Shown here one piece after another: positions 1 through 64,000 of a stretch of 64,000 nucleotides of DNA. The notes below the pieces were generated by a model. The model was not told the origin of the DNA. It did not search any database and was given only the letters and a program-made list of their open reading frames with translations. Position 1 is the first letter of the stretch, and each line of letters opens with the position of its first letter. The position numbers and the translations under genes were made by a program. Location of the stretch: positions 67,582,001-67,646,000 of the forward strand of contig CM059432.1 in the NCBI GenBank assembly GCA_030390025.1. The letters run 5' to 3'. Origin of the DNA: Squalus acanthias (Eukaryota).

Positions 1-410
1 ATTTGTGCCACTGCAGCCTGGTCCTCCTAACAGCATCCCTACCTGTGTCCTCCTGTGCAATGTGCAACCAGGCTGCGTTGATCTCCTGGGGAGGTCTCTT
101 CCACCCATGGTAAGGGAAGAGAACCTCCCTGTGTGCTGTGACTCCCTCAATGCTGTAGAACACTGACAGCAGAACTGTCAAAAACAATTTGCGCATGGTC
201 CCTTTAAGGAAACCGGCTGATGACATGTCATCAAATGACGTCATCAGACCCGCTTCCTTCAATTGGCCGGGAAACGCGCTGGGTGGGCTTAACAAGCTCA
301 ATCAGCGGAAAATTATTTTCACAGAGTGGGATGGAGCCAGCAGCAGGGTCGCACCCCCTCACCAACCTCAGCCACCCCGGACCCACCTCTGTAGGCATAA
401 CTGCGGCCTT
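1..410 (-). mobile_element. Partial non-autonomous PIF/Harbinger derivative (Myb/SANT remnant plus subterminal region), cut by window start
   Basis: 1-350 aligns by eye to ~9665-10100 (gccactgcagcctggtcctcct...gtccctttaaggaaaccggctgatgac...gtcatcagacccgcttcctt). Confidence 0.65.
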
Positions 411-874
411 AGGATTGGTCCTTTAAGAGCTTCTGTCACTGATCCCACAGGAGTATCCAAGGTCAGTGGAAGTTTCTCTCTTTTCCATTAAATGGCAGGC
501 AATCATGCCACTATGGGTGCATCTTGAGCACCTGCCATAGCTGGGGTGGATGGGAATGGTGGGCAGCCACTCATGTGTGCCAGCACCACCAGCATGAAGA
601 AAATTTGATTGGGGCACATCAAGCTTCTATGCAAGGGAGCTGGGTCACCCACAAAAATGGCGGCATTCCTTCAGGGGCCCCCCAGGTACAGCCGCTTATC
701 TGTGATGGGCAAGGCAACAATTTCTTTCTCTCGGTGTACAAGCTGATGGTATCCAGACCTGAGCCGAAGAAACTTCCTCAAGGGTTGTCCTGATCTCGCA
801 CAGCAAAGGGAATTCCACGGTACACCTGCAAAAACAGCATAAATGGCTGTTTCTCATGGGACTCTGCCAATTTC

Positions 875-1247
875 CCGCCTTTCATGACCACCGGACGTCC
901 CAAAGCGCTTTACAGCCAATTAAGTACTTTTTGGAGTGTAGTCACTGTTGTAATGTAGGAAACATGGCAGCCAATTTGTGCACAGCAAGCTCCCATAAAC
1001 AGCAATGTGATAATGACCAAATAACCAGTTTTTATTATGTTGATTGAGAGATAAATATTGGCCAGGACACCAGGAATAACTCCCCTGCTTCTTCTTCAAA
1101 ATAATGCCATGGGATCTTTTATGTCCACCTGAGAGAGCAGATGGGGCCTCGGTTTAATGTCTCATCCGAAAGATAGCACCTCCGACAGTGCAGCACTCCC
1201 TCAGCACTGCACTGGAGTGTCAGCCTAGATTTTTGTGCTCAAGTCTC
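875..1247 (-). mobile_element. Deu-domain SINE (SacSINE1/AmnSINE1-like)
   Basis: Reverse complement of the copy at 1735-2110, including the core gagggagtgctgcactgtcggaggtgc..ttcggatgagac. Confidence 0.8.
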
Positions 1248-1734
1248 TGAAGTTATGGTGGGAGATCAGGACAACCCTCGTGTAAATTTAGGGCCAATAT
1301 TTTTGAGGGTTTATTTGGTGTTACATAATTAACAATTTTAGTTGCTTTTCAAATTTGCCAAAGCAATAAACAAATTAAAGCATTTGATCATGTAATGTGT
1401 ATCCAGAGTGACTTATGAATGCTCAAACTTGTCACTTTTCTAACGTTACATTGTCAATAAATTTTTTAACAAGAGATTAATATCATTAAATCCTCCAGAA
1501 GGCTCTTGTTTGGATATGTCTGTATTGCAGCAGCTGGCGAAGTGACTGATGGATGACAAGGCCTAATATTGTATCCCTAATTATCTCCTTTTGCTTCAAG
1601 CTTGCAGTACTTTGACATTTTTACAACATGGTTAGATTCTGCATATGCTAAAGGAACACCTAGGGAATAGGAAATAAAAACTAAAAACTACAACACCCTA
1701 GTATTTGTCCTGCTTCCACATCCTGGAAATTGAA

Positions 1735-2110
1735 GCTAGGCTGACACTCCAGTGCAGTGCTGAGGGAGTGCTGCACTGTCGGAGGTGCCGTCTTTCGGAT
1801 GAGACGTTAAACCGAGGCCCCGTCTGCTCTCTCAGGTGGACGTAAAAGATCCCATGGCACTATTTCGAAGACGAGCAGGGGAGTTATCCCCGGTGTCCTG
1901 GCCAATAATTATCCCTCAACCAACATAACAAAAACAGATTATCTGGTCATTATCACATTGCTGTTTGTCGGAGCTTGCTGAGCACAAATTGGCTGCCTCA
2001 TTTGCCACATTACAACAGTGACTACACTTCAAAAGTACTTCATTGGCTGTAAAGCGTTTTGAGATGTCCGGTGGTCGTGAAAGGTGCTATATAAATGCAA
2101 GTCTTTCTTT
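1735..2110 (+). mobile_element. Deu-domain SINE (SacSINE1/AmnSINE1-like), 5' truncated
   Basis: Deu core ctgagggagtgctgcactgtcggaggtgccgtctttcggatgagacgttaaaccgaggcccc; tail ends gctatataaatgcaagtctttcttt. Confidence 0.85.
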
Positions 2111-3215
2111 TTTGTTTTATGTTTTTATTTGATTCTTGCAAAACTTTATTTCTGCACATTTTGTTGGGATATGAAATACTGGTGCTGACTTTCCTTGGAA
2201 TCTTCAATACTTATGCCATTATTAAACCGTTATTGCATTAAGCTTGAGGAAATTTGTGTTCAGCGCATTACGCCACCTCTGCGCCGTCAATGTGCTAGGT
2301 GCGAGTTTCCTCAATCTTTTTTGACAGATTTGCACTGGAGCGAAATTTACCTGGTGGTGCTCTGCCGAGGAATCTCTTGCTTTTACGCCATTACTGCACT
2401 CTGGGAAAGTTAGAATCATATAAATCAGGTGCAATCATCTGATTCAGGCGGAAGTGAGGATTTTGGGAGCTTTGATGAGTCCCCAAACTTTGCTTGCTTA
2501 TTTCTGACTTCACAGACATTTTTCAACCCTTTTTTTCCACAGTCTTGCACATTGTACATTGAAATAAAAAATTGAGAGAGATGTAAAACGGGCTTCTGAC
2601 TCGCTACCACCCATTTTACTCTATTGCACAAAGTCAAGATATACCCGACTGAGTGTTCTCCTTCCTATAGGACACACAGGCTCAATTTTAATGGACCTCA
2701 GAGGGCGGGTTTGGAGGTGGGTCGGCAGCGAACATCAGAAAAAATGGTTTCAAACTGCCAACCCGCCTCCATCGCATCCCCACGCGATTTTCATGAGTGT
2801 CGGATCAGCCGCTCCCAAGCTGACCCGACTGGAACTGGTGGGACAGGTAGTTAAGGCAGTTACCAGCCTGTTGACTGCCTTGCTAATCCTATTTTTATAG
2901 TGGTTTCCTATTTCATGCTTCTGGCTCCTGTTTCCTGTCTTGTCAGAAACAGGCCAGCTGCAAGGAGACGAGTTGCTGGAGGACATGATTTATATTCATT
3001 GGTGCAGCACTTTAAAAGCGCTCCTGTAACATGGCTGACATTCAAATGCAACAACCTTGTTGTTGGAGGTTTGGGATAAGATTTTGCAAATCTACTGACC
3101 TTGTGACTGTTCAAGCTGACAGCCATCAGCAGTGTGACCTGATTGGAATAATTTCAGGCCACTTCGACTGTGTGCTTGCAAGCTTCTTGCCGCAACTGAA
3201 ATCTATAGCAACGGG

Positions 3216-4270
3216 ATGGGAACCATTTATATCCTCTCTTCCTGGTCATCAGATTTGGAGGAAGAGCAGCTGCGGCTGCACTACAACCAGCCACAACAGC
3301 AGCATCAGCACCAGGAGCGCCAACCTCCTCCTCGCCCACCTGATGATGCACAGGGCGGAGGGCCTCAGCGCAGGGCTGCACCTCGCCGCAGGAGATACCC
3401 CCAACACAGGGTTTACAGGCAGAGGATCAGCTTCCTCAGCATGACTAAGCAGCAGTGCCAAAGGAGGCTGAGACTTTCGAGAGACGTAGTCGCTGACATC
3501 TGCTCAATGCTGCACCAACACCTGGAGCCCAGAGGAGCGGGTGGACACTCCTTACCAGTTGCTGTCAAAGTCACCACCGCACTCAACTACTTTGCTTCGG
3601 GCTCCTTCAAGGGATCAGCTGCAGACATCAGCGGCATCTCCCAGTTGGCCGCACACACCTGCATCACGCAGGTCACCGATGCCCTCTTTGCAAAGGCCCA
3701 CAATTACATCCACTTCTCCACGGATGAAGCAAGTGTGACAGCGCTTGTGGTTGGCTTTGCCAATATGGCAGGCTTGCCAATGGGGCAGGGCATCATAGAC
3801 TGCACACATGTAGCCATGAGGGCCCCCTATCACAACCCAGCTGTATTTGTCAATCGCAAGTAATTCCACTCCCTGAATGTCCAGCTGGTGTGTAACCACA
3901 GGAAGATCATCATGCATGTTTGTGCAAAGTACCCTGGCAGTTGCCATGACTCCTTCATCCTGCACCAGTCTACTGTGCCTCAGCTCTTCCATCCGCCAAA
4001 CCAACTTTCCGGATGGCTTCTTGGCGACAAGGGCTATCCCCTGAAAAAGTGGCTTATGACACCGATGAGGAGGCCATCAAACGATGCTGAGGAGCGGTAC
4101 AATGTGAGTCACATATCCACCAGAAGCTTCATCGAGCAAACCATCGGCTTGCTCAAAATGTGCTTCTGATGCCTAGGCAGATCTGGAGGAGCCCTGCAGT
4201 ATGCACCAGCCCGGGTGTCCAGAATCGCCGTGGTCTGCGGTGCCCTGCACAGCACCGCACAGCTTAGTGC
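3216..4270 (+). pseudogene. Harbinger (HARBI1-like) DDE transposase with in-frame stops
   Basis: Motifs [51 protein letters not shown] in one frame; stops at 3861-3863 and 4167-4169. Confidence 0.9.
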
Positions 4271-4533
4271 TGCCAGATGAACAAGTAGCTCAGCACACAG
4301 CCTTCTCGGAGGAAGAGGATGAGGAAGAGGACGAGGAGGAGAATGAGGAGGAGGATGGGGAATGACGCCTTGCGGGGCCAGTTGTGGCTAATCCAGCAGC
4401 AGGTGACCACATTGCTGGCCATCAGGCAAGGGATGCACTCATCCATGCCAGATTTGCGTAAGCTTACGCTTCAACCACAGGTGACTGGCACAAGGAGATG
4501 AATATAAGTCTGACATTCTCAAAACCCCAGGAA

Positions 4534-4797
4534 TCATCTGTCCAATAAACGGTGGTTTGCACTCAGTGTCACCACCAACATTCTACATTGCATTCGCCCT
4601 GAGCCCTCACTCTTGAACTTCCATTTCCCAGAACACAGAGGCCACCTTTTTCGACACTGAACCCATGTGCGTCGGCACACAGACCTCGAACTCACCTCCT
4701 CAGCAATTTGTAGCCAAGCTGCCTTGGTTTGCTGAGGAGGCCTCCTCCTTCTGTTTCCAGGGAAGAGGAGATCCTGATGTCCTCTAACTCCCTCCAC
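4534..4797 (-). pseudogene. Harbinger Myb/SANT-like DNA-binding protein remnant
   Basis: LLFP..RRRPPQQTKAAWLQIAEEVSSRSVCRRTWVQCRKRW is a typical Myb/SANT (MADF-like) helix pattern of Harbinger ORF2. Confidence 0.75.
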
Positions 4798-5384
4798 AAG
4801 AGCATGGGGCTGCCATTCCTGCAGCAGCCAGCACCTTTAAGAGAAAAAAGCATTAATATTACTAAACCAATGATTGGAACACATCTGACATATTTTTCAT
4901 TTCTTAGTCACATACTAAATTGATAAATAAAAAAATCATCAATGTCTTTCTGGAATAATATGACAAGCAATTTCATTCAATAAATTGTGTTCAGACCAGC
5001 CGCTGTCAACTACCCTTTCTAGATAATACAGCACCAATCCATCCTATTTACATTTTTTGCAAAGGGGACATGGCCCCTTTAAATTTTTACTCAAACAACG
5101 CGTCATCAGACACGAAAATCTGACATGCTCCAAGCAATTGCCTGGAGGGACCCGCATGTCGGCCGTAACAAGGCCAATCAAGCAAAAATCGTAACTGCTG
5201 GGCGGCATCTGGGAGCGGGTCCGAAAGCTGCCGAGCAGTGAGCCCGCCCTCAACCCGCCTTCCTTAATAAAATCGCGGCCAGAGTGCTTTCCTTCATAGC
5301 AGGTCATGCGATTGAATTCTATTTGCTAAAGTGCTTTTAATTGATGTGATAACTAGATGTTATGACCAGAATAATTTAAATAAA

Positions 5385-5680
5385 AGAAAGAAAAGAAAAA
5401 CTTGCATTTATATAGCGCATTTCACAACCTCAGGACGTCCCATAACGCTTTACAGCCAAGTAAGTAATTTTGAAGTGTAGTATCTGTTGTAATGTAGGAA
5501 ATGGGCAGCTAATTTATGCACAGCAAGGTCCCTCAAACTGCAATGTGATAATGATCAGGTAATCTGTTTTAGTGCTGCTGGCTGAGGGATAAAAATTTGC
5601 CAAGACACCAGCAATAACTTCTCTTCTTCGAAATAGTGCCATGGGATCGTTTACGTCTACCTGCGAGGGCAGACGTAAAG
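5385..5680 (-). mobile_element. Deu-domain SINE 3' portion
   Basis: aaagaaaaacttgcatttatatagcgc... is the reverse complement of the SINE tail at ~2085-2110. Confidence 0.75.
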
Positions 5681-5887
5681 ATGAATTGGTTATAAAAACT
5701 AGTTAGCACATGAGTTTTATTTGCTATAGCTACAGTACATTTTTTATGTGCATTTGTGAGATATTTCAAGGACTATTAAATCATTAATGGGAAAATTGGA
5801 TGATTATATTACATTCTGCTGAAAAACAAAACATTGGAAAAGATTTAGGAGATAAACTTCCTTTGCTAATCTTAAAAAAAAATGTCA

Positions 5888-6690
5888 TGGGGGCAAAATT
5901 CGATTAGGCCCAAAAATGGGCGCGGGGATCGCAATGCGTGATCTGCCCGTGCCAGTTGAAAGTAGTGCAGGCAGCACGCAAAATCCGTGCTGCATGCTCA
6001 TTACCAGGATTGCAGAGCTGAGCCCATCCGGAATAGGTGCAGGTAGGAGTAGTGCTCCCTGAAGACCCCTAGGTGGGTAAGGCCTCCTGCTGAGAGCCCT
6101 CCTCCCCTTCCTCCTCCTCCCTCTGTGAGCAGCTTGTCTTTGCTGCCTCTGCTCCATCTCCCTGTCATGCTGCAGCACAAGAGGGACTGCAAGTAGAGCC
6201 CCCATGACTGGGAGCAAATGATGCAGTCAGAGGCTGTAGGAGCCAATGCTCTCCCAACGTCCAGCAGCACTCGCTGCACAATTTACTAAATTTATAAATG
6301 TCTTCCAGCAAGCCAGTATCAATATAAACTCTGTAAGAGCCAGTACAGGAGAAAAAAATCAACTTACCTGCAAGTTGGATGTATCCCTTTAAATAGCATT
6401 GGTGGGGGGTCCCTTGTGCAGCTCAGGTATGCGTGTTTAGGAGAGGGCGTTGATTGGAACGGCAACGTCCATAATGGCAGGCCGTGCATCAAATCAATGT
6501 TGCACGCTGACTGACGTCACGATCTGCCTACTCTGAATACTGCCAGCGCACGCACGACCTGCCTGCGGTATCGCCCTTCCCAAGATGGCGACCAGCGCGG
6601 GCCATGCCGGAAGTGGGCGGAAGTGAGGCGGCTGCCATGTTTCGCTTCAAACCTGCCATAACAGCAGGTGCTAAGGTGCCGAATTTCACA
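5888..6690 (-). mobile_element. Internally deleted Harbinger derivative
   Basis: Ends ggggcaaaattcg / cgaatttcac; 6085-6220 matches ~15075-15190 (MLPVMGAL..QHDREMEQRQQR, transposase N-terminus). Confidence 0.65.
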
Positions 6691-8379
6691 GCACATGAGT
6701 ATAAAGTGGCATTCCTTGCTTAAAACCTATGGGCCCTGATTTTGGTCTTTAGCGTATAGTGAGTGGGTGGTGAGTGCAGCAATCACAATGCTCACATGCC
6801 CAATGTTGTCGGCAAGAGGCTCGAGTGTTTTGATTGTCAGACCTAATTTAAATTTAATTGGCAAGTTACACACGCGATTCAAGCACTGATAGGCAGCTAG
6901 CTTTTTAAGAGGCAGGAAATCCGACAGGGCATATACTGAGCACTGGCCTGCAGTAGCACTTTAAAAGAAAGGGCAGAACATATCAGGGGAGTTAAGAGGC
7001 TGAAGAACTTTAAAAAAGAAGCATGGAGTTCAAGTTAGGGAAGTTTTAAGACTCAAACCTCCCAATACAATAACATAATAAGAATGCCAGACCTGTTCCC
7101 AGTGTTCCTCTGAGATCCCTTTAATCTGCGCTCGATCTGGCTGTTTCTAGCCCTGTACCACCGATGACTAGTGGGCAGATTTAATGCTGAGTGGCTGCCT
7201 CACTGACTCAAACCAAATTGGTGATAATTTTGGACCATGACAACACAGACCATAATAACATCATAGGACCGCAATTTAAATATTTAAATAATTAGCTCTC
7301 GCAGGAGCTCTGGATGCCTAAATTGAGGCCTGCTTGAATATTGCATCGGGCAGGCCTCAGGCAGGAAGTCAGCGGTGCATTTATTTTTTACAATTTTCAA
7401 TTCTCTACTGCCCCCTCCATACTGAAAAATCTGACTTTTTCACTAATATCAGCAAAGGCAGAAATTTCAGCTCCCTCTTTTTATTTTATTATTGGCTTCA
7501 GCCAGCAAAAATAATGTAAAACAGAATCAAGAAATTTTTATAATTGTTTCAAATGCTCCAAATCCAAATAGTTTCATTCAAATTTCAGGGATACGTTGCC
7601 CTAGAATACAATTTAACTGCTTATATCTCCTCAAAATTTAGAGGATAAGACTTCCTAATTGCCTTTATCACTTTTAGATTGCTCAGTAATAAATCTTGTT
7701 ACTCTTGCAAATCACCTCAAGGTAAACATGAAGCAGGAGAACTCTGATCCCATTTTTCATTTCTCATTCGCACATTATTACCATCTTCTATGCAGCTTCA
7801 CGTAGCAGTTTTGGTTGCCATGGGAGAAGATTTACTCTGGTTCCTATAAGTTAGTGACAGATTAGACATAGCAGGTTGACCTCTTGCGAGTAACTTTCAA
7901 CTTTGGTAGGGGCGTAAAACTGGGGGTATCAGATCAGCTGCTGGTATACACTCCACCCAATTTTCTTTTCTGTTCAATGGAAAGAAAAATAGGGTAGGGT
8001 GCATAACGGTTGGCTGATCTGAGACCTTGGGGTGAAAATTCATTTTGGCCCATTTTCATACCTGAAATAGGCAGCGCGCTGGAGGCCTAAGGCTCACCCA
8101 AAATTGGGCCTCGGGCCTAATCAACATATTGCCAGAAAGCTGCAGACACCAATTGGGTGTTCTCGCCTGTTCCATGCGGACTAATTTGGGCTGGCTGCTT
8201 TACTGGCACCAACCCTCGGGTAAGTCCTGGGAGTGGGTGGGAGGTGATTTGGACAAGTCCAAGTGGGGGCCACAACAGTCTTTGAGACTACTGTGGAGCC
8301 AAGAGGAGCAGAATTGCGCCATTTGGCTTCACATCCGGGTAAGTTTTTATTTAAACTTACCTTTTTGAAAAGTCCCTTT

Positions 8380-10159
8380 GGCCGCGATTTTGCCGGCACT
8401 CAGAGTGCGGGTTCGGAGGCGGGTCTGCTGTCAAAATCGAAATGATTGACAGCAGGTTGGGAACCCGCTCCGAACCCGTCTCCATGTAAGTTTCTAAAGT
8501 ATCGGGTCTGCGATTTCAGAACAGACCCGACACAAGCAGCGGGGGAGGCATTTAAAATAGTTAAATGCTTGTTAAATGCTTGTTAACTACTATTTTGCCA
8601 GCCTATTTCTATTTTACCACTTCTTTAACGGGCTTCACGTCGTTCGGAGATCACGTCAGGTAAGTAGGTCGGGTTTTCTATATCTCCCCATTGCTGTGAA
8701 TAGGTGACAGCTGCAAAAGTGGTCTGAAAGCTATCATTTCACAGCTGTTCACTTTCCAATGTCAGTAGCTTGAGCCTTCAGGACTTGGAAGTCACTTTTG
8801 AGCTTTATGCAGTTTGGAAGTGTTTGGAGTAAACTGTCTATCCACTGTCACCTCCTTGGAGCAAGCTCTCTCACCATTGACAGATCACGTCCGTCATCTC
8901 AACTTCAGCTGCCATCTATTCCAGCAAAAAATCTCACCTTGGTCCTCTGAATCCCTCCATGATCAGCCGCAACACCAACATCACCAGGCACACCAACATC
9001 ACCAACAACAATACCAACCTTCTCCGCAATCACCTGATGCTGCACAGGACACAGGGCATCAGCACCCGACAACATTGCTGCCCGGGAGGCCAGTGATGGT
9101 AACACCATGGCCAGATTTACTTCACTTGACGCTGTACACCCTGGCTGCCACATGATGTGCCAGGTTGACACCACCCCACAACTGCACCATAAAGCATCCC
9201 TACAATGTCCAAGCCATTCCTTTCACACTCATCACAATTGGGGTGGGGGGGAGGAAGTTATGTCTCAACATTCACTGGAACTCACTAAGTCACTTCCAAA
9301 GGTGAGCACAGATCTGTCTAATAAGGTAAAGTGTTGAAAATATAGATTTCAATGTTTGACAACACATTAACAGAAACTTCACATGAACGTTGGCTAAACC
9401 ACCCAGGTGCCTACCCTTGTGTGTTGTTAATTCGTATGCTTGCAGTAGGTTGAGGGTGAGTGTGAGGGGTGGCTAGTGAGATGGGGAAGTGATATTGTAG
9501 ATAGAGAGGGATGGGTGGAGGTGCAAGGTAAGTTGGGGTGAGTAAAGATGTGCAGGAGTAGGGTAGGGAAGGCAGAGTGATGGAGATGTGATGAGTGGCA
9601 CAGCAGGATGAGGTTGAGTGTGGCTTTGCAGTAACGTTTCCTGATCTGCTGAGATCATTGAAAGGTTTGCGCCACTGCAGCCTGGTCCTCCTGACAACAT
9701 CCCTGCTTCTGCCCTCCTGTGCAATATGCAACTAGGCTGCGTTGGTGTCCTGGGGAGGTCTCTTCCGCCCATGGGAAGGGAAGAAAATCTCCCTGCGTGC
9801 TGTGACTCCCTCCATAAGCATATGGAGGGAGCCATGGGAGAGCCTGGGTGCAGTTGTTCACCTTTGTGCAGTGCTTGTCAGTGTTTGCAGCACCTCAAAG
9901 CTGCAGAACACTGGCAACAGAACAACTGTCAAAATGAATGTGGCCATGGTCCCTTTAAGGAAACCGGCTGATGACGCATCATCAAATGATGTCATCAGAC
10001 CCGCTTCCTTTTAATTGGCCGGGAACCTCGCAGGGCGGGCTTAACAAGCCCAATCAACGGAAAATCCTTTTCACAGAGCGGCTGCATCTGGGAGTGGGAC
10101 CGGAACCCGCCAACCAGCTCTCCCGCCGCCATCCCGTCTCTGCTGGGAAAATCCAGCCC
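8380..10159 (-). mobile_element. Non-autonomous Harbinger derivative with Myb remnant
   Basis: Termini ggccgcgatttt / aaaatccagccc; minus-strand remnant IAQEGRSRDVVRRTRLQWRKPFNDLSRSG; same family as 1-410. Confidence 0.7.
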
Positions 10160-10325
10160 TTTAAGTTTTTGTCTTCATCATTCTATCTGGCAGTCTATTC
10201 TAAGTATTAATCACTATCTGCATGATGAAGTGATCAGTTCTAATTGGTACCTGTGACCCCTTCACCGATAGTAATGGTTTAATTTCAAATAGTGCTCCTG
10301 ATTAACTTTTTATGTCTTACTTAAT

Positions 10326-11087
10326 GGGCCAGAAATTCGGCTGTTGTCGGGTGAGTACGCGCTGTGTACTCACCCGTAAGGCCATCTGAAGTGCCGGTTT
10401 CCTGCATGCACTGCGCATGTGCGGGAAACCAGAACTTCCGTTCCCCTGAAGGGAGGGGTTCAGAAGTCGAACACGTGCGCGGGAGAGGCTGCGTGCACGC
10501 AGCGGATTCGATTTTTTTCAGGTTTCTCCGGGAAGGTAAGTATGAAGAAGCTGCACTTTTAAAAAGGAGGCGCAAGGCCTGTTTTTAACAAGGTAAGTGG
10601 TTAATTAATTACAATTTAAAAAAATTTTCAACAGGTTTATCTTTTTTAGATACTTTAAAGAAAGGTAAGTTTATTTTTAGCGCTGTTACAAAGTATAATA
10701 AATTTTTTCAAAAATTTAAATTTTTGTTTAAATTAGTTAATTTATTTAACTTATAGTTATTTTAAAAATGTGATGTTTTAAAAAAAAATTATTTGAAGTT
10801 TAAGTGTGGTTTTGGGGCCGATCTCTATTCATAGATTTGACAGGTCTTCCTGTCAAATCTATGAATGAAAATGCCCTGCTAGGATTGGCTCTCCATGGCC
10901 CACGTGATCCCAGGGGACGCTTCGAACTAACTGCGCCCCTGGGATACACAAGCACTGCGTGCCAGCAGCTGGAGGAGGCCCAGGACCCGAAGTCCTCGTG
11001 GGCCCAAAGCACAACTGCTGGCGCGATAGGCAAGTACGCGCGCGATGCTTGCACCCGCAGGAAGCCTGAAAGCTGAATTTCTGGCCC
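10326..11087. mobile_element. MITE (Harbinger/Tourist-like)
   Basis: TIRs gggccagaaattcggct / agctgaatttctggccc; AT-rich centre; flanks AAT/TAT. Confidence 0.75.
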
Positions 11088-11680
11088 TATATCTTTTATA
11101 TCTCTATAAGCCCTCCATGCACCCACCGCTCGATTCACCGGCTTTCAAAACTAAAGCTTTTCTAAGTATGCTGACACAAGAATTAGCCTTGTGACCCTTC
11201 TCTGCTGTTCCAGGGCTATTTCTTGTGAATCGGTGACTGGAACTAATGCAATACTCAAGTTGTAATCTGATCAGAGCACTATACAGCCTCAACATGACAT
11301 CCTCATAATTCTAAGAGCTCATTTTACAAATTGCAGGTCGATGCTCCAGAATTTTAGGACCACTAATATGTAAAATATTGTAGGGAGTGCACTTGGGTTA
11401 TCCCAATATGCATTCCCAGTGAGCCACAAGTGAGATTTCCTAAAATTGGCCCATTACTCAACTGATTACCTCAGCATTCTGTTTGCTTTGTTGGCTGCTG
11501 GGCTGCAAGGCTTGACCTCACTTGATATTGTGATCAGTTGAGCTCTAACCCTGCCTGATTGATAATGGGTCATGATTTGGAATGTGCAGTCAAATAATAG
11601 GTATGATAAGATATTTGTTCCATGATCTATTTGATTTCTACCAGCAATAGACCGTCGGAAGACCAAAGAGAAATCATTAG

Positions 11681-14600
11681 GGCCTAAAATTTCATAACCC
11701 CCATAAACAGGCGCAGGGATCACAATGCGATAGCAGCCCATGCCCGTTCAGAGGACTGCGGGCAGCACGTAAAATTCATGCTGCCTGCTACTTTGCATGA
11801 TTGTAGTGTTCAGCCAAGCACTAAATGCGCTGCTGAGTGGCTGAACGCTCAGCAGGGGGGCCAAGTTCGTGCGAGACTAGCCTGCACAATTGAATAGCAG
11901 TCTGCACCTCTTAAAGGGGAGTTGCCTTCTGCCTGCAACAGGTGCTGGAAGTGCTTGTGGAGGCAACTATCATAAAAAGAAGACTGAGTAATGGCTCAAC
12001 AGGCCAGAGAAAAGACTCCAAGGTTCTCTGATGCAGCACTGGAGGCGTTGGTCCAGGAAGTCAACTCAAGGAGAGAGGTCCTCTTCTCACAGGTGGTCCA
12101 GGAGGCCCCCCAGGCAACAGACCAGACTTCAGAGAGCAGATAGTCAATGTGGTCAATGCCAGCAGTATAGCCGCAAGGTCCTGGACTCAGTGCAGGGAGA
12201 AGTTTAATGATCTCACACGCGTGGTCAAGGTCCGTGAATTCATCTTCAAATGCCCTATCTCACGATCTGCACCACTAGCCTTACACACTGCTCAATGCAC
12301 CACAGCCCCATTACTCACCTACCAACAATCTCTACAAAACATGACTCATACCTCACATTCAACGCTTCACCTCATCCGCACACATTTACCACTGCTGTAA
12401 GCCTCACACCCACATCTCACAGCTTGCACACACCATCAGCTATTCAACCATGACAGCCACATCACCCGAACATATTATACCACACTCTCTGACACACTTC
12501 CCTTTCTCTTGCAGGAAAAGGTGGCGCATAACAGACACCAGCAGACCTTAACCAGTGGGGGACAGGCTCGCCTGCATCACCTCACCCCCCGGTGCTGGCC
12601 ATTCTTGGCAGGGGCATGGTTGAGCCCATGGCCAATGGCGGGGCTGAAGGAATACAAAATGCCGGTATCCTCATACATTATCCTCCTTCTCAAATCCCAC
12701 TTCCCCCTCATCCCACAATCTCTTCTGATTTACAATATGTACATGGTGTAAGCATGCTGCTGTTGCTTCCCCCCTCACCACCCCCTCATCACAACCCTAC
12801 CCTTGTGCCTTTCTCATTTCAGGCACCCAAGAAATCCAGCCTGCACAACCAGTGTTCAAAGAAGAAGAAGAAGCACCATCATTTTATTTCACACTCACTG
12901 CCACCAACTCAGATAGTGACACGCTGTGTACTTTAGAGGATATTAGAGGATAGGTTAGATGCGGGATCTGCATGTGGTGAGATACCGGGCACGAGTGGAC
13001 TGAAGGCCAGGGCAGGGGGAAAGGGTAAGTCAGGTGCCAGTTGCTCGGACGGGGGGGGGGGGTGGGGGGGGGGTTGCTCACAAGTTCGGCGGCACAGGAC
13101 TCAGATGAAGACCATGATGGAGCGGCCTACAGAAGGACATTGATGGGTGGTCTACAGGCTTGGTGCATTGGCAGGCCTGCCAGAAAGCCTGAGTGTAATG
13201 TCAAGGAGCATGGATGAGTCCAGCTCCAGCCTTGAACAGGGCTTTGGGCAGAGCTTAGAGCCCATCCTTTCTGGCGTGTAAGGGCTGGGCAGATCCATTA
13301 ACACACCTGTGGACCCAACTATCATGCCGTGTCTGATAGCTGATGTGTCTCAGCTTCAATTGCAGCACAAGCAGAAGCCACCCAATGTCTGAGTGCTGCA
13401 ATGGAAGCTCAGACTGAAGTCATGCAACTACAGACTGCTGCCATTATGGCTGGGTTTACCAGTGTTGAAAGGGGCTTGCAGCTGTCCAGCACTCGGTATT
13501 CCAGCAGAATACTAGGTATGCTGAGGCGCTGCCCCTGGGGAGTGGTAATGGATCTGTGGAGGGCAACCCTGCTGTCCTATCTCAGGATGACAACATTCAT
13601 CCTCCCACCACTGCCACTCCATCAGTGCCCTTGCTCTTGCCTGTAGACCAGCTAGCCCAGACTGCTGCATCCATACTGAGGTGGTGCAGTCCGAAGCTGG
13701 GCCTACTAGGCCGAGAGCTCCGCGAGGCCGTCCTGCAAGGCCATCTGCAGTCTCCCCCACTGAAAGTCAGCAGCTTCCTCCAGCCATGCTGCAGCCACTG
13801 GGGTAGCACTGTGTAGGAGCACTAGGATAGGTAAAGGCACACACAAGACTGTCACTAAGGGAATGCACAAGAGTGATTAGTTGAATTTTTGATGTAATAT
13901 TGGATGGATATATAGATAAAGTTTGTTTGGAAAGTTTGCATTGTGATGGCTTTTATTTCAGCATTGTGGCCACGATGACACTGTGATGATCCTTAACAGA
14001 GGGAAGGTAAGGTGTGGGACTAATGTTGAATGGGGATTTGGGATTGCGTTCACTGGCACCGAAGATGGATGATTCGATCCCAGATATCCCGGCTAGAAAG
14101 GGTCTGTCTGAGTTTCCTCCTTCCTTCCTTCCTGCCTCTTCTGCCTCCTCCTCTTCCTCCTCCTCCTTCTCCTCCTCCTCCTGCTCCTGCGCTTGTGGCC
14201 ATATCCCTGGAGGCAAGGGCTGTGCCCTCTTGATGACCAGGTTGTGGAGGATATAGCAGATCATGACGAATCCTGACAGGCACTCCAGTGAATACTGTAG
14301 GGCTCCTTCAGAGTGGTCCAGACAGTGGAAGCATTATTTAAGGATGCCAGTGATCTGCTCTATGATGTTTCATGTGGCAGCATGGCTCTCATTGTATGCA
14401 TGCTGCCCACATGTGGTTGGGTTGCGGAGCAATGTCATGAGCCAGGTGGTCAAGGGATAGCCCTTGTCGCCCAGTAGCCACCCTTTGGTTTGTTGGTGGC
14501 TCAAAGACTGAAGGAACAGCGGACTGGTGCAGAATAAAAGCGTCACGACTGCTGCCAGGATTCACCATCATAATATGCTGAGCATGGTCGCACACCAACT

Positions 14601-15648
14601 GCACATTCAGTGCGTGGTAACCTTTGCGGTTGCGGTACATCTCAGCATTTTTCTACGGTACCTGAAAAGCCACGTGCATGCAATCAATGGCGCCCTGCAC
14701 CATGGGGAAGTCCGCTATCCTGGCAAAGCCACGTGCAGGCTCTGCCTGTTTCTCTCTGGTCAGAGAGAAGACAATGAAGTCCCATCTCCTGGCATAAAGA
14801 GCATCTTTCACCTCTCTTGTGCAGCAGTAGACGGAAAACTGTGTGATGTTACAAATGTCGCCTGCTCCAGCCTGGAAGGATCCCGACACGAAAAATTCAG
14901 GGCCACGTCACCTTCACAGCACTGTCCTTGCCCTGGAGTGAGGCTGCAGGTCTGGTTGCAAGAGGTGGCAGAGTTCTGTGAGCACCTCCTCCATAAATCG
15001 CAGATGCCTCAGACGCTCCTCCTATTTCAGATTGAGGTAAGAAAATTGCTCTCGGAAGACCATAGGTGGCTAAGAGCTCTTCTCCCCCTCCTCCTCCTCC
15101 CTCTGTGAGCAGCTTGTCCTGTTCTTTGCTGCCTCTGCTCCATCTCCCTGTCATGCTGCAGGCAACTAGAGCACCCATGACTGGGAGCAAGTGGTCTTGC
15201 CAGAACCCTTGAATTCAGAACCAAGGCCTTCTCCGCTTGCAGCACCACTCCCTGTCACCTCACCAACTTTAACTAACTCTAGAAAGCTCCAAATAGTTCC
15301 ACAAACTTTCACAGAGCTAGTAGAAATCAAAAAGCAAGTTGCCTGAAAGTTGGTGATGATCCCTTTAAATATTGCTGGTAGGGGGTCCTTCCTGCTGCTA
15401 AACGCATGTTCAGCTGTGCGAGGTTAAGAGAGCGTGTTAGCTACAGCGGTGCTGGCATTAAATCAAGAATGCCTACTCACTATACTTCTAGCGCACAGGC
15501 CTAACAGCCACCCTACCACCCTCAACAAGATGGTGCCCGGCGCGGCCCACACAAGAAGTGTGTGCGCGCTGCTCTGACGCCATTTTCATCCCAATTCAGC
15601 ACCTGGAGCGCCAAACCAACGGGCGCTATGGAACAGAATTTCTAGGCC
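11681..15648 (-). mobile_element. Full-length but decayed PIF/Harbinger transposon (Myb gene on +, transposase on -)
   Basis: TIRs ggcctaaaatttc / gaatttctaggcc, TSD TAG both sides; minus-strand GSFQ, VQGAIDCMHV, NRKGYHALNVQLVCD, DAFIL, GDKGY; plus-strand RSWTQCREKFNDLTR. Confidence 0.88.
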
Positions 15649-15745
15649 TAGATTTCCATTCTACCTTTCCACCTACAGTGCGGATACTCAGGCATACCCC
15701 AGAACTGTTAGAAAGAACGTACAATATTTAACAAGCTTCTTTGCA

Positions 15746-16495
15746 TAGAATCATAGATTCACACAGCACAGAAGAAGGCGATTTGGCCCATCGTGCTTGT
15801 GCTGGCTCTTTGAAAGAGCTATCCAATTAGTCCCAGTCCCCTGCTTTTTCCACATATCCTTGCAAATTTTTCCTTTTCAAGTTTTTATCCAATTCACTTT
15901 TGAAAGTTACTATTGAATCTGCTTCCACCATCCTTTCAGGCAGTGCATTCCAGGTCATAACAACTCACTGCATAAAACACATTCTCTTCGTCTCCACCCT
16001 GGTTCTTTTGCCAATTATCTTAAATCTGTGTCTTCTGGTTATTGACCCTCCTACCAGTGGAAATAGTTTCTCCCTATCTACTCTATCAAACCCTTCATAA
16101 TTTTAAACACCATTATTAAATCTCCCCTTAATCTTCTCTGCTCTAAGGAGAACAATCCCAGCTTCGCTAGTCTCTCCACAGAACTGAAGTCTTTCATCCC
16201 TGGTACCATTCTAGCAAATCTCCCCTGCACCCTCTCCAAGACTTTCACATTCTTCATAAAGTGTGGTGCCCAGAATTGGACACAATAATTGAGCTGAGGC
16301 CTAACCAGTGATTTACAAAGATTTAGGATAACTTCCTTGCTTTTGTACTCTGTGTATCTCTTAATAAAGCCAGGGAACCCATATGCTTTTTTAACAGCCT
16401 TATCAACTTGTCCCGCCACCTTCAAAGATTTTTGTATGTGAAGCTCTAGGCCTCCCTGTTCCTGCATCCCCTTTAAAATTGTACCATTTAGTTTA
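15746..16495 (-). mobile_element. CR1 LINE 3' fragment
   Basis: Minus [42 protein letters not shown]-type tail at left end. Confidence 0.9.
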
Positions 16496-17500
16496 CATAG
16501 GTTTACATAGTATTTAAAGCACAGAAACAGGCCATTCGGCCAACAGATTCATGCTCCACACGAGCCTCCTCCCACCTTACTTCATCTCACCTTTTAGCAT
16601 ATCCTTCTATTCCTTTTTCCCTCATGTGTTTATCTAGCTTCCTCTTAAATGCATCTATGCTAGTTGCCTCAACTATTCCCTGTGGTAGCGAGTTCAACAT
16701 TCTAACCACTCTCTGGATAAAGAAGTTTCTCCTGAATTCCCTATTAGATTTATTGGCCCCTAATTCTAGTCTCCTCCGCAAGTGGAAACATCTTCTCTAC
16801 GCCTACCCTATCAAGCCCTTTCATAATCTTAAAGACCGGTCACCCCTCAGTCTTCTCTTTTCTAGAGGAAAGAGACCCAGCCTGTTCAATCTTTCTTGAT
16901 AGGTATATCCTCTTAGTTCTGGTATTATCCTAGTAATTTTGTTTGCACTTTCTCCAGTGTCTCTATATCCTTTTTTATAATATGGAGACCAGAACTGTAC
17001 ACAGTACTCTAAATGTGGTCAAACCAGGTTCTATAAAAGTATAACATAATTTCTCTGCTTTTCAAGTCTATCCCACTAGAAATAAACCCCAGTACTTTGC
17101 TTTAATTATGGCCTTATTAACCTGCGTTGCAACATTTAATGATTTGTGTATCTGTACCCCCAGATCCCCCTGCTCCTCTACCCCATTTAGACACCTATTT
17201 TCCAAGGAGTATGTGGCCTCCTTATTCTTCCTATCAAAATGTACTATCTCACACTTATCTATATTGAAGTTCATTTGCCGATTACACGCCCATTCCGCAA
17301 GTTTATTAATGTCTTCCTGTATTTTGTCGCATTCCTCCTCTGTGTTAACTATACCACCCCCCTCCCCAGCTTGGTGTTGTCCGCAAACTTTGAAATTGTA
17401 CTTCTGATTCCTGAGTCCAAATCATTTATGTAAGTAGTGAACAACAGTGGTCCCAGCACCGATCCTTGTGGAACACCACTTCCCACTTTTTGCCAGTCTG
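16496..17500 (-). mobile_element. CR1 LINE 3' fragment (second subfamily)
   Basis: Minus strand GVPQGSVLGP, KFAD, MNFNIDKCEIVHF, RRNFFIQRVV. Confidence 0.88.
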
Positions 17501-17857
17501 ATTATATTGTCTCTCCTCATTCTTCCTTTCAAAAGGTATCACTTCACACTTCTAAGCATTCTTCTGAGGATCTGCTTCTCATTCTACTGATCACTTGCTT
17601 CGACATTGTGCAGACCCAGGCAATCCTGCCTCTGTCCTGCAAATTGACTGTATTATTCCAGCTGGGAGCCTGCATGTTTCAGGGTTCTTCCCCTGCAAAT
17701 TGTTTAGAAGGAAGTGCAAACAAGGAATTGACGGCAACTTGAGAAGTACTTGGTTTCTGTGCAGCTGCCAAAGTATGAGTCTTGATGACAACCATTGATC
17801 CCTGTGTGTAGAGACCATTCTATTGCTGCAAAATCTCTGAATCCCTCTCCAGCCAAT

Positions 17858-18298
17858 GGTCACTCTGGCCTCTGAGTCAAAATGTTGTGGGTTCAATCCC
17901 ACTCCAGGGACTGGAGCACAAAATCTAGGCTGACACTCAAGTGCTGTACTGAGGGAGTGCTGCACTGTCGTAAGTACTGTCTTTCAGATGAGACATAAAA
18001 CCAAGGAGGTTTGCCCTCTCAGGTGGACATAAAAGATCCAATAGGACTATTTGAAGAAGAGCATGGGAGTTCTCCCAGTGTTCTGGCCAACATTTATCCC
18101 TCAACCAACATTACTGAAACAGATTATCTGGTCATTATCTCATTGCTGTATGTGGGACCTTGCTGTGCACAAATTGCCTGCAGCGTTTCCTTACATTACT
18201 ACAGTAACTACATTTCAAAAGTACTTCATTGGCTGTAAAGCACTTTGGGACATCCTGAGGTCATGAAAGGTGCTATATAAATGAAAGTTCTTTCTTTT
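17858..18298 (+). mobile_element. Deu-domain SINE with tRNA-like head
   Basis: B-box-like gggttcaatccc at ~17889, then Deu core and tail gctatataaatgaaagttctttctttt. Confidence 0.85.
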
Positions 18299-19261
18299 AG
18301 TGGCTGTTCCTAGTGGGTTTCCAAGTGTTTCAAAACTATTATTCATCATGACTTGGTACGTGGATTTCAATGTCACAACAACTTCAGTGAAAACATATGT
18401 GAGAGATGATCCAACTAGGCTTGCCTGAGGGCTTCCCTGCAAATGTAACTGATGTTGCATGGCAGTCTGCTTATGAGTCTATAATTGTATAAACAAAAAA
18501 CATGGTCATTTCCTCCTTCTTGTACATCATCTATGTCAGATATAACCTCCATTAAGGCCTCCCTGAAGGGAGTGAGAGGTTTCAATAGCTGTGCCCTGCT
18601 GTCTCAATGCCCTTTTCTGCAAGAAAAGGAATATGTACTGAATGAGTAGATGTATTGCATATTTCAGGTAGCAGCAGTTTTATGGGCTCCTATACAAAAT
18701 TATCTGCTTCGACAATACTCCTAACCAGTTGTTTGAAAGTAAAGTATCAAGGAGTTTCTGAGGGGAAGGTGAACAGCCAAAGGTTGTGGTCCACATCGGT
18801 ACCAACGACAAAGGTAGAAAGAGGGATGAGGTCCTGCAGGCAGATTTTAGGGAGCTAGGAAAGAGATTAAAAAGCAGGACTTCAAAGGTAGTAATCTCCG
18901 GATTACTCCTGGTGCCACGTGCGAGTGAGTACAGAAACAGGAGAATGGAGCAGATGAATGCATGGCTGGAGAGATGGCTCAGGTGGGAGGGCTTTAGATT
19001 CCTGAGGCATTGGGACCATTTCTGGGGAGGTGGGACCTGTACAAACTGGACAGGTTGCACCTTAACAGGACCGGAACCAATATCCTCACGGCGGGGTTTG
19101 CAAGTGCTGTTGGGGAGGGTTTAAACTAGCTTGGCGGGGGATGGGAACCTGAGCGTAGATTCAGAAGGGAGAGAAGCAAAGCTGGAAATGGAAGACAGAA
19201 AATTAGTAAGCGTGTTTGGAAAGTAGAGGAAACAAAGGCTAGAAAATAGACAACAAGGGAG

Positions 19262-20901
19262 TGTAAGGGGTTTCAAACGGTACTGATGCGAGGTTAGGCC
19301 TTCGTTGCCTATACTATTGCTTGCTCTGGTCTCCGGCCAGCCTTTTTGCAATAAGCACCTGTGAGTGGTTCGACCCACTCGCCCTTACGGTTCTGACACC
19401 TGGACTTAGATGCAAGGAGCAGTAATGCAGAGAAAAACTCAAATAGACCCGGTTGAATAGCACGAAATGAAAATCTTTATTGCATGGCGTCTAAAATCAT
19501 GAAATACATGTCATAGGCGCAAATCAAAGAGAGTACAAGTATACACACGTTCATAAAGCTTGGTCTATGGAAATGGGGAACACACGGCACATCGTAAAAC
19601 GGGGTACACATTATACCTTAACCTTATAAAAACCACCCTCCCTTTAATAATACCTAAACTACGTCTGGATTTGTAGGATCGTAAAACATGCTCACCACTC
19701 GTTTTACTTCGGAGATTTTAAAGTGAGGCACTCAGCTCGTTTCGCTGCAGCGCCTGACTGTCACGTGTTTGGAAGGGTTTCTGCACCCCACTTGTTTACT
19801 TTTGCTGCTGCGACAAGCAGGCCAGACTCTCTGTGGTCATGAAGCAGTCGATGGACTCAAACCGTCTTAAAATTCAAAGAAGGGTCTTCCTGTGCTGCGG
19901 CACATGTAGAAGTCGGTAGAACTCAAAGGAAAGCTCTTTTAGTTATATTTTCGGGCGCGGTCGGGGTTTACTGACCGTGGCGGTACGTGGAATTTCTTCT
20001 CGTCTTCTTCTCTTCTCGTCTTCTCGGGCCTCCGGGTCCAGACACCATTTACCGACACTCAGGATGGTGTACCCTGTTACTTGCCCTTGTCGAGGCGGCT
20101 CGTTCCGATTGAGCTCCACCCAACACTCGAATAACCGACCAGTACGGCTAAGAGTCAGGAGTCAACAGAGTCCAGAGAGAAAATCAAAAGTCCAAAAGTC
20201 AAGCCAGTTCGGGAAGAGCTTCAGCAAGGGTCAGCAGAGAGATAAGAGGAATAAGAGATCGATGGACATTTGTTCTCTATAGTTATACTGATGTGTCCGC
20301 TTTATCTCCCGCTCAAATCTAAATGTTTATCCTTTGTGTGATTTTGGCACTTAAAATCCCAGCATGGGGCGATTATCTTCTTAACGGGTTTCGGTAGCAC
20401 CTGAAACTGGCCAACTATCCGTTAATGTTTTCCCCATTGTAGAGCCAGCCAGGATGTGTATGAATCGTCTCCTCGACTGGTTTTGGGGCCCCCCGAATAC
20501 TTGCTTAATCACCCGCCAATGTCTCTCTCATTGTTGAGCCGGGGGGGTATTTGTGTATTGATGTGTCTGGATGGGCCTTCGATTGCCCAGTTCAATGATC
20601 CTTACTGTGCATAGGAAAATGATTCCAGCACTTATATCATTGCTATTGTTCACAATGCAAACGGGTTGCATCCTGTCTTTATCAATGTTTACCGAGTATG
20701 ATCCAATCTCATATTGAATGTATATTCGACGCCATCTTGTCTGCCCACTGTGTTTCTGGAAGCTTCTGCCACAATGCGTGGCAGCCATTTTACAGGCTTC
20801 TGTGTCCTTTATTATCAGGACAGCATTTCGTTTAATAAAACTGATCAATTGAATCTGCTTCTCTCATGTTATTTTGAATCGCGATAATTGCGAACTCTAC
20901 A
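19262..20901 (-). mobile_element. Solo LTR (1640 bp), diverged relative of the provirus LTR at 50847
   Basis: TG...CA ends; TSD GGAG (19258-19261 / 20902-20905); reverse complement begins tgtagagttcgcaattatcgcgatt versus tgtagaattcgcaatatatcgcgattt; shared aataaagatttt, gagtggtgagcatg, cacggtcagtaaa. Confidence 0.92.
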
Positions 20902-21285
20902 GGAGTTTGGCAGTGCTAAATGGTATATACTTCAACGCAAGGAGTCTAGGGAATAAAGCAGATGAGCTGAGGGCACAGATAGACACGTGGGAGTATGATA
21001 TTATAGATATTACTGAGACATGGCTGAAAGAAGGGCAAGAATGGCAGCTCAACATTCCTGGTTACAGGGTTTTCAGATGAGATAGAGAGGAGGTGTCGCA
21101 ATATTGATTAAAGAATCAGATACAGCTGTGAGGAGGGAGGATAGCTTAGAAGGATCATCCAATGAGGCCATATGGGTTGAACTGAAAAACAAAAAAGGGG
21201 CAATCACACAGCTGGGAGTGTACTATAGGCTCTGAACAGTCAGAGGGCGATAGAAGAGCAAATATGTAGGCAAATTTCTGAGACA

Positions 21286-22925
21286 TGTAGGGGGTGGTGG
21301 TTTGTGTCAGCTTTACCTCTGACTTCTGAGCGGTTCGAATCGCTCCCACTCCCTTGGTTCGAGACCTTGGACTTATTTGGGGGTTGTGACAAAAGGTGCA
21401 GCAGACAACTGAGTTTGATGAAAGAACTTCAATCTTTATTAAAAGGTAAGACACAAATAATAACACTCTTAATACTCTAAAGGTGGGGAACACTTTGGTA
21501 CAAGTGAGGGAAATGACAGTAGAACAATACTTCACCCCTCCCAACCCCACTTTACTAGCTAAGTTAGGCTTTGAAGGACCAGGGATAATGCTCACCAATC
21601 CTTTGACAGTTGGGCTAAATCGCAGTTTTGGGGTTTGCTGTTTATGGCGGTTAGTGTCTGCCGTACCCCGTACGCGGTAGAGGACTTCACCTGGGTCTCT
21701 GGTCAGTCTTCGCGAGTCCGCTGATGCGGTAGGATGTCGTTTTGGATTTATCTGGTGAGTACCCAATTTCTTTGGTTTAGCAGTAGGGTTTAGAGTCTTT
21801 GGGAAAATCTTACTCAGGGGTAAGTCAGGAATAGATTGTAGTGTGGAAACTTTGCGGTTCTTCGGGTTTTCTTCCCTTGAGTTGGTCTTTGTTGGTCGCG
21901 GTGGCCTGCTATTACCCGGTCCATTGGGGGTAATATGCGGTTGTTGGTTACTTGAGGCCTTTGGTTTCCGCGATGGTTTTAGGCCTTGTCTAGTGTGTCG
22001 GTCGACCTCGTGGAGCCGTCGGTGACTTGTTGCTGCTTGTTGCTCTGGGTGACTGTGTTGGGACCGTTGTTGGAGGTCCGTCGAGGTGGTATCTTCACGG
22101 GCTGGACTCAGGTGTGTCTGAGTGGTGAGCGATGCCGACTTGCTTCCATCTCAGTTTGTCTTCTTCCTGGTTTCTTCTTCTGATGATGACCACGGACTTT
22201 GAACTGCTTAACGGGCCTTCAATTATATGGAATTGAAGTGGCCTTATCTACCCGCCAAATCTACTCAGTTCATTGTCTGGTTTTGGCGGGCTCGCAAATC
22301 GGTAATGACTTACTAGCGCGTTAACTGGTTTTTTAACAGGCCTTCAATCTCACCCATTGAACATGGCCTTATCTACCCGCCAAATCTACTCAGTTCATTG
22401 TCTGATTTTGGCGGGCCTGTTACCAGTAACTGCTCTGTAAGTGTCAAATGGCTTTTGGGATGGTTTGCATCCTCTCGATCTCCTTGGTTGATCACTGGTG
22501 ATTGATTTTGTGTTTTGGGTTTCTAGGCTGGACTCGGTCTTTTCTATAGAATGGTCCTGAGTGGGTTTTATTATGCATGTTTCTGATGGGCCCTGTAATC
22601 GGTTTTGATGGGGCCTGTATTTTGGGTGGGACTGTCTTCTCCTAGGGTCTATTGTTCAAATGTTAATGTCTGCTGGGGCTTGAGTGAGGTCATCCCGGTT
22701 CCTCAGACAGTGCAATTAACTGCAATAACCAATCTGCTTTTACAGAGGTCGAGCCCACCTCCTTGTCCCTTTACAGGCCCAGACATAGTTTTAAAATGCC
22801 AAAACTTGGTTTTTGGTCTTAAATTTCTTAGGTTAGGCCCAAATACATTTTTATCACTTTGACAGAGTTCCAAAGTCCTTTTTCCTTAGGTTTTTGGGGA
22901 TCTGCAAAATTTTGGAAACCTTACA
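21286..22925 (-). mobile_element. Probable solo LTR of a second family (1640 bp)
   Basis: Interrupts the CR1 endonuclease region; ends tgtag...ttaca; minus-strand aataaagatt at ~21431-21440; no coding motifs; TSD not clean (gaca/acgt). Confidence 0.7.
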
Positions 22926-25737
22926 ACGTGCAAATATAGGGCAGTAATAGTAGGGGATTTCAACTTCCCTAATATTAACTGGGATAAAATTAGTGTGAAA
23001 GGCATAGAGGGAGCAGAATTCTTAAAATGCATTTCGGAGAACTTTTTTAGCCAGTACGTAGCAAGCCCAACAAGAGAGGGGGCGGTTCTGGATCTAGTTT
23101 TAGGGAATGAAGCTGGGCAGGTGGAAAAGGGTATCAGTGAGAGAGCATATTGGTGGTCGTGATCATAATTCAGTTAGATTTAGGGTAGTTATGGAAAAGG
23201 ACAAGGATAGACCAGGAATTAAAGTTCTCAATTGGGGAAAAGCTAATTTTACTAAGCTGAGAGGTGATTTAGCCAAAGTGGACTGGAGACAGAAACTTGA
23301 AGGTAAATCAATGTCAGAGCAGTGGGAGGCATTCAAGGAGGAGATAGTGAGGGTCCAGAGCAAGTATGTTCCCTTAAAGAAGAAGGGTGGGACTAACAAA
23401 TCTAGAGCTCCCTGGATGGCAAGGGGCATACAGGGTAGGATAAAGAAAAAAAGGGAAGTTTATGACAGATACCGAGGACTCAATACTGCAGAAAGCCGAG
23501 AGGAGTATAGAATGTGCAGGAGTGAAATTAAAAAGGAAATTAGGAAAGCAAAGAGAGGGCATGAAAAATATTGACAAGTAAAATCAAGGAAAACAAAAAG
23601 ATATTTTATAAATACATTAAGAGCAAAAGGATAAATAAAGTAAGAGTAGGGCCTATTAGGGACCATAAAGGTAACCTATATGAGGAAGCGGAAGACATGG
23701 GTACGGTTCTTAATGAATACTTTGTGTCTGTTTTCACAAAAGAGAGGGACGATGCAGACATTGCAACCAGGGAGGAGGAGTGTGAAATATTAGACTAAAT
23801 TAACATAGTGAAAGAGGAAGTATTAAGGGGGTTAGCATCTTTGAAAGTGGGTAAATCCCCAGGCCCGGATGAAATGTATCCCAGACTTTTAAGAGAAGTA
23901 GGAGAGGTGGAGGACTGCTAATGTGGTACTGTTGTTTAAAAAGGGAGAAAGGGATAGACTGAGTAATTACAGGCCAGTCAGCCTAACCTCGGTGGTGGGA
24001 AAATTATTGGAAAAAATTCTGAGGGACAGGATAAATCTTCATTTAGAAAGACACGGATTAATCAAGGACAGTCAGCATGGATTTGTTAAGGGAAGGTCGT
24101 GTCTGACTAACTTGATTGAATTTTTTGAGGAGGTAACAAGGAGGGTCGATGAGGGTAGTGCATTTGATGTAGTCTATATGGATTTTAGCAAGGCCTTTGA
24201 TAAGGTCCCACATGGCAGACCGGTCACAAAAGTAAAAGCCCATGGGATACAAGGCAAAGTGGCAAGTTGGATCCAAAATTGGCTCAGAGGCAGGAAACAA
24301 AGGGTAATGATTGAAGGGTGTTTTTGTGACTGGAAGTCTGTTTCCAGTGGGGTTCTGCAGGGCTCAGTACTGGGTCCTTTGCTTTTTGTGGTATATATCA
24401 ATGATTTGGACTTGAATGTAGGAATGTAGGAAGTATGATTAAGAAGTTTGCATACAGATGATACAAAAATTGTCAGTGTGGTTGATAATGAAGAAGAAAG
24501 CTACAGACTGCAGGAAGATATCAATGGACTGGTCAGGTGGGCAGAACAGTGGCAAACGGAATTCAATCTGGAGAAGTGTGAGGTAATGCATTTGGAGAGG
24601 GCTAACAAGGCAAGGGATTACACTATAAATGGTAGGATACTGAGAAGTGCAGAAGATCAGAGGGACCTTGGAGTGCATGTCCACAGATCCCTGAAGGTAG
24701 CAGGACAGGTAGATAAGGTGATTAAGAAGGCATATGTGATACTAGCCTTTATTAGCCGAGGCATAGAATATAAGAGCAGGGAGGTTATGCTTGAACTTTA
24801 TAAAACACTAGTTAGGCCGCAGCTAGAATACTGCATGCAGTCCTGGTCACCACATTACAGGAAGGATGTGATTGCACTAGAGGGGGTGCAGAGGAGATTT
24901 ACGAGGATGTTGCCTGGGCTGGGGAATTTTGCCTATGAGGAAAGATTGGATAGGCTGGGTCTGTTTTCCTTGGAACAGAGGAGGCTGAGGTGGGACCTAA
25001 TTGATGTGTATAAAATTATGAGGGGCCGAGATAGAGTGGATAGGAAGGACCTATTTCCCTTAGCAGAAGGGTGAATAACCAGGGGGCATAGATTTAAATT
25101 AATTGGTTGGAGGTTTAGAGGGGATTTGAGGAGAATTGTTTTCACCCAGAGGGTGGTGGGGGTCTGGAACTCACTGCCTGAAAGGGTGGTAGAGGTAGCG
25201 ACCTCATTACATTTAAAAAGTTCTTGGATATGCACTTGAAGTGTCGTAACCTACAAGGCTACAGACCAAGTGCTGGAAAGTGGGATTAGGCTGGATAGCT
25301 CTTTGTTGGCCGGCATGGACAAGATAGACCGAATGGCCTCCTTCTGTGCTCTTAATTTTTATAATTCTATGATTCTGTGAGTGAGAGAAAAACACAAGTA
25401 CATGTTCATATATCCTACCTTATGACATTTCGGCACAATTCAATAAAATGAATCCACTTTTAGCACTGTAAGATCATATAACCACCAAACAACAACAAAA
25501 GAAATAAAATAAGGTATCAACAAATGTTGATGTATTCTAGAAAAAATTTGAAAGATTTCATTTTGAATGACATGTAAGAATTGTTTTCCCCCAACTGACA
25601 ATTTGACGTTCAAATGGTGATCAGCTCAAATTCAAAAGTTCTTGTGATTTCCTAAGTGGTATTTTATAGTGGCAGCGCAATTGTGATGAAGACAGCATGT
25701 GATTGTCTAACATTTTAGGGATTAAAATAGAGTCTAA

Positions 25738-26539
25738 GGTCTGGATTTTAGTCTGGAGGCGCTTTCCGTGAGGGGGGCTGTTTTGAGATCGGGAACCTGG
25801 AAGAACGGGTTTTTAACTGCAAGGCTCCTTTAAGTGTTTTTCTGTCGGTTTTCCGCCCACAGACAGCCTGATTGATAGGCTGGAGGCCTGTTGGATGGGA
25901 AAGTTTACAGCACAAGACCACAGCCGAGGAGAGCAGCTGGTCTAGTGGGGAATGAGAGAGTTCACCGGGGTGGGCGGGGGATGGGTCCCGGGGGGGTCCC
26001 GATCGAGGAGGGGGGTCTCAATCCCGGGGGGTGGGGTGTCCTGATCGCTGGGGGGTCCGATCACAGGGGTGGTCCGATGGTGGTCAGGGGGGTCCTATGG
26101 TGGTCACAGGTGTCTGATGGTGGTCGGGCGGGGTCTGATGATGGTCGGGGGAGGTTCCGATGGTGGTCGGAAAGTCCAGTGGTGGTCGGGGGGAGCAGAC
26201 AGATCGCAGGTGAGAAGGTTTACTAAGTAACTTGTTGGGCCGTGAGGAAACACTCCTGCTCCACTTGGCCTACAAGCAGTGTTGTAAAGGCACTTACCAC
26301 ATGGATTCAGCCCTTTTCGCTTCCTTTCACCGGACGGGATTCCTGAGGCCTGGGAAACCTGGCCGACATGAATTAGAAATAGAATGTCTGCTATAATGGT
26401 TGCCCGCCCCTCATCCCGCCTCCGTTAAAACCGGAAGTGGGCGGGTTCAAGGTGGTTTGGAATCCTGTTTCAGATTTTTTGGATTTTAACCTCTGTCTCG
26501 ACCCTAACCCATCTGTTTTAGGGAGTTAAGATTCTGCCC
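25738..26539 (+). mobile_element. MITE family A copy (G-rich internal repeats)
   Basis: Termini ggtctggatttta / ttaagattctgccc, TSD TAA; homologous to 27405-28240 and 31002-31912. Confidence 0.75.
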
Positions 26540-27404
26540 TAACTGCTTCCTTAGGCATTGTATTGACAACTGGGGATGTGAATTGAGGACCTAGCACCCT
26601 TTGGTTTCTATTATGTTCTTTGATAGAGTAATTCACATGTTGTTTAACTTTCAACCACCCAGACAAGATTGCAATTTCAGTTACTGTCAAGTATCAAAAA
26701 GAATCAAACTACTTGAAATGGTAACTTAACAAGCTTGGAATAGACAAAAGTTAATTTCCCTGATTGATGGACAACTGTAATACTCAGACACTGCACTAGA
26801 GAGCAATTAAATTCCCAGTGGTATTTATTGCATTCAAAGATCCTGCTATAACATGGAAGAATCTCCATGATGCTGCAGATTTCTTTATTTCTGACAGAGG
26901 ACCTGCAGGTTGACCTGCAGACAACTTTGAGAACAATAAGAGCTATGAAGGTCACCACTGGGTTAAGCATTTATGCAACCAGATCCTTCCAAGCCGCTGC
27001 AAGGGAAATATATCAATACGGTCAGTCTACTTTCCATAGACACAAGTGACAGGCACTTTGGGGCTGATAAACTAATGTTAAATGCCTGAATTGCTGAAGT
27101 GCATGGGGCATGAGTTCTCGTATTATCAAATGCCTCAGGCCTGAGGCTTACTATGCACATAAGGAGCTGGGGGCCTGCACACAAACTGTGTGCAAGTCTA
27201 ATCAAGATCCCAATTTTTATAGCAATTAGGGGGTGTGCTAGATGCCTAGTGACTGATTGGAAAAGACGCTTTAAGGGAGGTCTTTTAAAAAAAATTAACT
27301 TTCTTCTCCTGGGTGGTCCTCTCCTTCCAATGGGGCCAAATTTTCATCCTCCATCCCACTTCTTTGGTCTCCAAAGTCCAATCAACCAAAAGGGTAGAAT
27401 CATA

Positions 27405-28240
27405 GGGCTGAATCTTAACTCCTAAAAACGGGTGGGTTGGGGTTGTGTCAGAGGTTAAAATGCAAAAATCTGGAACAGGAACCGAACCAACCCACTTCAA
27501 GTTTTAACGGAGGTGGGACGAGGGACGGGCGACTAATCTACTCGCGGAAAGTGGGTTGGTCAATTAAATAATATAATGAGGCTGCCTGCCTTCATTTTAA
27601 CAGTGATTCTATTTTTAACCACAGACGGCCGGGTTTCCCAGGCATTGGGAAACTCGGCAGCTTAAAGAAGCTGTGAAGGGCTGAATCCTTGTGGTAAGTG
27701 CCTTTACAGCACAGCTTGTGAGTCAGGAGGAGCAGGAGTGTTTCCTCCAGGTCAAATAAACTACCCAGTAAAACCTGCACCGGCGAGCTGTCTGCTTCCT
27801 CTCCCCCACCATCGGACCCACCTTCCCACCCCGACCACCATCGGACCACCCCACCACCATCGGGCCCCCCGACAACCATCGGATCCCCTCCCCCGCAATC
27901 AGGACTCCCCCAGACCACCATCAGAACGCCGCCCCCTGCGATCAGGATCACCCAGACTACCATCAGTCACCCCCCTGCGATCCAGACCCACCCCCCACCA
28001 CGATCTCCCTCACTCCCCCAATACATCTCGTAGGCTTCAGCCTTGTGAAGCAGGCTTCCTGCCCAAAAGGCCTCCAGCCTGTCAATCAGGCTGCCTGTGG
28101 GCGGGGACCCCACAGAAAAATATTTAAAGCAGCCCTGCCGTTAAATTCTGCAGGACATTTGGGAATCCTGTTCTTCCGGGTTTCCCGACTTCACAACAGC
28201 CCCCCAGCACAGAACTGGCCTCCAGGCTAAAATCCAGACC
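27405..28240 (-). mobile_element. MITE family A copy, inverted orientation
   Basis: Termini gggctgaatcttaa / taaaatccagacc, TSD ATA, inserted in the ATAGAATC tail of the adjacent CR1. Confidence 0.75.
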
Positions 28241-30355
28241 ATAGAATCATCCAGCACAGAAGGAGGCCATTTGGTCCATCATGCCTGTGCCAGTACTTTG
28301 AAAGAGCTATCCAATTAGTCTCACTCCCCTGTACTTTCCCCATAGCCCTGCAAATTATGCCTTTTCAAGTATATATCCAATTCCCTCTTAAAAGTTACTG
28401 TTGAATCTGCTTCCACCACTCTTTCAGTCAGTGCATCCCTGATCATGAAAACTCGCTGCATAAAATATTTCTCCTCATCTCCCTTCTGGTGCCAATTACC
28501 TTAAATCTGAGTTATCTGATTACCGACCCGCCTGGCAGTGGAAACAGTTTCTCCCTATCTACTCTACCAAAATTCCTCAAAATTTTAAACACCTCTATTA
28601 AATCTCCCCTTAACCTTCCCTGCTCTAAAAAGAACCCATGATGTGGAGATGCCGGTGTTGGACTGGGGTGGACAAATGTGAGAAGTCGCACAACACCAGG
28701 TTATAGTCCATATAACCTGGTGTTGTGCGACTTCTCACTCTAAAAAGAACAATCCCAGCTTCTCCAATCTTTCCACATAACTGAAGTCTCTCATCCCTGG
28801 AAACATTCTAGTAAATCTCCTCTGCAATGTCTCCAAGTCATTGACATCCTTTCTGAAGTGTGGTGCCCAGAATTGGACACAATACTCTAGCCACAATAAC
28901 CAGTGATTTATAAAGGTTCAGCATAACTTGTTTGGTTTTGTACTCTATGCCTCTATTTATAAAGGCAAGGATCCCATATGTGTTTTTAACAGCCTTCCCA
29001 ACTTGTCCTGCCACCTTCAAACATTTGTGTACATAAAGCCCCAGTTTGCTCTGTTCCTGCACCCCCTTTAAAATTGTACCACTTAGTTTATGTTACCTCT
29101 CCTCATTTTTCCTTCCAAAATGCATCACTTCAGACTCCTCTGCATTAAATTTCTGCCCATTTCAGCAGTCTGTCTATGCCTTCCTGAAGTCTGCTACCTT
29201 CCTCACTGTTTATTACATTTCCGAGTTTCATGTCATCTGCAAACTTCAAAACTATGCCCTGTATGTGCAAGTCCAGGTCATTAATATATATCAAAAAGAG
29301 TAGTGGTCCTGATTTCGACCCCTGGGGGATACCACTGCACACTTCCCTCCAGTCTGAAAAATAACCGATTCACCACTGCTCTCTGCTTTCTGTCCTTAGC
29401 GAATTTTGTAACCATACTGCCACTGCCCCTTTAATCCCATGGGCTTCAATTTTGCTAACAAGTCTATTAGGTGGTATTTTATTAAATACCTTTTGAAAGT
29501 CCAGATACACTGCATCAACTGCACTACTCATCAAACCATTCCGTTACTTCATCAAAGAACATCAAAGTTTGTCAGACACGATTTGACTTTAACAAATCCA
29601 TGCTTGTTGTCATTTATCAACCCATGTCTTTCCAAGTGGCAATTAATTTTGTCCTGGACTACTGTCTCTAAAAGTTTCGCCACCACCAACGTTAGGCTGG
29701 CTGGCCTGTAGTTACCGGGATTATCTCTTTCCCTTTTTTTGTTGCAACCCACCAGTCCTCTGGCATCACTTCCATATCCAAGGAGAATTGAAAGATTGTG
29801 GCTAGAGCTGCTGCTATTTTCTCCCTTTCTTCCCTTAGCAACCTAGGATGCATCCCATCCAGACTGGGTGACTTTTCTACTTTGAACACGGCCAACCTTT
29901 TAAGTACCTCCTCTATCTTTTTTTATCCTATCCAATTATTCTACTACCTCTACCTTTACTGTGACTTTGGTAGCATCCTTTTGTTTTGTGAATACTGACG
30001 CAAAGTACTTATTTAGAACCAAAACCAGGCCCTCTGCCTCCATTAGAAGATCTCCTTTTTGGTTCCTAATCGGTCCCAGCCTTCCTTTGACTATTGTTTT
30101 ACTATTAATATATTTATAAAAGACTTTCATGTTCCCTTTTATGTTACCTGCTAATCTTCTCTTATACACTCGCTTTGCCCCTCTAATTTCCTTTTACAGT
30201 TCTCCTCTGCACTTTCTGCATTCTGCTTGATTCTCTACTGCATTATGAAACTGACATTTATCTTAAGCCTCCTTTTTCTGTTTCATTTTAATCTCTATCT
30301 TTAGTCATCCAGTGAGCTCTAGCTTTGGATGCCCTTCTTTTCCTCCTCATAGGAA
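28241..30355 (-). mobile_element. CR1 LINE ORF2 (RT) decayed
   Basis: Minus NPGNYRPASLT, HGFVKVKSCLTN, GIPQGS, KFADD, YGILAFINRGIEYK. Confidence 0.9.
28636..28737. mobile_element. 102-bp insertion with perfect 28-bp hairpin, probably a Penelope-like element terminus
   Basis: 13-bp TSD ctctaaaaagaac (28623-28635 / 28738-28750); arms 28678-28705 and 28711-28738 are exact reverse complements. Confidence 0.7.
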
Positions 30356-31001
30356 AGTTGTGCCACAAACCTATTTTCTATTGAATAAACATGTTGGAGC
30401 TTCAGGGGCAGCCAGCAGCCTTCAATAACCTTTTTGCTTGACCTGGGAGCCCCAGCCCCTATGGTGAGCCAATGGATCTGTTCTAGAAGTGTCACAAAAA
30501 TACTTAAAAGAGCTGACTTTGCATTATTGGGTGACGTCAACTCAGCTGGGCACAGGCACAGCCAACACTCATTATTAGCCCCAATATTGCAAGGACAAAC
30601 ACCTTCATCATTTTCCCTGTGGAAAGGCAGCGTCAACAGGACAAAGCACAGAGCATTTACTAGGTGGAAGTGTTCAAAAAGAATAAGGGCATCATAGATG
30701 GCACCCATGTGGTCAGCCTACATCCCTTTTATATATAGGTTCTGGTGGCAGTGTTAGTTTGGTGGGGCATAGTGACAGTAGAAACTACTTCAGTAACACA
30801 TGAGAAGTATAGCCTGCAGCTTCATTACCATGAAAGCATGTGTAAAGAAGGTTAAAATTCATGTCAATGTTTCATGCAATGCCTCCCCAAAGGTATATCA
30901 ATTATAAGTTCTTCTTTGTAAGAGTATTTGAATCTGACACAAAATATGATTGCAACGTAAATCTTTTATTGAGTTTGACCAAGTCTTTAACATACTCAAT
31001 T

Positions 31002-31912
31002 GCCTCGATATTTACTGGGGCAGGATTTCCAAACAGGGATGGGGGGACGGGGAGGAATTCTGGTCGGGACCCAGATGTCTTTATTTTTTAACAGGTTCCC
31101 CGTCCAGAAGATAGCCTGATTGACAGGCTTGGCTCCCTGTCGGGCGGGGAACACTCCAGTAGAGGCCACAGCCCAGGAGCAGGTAGGTTTCCTGCTGCTC
31201 GAGGTAGAGTTCGCGAGGGGTTCATGGATACAGTGTGGTTTGGAGGGTTGCCGGATGATCGCGGGGGATCGGAGAGAGATTGGGGCAGAGATGGGGGGGT
31301 CAGGGTGGGTTGGTGATCATGGTGGGGGGTGGGGGTTCGGTGATCATGGGGGGGTGGGGTCCGATTCCAGGGCATGGGGTTTGGTGATCGCGGGGTGCGT
31401 CAGTGATCACAGGGGCGCAGTGATCGTGAGGGTGTCCGATCAGGGGGGTCAGATCGCAGGGGAGGGGGTTCAGAGACCGAGGTTGGAGGTTCTGATCACA
31501 GGGGTGGGGGGGGTTTCCGATCACTTGGAGTGGGAAACAGGTTTGCTTGGGGGGCCTGAAGAGAAGCACTCCTGCTCCTCCTGGCCCATAAACAGTGCTG
31601 GGAAACCACTTACCTCTCCTATGCAGCAGTCCTCATCTCCTTTAGCTGCCAGGTTTCCTGAGGCCCGGGAAACCCGGCCGGTCAGTCTTAAAGCTGAAAG
31701 AGAGACAAAATCTGAGGCACACTGCCTCATTAAAATATTTAAATGAGCAACCCGCCTTCTGGGAGCGGGTTGGTCGCCTACCCTCCATTCTGGCTCCATT
31801 AAAACCGGAAGTGAGCAGTTCGAGGCGGGCTGGTTTTGAGTTTGAGATTTTTTACATTTTAACATCATACCTGACCCAAACTCATCCATTTTTGGAGTTT
31901 AAATTTACCCCC
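31002..31912 (+). mobile_element. MITE family A copy
   Basis: Shares agcctgattgacaggct, G-rich gatc repeats, cactcctgctcc, ttaaaaccggaagtg with 25738-26539. Confidence 0.7.
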
Positions 31913-33849
31913 AATGTCTCTACGCAGTGGTCATACAGAGAAATAAATGCAATTACCCTGCTTTTCCTCTGGGTAGAAATGTAATCTTCATCAAACCTTT
32001 CATTCTCATCTCTCTCTACAAATTGTGAAGGAAAGCTCAAGATCTTGATAGGCCTCTAGTCACGCATACTGTCCTTGATGATTCATTATGTCCTGATAAC
32101 AGTTGTTGTGAACAAAACTCCCAGAAATGAGGTAGCTTCTGTCAAAACACCAGATGCTAACTTGTTTAGAGTCTAGGCCCATTGTCCTGCTTCTTATCGC
32201 TACTTTGGCTATCTCTTTTCCCAATATATTGACAAAAAGAAGTCAACAGTATGAATCACACATCCTGCACCTCGACAGAAAATAAACAGCACAGTCAGCT
32301 AAATTGTAAACTGATATATCAGACCCTAAAGCAGCCTGTGAATGAACAGCTTAACCATTTAATTATTTCTTGTAACAGTACAAAACCACAAGTTAAAAAG
32401 AAAGCAAAAACCTTAATCATATGGGATTAAACCAAATCCTAATCTTATGTGTATATGTATATGCGAATAGGGTATCTTACATGCTATTCCATGCATATTT
32501 ACCACCAATAGCAATAATCTGTCCACGTATGGTTACACTTACCTTGCTACTCCTCCCAATGCCTGAAAAATTCTTGCACATTCATTTCTTGGTGACTTCC
32601 ATTCAGTCAGCTTCCACCTTTGCTTTCACTAGCTGGCCACTGTCTTTTGCTACAACAGGTTTTTTAAGGTGTCATTAACAAAAGGGGAAGTTCTCCCCAT
32701 AACTCTGCTTCCAAACGTTCTTTGGCAATGGACAGTACTCCAAGCCTTTTTGAAAGGCTATTTGAAAGACAACTTAGACATCAGCACAAATATTGAATTA
32801 TTTAAAAATTAAATACTTCTGGATTCCATGTAGTTTTGTCAATTTACAATAGTTTTTTATGAAATCTTTACACATTGGACAATACCCTGACATTAAATAA
32901 TTATGTGAGTATGGAATTCTTTCTCACTGTGCTACACCAGTTCTAAAAGTCATAGTACAGTGAATTTATGTTTTCTAATAGTGTTAGTTAGTCCCATTAT
33001 CAAGTTCCTCATCAGACAATGCTCCTACGAAATAGAAACATTGGCCATATCAATAACTTTGTTTCCCCCCTGAATCAATCTTTTACTTTTTTGTTTGTGG
33101 TGGTTAAGAGCTGAAATTGCTAAGTTCTGATTCTGACGAGGTGCCTTGGCATACATAAGTGCAGGTTAGAGCTAAGGGTATAATATTCTCCAATCTTCAC
33201 TGGCCACTAGCCAAGCTCTGCAATTTCGACCCTTTACGGTCATGTTGGAAAGGAAAATGTTTCTGGTGTTGAATTTAAGCACTGAACACACAGAATTACA
33301 AAGCTCAATCTGGAAAATTATAGCTGGACAGTTCTAATTGAAATCTGTAAATTGTTCATCTGTCATATATTTGGTAGCATTATTTAGTAATTTTAATATT
33401 GTCTATTGCAGGTACAGCTTTTGAAAATGGCAATAAACGATGCATTCTAACTCTCAGCGAACACAGGCTCACTCTGCTTTGACAAACATTGCAACCAGCA
33501 TGTATAACTGACTGCTATTTCACTTCTGTCAAGGCATATAATGAGAAAATTCAAGGTATGTTGACCTATTCATTTGCCCTTAGTTCAGGAATTTTAAAAT
33601 TCACTATTTGGTGACATATAATAATCTTTCCATGCCTCCAAACTAAAGTGTGATCCATCACTGTCTTGCAGCGCCATGACTGAAAAATAGTAGACTTTTG
33701 GGAGATTTCCTCTACATGATTATAATGATAGATAATTTGGTTTGCCAATCTCCAAGAGAAAGTAATTATCACTGAGATAGAGGTGATGCTAAAATTGAAT
33801 TTGTCAAATGCAGAAAGAATCTTTGCTAAGATTAGGGTTATTAAAGGCT

Positions 33850-35270
33850 GCAGGCCCTGATGGTGTTCACCCTAAAAGAAATGGGGGCTGTGTTAGGCCA
33901 GCTGGTAGCTCACATAGTTAACAGGACGTTGAAGTTTGAGATTGCTCCCAAGGACTGGAGAGAGCCCCACGTGGTGCCTATGTTTAAGAACGATAATAAA
34001 TTAGAACCGGGAAACTATAGGCTCATTAGTTTGATTTCAGCAATAAGCAAGTTTCTAGAAGGGATTATTAGAGAATTGCTGTATTCTTATTTGGAAAGAG
34101 CAAGGGTGATTATAGAATCTCAACATGGTTTTTGGAAATGGAGGTCCTGACTTACCAACTTACCAATTTTTTGAAGAGTTCACAAAGTTGGTAGTAGCTT
34201 TGCATATCTTGATTTTCAAAAAGTCTTTGATAAAGTGCCACGCAGAAGGCTGTCAAGTAATATTTTATTCTGTGGGAATGGCAGGCAGATATTAGGCTGA
34301 ATAAAGAATTGGATGTATTCAGGTAAGCAGCGAGCAGCTATTAATGGCAGCAGCTCTGTGTATGATCCAGTTATTATTGGAGTTCCACAGGGTTCTGTAT
34401 TGGGACCGTTCCTCTTTGCCATTTTTAGCAATGATTTAGATGAAGGCATCAGGGGAACAATTCTTAATTTTGCTGATGACACAAAGATGTGTGTGAGAGT
34501 TAGAACATTAGATTAAATAAATAGACTGCAAGCTGATCTAGATACATAGGGGGAATGGGCCCAAGTGTAGCAAATGTACTTAAGCGTAGACAAATGAAGT
34601 GTGATTTGGGCCATGGTAATTCTATGCATGTGCATACCATGTAGGGTTACCCACTTAAGGCTGTGCAGCAGGAGGCAGATCTCAAGATTGTAATTCACGA
34701 AACATTGAATGTCCATGACCAGGGTCGCAAGGCCATAGAGAAAGTGAACAGGGTGTTAGAGATTATAGTTAGGACAGTTAGATGCAAAATTAGAAATACA
34801 ATACTTGTACATGGCTTTGCTACAGATACAGCTCGAATGCTGTGCCCAGTTTTGGACCCCTCACATGATGGGGGATATTGAAGCCCTGGAAAAGGGCCAA
34901 AGGAGGACTACCAGAATAATACCAAGTCTTAGTGATCTGGACAGGCTTGGGGAACTGACTCTTTGTTAATTGGAAAAATGTAGACTTCAAAGAGGCATGA
35001 TTGAGGTCTTTAAAATGATGAAGGGAATAGATTCTGTTTGGGTGGATATGTTATTTGAGCTGGATAGGGAGGGGTGTGCTAAGGGACATCAGTACTAAAT
35101 ATAAAAACATGAAGTAAGGTTAGATGCCAGGAAGTATTTTTTTGCAGAGAGTCATTGTTCAGCCCCTGGAATGGTTTGCCAGTATGTGTGGCAAGCATAG
35201 ATTTGCTGCAGGTCTTCAAAAGGGAGCTGGACTAGTTCCTGAGAGTAGAAGATATCTCAAGTTATTGAAG
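33850..35270 (+). mobile_element. Old CR1 LINE RT fragment
   Basis: PGNYRLISL, QHGF, GVPQGSVLGP, FADDTK with many stops. Confidence 0.85.
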
Positions 35271-35581
35271 GTAGGTGGGTTAATGGAGACTAGTCATGTC
35301 AGTTATTGCAGTTTCCTGGAGCTTGCTTGATCGCCTTTGGGAGGTCAGAAAATAATTTCCAAGAATTATTTTCCTAAATTGGCCTAAGGCAATTGTTCTG
35401 TTTTTGCCTTTCCCAAGGATTGCATGACTGGGTTGAATGGTTGGGGATGGTGAAGGGGAGAAATGGGACAGAGGATGGGAATTGATAGTGTGTGAAGGTT
35501 GCACCGTATGGATAGGGCAGGTTGAATGGACCAGTGGGTCCTTTACTCTCCTTTTTCGTATATTTGAGTCAATATCATAGA

Positions 35582-36585
35582 TATGTGCTTGGGCCTCAGC
35601 TATTTACAATCTATATCAATGATTTGGATGAGGGGACCAAATGTAACATATCCAAGTTTGCTGATGATACAAAGCTAGGTGGGAATGTAAGTTGTGAGGA
35701 GGATGCAAAGAGGCTTCAAGGGGATATAGACAGGCTAAGTTAGTGGGCAAGAGCATGGCAAATGGAATATAATGTGGAGAAATGTGAAGTTATCCACTTT
35801 GGTAGGAAAAATAGAAAATCAGAGTATTTTTAAATGGTGAGAGATTGGGGAATGTTGGTGTTCAGAGGGACCTGGGTGTCCTTGTACACAAATCACTAAA
35901 AGTTAACCTGCAGGTACAGCAAACAATTAAGAAAGCAAATGGTATGTTGGCCTTTATTACAAGAGGATTTAAGTATAAGAGTAAAGATGTCTTACTGCAA
36001 TTATATAGGGCCTTGGTGAGACCACACCTGGAGTATTGTATATAGTTTTGGTCTCCTTACCTAAGGAAGGATATACTTGCCATAGAGGGAGTGCAACAAA
36101 GGTTCACCAGACTGATTCCTGGGATGGGGGGATTGTCCTATGAGAAGAGATTGAGTAGACTAGGCCTATATTCTCCAGAGTTTAGAAGAATGAGAGGTGA
36201 TCTCATTGAACCATACAAAATTCTTACAGGGCTTGACAGGGTAGATGCAGGGAGGATGTTTCCCCTGGCTGGGGAGTCTAGAACCAGGGGTGACAGTCTC
36301 AGAATAAGGGGTCTGCCATTTAGTACTGAGATGAGGAGAAATTTCTTCACTCAGAGGGTGGTAAATCTTTGGAATTCTCTACCCCAGAGGGCTGTGGAGG
36401 CTCAGTCGTTGAGTATATTCAAGACAGAATTCGATAGATTTTTGGATATTAAGGGAATCAAGGGATATGGGGATAGTGCAGGGAAGTGGAGTTGAGGTAG
36501 AAGATTAGCCATGATCTTATTGAATGGTGGAGCAGGCTCGAGGGGCCAAATGGCCGACTCCTGCTCCTATTTCTTATGTTTTTAT
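35582..36585 (+). mobile_element. CR1 LINE 3' kb
   Basis: [35 protein letters not shown]; tail tttcttatgtttttatg. Confidence 0.92.
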
Positions 36586-36864
36586 GTGGTTCAAAATCTC
36601 TTAGTTGTAAGCACTGCAGATGTCAAATCAGTCAATTTCTTTCTGTTCCATCAAGACTTTAATGACTAAATCTAACATTTCAATTAACATAAGTGTACTT
36701 GGCTGACATTTATAGAAAGCCTGAAACAACATTAATATTTTGTCTTCATTCAGTAGACATACGATAACAAGAAAATTCAGTGACAATGGGCCTTTCAGGC
36801 CATCAAAACCACTCTATCCAGCGTCTCTGTATGATGATTTTATCATTTTCTACCCACACCACCT

Positions 36865-37075
36865 AGATCAATCACTAGTTAGGCCCCATCTGGAGTATTG
36901 TGTCCAATTCTGGGCATCATACGTTAGGAAAGATGTCAAGACCTTAGCGAGGGTTCAGAGGAGATTTACTGGAATGGTTGCAGGCAGCGATGAGGGACTT
37001 CAGTTACGTGGAGAGACTAGAGAAGCTGAGGTTGTTCTCCTTAGAGCAGAGAAGGTTAAGGAGAGATTTAATCAA
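36865..37075 (+). mobile_element. Short CR1 fragment
   Basis: [21 protein letters not shown]. Confidence 0.7.
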
Positions 37076-37574
37076 GATCGATCCTCTACTTTAGAGAACA
37101 CTGATTTTCATCCCGGACATCCCCTGAAAAGAGAATTAACAAATGTTTTTAAATATCTCTATTACCCTTTATCCCTCTTTTTAAAAACACGCCTCTTGAC
37201 CAACTAAGTAGGATTTCAATTTTTGTTTGATTTCTATTTTTGTTGTAGATTCTCAATTTAATAACCCAGATGGGATGTATTAAAAATAATACCTACACAT
37301 TCATAAATTACATAAAAACTAAATGCTACAATGTTTCCTAATTAAGTGTACTTATTAAACCTACTTGCATTTGACTCTATTCTGGAGCTAAAATTCTGTT
37401 ATTTTTATACATTATTTCCCTGCATAACGTTGTATTTTCTCTTATCTGGTCTCTTTTTTGTTTGTTTTGATTTTGTCTCTTCAGGTATTTAATTTTATGG
37501 TTTGGTTCTGATTTTTGATTTCTTTAATTTTGTCTCCAATATTATTTACCTTTAAGAACACAAGTGGCAAATTA

Positions 37575-40248
37575 CTAAAACTAGAGAGATCAGAAGATCA
37601 AGATGTAGAATCGGTTTGGGTGGAGATAAAAAATAATAAAGGGAAAAAGTCTCTGGTGGGCGTAGTCTACAGGCCCCCGAACAGTAGCAATGCTGTTGGA
37701 CAGAGTATAAATCAACAAATAATGGAGGCCTGTAAAAAAGGTACGGCAATAATCATGGGTGATTTTAATCTCCATATTGGTTGGACAAATCAAATTGGCA
37801 ATGGTAGCCTTGAGGAGGAGTTCATCGAGTGCATCCGGGATGGTTTCCTAGAACAGTATGTAATGGAACCAACCAGGGAACAGGCTACCTTGGATCTGGC
37901 ACTATGTAATGAAACAGAATTAATAAATGATCTCACAGTAAAGGATCCTCTAGGAAAGAGTGATCATAGCATGGTTGAATTTCAAATTCAGTTGGAGGGT
38001 GAGAAAGTTGTATCTCAAACCAGTGTCCTGATCTTAAACAAAGGCAATTACAGTGGCATGAAGGCAGAACTGGCTAAAGTGGACTGGAAAAATAAATGAA
38101 AGGATAAAACAGTTGAAATGCAGTGGTGGACATTTAAGGAGATATTTCATAACTCTCAACAAAAATATATTCCAGTGAGAAAGAAAGAATTTAAGAGAAG
38201 GGAGCACCATCTGTGGCTAACTAAGGAAGTAAAAGATGGTATCAAATTGAAAACGAAGGCATACAATATTGCCAAGATTGGTGGGAGACCAGAGGATTGG
38301 GAAATTTTTAAAAACCAGCAAAGGATGACTAAAAAAAAAAATAATAAAGAGAGAGAAGATGAATTATGAGAGTAAACTGGCAAGAAACATTAAAACAGAT
38401 AGTAAGAGCTTCTACAGGTATATAAAAAGGAACAGGGTAGCTAAAGTGAACGTTGGTCCCTTAGAGGATGAGACTGGGGAATTAATAATGGGGAACGGGG
38501 AAATGGCAGAGACTCTGAACAAATATTTTATATCTGTCTTCACGGTAGAAGACATTAACAACATCCCAATAATGGATAATCAAGGGGCCACAGGGAGGGG
38601 GTAACTAAAGACAATCACTATCACTAAGGAAATAGTACTTGGTAAAATAATGGGACTAAAAGATGACAAGTCCCCTGGACCAGATGGCCTGCATCCCAGG
38701 GTCTTAAAAGAAGTGGCTGCAGAGATAGTGGATGCATTGGTTGCAATATACCAACATTCCCTGGACTCTGGAGAGGTCCCAGCGGATTGGAAAACCACAA
38801 ATGTAACACCCCTATTTAAGAAAGGAGGGAGACAGAAAGCAGGAAACTATAGACCAGTTAGCCTAACATCTGTCGTTGGGAAAATGCTGGAGTCCTTCAT
38901 TAAGGAAGCAGTAGCAGGGCATTTGGAAAATCATAATGCAGTCAAGCAGAGTCAGCATGGTTTTATGAAAGGGAAATCATGTTTAACACACTTGCTGGAG
39001 TTCTTTGAGGAGGTAACAAGTAGGGTGGACAAAGGTGAACCAGTGAATGTGGTGTATTTGGATTTCCAGAAGGCATTCAATAAGGTGCCACATAAAAGGT
39101 TACTGCATAAGATAAGAGCTCACGGAATTGGGGGTAATATATTAGCATGGATAGAGAATTGGCTAACTAACAGAAAGCAGAGAGTCGGGATAAATGGGTC
39201 ATTTTCCGGTTGGCAAACGGTAACTAGTGGGGCGCCACAGGGATCGGTGCTGGGGCCTCAACTATTTACAATCTACATTAATGACTTGGATGAAGGGACC
39301 GAGTGTAATGTAGCCAAGTTTGTGGATGATACAAAGATGGGTGGGAAAGCAAGTTGTGCAGTGGACTCAAAGAACCTGCAAAGGGATATAGACAGGCTAA
39401 GTGAGTGGGCAAATATTTGGCAGATGGAGTATAATGTGGGAAAGTGTGAGGTTATACACTTTGGCAGGAAAAATAAAAAAGCAAATTATTATTTAAATGG
39501 AGAGAGATTACAAAATGCTACAGTTCAGAGAGACCTGGGGGTCCTTGTGCATGAAACACAAAAAGTTAGCATGCAGGTACAGCAAGTAATCAAAAAGGCA
39601 AATTAAATGTTGGCCTTTATTTCAATAGGGTTGGAGTATAAAAGCAGGGAAGTCCTGCTACAACTGTACAGGGTGTTGGTGAGACCACACGTTGAGTACT
39701 GCATACAGTTTTGGTCTCCTTATTTAAGGAAGGATGTACTTGCATTGGAGGCAGTTCAGAGACGATTCATTAGGTTAATTCCAGAGCTTAGGGGGTTGAC
39801 TTATGAGGAAAGGTTGAGCAGGCTGGGCCTATACTCATTGGAATTTAGAAGAATGAGAGGTGATCTTATTGAAACATATAAGATACTGAGGGGGCATGAC
39901 AAGGTAATGCAGAGAGGATGTTTCCCCTCGTGGGGAAATCTAGAACACGGGGGCATAGTTTCAGAATAAAGGGTCACCCTTTTAGGACTGAGATGAGGAG
40001 GAATTTCTTCTCTCAGAGGGTCGTAAATCTGTGGAATTCTCTGACCCAGAGAGCTGTGGAGGCTGGGTAATTAAATACATTTAAGGTGGAGATAGACAAA
40101 TTTTTGCAAGATAAGGGAGTGAAGGGTTATGGGGAGCGGGCGGGGAAGTGGCTTTGAGCCCAAGATCAGCCATGATCTTATTGAATGGCGGAGCAGGCTC
40201 GAGGGGCCATGTGGCCTATTCCTGCTCCTATTTCTTATGTTCTTATGA
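37575..40248 (+). mobile_element. CR1 LINE ORF2 (endonuclease + RT), 5' truncated, few lesions
   Basis: VVYRPPN, MGDFN, SDH, SPGPDGLHP, NYRPVSLTS, PQGSVLGP, KFVDDTK; tail ttcttatgttcttatg. Confidence 0.95.
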
Positions 40249-40759
40249 GATTAAATGCTTTTCAACAACATTTCATCACAGTAATTGACAAATGAAGAAG
40301 ACTCTGGATCAATATCTGTAAAATATGAGTGAAGGTTGTCAATGATCAAGTGATCTATTGAACATAATGGCTCATTTGTTGCTGTAACCATGAAATTGTT
40401 AATTTGTGGAATGCACCTGGTCAAGGTTGAATAATGTAATCTGTAATGTTAAATTGGTATCCCGGAGTTTTGGTACATTAACTGAGGAAATGAGGCAGAA
40501 ACTTCAGTGAGCTTTATTTTCTTGCAAACTCAATTTGCTATTCACCTCCCTCCGAAATTTAAATGAAGTTGGATTCCTACAGATAGTGGATATACTAAAT
40601 GAACCAAATCACTTACTACCATGCCAATAATACCTTTACAAAGAGTTAGATAACTATCTCATTGCGACAATATTAAGGTTTAGATAGATAAATACAGATA
40701 GAGATGGTCAAATTTTGAGTGGAACAAAATAGATTGAAGGCAACCAATAACGTTCTTTT

Positions 40760-41012
40760 AAATATTCGTTCATGGGATGTGGGCAGCGCTGGCAAGGCCA
40801 GCATTTATTGCCCATCCCTAATTGCCCTTGAGAAGGTGGTGGTGAGCCGCCATCTTGAACCGTTGCAGTCCCTGTGGTGAAGGTACTCCCACAGTGCTGT
40901 TAGGGAGGGAGTTCCAGGATTTTGAACCAGTGACGATGAAGGAACAGCGATGTATTTCCAAGTCAGGATGGCGTGGACTTGGAGGGGAACTTGCAATTGA
41001 TGGAGTTCCCAT
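40760..41012 (-). mobile_element. 3' end of a non-LTR retrotransposon, probably the same family as 43884-46585
   Basis: Minus ORF CSFIVTGSKSWNSLP..LQRFKMAAHHHL is a typical LINE ORF2 C-terminus followed by a 3' UTR. Confidence 0.65.
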
Positions 41013-41224
41013 GTTCCAAGTGGTTAAATAATGTATGATGTAAAATTAGATAAGAATACTGAAGTTTTGCTTGATTTACCTTTGAAGGCAGGGGAAAACT
41101 TTGCAGAACATTTCCTCAGGATATTAATTGGGTGTTGTAGGGTTCATGATATAGTTGAATGTACCTAGTCTGAAGGAGCAGACTTGGTGTGAAAATGGCC
41201 TTTCCTTGTTTTTTAATCTACATT

Positions 41225-41830
41225 GTATGCGCTAGTGAAGATCACCACAGCACTCAATTTCTATGCACACTGGAAGTTTTGCAGGGGCAACTGGGGACAT
41301 AGGTTGTGTAAGCAAGTCAGCTGTGCATCAATGGTTTCACAAAGTCTCAGATGCCTCGTTTGCCAGGGCAAATTAATACATCATATTCTCCATGGATGTC
41401 AGGGAGCTGCAAGCACCTGACTTTCACTGACTAACTGGTTTGCCCAAGGTGCATGGTGCGATAGGTGTGACTTTGTTGACTTGCATGCACCCATGGAGAA
41501 TAGTGCCCCTTTGATGAATGTAAATGATCATTGGCATAAGAATATGCAGGTGAATGCCAGCATCCCTGACACCTCACATGATGTCTTCATGCTCAGACAA
41601 TCCACCATTCCACCCCTATTTGAAGAAATATAAGGAACGAAGAATTGGGTGCTAGGGGACATTGGCGATCCACTCTTGCTCTGGTTAATGACACCCCTGA
41701 GGGTTCTGTCTAAGGAAGTGGAGCAGTGAGATAACGAAGCTCATGTTTCCACCAGAATGACCATTGAGATTATAATTGTTGCCCTGCAGCAGAGGTTCCG
41801 ATGCTTGGAGGTTCTGGGGGTGTTCTGCAA
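41225..41830 (+). pseudogene. Highly decayed Harbinger transposase
   Basis: VKITTALNFYA, VHGAI, HDVFML, VLGD, RFRCL remnants in the expected order. Confidence 0.6.
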
Positions 41831-42197
41831 TATAGTGACATCTTTGCCACTGCTAGAACCATTTACCAAGCTCTTATTGAGGACGCCTTCTCCTTAATAC
41901 TTATCCATCCACTGCATCAAAAGTCCTCCCAACAACTTTCCAGGACACAACAAAAATAAACTGCTGTAGGCTTTTCAGACCTCCAGCAGCACACAATATT
42001 CCACCCACAAACAAGGAATGTTGTGATTTGTTTTTCAGGAGACCTCCATTTGGACACTCAAATGCATCAATCATGCTATTAACATGATCTGGTGGGGTAA
42101 TTTTACAAGTCAGAAAATCATGGGCAATGTGTGCTCAAATATTCGATTTGTCCTGTCATGGGTGAAGACTCCACCAGCGACGCAAATGAGTAATATT

Positions 42198-43020
42198 GGT
42201 TCTGAAATTGTGGTCTCTGTGATGGCGTACTCTCATAGTACGCAGTCATAATCCATTTGAAAGGCCCGACAACTTCCAGACTTCCGCATGCACTTCCGCA
42301 TGTGCAAAATCCAGAACTTGGGATCTGTCAAGGAACCAATTAAAAAATGATTTAGTGCATGCAGAGATAAATGCGGAAATCCTGAAGTTGCGGTCAGTCA
42401 TTCACTGCACTGCTAGATGTTGCACTATGGAGCTCCCCAGAGCCGGCAATCAGTTGAAATCACGTATAACGATGAAAACCTTTCCTTTTACAATGGAACA
42501 TCGCTGTTAAAAACTCCCTAAAACTTTAAGCCTTGTTGAAAGAGGTGTAACTGGGTTTTTAATGCGCACTGACTGCTGAACAACCGTTCTAGCCCTGAAA
42601 AACTAATTTTAGATTTGTGGAATGTCAAATTTTTTATTAATATGATTAAGAATTACAAGTTTCTAATCTAATATATTTTTTACAGTTTGTTTATGATATT
42701 TCAGCTTCTACCTTAATCCTATGTGTATGTCCCAATCTTTATTTTACTCTCTGTAAAATGTATAAAAAGTAAATTAGAATCATGCATTTTACGTCCTGAT
42801 TTGCTGTCAGTGAGAATTCTTCAATGTGATTGGCTGCTTAGCCAGCTTGATGACATCACTGTTGCTGACGTTCAGGATTCGCTTGATTTGGCGCCAGATT
42901 CAAACAAAGGTCGGGAGAGCTGAATTTCACGCCACAGAGATCGCTAGATCTTTGTGGGCAGCTTTCTTCGAGGTCAGCGGCGAGCGCCGTTGCTTCACCA
43001 CTGACTGCAAATTCTGGGCC
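42198..43020. mobile_element. MITE-like element
   Basis: Termini ggttctgaaattg / caaattctgggcc; gcatgcgca-type boxes as in 10326-11087. Confidence 0.5.
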
Positions 43021-43883
43021 ATTAGTTACCTGAGCATAATAGGTCAGTTAAATAAGGTGCTCAATATAAAGCTCAATATTCAATTATTATGATCTTATTT
43101 GAACATGCAAAGGCAGATAATATTTTCACCTGCACTTTGAATATAATTTTCAATGTAGCTCCTCTCAATATAAAACAATTACAATACTGAAGCAAACATA
43201 TTTTAAAAGTAAAGATAATTAATTCTGTGATTAAGCATGTGTACTGAATATATATTTAAAAAGTTACAATCTCAAGATCACTGTTGAATGTCTAACACAT
43301 AATTAAAATCATAAGGCATGATGTGGGTTTTTAAATTATATCAAATGTTACAATGTTGATCATTTCAATTTTTAGTTAGAGATGCAAAATAAAGTGCATC
43401 ATGTAAATGGACACAGACATTAAAATACAAGTAAAATTAATTGGTTGAACTGTATTCAAACTATTACTTGAAATTGATAACACTGTAATTGTCAAATATG
43501 ATGAATAAATATCAATCTGCAACAATCATTTTCAATGCTGCTAATACTTCAAAAGTCACTGGTAGTGGAGAAATGAGGACTGAGTGATGCAGTGGGACAG
43601 TATACTATCCTTTCTTCAAGTAGCGTCATAAGATTTTTAAGATTCGCCAGAATGAACATACACCACTTTGGTTTAATATGTCATTCTCACCTATCCCAGT
43701 GGTGCATTACCTCAGTATTTCACTGGAGTGGGAGGCCAAGACCCCAAAATGGCAGGCAGGAAATGCACCACACGCCATATTGGGAAAAGACAAACAAAAG
43801 GCATCATTTAACCATGCCTGAAGATGGCATTAGTCCCTTTGCACATGCAAATAAGTGGCCTACCATCTGCTTGAAGACCCTGC

Positions 43884-46585
43884 AGGGTACGGTAGCATAG
43901 TGGTCATGTTACTGGACAAGTAATTCAGAGGCCTGGACTATAGATCCAGAGACATGAGTTCAAATCCCACCAGAGCAGCTGGGGAATTTCAGTTAATTAA
44001 TAAATCTGGAATAAAAAAATTAGTATCTTCTGGATTGTCATAAAAACCCATTTGGTTCACTAATGTCCTTTAGGGCAGGAAATCTGCCATCCTTACCTGG
44101 TCTGGCCTATCTGTGACTCCAGACTCACAGCAACATGGTTGATTCTTAACTGCCCTCTAAAATGACCTAGCAAGCCACTCAGTTGTACAAAACCGCTACA
44201 AAAAACAAAAATCAGAATAAAACCACCCGGCATCGACCTAGGCACCGGATTCGGAGGCAAGAAAGTCACACCAAGCCCAGTCGACCCTGAAAAGTCCTCA
44301 TTACTAACATCTAGGGACTTGTGCCAAAAGTGTGCGAGTTGTCCCACAGACCAGTCAAGCAACAGCCTGACGTAGTCATACTCACAAAATCATACCTTTC
44401 AGCCAATGTCCCAGACTCCTCCATCACCATCCCTGGGTATGTCCTGTGGATCTGTCCCACCGGCAGGACAAACCCACCAGAGGTGGCGGCGCAGTGGTAT
44501 ACAGTCAGGAGGGAGAAGCACTGGGAGTCCTCAACATTGGCTCCGGACCCTATGAATTCTCATGCTTCAAGTCAAGCATGGGCAAGGAAACCTCCTGGTG
44601 GTCAGCACCTACTGCCATCCCTCAGCTGATGAATCAATACTTCTCCTTGTTGAACACCAATTGGAAGAAGAACTGAGGGTAGCAAGGGCACAGAATGTAC
44701 TCTTGGTGTGGTCTTCAATGTCCATCACCAAGAGTGGCTCAGTAGCACCACTGTTGGCCGAGTCTTGAAGAACATAACTGTCGGACTGGGCCTGCGGCAG
44801 GTGGTGAGAGAATCAACACAAGGGAAAAACCTACTTGACCTCGTCCTCACCAATCTACCTGTTGTAGATGCATCTGTCCATGACAGTATTGGTAGCAGTA
44901 ACCAATGCACAGTCCTTGTGGAGACAAAGTCCCACCTTCACACTGACGATATCCTCCGTCGTGTTGTGTGGCACTACCACTGTGCTAAATGGGATAGATT
45001 CAGAACAGATCTAGCAGCACAAAACTGGGCATCCATGAGGTGCTGTGGGCCATCAGCAGCAGCAGAATTGTATTCCACAACCTGTAATCACTTGGCCCGG
45101 CATATCCCTCACTCTGTCATTACCAGCAAGCCAGGGGACCAACCCTGGTTCAATGAGGAGTGTAGAAGAGCATGCCAGGAGCAGCACTAGGCATACCTAA
45201 AAATCATGTGCCAACCTGGGAAGCTGCAACACAGGACTACATGCATGCGAAGCAGCATGCTATAGACAGAGCTAAGCGATCCCACAAAAGCTCTGCAGTC
45301 CTGCCACATCCAGTCGTGAATGGTAGTGGATAATTAAACCTGTATTTAATGGGTGCAAAAGACAAGGCTGAAGCATTTGCAACCATCTAGTGCCGAGTGC
45401 ATGATTCATCTTGACCTCCTCCTGAGGTCCCCACCATCACAGAAGCCAGTCTTCAGCCAATTCGATTCACTCCATGTGATATCAAGAAATGGCTGAGCAC
45501 ATTGGATACAGCAAAGGCTATGGGGCCTGACAACATCCCAGCTGTCGTGCTGAAGACTTATGCTCCAGAACTAGCCGCACCTGTGGCCAAGCTGTTCCAG
45601 TACAGCTACAAGACTGGCATCTACCCAACAATGTGGAAAACTACCCAGGTATGTCCTGTCCACAAAAAGCAGGACAAATCCAATCCGTCGAATTACCACC
45701 CATCAGCCTACTCTCAATCATCAGCAAAGTGATGGAAGGTGTCATCGACAGTGCTATCAAATGGCACTTACTCACCAATAACCTGCTCACTGATGCTCAG
45801 TTTGGGTTCCGCCAAGACCACTCGGCTCCTGACCTCATTACAGCCTATGGACAAAAGAGCTGAATTCCAGAGATGAGGTAAGAGTGACTGCCCATGACAT
45901 CAAGGCAGCATTTAACCGAGTGTGGCATCAAGGAGCCCTAGTAAAATTGAAGTCAATTGGAATCAGGGGGAAAACTCTCCGCTGGCTGGAGTCATACCTA
46001 GCACAAAGGAAGATGGTTGTGCTTGTTGGAGGCCAATCATCTCAGCCCCAGGATATCACTGCAGGAATTCCTCAGGGCAGTGTCCTAGGCCCAATAATCT
46101 TCAGCTGCTTCATCAATGACCTTCCCTCCATCATAAGGTCAGAAGTGGGGATGTTCACTGATGACTGCATAGTGTTCTGTGCCACTCGCAACTCCTCAGA
46201 TAATAAAGCAGTCCATGATGACATTCAGGCTTGGGCTGATAAGGGGCAAGTAACATTTGCGCCACACAAGTGCCAGGCAATGACTATCTCCAACAAGAGA
46301 GAGTCTAACCACTGCCCCCTGACATTCAACCGCTTTACCATCACCGAATCCACAACCATCAACATCCTGGGAGTCACCATTGACCAGAAACTTTAACTGG
46401 ACCAGCCACATAAATACTGTGGCTACAAGAGTAGGTCAGAGGCTAGGTATTCTGCGGCGAGTGTCTCACCTCCTGACTCCCCAAAGCATTTCCACCATTT
46501 ACAAGGCACAAGTCAGGAGTATGGTGGAATACTCTCCACTTGCCTGGATGAGTGCAGCTCCAACAACATTCAAGAAGTTCGATAC
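43884..46585 (+). mobile_element. Non-LTR retrotransposon (APE + RT, distinct from the CR1 copies) preceded by a tRNA-like head; 3' end missing
   Basis: PDVVILTKSYL, FNVHHQEWL, LLDLVLTN, QPWFNEEC, KAMGPDNIP, QFGFRQ, DIKAAFNRVWH, GIPQGSVLGP, FTDD; A box tagcatagtgg 43893-43903, B box gttcaaatcc 43958-43967. Confidence 0.85.
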
Positions 46586-46743
46586 TGTAATTTATTATCC
46601 CATGCTTTGTCACATGGTTTAGTATGAGCATGCTCAGTTCGCTCTGGCCTAGTAAAGCAAGCACATGGACTAGCAACTCATCTGTCTCTGTCCTTCATTT
46701 GTTCTACCCAGATATAGTACATTTTTGGCGACGAGGATGGGAT
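46586..46743 (+). mobile_element. Short LTR (136 bp) plus tRNA-Ser(GCT) primer binding site; Gypsy-type remnant
   Basis: tgtaa...gtaca 46586-46721, then tggcgacgaggatgggat 46726-46743, complementary to the vertebrate tRNA-Ser(GCT) 3' end as I recall it. Confidence 0.7.
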
Positions 46744-48027
46744 CCCAAAGCCATTTTTAGTGATCATGAAAGGTCACAGTGTTCAACCTACGAGTGGAAA
46801 AGTTTAAGGTGAATTTGTGAGACCTAAACTGAATTATTTGCAATGTTTTACTGTTAATACTGATGCAGAATTGTCTGTGCTTCGCCTTTGCGTGTATGTA
46901 TACACAGTAACAGGACCTGCGCACTGTCTCCTGTGACCCCCCAGCTTGCCGTTCATGTCCTGATGACGCAAGAGGTCCAGTTTCAGATGTTCCTCTTGGC
47001 CACCAGTTTCAGTGCAGCGGTTGTTGCCATGCCTGAATTCTAACCTGGGGAAGTTGATGGAAAGTGGAAATATCACTCCAAACCCTTTGCGTGAATGGTT
47101 GGTAACTATGCACCAATGTTTTGAAACAATCTAAGTATCCTAGATCTCTAAAGGGCACAAGATGGAGCTCTTTGCAATATTCAGTTTTCTGCCTATATTA
47201 CCTCACAACTGGTATATCTCTTACAACTCTGGGGAGAAGTAGATTAAAGCATAAAGAATGAATAAGGATGAGTTGGCTGCCTAGCTTCCCAAACAAATAA
47301 TTCCTGTGTGCAAATCAAGTAACATTGGCAGTAGCCAAAGAACTGTTTGCAGCAGAGATTCCCTCATCCTTCTAGCTAAAAGTTCAGTAAACATTTCACA
47401 CTTATATAACATCATTTTAATCATAGAAAATGTGCTTCCTACAGTTGTAGAATCAACATAATTTTGGACAGATTCAACAGTGTAATTTTCATTTAAATGT
47501 GTTCCAAGGATCCCACCAGGAGCTTATCCTTGTAACCTACAAGGCTACGGACCATGAGCTGGAAAGTGGGATTAGGCGGGATAGCTCTTTTTCGGCCGGC
47601 ACAGTCATGATGGGTTGGGTCGAATGGTCTCCTTCTGTGCCGTAAATTTCTATGATTCCATGATTGTAAGTATTCAGAATATTTGTGTGCAACATTTTGG
47701 TATTTTCATGCCACTCGTTTTACCATTGAATAATCTTTTTAAGTAGCAATTGTGTAAAATACAGCAGCGTTTGTCAAGATGATTTGTGTTTGCTTCAGGA
47801 AGCTCCCAATGACAAATAACCTTCTGCTTGTTTTGCAGACACAATAAGAAATTAGTAAGAAAACATACATAAATAATTAAAATGGCACATTTCTAACCTC
47901 AATATTTCAATGATTTAGTTCAGTTTGAATAGTTTTTCACTATTGGTTAGATCCAGCACTTAAATCCAAATTCACCAATGAAAAGTCCAGATTTGAGTTC
48001 TTATGGGGTGAAGACTGTAAGGCTTAG

Positions 48028-49330
48028 TGGCAGAGAAATTCAGGACAACCTTGCACAGCTTTGGGCCTAGATGCCCCGCTGTAGACTGCACCACCTCGGC
48101 ACCTGTCTGAGCTGGCTGGATGACAGGCTACAGCAGGGGCACTGGCGGAGTGTCAGTGGTGGGAATACAAATGCTGAGAGAAGGCAACAGGTTCTTGCTC
48201 CACGGAGCCACTGCCACTCCCCCGTGGTGGCACCTCCGCATTCCTAGCCATCTGTTGGAGCACAGATTACTAGACGACTGTGAGACCCTGCAAGCCCCTT
48301 TCCACACTCATAAACCCAGCCACGATGGCATCAATCTGAGCTTGTGTGGCAGCAAGCTGAGCCTGCATGAGAGCAGTCTGAGCTTCCACTGCAGCACTGA
48401 GGTATTGGGTAATTTCCGCCTGTGCTGTAATGGAAGCTGCGACATCGCCCATCACACCCAGCATCATGGTTGGGTCTACAAGTGCCCTAATGGAGTTGCC
48501 CATCATTTCCATCCTGGAAATCATAGGCTCCAAGCTCCGTGCAGAATCCCGTGCAATGTTGGAGCCGGACTCCTCCATGCTCATTGACACTGACAAGAGG
48601 CTCCCTGGCAGGCTTGCCATTGCACCTAGCATTTCTGTGTGCATGGCCATCACCCTTCTTCTGAAGGCCGCTTGATCAAAGTCATCATCTGAGTCCTGTG
48701 CAGCAAAACTCGTGTGCAAACTCACACCCTGGGGAGCTGGGACGCGAGCTACCCTTCCCCTGGGCCTGGCTGCAGCCCACTTGTGCCCGGTGACTCACCA
48801 CGTGCAGATCCCGCCTCTATATTACCCTCGAAAGTATGTGCAGTGCCATTTTCTGAGCTGGTGCCTGTGACCACCTCCTTGGTGAAGCGTCGCCTCCTAA
48901 TACACTGCCCCCTCGCTTAATTGGTGGTAAAAAGCTGCAAGACTTGCAGAAACTTAGACAGAGCCAGTGAAACTGAGAAATCATGTCAGCTGCAAATTTT
49001 TGTTGATGATCCCTTTAAATATCGCTGCTGGAGGGTCCTTCCTGCTGCTGAACGCTTGGTCAGCTGGTCGTGATTAAGAGAGGGTGGTAAGTGGAGTGGC
49101 GACGTCGAAAATGGCAGATTGTGCATCAAATCAGCGTTGCACACTCACTGACGTCACGATGTGCCTCATTTCCATTTCTCGAGCGAGTGCTCGCAGCGGC
49201 CACGCTGCCGACCAGCCCAAAATGGCGGCCACCGCAGGACCTGCTGGAAGCAGGCAGAAGCTAGTCGGTCGCCATTTTTTCATCAAAATGGGCCTCAACG
49301 GCCGGCGCTAAATCCCCAAATTTCTAGGCC
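48028..49330 (-). mobile_element. Harbinger derivative carrying Myb-gene C-terminal remnant
   Basis: Termini ggcagagaaattc / aatttctaggcc; minus ORF 48270-48725 (AIVAGFMSVERGLQ) is homologous to 13401-13480 (AIMAGFTSVERGLQ). Confidence 0.72.
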
Positions 49331-50846
49331 TATAGACCAACCAAATCCCCATGAAAATACACAAACATATACAAACATGGATGTTGCAAATAGAGAATAT
49401 AGGGCCAAGGGACTGACTGGCCTACCCCTCTTCCTGTGTTTCTATGATTTGCTGAATGCCACTCTTGGCATGGAGCCTCACCCACCAAGAGCACAAATTG
49501 AAAATCACAGGCCTGCACCCCTTGATTTTCCATCCACTCAAATTAATTTAGTGGGCTGAACTGTATAGTGTACACTGTTTACTGCATTACAAAACTGTTG
49601 TTTAAGAAGTTAGAATATAAAGGTCAGTAAATGTTCACTGCTTGAAAGTGATTCTGCCTGAAATTGATATATGGAGTAATTTTCAAATGAATGAGCTGAA
49701 AATCAAAGGCATTACACACCCAGTTTTCCAATATGTGTTCCCAATGGATGAAGCTCTGCATTGTGAGTGCAGAAGATGGAAATTTGCCCCATTGGTTGCT
49801 TTCAAGAACAGCTGAATACTGTTTGGAACAATATGATCTCAAAGCTGACAACATTAGACAAATTCCTAGGTGTGAGATTTTCATTCATGATTTGTGTACC
49901 CGAGGCATTGAACTGTGCCAAAGAGCAAAAATAATTAAAAGCAGCAAGTTGCATCCATCAGATGGGCTCAGGAGACACCAAATGGCATTAGTATATTATT
50001 TTTCATGTTTCTCTTTTCTTACCTGAGGGCGAGCTTGCACATTGAGCCTAGCTGACAGGAACTTAAAGGGCTTAGCTGGTCATTTAAAGGGCAGAATTCT
50101 TGCCTGCAACATAATGGAAAGGGTTCAGAGCTGCAAAGTTCCTGGAAAATGGGGGGTTCTTCATCCATGTAAGCCCAGATTCACAGATGCTGCACTTGAA
50201 GTCATGCTGGATGAGTCGAAGAAAAGGAGGCTGTTCTCTTTGGCAATGAAGGTTACTCTGTCCAGAAAAGAGTGGGCCAACAGCAGGAGATAGCTGACAG
50301 GGTGTTTCCATTAACAACTAGTTTACACATGTATGCATATGACAAAGTGTTTCTCCTTATTGCTGCCCCATCCAAAATACTCATACAACATTACAGCCCT
50401 TTGAATGCTTACCATGCATGGACACATTGCAGCAGGGCACAAATGCAAGCTGCAAATTACAATTGAATTCTTAAAGGAGCTTTACATAGCAAATTCTTAC
50501 AGCACAGTCCAGCTCTAGGTTCATTCAATGTTACACATGATGGGCTATATGATGCACACTTATACATCACTCTATTTATTCCTTAAACTTGCAACATCTC
50601 AAGAGGACTTGGTGAACAAGCTGACACATAAGAGAAGGAAAAAGACCTGGGGGGGGAAATTCAGTTGCTTTGCACCTCCCGTTAGCGCCCTCTTAGGGCG
50701 CTAACGGGGCACAAAGCAACTAGTGCCCGGGCGCGGCACTGCCAACGCCTCCCGCGAAATTCAGTGGGAGGTTAGTGGCGGCGGTAACCATTAGCGCCCC
50801 ACAGCGCTGCGCCACCGGCGATGATGTCATCGCTGTGTGCAGCGCC

Positions 50847-52559
50847 TGTAGAATTCGCAATATATCGCGATTTGATTAATAAGGAGAAAACACAAAGTTT
50901 CGTTCAAACAGCTTTTATTTCAGCAGAATGCTGTCAGGTTTAAATTGGACACAAGCAGCCTGTAAAATGGCCGCCGCACCTCGTGACAGAACATTCTAGA
51001 CTTTTCAACAGGCAGACAAGATGGCGTTCCATTAAACATTTGTACAAGATCGATAACGATTCAGCACAGTGAAGATAATACACGAGACATTATGGGTTTA
51101 CAGTATAAACATAGATACTGGAATCGGTCTCCCAGGTACAAAGGAAAGCCATTGTACCGAGTAATCAAGGGCCCATCCAAAGGACATTAATATGTAAACT
51201 CCCAACGACTCTACGATGAGAGAGCCGTTAGCAGGTAGTTATACAGGACACTTGGAAGCCCCAAACCCCTCCAGGGAGAACACCGACCGATTTAACAATG
51301 GGAGAAGTATTAACAGGTACTCAAACATTCATGAGTAGCCCGAAACCCATTAAGAACGGAGATCACCCATACAAGACATTTGGGCGCCAAACCCTAAACA
51401 AAAGAATGGACATTATAGTTGGGCGGGAAACGGAAGATTTTTGCACTATAATTGCAGGCCCCAAACCGTCCACTCGCTCTCTTGTCTCTTGCCTTTTGCC
51501 TCGTGCTCTTGTTCGTGCTCCTGCGTTCGCTCGATTGCTCCTGTGTTTTATCCGGTCGATTCGTAACCTCGTGGCTGCTCCTGTGTACTCGTAGTTGGGT
51601 TTCTGCGTGCCTGTTGCCTCTTCTGAAAAGACTGTTGAACTTTCTGATCCGTTCGGATCTACCTCGTGTCGCGTAACGAAGACCTATGTTGGTAACTGGC
51701 AGCGGAACCAAAGGCCCGAGATGAGATGAGATGAGATGAGAGGAGAAGAGAAGAAGACCATATCCATCGCCACGGTCAGTAAATCCCGACCGCGCCTGTA
51801 GGTCGATCAGCCAAGTTTTCTCGCCAGGAAGTTTTCCTCTTTAAACTTCTAAGGAGGTTGGAACGTGGAAAACACATCGTATCAATGATATTGACAACGG
51901 TGCTCCAAGACTAATCTGTGAAACCCACCAACAGAGGTCTTCATCACAGCAGACGGTCCAGCCTACTAGCCGGAGCAGCAGAAGCAAGTAAACAAGTGGG
52001 ACCAGGAGATCTCCTGACCGACACGTGGGTGCTGCGGTGAAAAACATCCGATCAGCTATTCGGAATTTCTCCGAGTTATCACGAGTGGTGAGCATGAGTC
52101 TCGAGATCCTACGAAGCTAGTTTAGGATAGATATTGATAGGGGAGGGTTTAAAGATTAAGGATATTTGTAATGTGTGCCCCTATTTACGTTGTGCCGTTC
52201 GTTCCTCGTTTCCCTAAGATCGACTATATAACCGTTTGTAAGATTGTACTGTCATTAATCTGTGCTTATGACATGTATTTCATAATTTTAAGTATCATGC
52301 AATAAAGATTTTCCATTTCGTACCATTCAAACCAAGTCTACATGAGTTTTATCTCCATTACTGCTCTCGCATCTAAGTCCAGTGTCTAGAACCGTAAGGG
52401 AGAGTGATTCGAACCACTCACAGGTGTGTCTAGTGTTCCCAGACTGGCTGGAGACCAGAACAGGCAACCAGGCCTAGACCCACACTGACATACAGGCTGC
52501 ACAGAGCCGCGTGAATCTCACAGGCTACGAGACACGCAGGGTCAGGGGAATCCCTTACA
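50847..52559 (+). repeat. 5' LTR (1713 bp)
   Basis: TGTAG...TTACA; AATAAA 52301-52306; candidate TATA at ~51446; (GAGAT)n at ~51718-51740. Confidence 0.97.
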
Positions 52560-52563
52560 GAAA

Positions 52564-54375
52564 ATGGCGACCGCGGCAGGACACTGGCAGCGAGAGGGTA
52601 GTGTGTTAGATTTTGGAATGACTGTACGAAATGTTATGCAGGAAAAGATAGCGGATTATGTGTTTGGAAAGGTTAATCTAACTAAGAAGTGGATAAGTGA
52701 ATTGTTAGCGGATAAGAGCCCACTAGAGGCAGCTGAAAGGTGGACAGATAGTAAGGAACATAAAAAGGCAGTTGAGAAAGCAGTCTGGCTTATGTGCTAC
52801 AAAAGGCAGGTTCAGATTTCAAACCAGACCATTACAGCGCTAACAGCTCGAATCAGCCATTTAGAGGGAGAAATGGAGGAGAAGGTTTCTGGAGGGGAGG
52901 TGCTCATTAAGAATTTAAATGAGTTACACCAGGAAAGCCAGGAAGTCTCCAGTCACCTTAAAACAAGGATAGAGTATCTCGAGTGCCAGGTCACTGAAGC
53001 AAAATTGAACGAGAGTAGGTTAAAGGAAAGATGTAACCGCCAAGCTGCCCAGATAAGAACTCAAGAAGAGAGCTTAATGGGGGTTAGGTCGGCGTATAAG
53101 TTGGCCCTTGAGGATAAGTTTCAGGGAGCCGACCATAGCGCCTGCCAAAGGGAGATAGAGAGCCTCAAAAAGGCCGTGAATAATGCGAACGGCATGGTGT
53201 GCCTTATCAATCCGTCGGCGCACCAGCCGCTAGTAAATGAGAGATTTAGAAAATCCCCACCAAGTAAAGCAGAAGAAGTAGTAGCCACTGCGCCCTCCGC
53301 GCCACCCAGCTATTCAGAAACCTGGGTTAGGGAGGAAGCAATGGAAGAAACAAAAAAGCCCATTGAAAAGGAAGAAGAAAAGGGATCGTTGTATCCAGTA
53401 ACGGGTATTAAAAGGGGCCCAAGCAGAAACGGTGGGGAAGAACCGGGGGATCTCCTCGGACAGCTGGTGTTGCCTCACAGTTCACATCAGCTGAGAGCTA
53501 TGATAAACCACGTACGGAAGCTGACCGAGATAGACGACCCTTCCGTACATTTCAGGGAAGTTGAGCAAGCCGCAGCCATTAACGGCTGCGATGATGGGGA
53601 GACAGCAAAAATGCTGCTGTTCTCATTAGACAGCTCGGTCCTTCAGTGTCTCTCAGGCGAGAGCAAGAGGGGAAACAAAAGTTATGAGGAATTAAAAAAT
53701 GAGGTCCTAGAAGTAGTGGGGGCGAACGACGGAGGTCCGTTTGCTAGAGTGGGACAGACAGTGCAGATGGAGGGAGAACCCCCGAAGGTTTTTGCCGACA
53801 GGCTGTGGCCAGTATATGAGCGCAGCTGTCTAGGTGCGCCCGAGCGCGAAGATGTGGAAGGCGCCGCTCTAACCCATTGGCTTAGGTGCATAATAGCCAA
53901 CAGTTTACCAGCCGTTAGAGAGCAGGCAAAAGCCTGGTTCGATCCCAATGACCTCAACCTTACGGAAGAGTCGGTCTTGAATCGACTCACGTTAGGTTAT
54001 CGTAACATAAGGGGTATGACGACACGTCCCTTTAAGGGAAGAGTACATGAGGTACGACCCGCAGCCCCGGCTCAAAGAGAGTGGCATCAGGAGGGTAATC
54101 GCGCCCCACAGGCAAGTAATGCCTGTTACGGGTGTGGGAAGACAGGGCACTGGCGCAAGCACTGCAGGAACCCTTGGAAGGATTCCAAGGATAAAAATCC
54201 CGCGGTCCGAGCCCAGGCGCCTGTCCCGGCTAAGGAAGCCAAGGCACCCACCCCTCCCGACGACCTCGAAGCAGTGTTAGGAGCCATGCGCAAGCTGGTT
54301 TTGAATGCGCGTGGACAGGTGGCGGTCGCAACCGGCCCCGTAGGTGCCGCAGGACCGTCTAATAGTGCCCCATGA
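52564..54375 (+). CDS. gag: Gag polyprotein (coiled coil, late domains, capsid-like region, CCHC zinc knuckle), 603 aa
   Basis: Intact ORF directly after the LTR; CYGCGKTGHWRKHC (54124-54165); PSAPPSY (53293-53313); QMEGEPPKVFADRL resembles a capsid MHR. Start could be a downstream Met. Confidence 0.92.
   Translation: MATAAGHWQREGSVLDFGMTVRNVMQEKIADYVFGKVNLTKKWISELLADKSPLEAAERWTDSKEHKKAVEKAVWLMCYKRQVQISNQTITALTARISHLEGEMEEKVSGGEVLIKNLNELHQESQEVSSHLKTRIEYLECQVTEAKLNESRLKERCNRQAAQIRTQEESLMGVRSAYKLALEDKFQGADHSACQREIESLKKAVNNANGMVCLINPSAHQPLVNERFRKSPPSKAEEVVATAPSAPPSYSETWVREEAMEETKKPIEKEEEKGSLYPVTGIKRGPSRNGGEEPGDLLGQLVLPHSSHQLRAMINHVRKLTEIDDPSVHFREVEQAAAINGCDDGETAKMLLFSLDSSVLQCLSGESKRGNKSYEELKNEVLEVVGANDGGPFARVGQTVQMEGEPPKVFADRLWPVYERSCLGAPEREDVEGAALTHWLRCIIANSLPAVREQAKAWFDPNDLNLTEESVLNRLTLGYRNIRGMTTRPFKGRVHEVRPAAPAQREWHQEGNRAPQASNACYGCGKTGHWRKHCRNPWKDSKDKNPAVRAQAPVPAKEAKAPTPPDDLEAVLGAMRKLVLNARGQVAVATGPVGAAGPSNSAP
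52565..52582 (+). promoter_or_regulatory. Primer binding site, tRNA-Arg(TCG)
   Basis: tggcgaccgcggcaggac, 5 nt after the LTR; reverse complement of ...GTCCTGCCGCGGTCG-CCA, the vertebrate tRNA-Arg(TCG) 3' end as I recall it. Confidence 0.88.
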
Positions 54376-55557
54376 CTAGAGCCCACGCAGCCTGCCTACC
54401 TGTGTCCTTTTAAAAGACACGCACAGGAGGGGGTCTGCGGTGAGGAGGCCAGGTTAAAAGAGCAGGCCTTGCGGGAGGAGAACGCCCGCTTAATAGGGAA
54501 AATAGATGGGCTGGAAGGGCAGCTTAGAGAGCAGGCCCTGCGGGAGGAGAATGCCCGAGCAATGGGAAAGTTAGACGTGCTCAGGCTAGAAGGGCAGCTT
54601 AGAGAGATAAAAACAGCCTACAGGGTAGCCAGGAGCAGGGAGTATGAGGATTTAAAACAGGATAGAAATCTGCAGCCTCCAGCAGGTGAGATTTCACAGA
54701 AACAAGCAGGGGCGGTGGCCTGTCTTAAGGGAGGGGCCAGACCTGCGAGTGGGGAAGCACAGCCCCAGGTAGGACCACAAGGCACACAGGCAGGCATAGC
54801 AGCTTGCATCAGGGGAAGGGACATCCCGGACGATCATGCAGCGTTTTTCTGGAGTTGGGGGTTAGATGACGAAGAACCCAGGGTACCCTGGTCAGATGAG
54901 GATAGTGCAGATGAGCATAGTGATGATGACGGGTGGTTCCTGAGGAACGGTCTGGGGGGAATGGGGCCGATAGGTAGAGATCCACACGGGGTGGACACAC
55001 AAGCTGCAGGTCCCGAGGACAGGAGGGAGGAGCTAGAGGAGGCAGGGCCAGCCGCTATAGGAGCACAGAGAGTACCAATGTGGCTCCCAGAGATGTGGCC
55101 GCCCGCTTTGAACGTCCAGTCCTCAGGGGAGGCAGAGATCACGAGTGAAGGGCCGCCTGCTGGGCCGAGCAGGGCGGAGCCACGAACTGCCAGCCCCGAG
55201 GTTAGGGAGGCGGAGTCAGCGGAGGCGGAGCCGGCGACTGTGATGGAACCCCAGGTCATCCCGTTGGAGGTCTCGGAACCCGGTCCGTCCGTCACGGAAC
55301 CCCCGCCCATAGCAACTCCCCGTAGGTCAAGTAGAGAACCCCAGCCCAGGAGGATGTGGTCATGTCCCCAGACTGCCCCAAGGCGTAGACTTCAGGTTAA
55401 GATAACCCGGGTAGAGACAGGCCACATCGCAGCAGTAACAGGCTGCGGCAGATCAGAGGAAAGGGTCAGCGCAGCAACAGGCTGCGGCAGATCAGAGGGA
55501 AGGGTCAGTGCCCTCCCACCGTCGGGAAGAGCTCGCAGCAGCCTTCTCAGAATTTAA
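54376..55557 (+). CDS. ORF2 of unknown function in the pol position, in frame with gag; likely readthrough extension
   Basis: Open from the gag stop to 55557 with no early ATG; coiled-coil repeats then acidic/Pro-rich low complexity; no DTG/DSG, YxDD, HHCC or DDE motifs. Confidence 0.7.
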   Translation, partial: LEPTQPAYLCPFKRHAQEGVCGEEARLKEQALREENARLIGKIDGLEGQLREQALREENARAMGKLDVLRLEGQLREIKTAYRVARSREYEDLKQDRNLQPPAGEISQKQAGAVACLKGGARPASGEAQPQVGPQGTQAGIAACIRGRDIPDDHAAFFWSWGLDDEEPRVPWSDEDSADEHSDDDGWFLRNGLGGMGPIGRDPHGVDTQAAGPEDRREELEEAGPAAIGAQRVPMWLPEMWPPALNVQSSGEAEITSEGPPAGPSRAEPRTASPEVREAESAEAEPATVMEPQVIPLEVSEPGPSVTEPPPIATPRRSSREPQPRRMWSCPQTAPRRRLQVKITRVETGHIAAVTGCGRSEERVSAATGCGRSEGRVSALPPSGRARSSLLRI

Positions 55558-55868
55558 AGGGGCCGCCCTGAGAACGGGCGGCACTGTAAAGTTATTAGTT
55601 TAAGTTTTAAGTTTATAGTTCAAGGTTAAGTTTTAAGTTTATAGTTCAAGGTTAAGTTTGTAGTTTTAATAAGGCTAAGTTTGTAGTGTTTTTAACAGAA
55701 AACGATAAAATGATGGGAGTTTTAAGGCTAGGTTTAGAGGAAGTCTATTCAGCAAACGTTGAAGTTTACGTGAGGCGAGGTCAGGGGACCCGCTCACCCT
55801 TCACAAAAGCCAGAGACTTTTGCGAGGCTGGCTACCTCATTCTATCTGATCACAGGAACCAAGGAAGG

Positions 55869-58220
55869 ATGGAACGAATTCTAGTATTGCTCGTGGCAAT
55901 CGGATGTGGATTGGCCTATCGAGGCCACACCAAGGATGTCGTGGTGTTTGGATGTTCCGGGGACACGGCCCCCATCGCGGTGGATGGGACCGGAAGACGG
56001 AAGGCAGAGGGGACCAGCACCTATTTCCACAAGGGAAGGTGGCCAGGATGGCTGGGAACGAACTCAACGGAGTATTCCAGCACATCGGGGTTCGCCTACA
56101 AAGAGACTTCTTTAATGTGCCCCAAAGTAAGGATCATCGCACCCAGGATCAGCGTCACCGTCGGCAAACGGATTTGTTTGACCTGTAGTGGGGATGTCCC
56201 ATTGAGCCGATGGTGGTGGCTGCGAAAGCTGAGCAAAACTATGAGAAACTCTTCGGTCGAGTGGGAACGACTGGGTAATAATACCCATCGGACAATTACG
56301 GGGACAGACGGACAAGTGAAAGTCTGTTGGGACAAATGGTGGGAACCGGATGAGGGGATTTATGTATGTATGTGGGGGTCAAAGTACGTTTGCCCCAAAG
56401 GCATCTCCATATTTTTTATTAATCAGTGGCAGGATAACGGACAGGGGATGAGGTGGGATGCGAGCACCAGGGGGTGCGGAGCCCCATTCTCCCCGATCCC
56501 AGTAAATGCCACTGAACTCATTACGCGCCCACGCAAAGCCCCGCCCACGATTCCGGTGGTTCTAGCTGAGGAAGAAGGGTGCCCTAAAGCTAGTAAGGGA
56601 CCCGGGAACGGTTTGGTACTGGTCCCCACAGACCAGATACTATTTCAGGGGGTACATTACGCGGTGGCCTCGGTGATTTTAAATCTCACTGAGGTACGGT
56701 TACCAGAGTGGTGCCCCAAAAAGACGGAACAGTTGTATCAGGTCCTGTTGACCAAGATGTTCAGACAATTTTACGAGTTTGATTTTGCAGAAATTGATAA
56801 GACAAGTTTGTACACCGCACCGCAGGAAGTTTTGGATCAAGTAGGGAGGCAAAGAAGGGGTTTGGTGAACGATGCGTTCACTGCTTTTAACACAGGGACA
56901 TCTGTGGTCAACGCTCTAGACAGTGTGGAGCTGCAGACCCAGATTAATGGTTTAAAAACACAGTTAAAAGACATTCTAACAGATGAGAATAAAGTGGTAG
57001 GGTCAGGTCTGCACGAGGACCAAGCCATGACTCTCCATTTAAAGGAAATTATAGCAGAGCTGGAGAAACATGCGCGTACGGTAAATGCCCTGATCAGGGA
57101 AGATCGGAATGCATCCGATCAAGCTGCGCAGAACGAGGTGTGCGTGCTTTACGGGGCGTGGTTACTGGGCGAGGGCCGCAGTAATTTGGAGGATTTAAAA
57201 CAAGGTTTGGTTCCGTCCTGGATAAGTAACAAACACCTACGGGCGCTTCACCCTTTTCAGAACGCATTAAGTCCGTGCCAGCTCAGGCTAGCTTCAGAAG
57301 CTTACCCAGTCCCCGTGGACTGCGGACGTTCAAACCATACTATTATGGGAATAGTATTACGCATGCCGGTTTTGGGCAACACAGCAAAGCCCGCCCCGGT
57401 ATATCGGGTAGAGAACATTGGTGTCATTCAGGGGGGAGCCCACATTCGTTATGCAGCGGTTCCACCTTACGTCATCCGCTGGGAGCAAACGATGACAGGT
57501 ACAGATCTCTCTGGTTGTCGTGGCAGGGGAGCACACATAATACTGTGCCCCCAGCACTTGAATGCCTTTTTAACACCACAGTGCGGGTTCAGAACGGCTG
57601 GCGCCAAGTCCATGAATTGCACCATGGAGGCAATGGCACAAGATCATGTGCCTCCGCAGGTAGCATACATCGGGGGTGGAACATATTGTGTTACCACTGC
57701 AGCGCAACACTACCAGCATGGAAACCGTAGCCGGTGTCCGGTGAGTGACAGCAGTTTCTGTTTTAAACCCAGGGCTGAAGTTCAAGTAGCACAACAGCGA
57801 ATCATCCCAATCCCTGAACCATCCACTGTTCACCTCACAGTAAAAGAGAATTTCACCGACTTGCAGCGATTTGTCGCGCATTTTGGATACCTCATTCCCC
57901 CTCTCCCTGAGCATTTAACCAAACTTCTGAAAGCCGTCGCGGTATCACAGAAACATTTTTATACATTAGAGCAGAAAACTGTCGAAATAGGAACAGACAT
58001 TTTGGACATAGTGGTTCCACCGTGGTGGAATCTGTTCACCAATATTGAAGTGCCTTCATGGATCAGAATAGCCTCCCACATTTTAGTCGTCTGTCAAGTG
58101 TTTATTGTAGTGTACCTATTGGTCATACATTGTAAAAGAGACAAGCGCCTCACCAAGCATGAAAACACGGGAGAGTGGCGAGAACGTTACGTGCGCGTGC
58201 ACGATGAGAGCACCGTGTAA
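55869..58220 (+). CDS. env: Envelope / class I fusion glycoprotein, 783 aa, with N-terminal Ig-like domain
   Basis: Signal peptide MERILVLLVAIGCGLA; furin site RQRR 56847-56858; fusion peptide and heptads GLVNDAFTAFNTGTSVVNALDSVELQTQINGLKTQL; Cys-rich region; TM IASHILVVCQVFIVVYLLVI; about 10 NxS/T sequons. Frame is open from 55686. Confidence 0.92.
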   Translation: MERILVLLVAIGCGLAYRGHTKDVVVFGCSGDTAPIAVDGTGRRKAEGTSTYFHKGRWPGWLGTNSTEYSSTSGFAYKETSLMCPKVRIIAPRISVTVGKRICLTCSGDVPLSRWWWLRKLSKTMRNSSVEWERLGNNTHRTITGTDGQVKVCWDKWWEPDEGIYVCMWGSKYVCPKGISIFFINQWQDNGQGMRWDASTRGCGAPFSPIPVNATELITRPRKAPPTIPVVLAEEEGCPKASKGPGNGLVLVPTDQILFQGVHYAVASVILNLTEVRLPEWCPKKTEQLYQVLLTKMFRQFYEFDFAEIDKTSLYTAPQEVLDQVGRQRRGLVNDAFTAFNTGTSVVNALDSVELQTQINGLKTQLKDILTDENKVVGSGLHEDQAMTLHLKEIIAELEKHARTVNALIREDRNASDQAAQNEVCVLYGAWLLGEGRSNLEDLKQGLVPSWISNKHLRALHPFQNALSPCQLRLASEAYPVPVDCGRSNHTIMGIVLRMPVLGNTAKPAPVYRVENIGVIQGGAHIRYAAVPPYVIRWEQTMTGTDLSGCRGRGAHIILCPQHLNAFLTPQCGFRTAGAKSMNCTMEAMAQDHVPPQVAYIGGGTYCVTTAAQHYQHGNRSRCPVSDSSFCFKPRAEVQVAQQRIIPIPEPSTVHLTVKENFTDLQRFVAHFGYLIPPLPEHLTKLLKAVAVSQKHFYTLEQKTVEIGTDILDIVVPPWWNLFTNIEVPSWIRIASHILVVCQVFIVVYLLVIHCKRDKRLTKHENTGEWRERYVRVHDESTV

Positions 58221-58631
58221 TCGGAAAATGGCGTCACTCCCGCTCGCCGCGTGCGCCGCGGAAGTTTGTACTCATTGTAAATACGTTGGAAACTCGACAT
58301 GTTTAAGAGTTGGGATTTGTTTATTTTGGTGATGGTGTTGATTGTTTGGTTTTGGGTTTTGTTTTTTCCTTTCCCTGAATAAAAGACAAATATACAGGTG
58401 ATGCGTGAGGTATCGGCCTGGTTACGCCGGGAAGGAAAACAAGTGGTGTAAGTTTAAGGGCAAATGATGCCTACGGTGATATAAAATGTGATTTTCTTGG
58501 GAAATAAGGACGACACAGAGACCCTAGTTAAGTTAAAATTTATGGGATTAATTTACTGGATTCGGAGTGAAATCGAGATAAGATTGCTCACCACTGTGAT
58601 TTTTGATACGATAAGCGGAGTTATTCGCATC

Positions 58632-58643
58632 AACAGGAGGGAC
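58632..58643 (+). promoter_or_regulatory. Polypurine tract
   Basis: aacaggagggac immediately before the TG of the 3' LTR. Confidence 0.75.
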
Positions 58644-60359
58644 TGTAGAATTCGCAATATATCGCGATTTGATTAATAAGGAGAAAACACAAAGTTTCGT
58701 TCAAACAGCTTTTATTTCAGCAGAATGCTGTCAGGTTTAAATTGGACACAAGCAGCCTGTAAAATGGCCGCCGCACCTCGTGACAGAACATTCTAGACTT
58801 TTCAACAGGCAGACAAGATGGCGTTCCATTAAAAACATTTGTACAAGATCAATAACGATTCAGCACAGTGAAGATAATACACGAGACATTATGGGTTTAC
58901 AGTATAAACATAGATACTGGAATCGGTCTCCCAGGTACAAAGGAAAGCCATTGTACCGAGTAATCAAGGGCCCATCCAAAGGACATTAATATGTAAACTC
59001 CCAACGACTCTACGATGAGAGAGCCGTTAGCAGGTAGTTATACAGGACACTTGGAAGCCCCAAACCCCTCCAGGGAGAACACCGACCGATTTAACAATGG
59101 GAGAAGTATTAACAGGTACTCAAACATTCATGAGTAGCCCGAAACCCATTAAGAAACGGAGATCACCCATACAAGACATTTGGGCGCCAAACCCTAAACA
59201 AAAGAATGGACATTATAGTTGGGCGGGAAACGGAAGATTTTTGCACTATAATTGCAGGCCCCAAACCGTCCACTCGCTCTCTTGTCTCTTGCCTCTTGCC
59301 TCGTGCTCTTGTTCGTGCTCCTGCGTTCGCTCGATTGCTCCTGTGTTTTATCCGGTCGATTCGTAACCTCGTGGCTGCTCCTGTGTACTCGTAGTTGGGC
59401 TTTCTGCGTGCCTGTTGCCTCTTTGAAAAGACTGTTGAACTTTCTGATCCGTTCGGATCTACCTCGTGTCGCGTAACGAAGACCTATGTTGGTAACTGGC
59501 AGCGGAACCAAAGGCCCGAGATGAGATGAGATGAGATGAGAGGAGAAGAGAAGAAGACCATATCCATCGCCACGGTCAGTAAATCCCGACCGCGCCTGTA
59601 GGTCGATCAGCCAAGTTTTCTCGCCAGGAAGTTTTCCTCTTTAAACTTCTAAGGAGGTTGGAACGTGGAAAACACATCGTATCAATGATATTGACAACGG
59701 TGCTCCAAGACTAATCTGTGAAACCCACCAACAGAGGTCTTCATCACAGCAGACGGTCCAGCCTACTAGCCGGAGCAGCAGAAGCAAGTAAACAAGTGGG
59801 ACCAGGAGATCTCCTGACCGACACGTGGGTGCTGCGGTGAAAAACATCCGATCAGCTATTCGGAATTTCTCCGAGTTATCACGAGTGGTGAGCATGAGTC
59901 TCGAGATCCTACGAAGCTAGTTTAGGATAGATATTGATAGGGGAGGGTTTAAAGATTAAGGATATTTGTAATGTGTGCCCCTATTTACGTTGTGCCGTTC
60001 GTTCCTCGTTTCCCTAAGATCGACTATATAACCGTTTGTAAGATTGTACTGTCATTAATCTGTGCTTATGACATGTATTTCATAATTTTAAGTATCATGC
60101 AATAAAGATTTTCCATTTCGTACCATTCAAACCAAGTCTACATGAGTTTTATCTCCATTACTGCTCTCGCATCTAAGTCCAGTGTCTAGAACCGTAAGGG
60201 AGAGTGATTCGAACCACTCACAGGTGTGTCTAGTGTTCCCAGACTGGCTGGAGACCAGAACAGGCAACCAGGCCTAGACCCACACTGACATACAGGCTGC
60301 ACAGAGCCGCGTGAATCTCACAGGCTACGAGACACGCAGGGTCAGGGAAATCCCTTACA
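58644..60359 (+). repeat. 3' LTR (1716 bp)
   Basis: By eye about 3 substitutions and 4 small indels versus the 5' LTR; AATAAA 60101-60106. Confidence 0.97.
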
Positions 60360-61999
60360 CGCCCCACTCGCACCCCAGCCACAATCTTCAGTAGCACCCC
60401 TGACTTACCGCAGAACGATTTGTCCAACGGGCTCAGGGGGGCCTACCTGCAGCTGGGGCGGTGCTAATTAAAGGCGAGGTGCCGGGCGGCCATTTTTGTT
60501 GATGGCCGCCTGCCAGCACCTGCCTTCGTTGCCGTCCCTGGCCTCCTGAGCACCCCCCCCCCCGCCCCCCATGATGTGCCGGCTGTGCTCCATGAGCCCA
60601 GCAATTCTCTTGAGTGCCGGGCTCTTTTGCCGGCACTCCGATCCCGGTGGCCCAGCTGGGCTCCGGGTCACGCTGCGCAAGGCCCCTCCCCTTTAAGAAG
60701 GGGAGGAAGGCCTGCAATACCACGGCACATAGCACCACAATATTCCTTCGCAGCGCCCCAAGAGGGAGGCGGGGCACTTCCAGTAGCGCCCCGCTTCCCT
60801 CTTGGGGCGCTACCGATGAATTTCGGCCGCGGGGACGCTAAAAGTAGCCACCCGATACACGCCTTCTGCAGTTGTCAGTGTTTTCGATCGGTGCTGCTGC
60901 AGGGGGCGGAAGTCAATTTCGGGTATGGGGCGCTACCGGGGTGATGCGCACGGCGATGACATCACAATTTCCGGGTGAAGGAGATCGAGGCGCATCACTG
61001 TAGCGCTGCCGCAAAACTCCCGCTGAATATGGCAGGAGTTGATGTCAGCGCCCCGCCCGGTCGCAAAGCCATTTGCGCCCCGTTAGTGACCCCCTGGGCT
61101 ATATGATGCATACCCAGGGGCACTAACGGGAGGCACAAAGGCACCCAATTTCACCCCCTGAGAACCTTGCTGGTTTTTATAACCAGAGGCAAATTTGTTG
61201 TACTGCAGGACTGAGCTGAGAAAAGCAGACTCCCCCATGAACAACTCATTTGCTTTGAAATCTAGGATAAAGCTGTTGCACTTTCTGTACAAAGACCATG
61301 CTACTGGTAGGCAACCAGTGGAGGAAATTTGTGCAGTGGGTGGAAAATAAGTGAGTTCCCAAATTTATGGTCCTCACCTGCAGAATTTTCACTTTTACCA
61401 GGAATTTCCAAGCTATTGTAATGCATGTTATAGAAAGATTGGTACCAAAATGAACATTTCAAATGACCATATTTAGTTGCTAGATGGCCCTATTGGGAAA
61501 GATATCAAGCCCTTTTTAAAAATTTTATAATTTGTACTTTACCATGTGTATCACACTGTCCAGTAATTTATAATTTATTCAGTAAGCTGGCCAGTAGCAA
61601 TATTTAATTATTGATTTCTTTTTTAATGATCCAATCCGAGCTATTAACACGCTGTCAACAAATTATAGAATTACTTGGCCAGTTGCTGATCTAAAAACTG
61701 CTAATGGCACATCAACCACTGTGACTTTAGTCTTTTTCTATTATAATTCTCATTTGGAGAGGTCATGCTCATGTAATTAGGTGCAACCTCCTTGTCAGAA
61801 AATGTCACACATGTTTTGGAATTTTGGTAATCCGTTTTAAAAAATAAGCTTTGTATAAAGATTCTAATTTCAATGGTAAGACTAGACTGGATATATCTTG
61901 CTTACTAATCGATCTCCTGAGACATTGCTCATAGGTAGTCAAGGCCAAGGGCACTTTTCAGATCTGGCAGGGTTAGAAGGTGGGTGATAATCAAACCAA

Positions 62000-62477
62000 G
62001 ACTGGGGAAGGGAGAGTAAGCAGATGATAGGGGGAGAAAGAAAGGAGAGGCGAGGGAGAGACAGGGAGGGGAAGAGGGAAAAGAGGGGGAGAGAGAGAGG
62101 AATAGCAGGGAGAGGGGAAAGGAGATGAGGGGAACAGAGAGGGAGGAGAGAAGCGAAAGGAGAGGATGGAAAGGATGAGAATGGGGAAGGAGATTGGAAT
62201 GGACTGAGAAGGGGAGTAGAGTGTAAGGATGGGGGAAAGGACCGGGGGAAGAGGAGGGGATTGAGAGTAGAGGAAAGGGGAGGAGCAGAGAAGGGGAGAG
62301 GAAGGATGGGGAGGAGGACTGGGTGGAGGCCGTGGGGGAGTGGAGAGGACAGGAGAGGAGTGGATGGGGAGCAGAGAGGGGTAGGGAATAAATAAAGGAG
62401 AGCATACAGGGAGGGAGGTGGGGAGAGGGTCAGGCCAATGCATGGGGTGAGGGAAGAGGAGAGAAGAGAGGGAAAGT
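62000..62477 (+). repeat. GA-rich polypurine low-complexity tract
   Basis: About 480 bp almost entirely G/A on the + strand. Confidence 0.9.
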
Positions 62478-62587
62478 GATATTTATGGTACCTTGCATAT
62501 TGTTAATTGAACATTAGATGGCCCGCTGGAGGGAGTAAGCACATTGTAGCAATTACACTCCAAGATCTCTCTTGTATTGCTCTGGTT

Positions 62588-62727
62588 ACATAGATACATA
62601 GAAGATAGGAGCAGGAGTAGGCCATCCGGCCCTTCGAGCCTGCTCCGCCATTTAATGAGATCATGGCTGATCCTTCAATTCAGTATCCCGTCCCCGCCTT
62701 CTCTCCGTAACCCTTAACCCCTATTCT
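62588..62727 (-). mobile_element. CR1 3' UTR fragment
   Basis: acatagaagataggagcaggagtaggcc...cctgctccgccatt mirrors the CR1 tails at ~36520-36580 and ~40180-40248. Confidence 0.75.
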
Positions 62728-63291
62728 TTGACGGAATTTTCTAGAGGGTCTGAAAATAAAAGTAATTAGTTATTATCACATCACTACGAGTGGTTAGTTG
62801 GACATAACAAAAATCACTTACAACATAATTGGTACAGAAGCAGGAGGCAGCAGCCATGTTAACACAAACTGTGTGCGGAGCCCACCAGTGATTCACATAA
62901 GCAATTTATTTCTTTAAAATAGTTTAGATTCTTTGATTAGCTAAGTAGTGACAGCTAACTGACCAGACAGCCAAGGAAACTGGAATTTATCTTCAGTGAC
63001 CACTTATCAGTCAATAACAGTCACTACCCACTGCTTCAGCGATTAACACACACAAATTTGTACTTGTAACTTGTAACTGTTACTGCAATCCACCTTTCCA
63101 CCCTTCTGCTTCTGTGCCAGCCGCCTTGCAAATGATTCAATTTGGATCAAGCTTCTTTTGGGCCTAGTTCAAATAAGGAGATCCTAGTGATAAGTGGGAC
63201 CTAAACCATCCTTTTTGTTTCATTGATTTGGCCTCCATTTACCGCTACAAACAAGAATGAATAAGCCAGTAGTCAAATATTGCAGTTAAGG

Positions 63292-64000
63292 TGTAAGGGT
63301 TTTTGTGTGTGACAACGCCTGTGGCTCTGTGCTCAGCCTGGGTGCTAGTGCGAGGTTAGGCCTTGTTGCCTGTTTTGGTCTCCAGCCAGTCTGGGAGCAC
63401 TAGACACCTGTGAGTGGTTCGACCCACTCGCCCTTACGGTTCTGACACTGGACTTAGATGCGAGAGCAATAATGGAGAGAAAACTCAGGTAGACCCGGTT
63501 GAATGGTACGAAATGGAAAATCTTTATTGCATATTATTCAAGATTACGAAATACATGTCATAAGCACAGATTAATGACAGGACAATCTTACACGCAGTTA
63601 TGTAACTAATTTTAGGGAAACGAGGAACGAACGACACATCGTAAATGGGGGCACACATTACAGTTATCCTTAAAACTTAAACCCTCCCCTATCAATACCT
63701 GCTCTAAACTAGATTTGTAGGATCGAGACTCATGCTCACCACTCGTGATAACTCGGAGAATTCCGAAAACTCTGCTCGGATGTTTTTAGCGCAGCACCTG
63801 ATCACCCACGTGTTGATCAGGGGTCTCTGTGCCCCACTTGTTTACTCGTTTCTGCTCCGGCTAGCAGGCTGGACCGTCTGCTGTCATGAAGATCTGTGTT
63901 GTCCTCGGAGTTCCGATACGACTCAAAAAATAGTCTTCCTGTGCCCTCGCCCCGATGCGATAAAACTCGAAGAATGGTCTTCCGATGCCAGTTCTGTAAA
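63292..64000 (-). mobile_element. LTR of the provirus family, running off the window end
   Basis: tgtaaggg start; reverse complement aligns to ~51900-52559; no PBS on its left flank, so it is a 3' or solo LTR. Confidence 0.93.

Follow-up and report, generated by a model that had tools for sequence, protein, structure and literature searches.

Lokiretroviruses have been described as elements with a gag-pol-env layout, a dual RNase H, an F-like envelope protein (Env) with an RXXR site, and young long terminal repeats (LTRs) (PMC7947760). In the same account, their reverse transcriptase (RT) falls outside Gypsy and beside retroviruses, their integrase is nearest to CGIN1/NYNRIN, and their Gag capsid is like those of MuLV and Ty3; further background is given in PMC6407205, PMC10435555, and bioRxiv 10.1101/2023.10.26.564294. 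The closest described non-autonomous endogenous retroviruses (ERVs) are the following: the zebrafish BHIKHARI elements Bik-1 and Bik-2, reported as pol-less endogenous lokiretroviruses that were recently mobile and have an intact coiled-coil Gag (bioRxiv 10.1101/2024.03.25.586437); the mouse IAP IΔ1 element, a highly successful non-autonomous form with an in-frame fusion of gag to a pol remnant, for which help in cis is reported (PMC6466679); and the cattle ERVK[2-1-LTR] C/D pair, in which the center of the element was exchanged for an old retroelement piece and the flanks were retained, with trans-complementation and recombination between the morphs (PMC10924933). The last source cites MusD/ETn and KoRV/RecKoRV as comparable pairs.

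The provirus analyzed here is comparable to these three systems and lies in a 64-kb stretch of the Squalus acanthias genome, referred to below as the window (Table 1). As the initial annotation had described, its 1.7-kb LTRs were nearly identical, with 3 substitutions and 5 single-base gaps (BLAST identity, 99.5%), its 4-bp target site duplication (TSD) was perfect, a primer-binding site (PBS) and a polypurine tract were present, and gag, ORF2, and env were all open. The PBS corresponded to the last 15 bases of a genomic tRNA-Arg(TCG) gene plus CCA. The 3'-end pattern of this tRNA had 424 matches genome-wide, and the only one confirmed to be a tRNA gene was the copy on contig C23; at ~39 to 42 Mb of contig C26, the same 3' end recurred in large tandem arrays spaced at 1,623 bp. 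The first gag ATG (52564) overlapped the PBS (region 52564-52582), and the Gag N-terminal peptide was conserved in a sister lineage. The positions of TATATAA (52225) and AATAAA (52301) in the 5' LTR suggest a long U3 of ~1.4 kb, and the AG at 55854-55855 ahead of env is a candidate splice acceptor.

Table 1. Features of the provirus, in window coordinates
Feature	Position	Strand	Basis
Left target site duplication, CGCC	50843..50846	+	Compared with right flank
5' LTR, 1713 bp, TGT...ACA	50847..52559	+	LTR pair comparison
Primer-binding site, 18 nt, tRNA-Arg(TCG)	52565..52582	+	Match to genomic tRNA gene
gag, 603 aa	52564..54375	+	ORF list
gag stop, UGA-CUAG context	54373..54379	+	Motif; readthrough itself inferred
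ORF2 part 1: first 11 codons of pol, diverged	54376..54407	+	
ORF2 part 2: ~81-aa cassette	54408..54651	+	
ORF2 part 3: junction variant of young subfamily	54652..54741	+	
ORF2 part 4: C-terminal tail of Pol, beyond integrase	54742..55557	+	
T-rich spacer; 23-26-nt repeats, candidate splice acceptors	55558..55868	+	
env, 783 aa counted from signal-peptide Met	55869..58220	+	
Polypurine tract	58632..58643	+	
3' LTR, 1716 bp, TGT...ACA	58644..60359	+	
Right target site duplication, CGCC	60360..60363	+	

The insertion target was a GC-rich palindromic repeat with inverted arms at 50660-50846 and 60360-60964. The statement that all other elements in the window are decayed fitted a rough check, in which the other ORFs were at most 333 aa long, two of the five scanned were RT fragments, and internal repeat pairs were 64 to 90% identical. 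The RT fragments of decayed repeats at 38605-39603 and 24439-25071 are probably LINE-type. Two minus-strand stretches, 63323-63901 and 19279-19844, were relics of older, incomplete LTRs of this family (85% and ~75% identical to the element LTR, respectively).

No protease, YxDD, or intact HHCC motif was present in the six frames of the 6.08-kb interior, where three LPQG and three GPF matches all lay in unrelated contexts, and a Pfam search of gag, ORF2, and env found no Pol family. The claim that pol is missing thus stood for the enzyme motifs and failed for ORF2, whose first 11 and last ~271 residues were pol-derived. ORF2 (393 aa, 54376-55557) had no start codon and lay in the gag frame directly behind the TGA. 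Five loci matched the window element only from 54742 onward, and at the four with the upstream part visible, LTR and gag were 97 to 99% identical to those of the window element; the pol tail and env were 99% identical. Behind the same stop codon, these loci had a long ORF encoding protease, RT, tether, RNase H, and integrase, with PF17919/PF17917 at residues 470 to 602 and PF00075 at residues 650 to 793 of Pol (dual RNase H). The pol-bearing helper with similar LTR ends and PBS whose existence had been anticipated was thereby found, and within the same family; all of its frames were open in 3 of the 20 pol-bearing copies sampled. Since the window element had 334 bp where the helpers had 3,676 bp, ORF2 was recognized as a chimera of a pol start, a cassette, and a Pol tail. 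The contrast drawn earlier with an ordinary deletion derivative was not upheld, as pol had been replaced within the element's own helper family and had left remnants in ORF2.

A 26-mer across the pol-less junction had 914 matches in the genome (control, 0), and a pol-bearing 26-mer had at least 1,375 (an undercount; control, 0). An LTR-end pattern was discarded as a total copy counter because it caught only a minor allele (49 matches; control, 16). Among the 17 best-matching pol-less copies, 16 had their own 4-bp TSD, and all 17 had 0 to 3 LTR substitutions. In a systematic sample comprising every fifth of the first 100 matches listed (n = 20 per morph), LTR pairs could be resolved for 12 of the pol-less copies, of which 8 had a perfect TSD, 2 belonged to tandem arrays, and 2 were imperfect; LTR divergence among the 12 was 0 to 0.67%. 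Thus, hundreds of insertions of the pol-less form occurred with proper TSDs, and the proposal that it integrated in this form, using Pol supplied in trans, gained support from both the junction count and the individual TSDs. Contigs from other public studies spanned the 5' junction (one run) and the 3' junction (two runs); because both cassette junctions were bridged, an assembly collapse was contradicted. An empty-site look-up at the window insertion found the flank uncovered in three of four runs. At loci L090, L092, and L099 and on C430 and C21, the pol-less form occurred in head-to-tail arrays (LTR-interior-LTR) spaced at ~7.7 to 7.8 kb, and locus L040 had an 8-bp direct repeat at its flanks in place of the 4-bp TSD.

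The same 5' junction was present on backbones whose gag was 80 to 99% identical to that of the window element. The pol-less label required nine changes on the gag tree (39 rows) and eight on the env tree (31 rows), both of which left out copies without a near-full match and are distorted by recombination inside gag and env. The nearest neighbor of the window copy on the trees was pol-bearing, and AU tests rejected a single pol-less clade for gag (p 8e-131) and env (p 1.7e-4). Because pol-less and pol-bearing copies interleaved, the pol-less form is read as a long-lived recombining morph with no satellite lineage of its own; the junction on divergent backbones and the tree results together indicate that this morph followed helper evolution by recombination. 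The mixing of haplotypes could also stem from gene conversion among integrated copies. A strict satellite virus has little sequence in common with its helper; the window element was ~99% identical to its helpers outside the 334 bp, and the pol-less copies formed no clade. The attributes of a trans-complemented ERV morph were found instead: an inactivating structure common to many independent insertions, a competent partner sharing its LTR ends and PBS, and, on the gag and env trees, recombination with that partner. Between the subfamilies of loci L085-L124, gag, LTR, and pol tail were 74 to 80% identical, compared with 87 to 94% for pol core and env; this fast divergence of gag, LTR, and tail occurred despite LTR pairs showing recent insertion.

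A second pol-deleted family was encountered among five older relatives that were fetched. Two of these, L127 and L129, had gag, env, and a pol cut to in-frame blocks (~residues 1-90, 780-855, and 1137-1171, followed by the tail), with the same type of stop upstream and a gag 37 to 42% identical to that of the window family. The frame into the tail was kept in both copies inspected (n = 2), each of which had post-insertion lesions, and the deletion junction of this older sister family had 342 matches with at most one mismatch. Its breakpoints were unlike those of the window family; therefore, pol-less elements with gag plus env originated on at least two occasions.

Several lines of evidence bear on the family to which the element belongs. 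Env had an RQRR cleavage site at residue 327 followed by long helices, and a hydrophobic transmembrane segment near residues 735-753. Its structural model (mean pLDDT 61, with better confidence over the C-terminal two-thirds) had the F proteins of hPIV3 (E 7e-11), RSV, PIV5, and henipavirus as top Foldseek matches and also matched F-like glycoproteins of other viruses; thus, Env models as a paramyxo/pneumovirus F-like fold, as in lokiretroviruses. The Env features of that group (relation to the F protein of Mononegavirales, signal peptide, cleavage site, fusion peptide, coiled coil, and transmembrane segment) were recovered in the window element, and the tether with a second RNase H was recovered in helper Pol. 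By sequence, PF00523 was detected in 0 of 38 Env homologues, and Env searches of Pfam and PDB returned nothing. The closest named Env relatives were from a skate and a sawshark. The N-terminal part of env (~56130-56370), where the model was poor, gave an Ig_3 match at E 0.61 (one homologue, E 0.0085), a very weak hint that an immunoglobulin-like head precedes the F-like part. Helper RT fell in a four-row clade (SH-aLRT 95) that was sister to retrovirus-type RTs and outside Gypsy, in a tree with 43 of 49 rows and no labeled loki reference sequence among them. For the integrase comparison, the best named homologue was “NYNRIN-like” (43%), an automatic name. Gag had a long N-terminal helix/coiled coil and one CCHC knuckle; a helical region at the expected position is presumably the capsid domain, in a single-sequence model of low confidence (pLDDT 44) that was too poor for a capsid-fold search against MuLV/Ty3. 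Because the RT tree held no labeled loki sequence, membership is likely and short of shown, and the family is best called lokiretrovirus-like.

The explanation that we favor, and regard as probable, is that the provirus belongs to an active lokiretrovirus-like ERV family as a pol-less morph that is complemented in trans and recombines with its helpers. Sequence comparison indicates that the enzymatic core of pol (~residues 12-1218) was replaced once by a piece resembling the Gag coiled coil of a sister lineage. After the replacement, the frame remained open between the gag stop and the Pol tail, and gag, env, and LTR of the pol-less copies track those of pol-bearing relatives. The pol-less RNA would be copackaged with helper RNA and Gag-Pol, helper enzymes would carry out both tRNA-Arg-primed reverse transcription and integration, and template switching would repeatedly move the cassette onto current helper backbones; copackaging and template switching are proposed by likeness to the cattle ERVK C/D pair described in PMC10924933. 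Retention of gag, pol tail, and env would reflect cis signals inside them together with refreshment by recombination; no cis signal was located in the pol-less element.

The state of gag and env has a bearing on a different reading, in which the pol-less form is a cooperative or infectious satellite that builds enveloped particles from its own Gag and Env with little helper Gag-Pol, and in which selection acts in the pol-less genome. We consider this reading doubtful. It agrees with the dual origin of the gag-plus-env layout and with the good preservation of both genes: coverage reached at least 95% in all 21 pol-less copies for gag and in 19 of the 21 for env, none of the pol-less copies had a gag or env stop codon in common with another, and the 20 sampled included 18 with an open gag, 17 with an open ORF2, 13 with an open env (plus one open with a variant end), and 12 with all three open. 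Pairwise dN/dS was about 0.25 for gag (mostly 0.2 to 0.3) and 0.04 to 0.13 for env, which is under strong purifying selection. The env variants confined to sampled pol-less copies (14 synonymous and 4 nonsynonymous) also spoke for this reading, but the signal failed its control. A marker of the env haplotype of pol-less copies had 1,117 genome matches; the 62 on contig C1 comprised 23 pol-less, 2 pol-bearing, and 37 without assignment, and among 19 of the last group that were checked, the place of the cassette held integrase in 13, with a cassette in 1, gag in 2, and no match in 3. Selection on env specific to the pol-less copies was therefore rejected; since helpers carry the same env haplotypes, they may be the source of the purifying selection. 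Gag variants seen in pol-less copies alone (omega 0.54, p 0.08) also weigh against a satellite. Use of their own Gag and Env by pol-less copies, and infectivity, are unproven.

The trans-complemented morph that we favor also has to accommodate ORF2. Its cassette had a 23-aa internal repeat and was absent from helper pol; in many copies it was joined directly to Pol at ~residue 1219, the window subfamily having a longer variant. Its nearest sequences were Gag coiled coils from an older sister lineage that the same genome carries (38 to 42% identity); the direct donor was not found in this search. Heptad-preserving shuffles reached the cassette score in 0, 1, and 0 of 1,000 cases for three sister Gags, compared with 9 of 1,000 for the element's own Gag and 251 of 1,000 for Env. 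Capture from a related gag is thus the best reading. Derivation from the element's own gag (BLASTP E 1.4) was set aside in favor of the better-fitting sister Gag, and the chimeric pol make-up ruled out ORF2 as a wholly new gene. No cassette homologue was found among 1,829 protein database candidates of 216 to 688 aa. Of the 20 copies sampled per morph, 18 pol-less and 17 pol-bearing ones retained TGACTAG at the gag stop, which corresponds to a known readthrough context (UGA-CUAG; PMC4132726); folding of 25 variants gave no support for a conserved stem-loop after the UGA (z -2.7 to +1.8, with differing folds). The ORF2 frame was open in 17 of 20 despite lengths of 339 to 405 aa, and its amino acid evolution is close to neutral: omega was 0.57 for the cassette (p 0.14; 9 synonymous and 13 nonsynonymous shared variants) and 0.7 to 1.2, about neutral, for the Pol tail, where pairwise dN/dS was 0.6 to 1.0 in most comparisons. 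Most likely, the open frame is an aid in cis (translation or protection from decay) and does not encode a sequence-specific protein. Readthrough is reported to shield reporter RNAs from decay in a manner dependent on the length of the downstream ORF (PMC5360307), and by analogy a cis role for translation through ORF2 is plausible.

Alternatively, the Gag-ORF2 readthrough product might be a functional Gag-Pol decoy whose extra coiled coil coassembles and favors packaging of its own RNA, an idea modeled on the cis-acting fusion protein of IAP IΔ1 (PMC6466679), which is its precedent. Such a decoy would draw on the retained readthrough context, the similarity of the cassette to a Gag coiled coil, and its in-frame duplication. 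Divergence of the cassette from old to young copies was also lower than that of gag: its dS was 0.23 and 0.14 for two old copies, one of which had a gag dS of 0.49. However, the cassette omega was indistinguishable from neutral, the Pol tail was neutral, and the second pol-deleted family lacked such a cassette, and we judge the decoy unlikely. A broader proposal is that the lineage repeatedly splits into an enzyme-supplying morph and an enzyme-free, particle-supplying morph, the latter making Gag, F-type Env, and a readthrough decoy and spreading between cells in mixed particles. This is speculative and improbable; if true, an enveloped retrovirus family would have evolved a division of labor at least twice within a single genome. 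Finally, although 2 of the 12 resolved copies lay in tandem arrays, a single-locus deletion, assembly collapse, or segmental duplication is refuted by the counts, given junction matches over many contigs, TSDs unique to copies, and junctions spanned in contigs of other studies.

A literature search, with most subscription journals and repeat databases outside its scope, found no gag-plus-env, pol-less loki-like element. A parasite of a parasite is a known arrangement; the literature searched yielded none that keeps gag and env intact, carries a captured Gag helix in a readthrough frame, and has originated more than once. The window family also points to a recently active loki-like lineage in a cartilaginous fish, a host class that is unnamed in the text of PMC7947760. 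As described in the sources cited above, the known systems differ from it in several respects. IAP IΔ1 is a plain deletion form without env and with an incomplete gag (PMC6466679), whereas the window element has whole gag and env and a foreign Gag-like piece behind a stop in a readthrough context. The D-type cattle ERVK has no intact ORFs (PMC10924933), whereas 12 of 20 copies here had three open frames. Bik-1 and Bik-2 have gag only, without env, and their partner was not found in the reference genome (bioRxiv 10.1101/2024.03.25.586437), whereas the window family has retained env and has an abundant helper. In these accounts, the compared non-autonomous ERVs keep no ORF, gag alone, or an env-less gag-pol fusion. 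The roughly one thousand recent copies with intact gag and env, a known helper, and a second origin provide a data set for the cis needs of trans-complementation and for whether defective morphs cooperate with or parasitize their helpers.

Follow-up and report, generated by a model that had tools for sequence, protein, structure and literature searches.

The 64,000-nt stretch of Squalus acanthias DNA analysed here (the window) contains an ERV that has lost most of pol and carries, behind a TGA-CTAG leaky-stop context at the end of gag, a further open frame (ORF2) in the gag frame. On the evidence of its sequence, such a pol-less copy may well make, by readthrough, a cis-acting Gag-ORF2 fusion that would aid the spread of its own RNA. 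The fusion would be produced at a low level, because the remnant sits behind a leaky stop that has been kept.

Structure of the element and origin of ORF2

The element is a young provirus-like insertion. Its two LTRs, each of ~1.71 kb, differ by 3 mismatches and 4 gaps and are flanked by a target-site duplication. The enzyme cores (protease, RT, RNase H and integrase) are absent, with no Pfam enzyme match, and Pol residues from about 12 to 1233 are missing relative to sister elements. Given the paired LTRs and target-site duplication, the loss of enzymes and amplification alongside enzyme-bearing relatives in the genome, the element is classified as a non-autonomous, pol-deleted ERV and is predicted to be helper-dependent. 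Its features are as follows.

50843..50846 and 60360-60363: left and right copies of the 4-bp target-site duplication CGCC, flanking the LTR pair
50847..52559, + strand: 5' LTR (TG...CA), 99.5% identity with the 3' LTR
52564..54375, + strand: gag, 603 aa, ending in TGA; N-terminal coiled region, presumptive capsid-like middle, one CCHC knuckle
52565..52582, + strand: primer-binding-site-like stretch, assigned by its LTR-adjacent position and overlapping the gag start codon
54373..54379, + strand: TGA-CTAG leaky-stop context (gag TGA at 54373-54375)
54376..54445, + strand: ORF2 codons 1-23, protease-derived RNA
54445..54654, + strand: ORF2 codons 24-93, a section of the Gag N-terminal coiled coil, present twice in tandem
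54655..54749, + strand: ORF2 codons 94-124, start of the Pol-tail segment
54750..55557, + strand: ORF2 codons 125-393, C-terminal tail of family A Pol
55318..55359, + strand: basic motif RRSxRxPQP..W in the tail
55710..58220, + strand: env-like gene; signal peptide from 55869, RQRR site, C-terminal hydrophobic segment
58632..58642, + strand: purine-rich tract 5' of the 3' LTR
58644..60359, + strand: 3' LTR, with AATAAA at 60101

The initial annotation described a gag gene ending in TGA-CTAG and followed by 393 open codons with no early ATG, and this is confirmed. The open frame runs to a TAA at 55555-55557, its earliest in-frame ATG is codon 63 (at 54562), and none of 5000 base shuffles of ORF2 was free of stops (mean 14.3 stops per shuffle). 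The annotated length of ~997 aa for the readthrough fusion is also correct (603+1+393 = 997 aa). The Gag zf-CCHC match is weak (Pfam; E-value: 0.31).

By alignment, every segment of ORF2 traces to gag or pol of the element's own lineage. The frame had been described as an unknown ORF in which Pol was swapped for another cargo. This description does not hold: 274 of the 393 codons can be aligned, at 95% identity, to the C-terminal end of Pol in sister elements, and the element's own family (family A) supplied ~70% of ORF2 in the form of its Pol tail. The remainder is not cargo and combines RNA derived from the protease gene, the Gag coil in duplicate and a stretch of tail that belongs to a related pol-less family.

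Codons 1-23 are colinear with the protease gene of the sisters and house a predicted stem-loop. One extra base is present near +50, and therefore only the first codons of ORF2 read as protease. The LEP...LCP peptide, which had been proposed as a remnant of the pre-protease segment, is identified as such by alignment to the sisters. The coil in codons 24-93 is that of a family-B-like relative: codons 47-93 are identical to family B Gag residues 145-187 at 20 of 43 positions (none of 300 shuffles was as good), and a longer family C version of the coil matches family B Gag at 38-39 of 74 positions. A search with one exact pattern returned no closer gag donor. The predicted structure has a single helix at residues 20-97, with block pLDDT values of 85-97 across residues 21-90.

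The source of codons 94-124 is the older pol-less family C, with 84-91% nucleotide identity to family C loci L110-L112 over positions 54653-54739 (approximately). This segment includes GAVAC, a putative protease site by motif likeness. The remaining tail ends at the native Pol stop and shows 98% nucleotide and 95% amino-acid identity to the pol-bearing sisters. It is acidic, proline-rich and predicted to be disordered (pLDDT mostly <50), and in Pol it is located after the integrase SH3-like domain. The basic motif within it is common to the tails of families A, B and C and is kept in 33/36 pol-less A, 11/11 pol-bearing A, 12/14 C and 3/4 B copies scored. A literature search on this motif listed nothing relevant.

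The leaky stop and its pol-bearing relatives

TGA is followed by CTAG at only 2 of the 1183 TGA triplets on the + strand of the window. As in type II readthrough (UGA-CUA/CGG), the gag stop lies in a UGA-CUA(G) context, and the downstream gene is in frame and lacks a start of its own. Exact-junction matches in the genome number 964 for pol-less and 1289 for pol-start copies. The pol-bearing sisters have the order gag-TGA-CTAG-protease in one frame and encode a Pol of the form PR-RT-tether-RNase H-integrase; an open Pol frame of ~1500 codons is present in 11 of 20 sampled pol-start copies. The first methionine of sister Pol is codon 24, inside the protease match (Pfam RVP, 17-111), and the counts for Pol codons 1-23 (2 N vs 10 S, omega 0.08) indicate purifying selection. 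Because of these two features, Pol is likely translated from upstream.

The annotated retention of a Gag-Pol recoding signal is borne out, as TGA-CTAG precedes the protease in 20/20 pattern-sampled pol-start copies. We infer that TGA-CTAG is an inherited Gag-Pol recoding site and that Gag-Pol readthrough is the ancestral mechanism, because ~1,300 sister copies have the signal directly before a start-less protease. The context is TGA-CTAG in 36 of 40 pol-less copies, the others having TGA-CTGG (3) or TAA-CTAG (1). Family C has TGA-CTGG in 30/30 copies, and family B has TGA-C at the gag end in 23/30 loci, the remaining 7 being frameshifted earlier.

A stem-loop is predicted by folding 3' of the stop, with about +9..+30 pairing with +46..+67. 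Pair probabilities are high in the window and in one pol-bearing copy, where the structure ranks 3/933 and 11/981 among windows, respectively; it is unremarkable in families B and C. Covariation gave pair counts not beyond those of shuffles (37-41 of 500). Support for the stem-loop is modest.

In a separate family B derivative, three Pol scraps and the tail are joined, in a single frame in 13/17 copies (ORF2 of 381-406 aa). The outline of signal, filler and tail is common to three pol-less lineages and arose at least twice by independent deletion, in families B and C/A. The 5' module has repeatedly been re-joined, in frame, to the tails of different pol-bearing subfamilies.

Frame conservation, selection and alternative explanations

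The pattern-sampled copies are the first listed matches on contig C1 (40 of 964 pol-less and 20 of 1289 pol-start). Conservation of the ORF2 frame, named in the initial annotation as a check, was found in this sample: in 35/40 pol-less copies the frame extends to the native end. The junctions fall into four types (six classes when coil copy number, 1-3, is included), all of them in frame, and no class with two or more members breaks the frame. The pol-less tail has 0 shared stops, against 8.6 expected (P 1.8e-4). The ORF2 frame looks selected, as judged from these copies, although inheritance may explain the missing tail stops, given that the tails of pol-less copies are imported from pol-bearing subfamilies. 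In divergent tails, 9/15 shared indels are in frame; this figure includes paired alignment artefacts and is not counted as evidence.

Overall, the amino acids of the tail show no constraint (omega 1.01 in pol-less and 1.11 in pol-bearing copies), and none of its 15-codon windows, including that of the basic motif, clearly stands out. The coil in family A has an omega of 0.62, a constraint that is not significant (p 0.14). Shared variants give an omega of 0.40 for gag in the 40 pol-less copies and 0.11 for env in 38/40 of them; Gag and Env are under purifying selection, and their proteins therefore seem to serve their own RNA. A 90% filter retained only 13/40 ORF2 copies, and omega was recalculated on the pattern-sampled copies.

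The family C module shows constraint, with an omega of 0.36 for shared variants vs 1.20 for singletons (Fisher p 0.007). Strong selection on the module between families A and C (omega 0.24-0.33, p 1e-4 to 2e-3) was lost on recount. The estimate is no longer upheld: a single set of family C codons had entered two blocks, and much of the signal came from codons 1-11. Once codons 1-11 and the double-counted codons are dropped, omega is 0.54-0.81 and not significant. Locus L198 was excluded from the module count. The gag controls in the module analyses are partly biased, with 7/37 pol-less and 21/21 pol-start loci chosen by protein identity.

A frame that is held while its protein sequence drifts (omega about 1; 0 stops against 8.6 expected) would also be expected if the product were irrelevant and readthrough served to guard the genomic RNA from nonsense-mediated decay or to route its packaging, with only the open frame selected. 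The filler is compatible with this role, since one lineage has a Gag coil there and another has wholly different material, scraps of protease, RNase H and integrase, and readthrough elements are described as inhibiting nonsense-mediated decay in reporters (PMC5360307). However, the distance from the gag stop to the poly(A) signal is 5.7 kb, of which ORF2 takes up only ~1.2 kb, leaving a long 3' region of 4.5 kb. In addition, basic and protease-site-like motifs persist where tails barely align between families, and the family C module shows amino-acid constraint. This explanation is the main rival, though it is considered somewhat unlikely. Less probable again is that ORF2 is a passive relic of young copies refreshed by recombination with pol-bearing helpers, in which signal and frame stay open without selection. 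The 99.5% LTR identity, the match of pol-less tails to contemporary pol-bearing subfamilies, an omega of about 1 and the fact that homologous exchange is in frame by default are all in keeping with such a relic. The ~12 non-homologous joints or indels between stop and tail (counted by eye; families A, B and C) are nevertheless all net in frame; at 1/3 each the chance is of the order of 1e-6 if they are independent, a figure that microhomology and shared descent would weaken. The pol-less lineage is also diverse, its tails and gag genes being on average 89-91% identical to those of the window, and therefore not simply recent.

Translation of ORF2 from an internal ATG or a spliced RNA, with no readthrough, is improbable. 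The ATG at 54562 has a purine at -3 and a G at +4, and is present as codon 63 in most pol-less A copies, but the frame 5' of it is likewise open in every copy, the stop context and RNA cassette are kept, and the family B derivative has unrelated sequence at the ATG position. Contigs covering the element contain no spliced joint, though contigs cannot exclude one. Replacement of Pol by a captured foreign cargo protein is the least credible proposal. It would account for the lack of a Pfam family at threshold, of a homologue of similar length in the protein database and of an Atlas match for residues 120-393; it is refuted by the alignment of all ORF2 segments to gag or pol of the same lineage.

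Proposed model and comparison with known systems

The proposed model for the Gag-ORF2 fusion is as follows. UGA-CUAG would be read through by ribosomes at a few percent, aided by the 3' stem-loop, and the fusion would enter particles alongside the element's own Gag. The helper's protease would cleave it at the kept putative sites (motif guesses), releasing the disordered tail peptide of Pol. The likely payload is the short basic motif of the tail, the preceding filler being largely exchangeable. A broader version of this model, offered tentatively and itself doubtful, takes the extended disordered Pol tail to be an accessory peptide that carries a conserved basic motif and is released by the protease. 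Pol-less satellites would have evolved, repeatedly and each on their own, to go on producing it at the stoichiometry of Gag-Pol, by retaining the entire RNA readthrough cassette, even when this is out of the protease frame, and placing any in-frame filler between cassette and tail. These elements are a natural experiment in many copies on the question why defective retroelements go on translating a pol remnant that looks useless, whether for a cis-acting protein or for RNA protection, and the cassettes of families A, B and C are a ready natural reporter set.

The element appears to be lokiretrovirus-like. Its lineage shares with the published lokiretroviruses, which include zebrafish BHIKHARI (PMC7947760; bioRxiv 2024.03.25.586437), dual RNase H domains, non-autonomous derivatives, an RXKR-like env site and an N-terminal Gag coil. 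A sister Pol contains RT_RNaseH at 470-602 (tether) and RNase_H at 650-793. The translated env has N- and C-terminal hydrophobic segments and RQRR, consistent with a signal peptide, an RXKR-type site and a transmembrane segment. Pfam gave no match to PF00523 (paramyxo/pneumovirus fusion protein) in env or in the 9 examined of its 49 homologues; there was no useful PDB match for env, and its AlphaFold model has a pLDDT of 29.5. The nearest named Pol matches of the lineage are NYNRIN-like annotations in frogs and coelacanth, a further likeness to lokiretroviruses. A quick RT tree of 50 rows, none of them a named lokiretrovirus, places families A and B together with the NYNRIN-like Pol of frogs and coelacanth (SH-aLRT 87, unstarred); rows of gypsy-like and gamma/epsilon-like type fall elsewhere. 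In contrast to the present element, BHIKHARI Bik-2 lacks pol and env and Bik-1 is a single Gag ORF, and the ~270-aa Pol tail found here differs from four published Pol C-termini, which stop shortly after the SH3-like part. The published survey reported no lokiretroviruses in 3 cartilaginous-fish genomes, and its main text and supplement do not mention readthrough (PMC7947760). In Loki-Bsp, the one sequence examined of 24, gag ends in TGA-CTA and the annotated pol begins 47 nt later in another frame; this says nothing for or against readthrough in published lokiretroviruses.

In gamma- and epsilonretroviruses, as in fish and frog ERVs with UGA (PMC13517186; PMC8278194), gag and pol likewise share a frame that is interrupted by one stop, and the protease comes just 3' of it. 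The contexts listed for these retroviruses are UAG, UGAAGA, UGACGA, UGAAGU and UAGGGC (PMC13517186), whereas UGA-CUAG/CUGG is found here, with a predicted stem-loop rather than a pseudoknot 3' of the stop. The same UGA-CUA(G) type II context with a 3' stem-loop occurs in alphaviruses and mammalian genes (PMC3159437; PMC4132726). The stem predicted here begins 8-9 nt past the stop, like the spacers described for alphaviruses and mammalian genes (PMC3159437); covariation gives it weak support. No description of UGA-CUAG at a retroviral gag-pol junction was found in a search that lay outside most subscription papers and Repbase-type entries, and a 2026 review mentions neither lokiretroviruses nor UGA-CUAG. 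The present element adds a predicted UGA-CUAG readthrough site to retroviral gag-pol junctions.

The Gag-ORF2 fusion is likely comparable to mouse IAP 1-delta-1, whose fusion is reported to act in cis (PMC6466679); here the in-frame remnant is seen and cis action is proposed by analogy. Both are non-autonomous ERVs in which an internal deletion has left an open gag-pol-derived frame, and in both the enzymes are needed in trans and amplification is strong. The present element differs from IAP 1-delta-1 in that gag and env are whole, the remnant lies behind a leaky stop, the Gag coil is duplicated and the outline arose in two or more independent deletions.

The element and its pol-bearing sisters

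A 9.5-kb provirus-like element lies in the window, flanked by a CGCC target duplication and bounded by LTRs that are 3 mismatches and 4 gaps apart. Its features are as follows (window coordinates).

50847-52559: LTR, 5' copy
52564-54375: gag, ending TGA-CTAG
54376-55557: ORF2, open for 393 codons past the gag TGA
54750-55557: Pol C-terminal tail within ORF2 (261/274 residues identical to a sister)
to 58220: env
58644-60359: LTR, 3' copy

The initial annotation had described a gag TGA-CTAG followed by 393 open codons lacking an early ATG. This stands, as the earliest in-frame ATG is codon 63 and stop-free ORF2 frames arose in 0/5000 shuffles. A primer-binding-site-like stretch right behind the LTR (52560-52582) overlaps the gag start codon. 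Diverged older pieces of the same LTR lie at 63323-63901 and 19317-19613 (minus strand), with 86% and 79% identity. Env has a weak immunoglobulin-domain match at 56286-56525 (Pfam, E-value: 0.61), and one env homologue gives a V-set hint.

A skate is the source of the closest named Gag relative, which makes a cartilaginous fish the probable host. Exact 22-mer matches in the genome number 964 for the window-type junction and 1289 for a stop-then-protease junction. In three of the four sisters fetched first, which are 97-98% identical to the window element outside pol, the identical TGA-CTAG is immediately followed by a Pol frame that stays open for 1494-1507 codons. Sister Pol has protease, RT, tether, RNase H, integrase and SH3-like domains (Pfam). 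Head-to-tail arrays on three contigs (C430, C21 and C1; e.g. loci L007-L009) have spacings of ~7.8 kb (pol-less) and ~11.1 kb (pol-bearing), as expected if neighbouring elements share LTRs.

The first Met of sister Pol is codon 24, within a protease match starting at residue 17. Conservation at the protein level extends over codons 1-23 (shared variants: 2 non-synonymous, 10 synonymous). Because Pol thus has no usable start and its first codons are conserved as protein, Gag-Pol of the sisters is likely made by readthrough of the gag stop. The proposal that TGA-CTAG is a Gag-Pol recoding signal is borne out to this extent. Mammalian reporters show readthrough at UGA-CUAG (PMC4132726), and alphaviruses are known to combine UGA-CUA with a stem 8-9 nt downstream (PMC3159437). 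TGA-CTAG is found in 36/40 sampled pol-less copies of the element's own family (family A), the others having CTGG (3) or TAA (1). The older family B, with Gag ~43% identical to window Gag, has CTAG in 15 of 30 gag ends, CTGG in 6, CGAG in 2 and an earlier frameshift in 7. In the older pol-less family C, CTGG follows the stop in 30/30. One pol-less family B copy (L102, C6:87449000-87457600) has a sense codon in place of the gag stop, giving an open Gag-ORF2 frame of 1004 aa; this is likely a post-insertion change.

Composition of ORF2

The tail is predicted by AlphaFold to be disordered, and the 340 bases preceding it are missing from the pol-bearing sisters. With a pattern designed to leave out copies of the window's type, three family C loci were found; each matches these 340 bases in three blocks, at 80-91%. 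Residues 20-93 of family C ORF2 are identical to family B Gag residues 145-218 at 38-39 of 74 positions (0/300 shuffles). The ~298-aa family C ORF2 (L110-L142), with a longer copy of this Gag coil, runs from coil through a short Gag-like segment, similar to the region around Gag residue 320, to Pol tail. The window coil is a duplicated and shortened version, predicted as a single long helix (residues 20-97; AlphaFold). Family C is the likely source of the window's module, the part of ORF2 upstream of the tail. One exact pattern searched against the genome did not find the exact gag donor, and no pol-bearing partner of family C's own was identified.

Over its first 70 bases past the stop, the sequence is colinear with the protease gene. 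One base near +50 is additional in family C and in pol-less A, so what has been kept is the RNA of this cassette, not a protease peptide. By sequence comparison, ORF2 is composed of the cassette, a Gag coil and a Pol tail, with nothing foreign. The initial annotation therefore holds in part: the recoding signal was kept, but the suggested replacement of Pol by a foreign cargo is hardly credible.

A 39-nt tandem repeat near the tail end (55432-55508) varies in copy number in pol-less and pol-bearing copies. An antisense ORF of 185 aa (54834-55391, minus strand), whose frame has just 2-4 stops in 12 copies inspected, is probably a by-product of tail codon use.

The cassette spans a predicted stem-loop, with moderate support. 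One pair differs between a pol-bearing copy (A-U) and the window (G-C). Of 15 aligned copies, 13-15 can form the pairs of the inner helix (alignment columns 27-33). Among the segments folded, the pairing places 3rd of 933 here and 11th of 981 in a sister. Pairing is ordinary in families B and C, and covariation is not above shuffles. In family A, among pol-less and pol-bearing copies alike, the commonest variant has the most stable predicted post-stop stem (54376-54445, L163-L222; ~-29 kcal/mol); other variants range from -18 to -22 (pol-bearing) and -23 to -29 kcal/mol (pol-less). This may reflect parallel strengthening.

Frame conservation and evidence for and against selection

The first listed pattern matches on contig C1 (40 pol-less and 20 pol-start copies) were sampled. 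The ORF2 frame is kept across copies, 35/40 pol-less copies reaching the native end; gag is open for at least 600 codons in 26/40. Four types of junction, with coil copy numbers from one to three, link the module to tails from differing pol-bearing subfamilies, always in frame; the window's type accounts for 9/40. Among 30 gag-selected family B copies (L065-L106), pol is continuous over the stretch examined in 12, carries one shared multi-step deletion, with an in-frame join to the tail, in 17, and has another deletion in 1. The form with the shared deletion is an independent derivative that joins protease, RNase H and integrase scraps to the tail, the scraps lying in one common frame in 13/17 copies.

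Shared stops in the pol-less tail number 0 (8.6 expected). Because imported tails may have brought this lack with them, the non-homologous joints that stay in frame are better evidence of selection. Omega for shared variants in the tail is 1.01 (pol-less) and 1.11 (pol-bearing), and the family A coil value of 0.62 is not significant; these values speak against a strong protein role for ORF2. The family C module is constrained (omega 0.36 versus 1.20 for singletons). A first between-family constraint estimate was lost once double counting was removed. Gag and env of pol-less copies have omega values of 0.40 and 0.11, and this purifying selection indicates that both proteins matter to the copies' own spread. 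Across tails with little else that can be aligned, two motifs are retained: one resembling a protease site at the tail start, and a basic one, RRSxRxPQP..W, kept in 33/36 pol-less A, 11/11 pol-bearing A, 12/14 C and 3/4 B copies scored. The functions of both motifs are putative.

Proposed expression and known systems

The tentatively preferred model, at close to an even chance, is that pol-less RNA is translated as in the parent. Gag would be the main product, with Gag-ORF2 at a few percent; the fusion would co-assemble with Gag and be cut by a helper's protease to supply the tail peptide. In this way the usual proportion of tail would be maintained in particles made largely of the satellite's own Gag. 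Alternatively, translating through ORF2 could shield the RNA from NMD, which readthrough elements inhibit in reporters (PMC5360307); 4.5 kb of 3' region would still be left past ORF2, and this explanation is on the unlikely side. Less probable again is a passive relic refreshed through recombination, which the tail omega near 1 would fit and the in-frame non-homologous joints speak against. An internal start is very improbable.

The closest named Pol matches are NYNRIN-like sequences of frogs and coelacanth. Families A and B group with these in a quick RT tree whose rows did not include named lokiretrovirus references. The dual RNase H of lokiretroviruses is also present in sister Pol. A test for an F-like env gave no usable match for window env (Pfam, PDB, AlphaFold; some env homologues by Pfam). 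By its RNase H and Pol features the element is lokiretrovirus-like, and it is a putative member of that group. The Wang and Han survey (PMC7947760) reports lokiretroviruses in 0/3 cartilaginous-fish genomes, and portions of its text and supplement hold no mention of readthrough. Gamma- and epsilonretroviruses likewise use readthrough (PMC13517186, PMC8278194), which here is deduced from sequence. Among relatives, the non-autonomous BHIKHARI elements carry gag alone (bioRxiv 2024.03.25.586437). In its working mode the window element may be likened to mouse IAP 1-delta-1, in which a gag-pol fusion acts in cis (PMC6466679).
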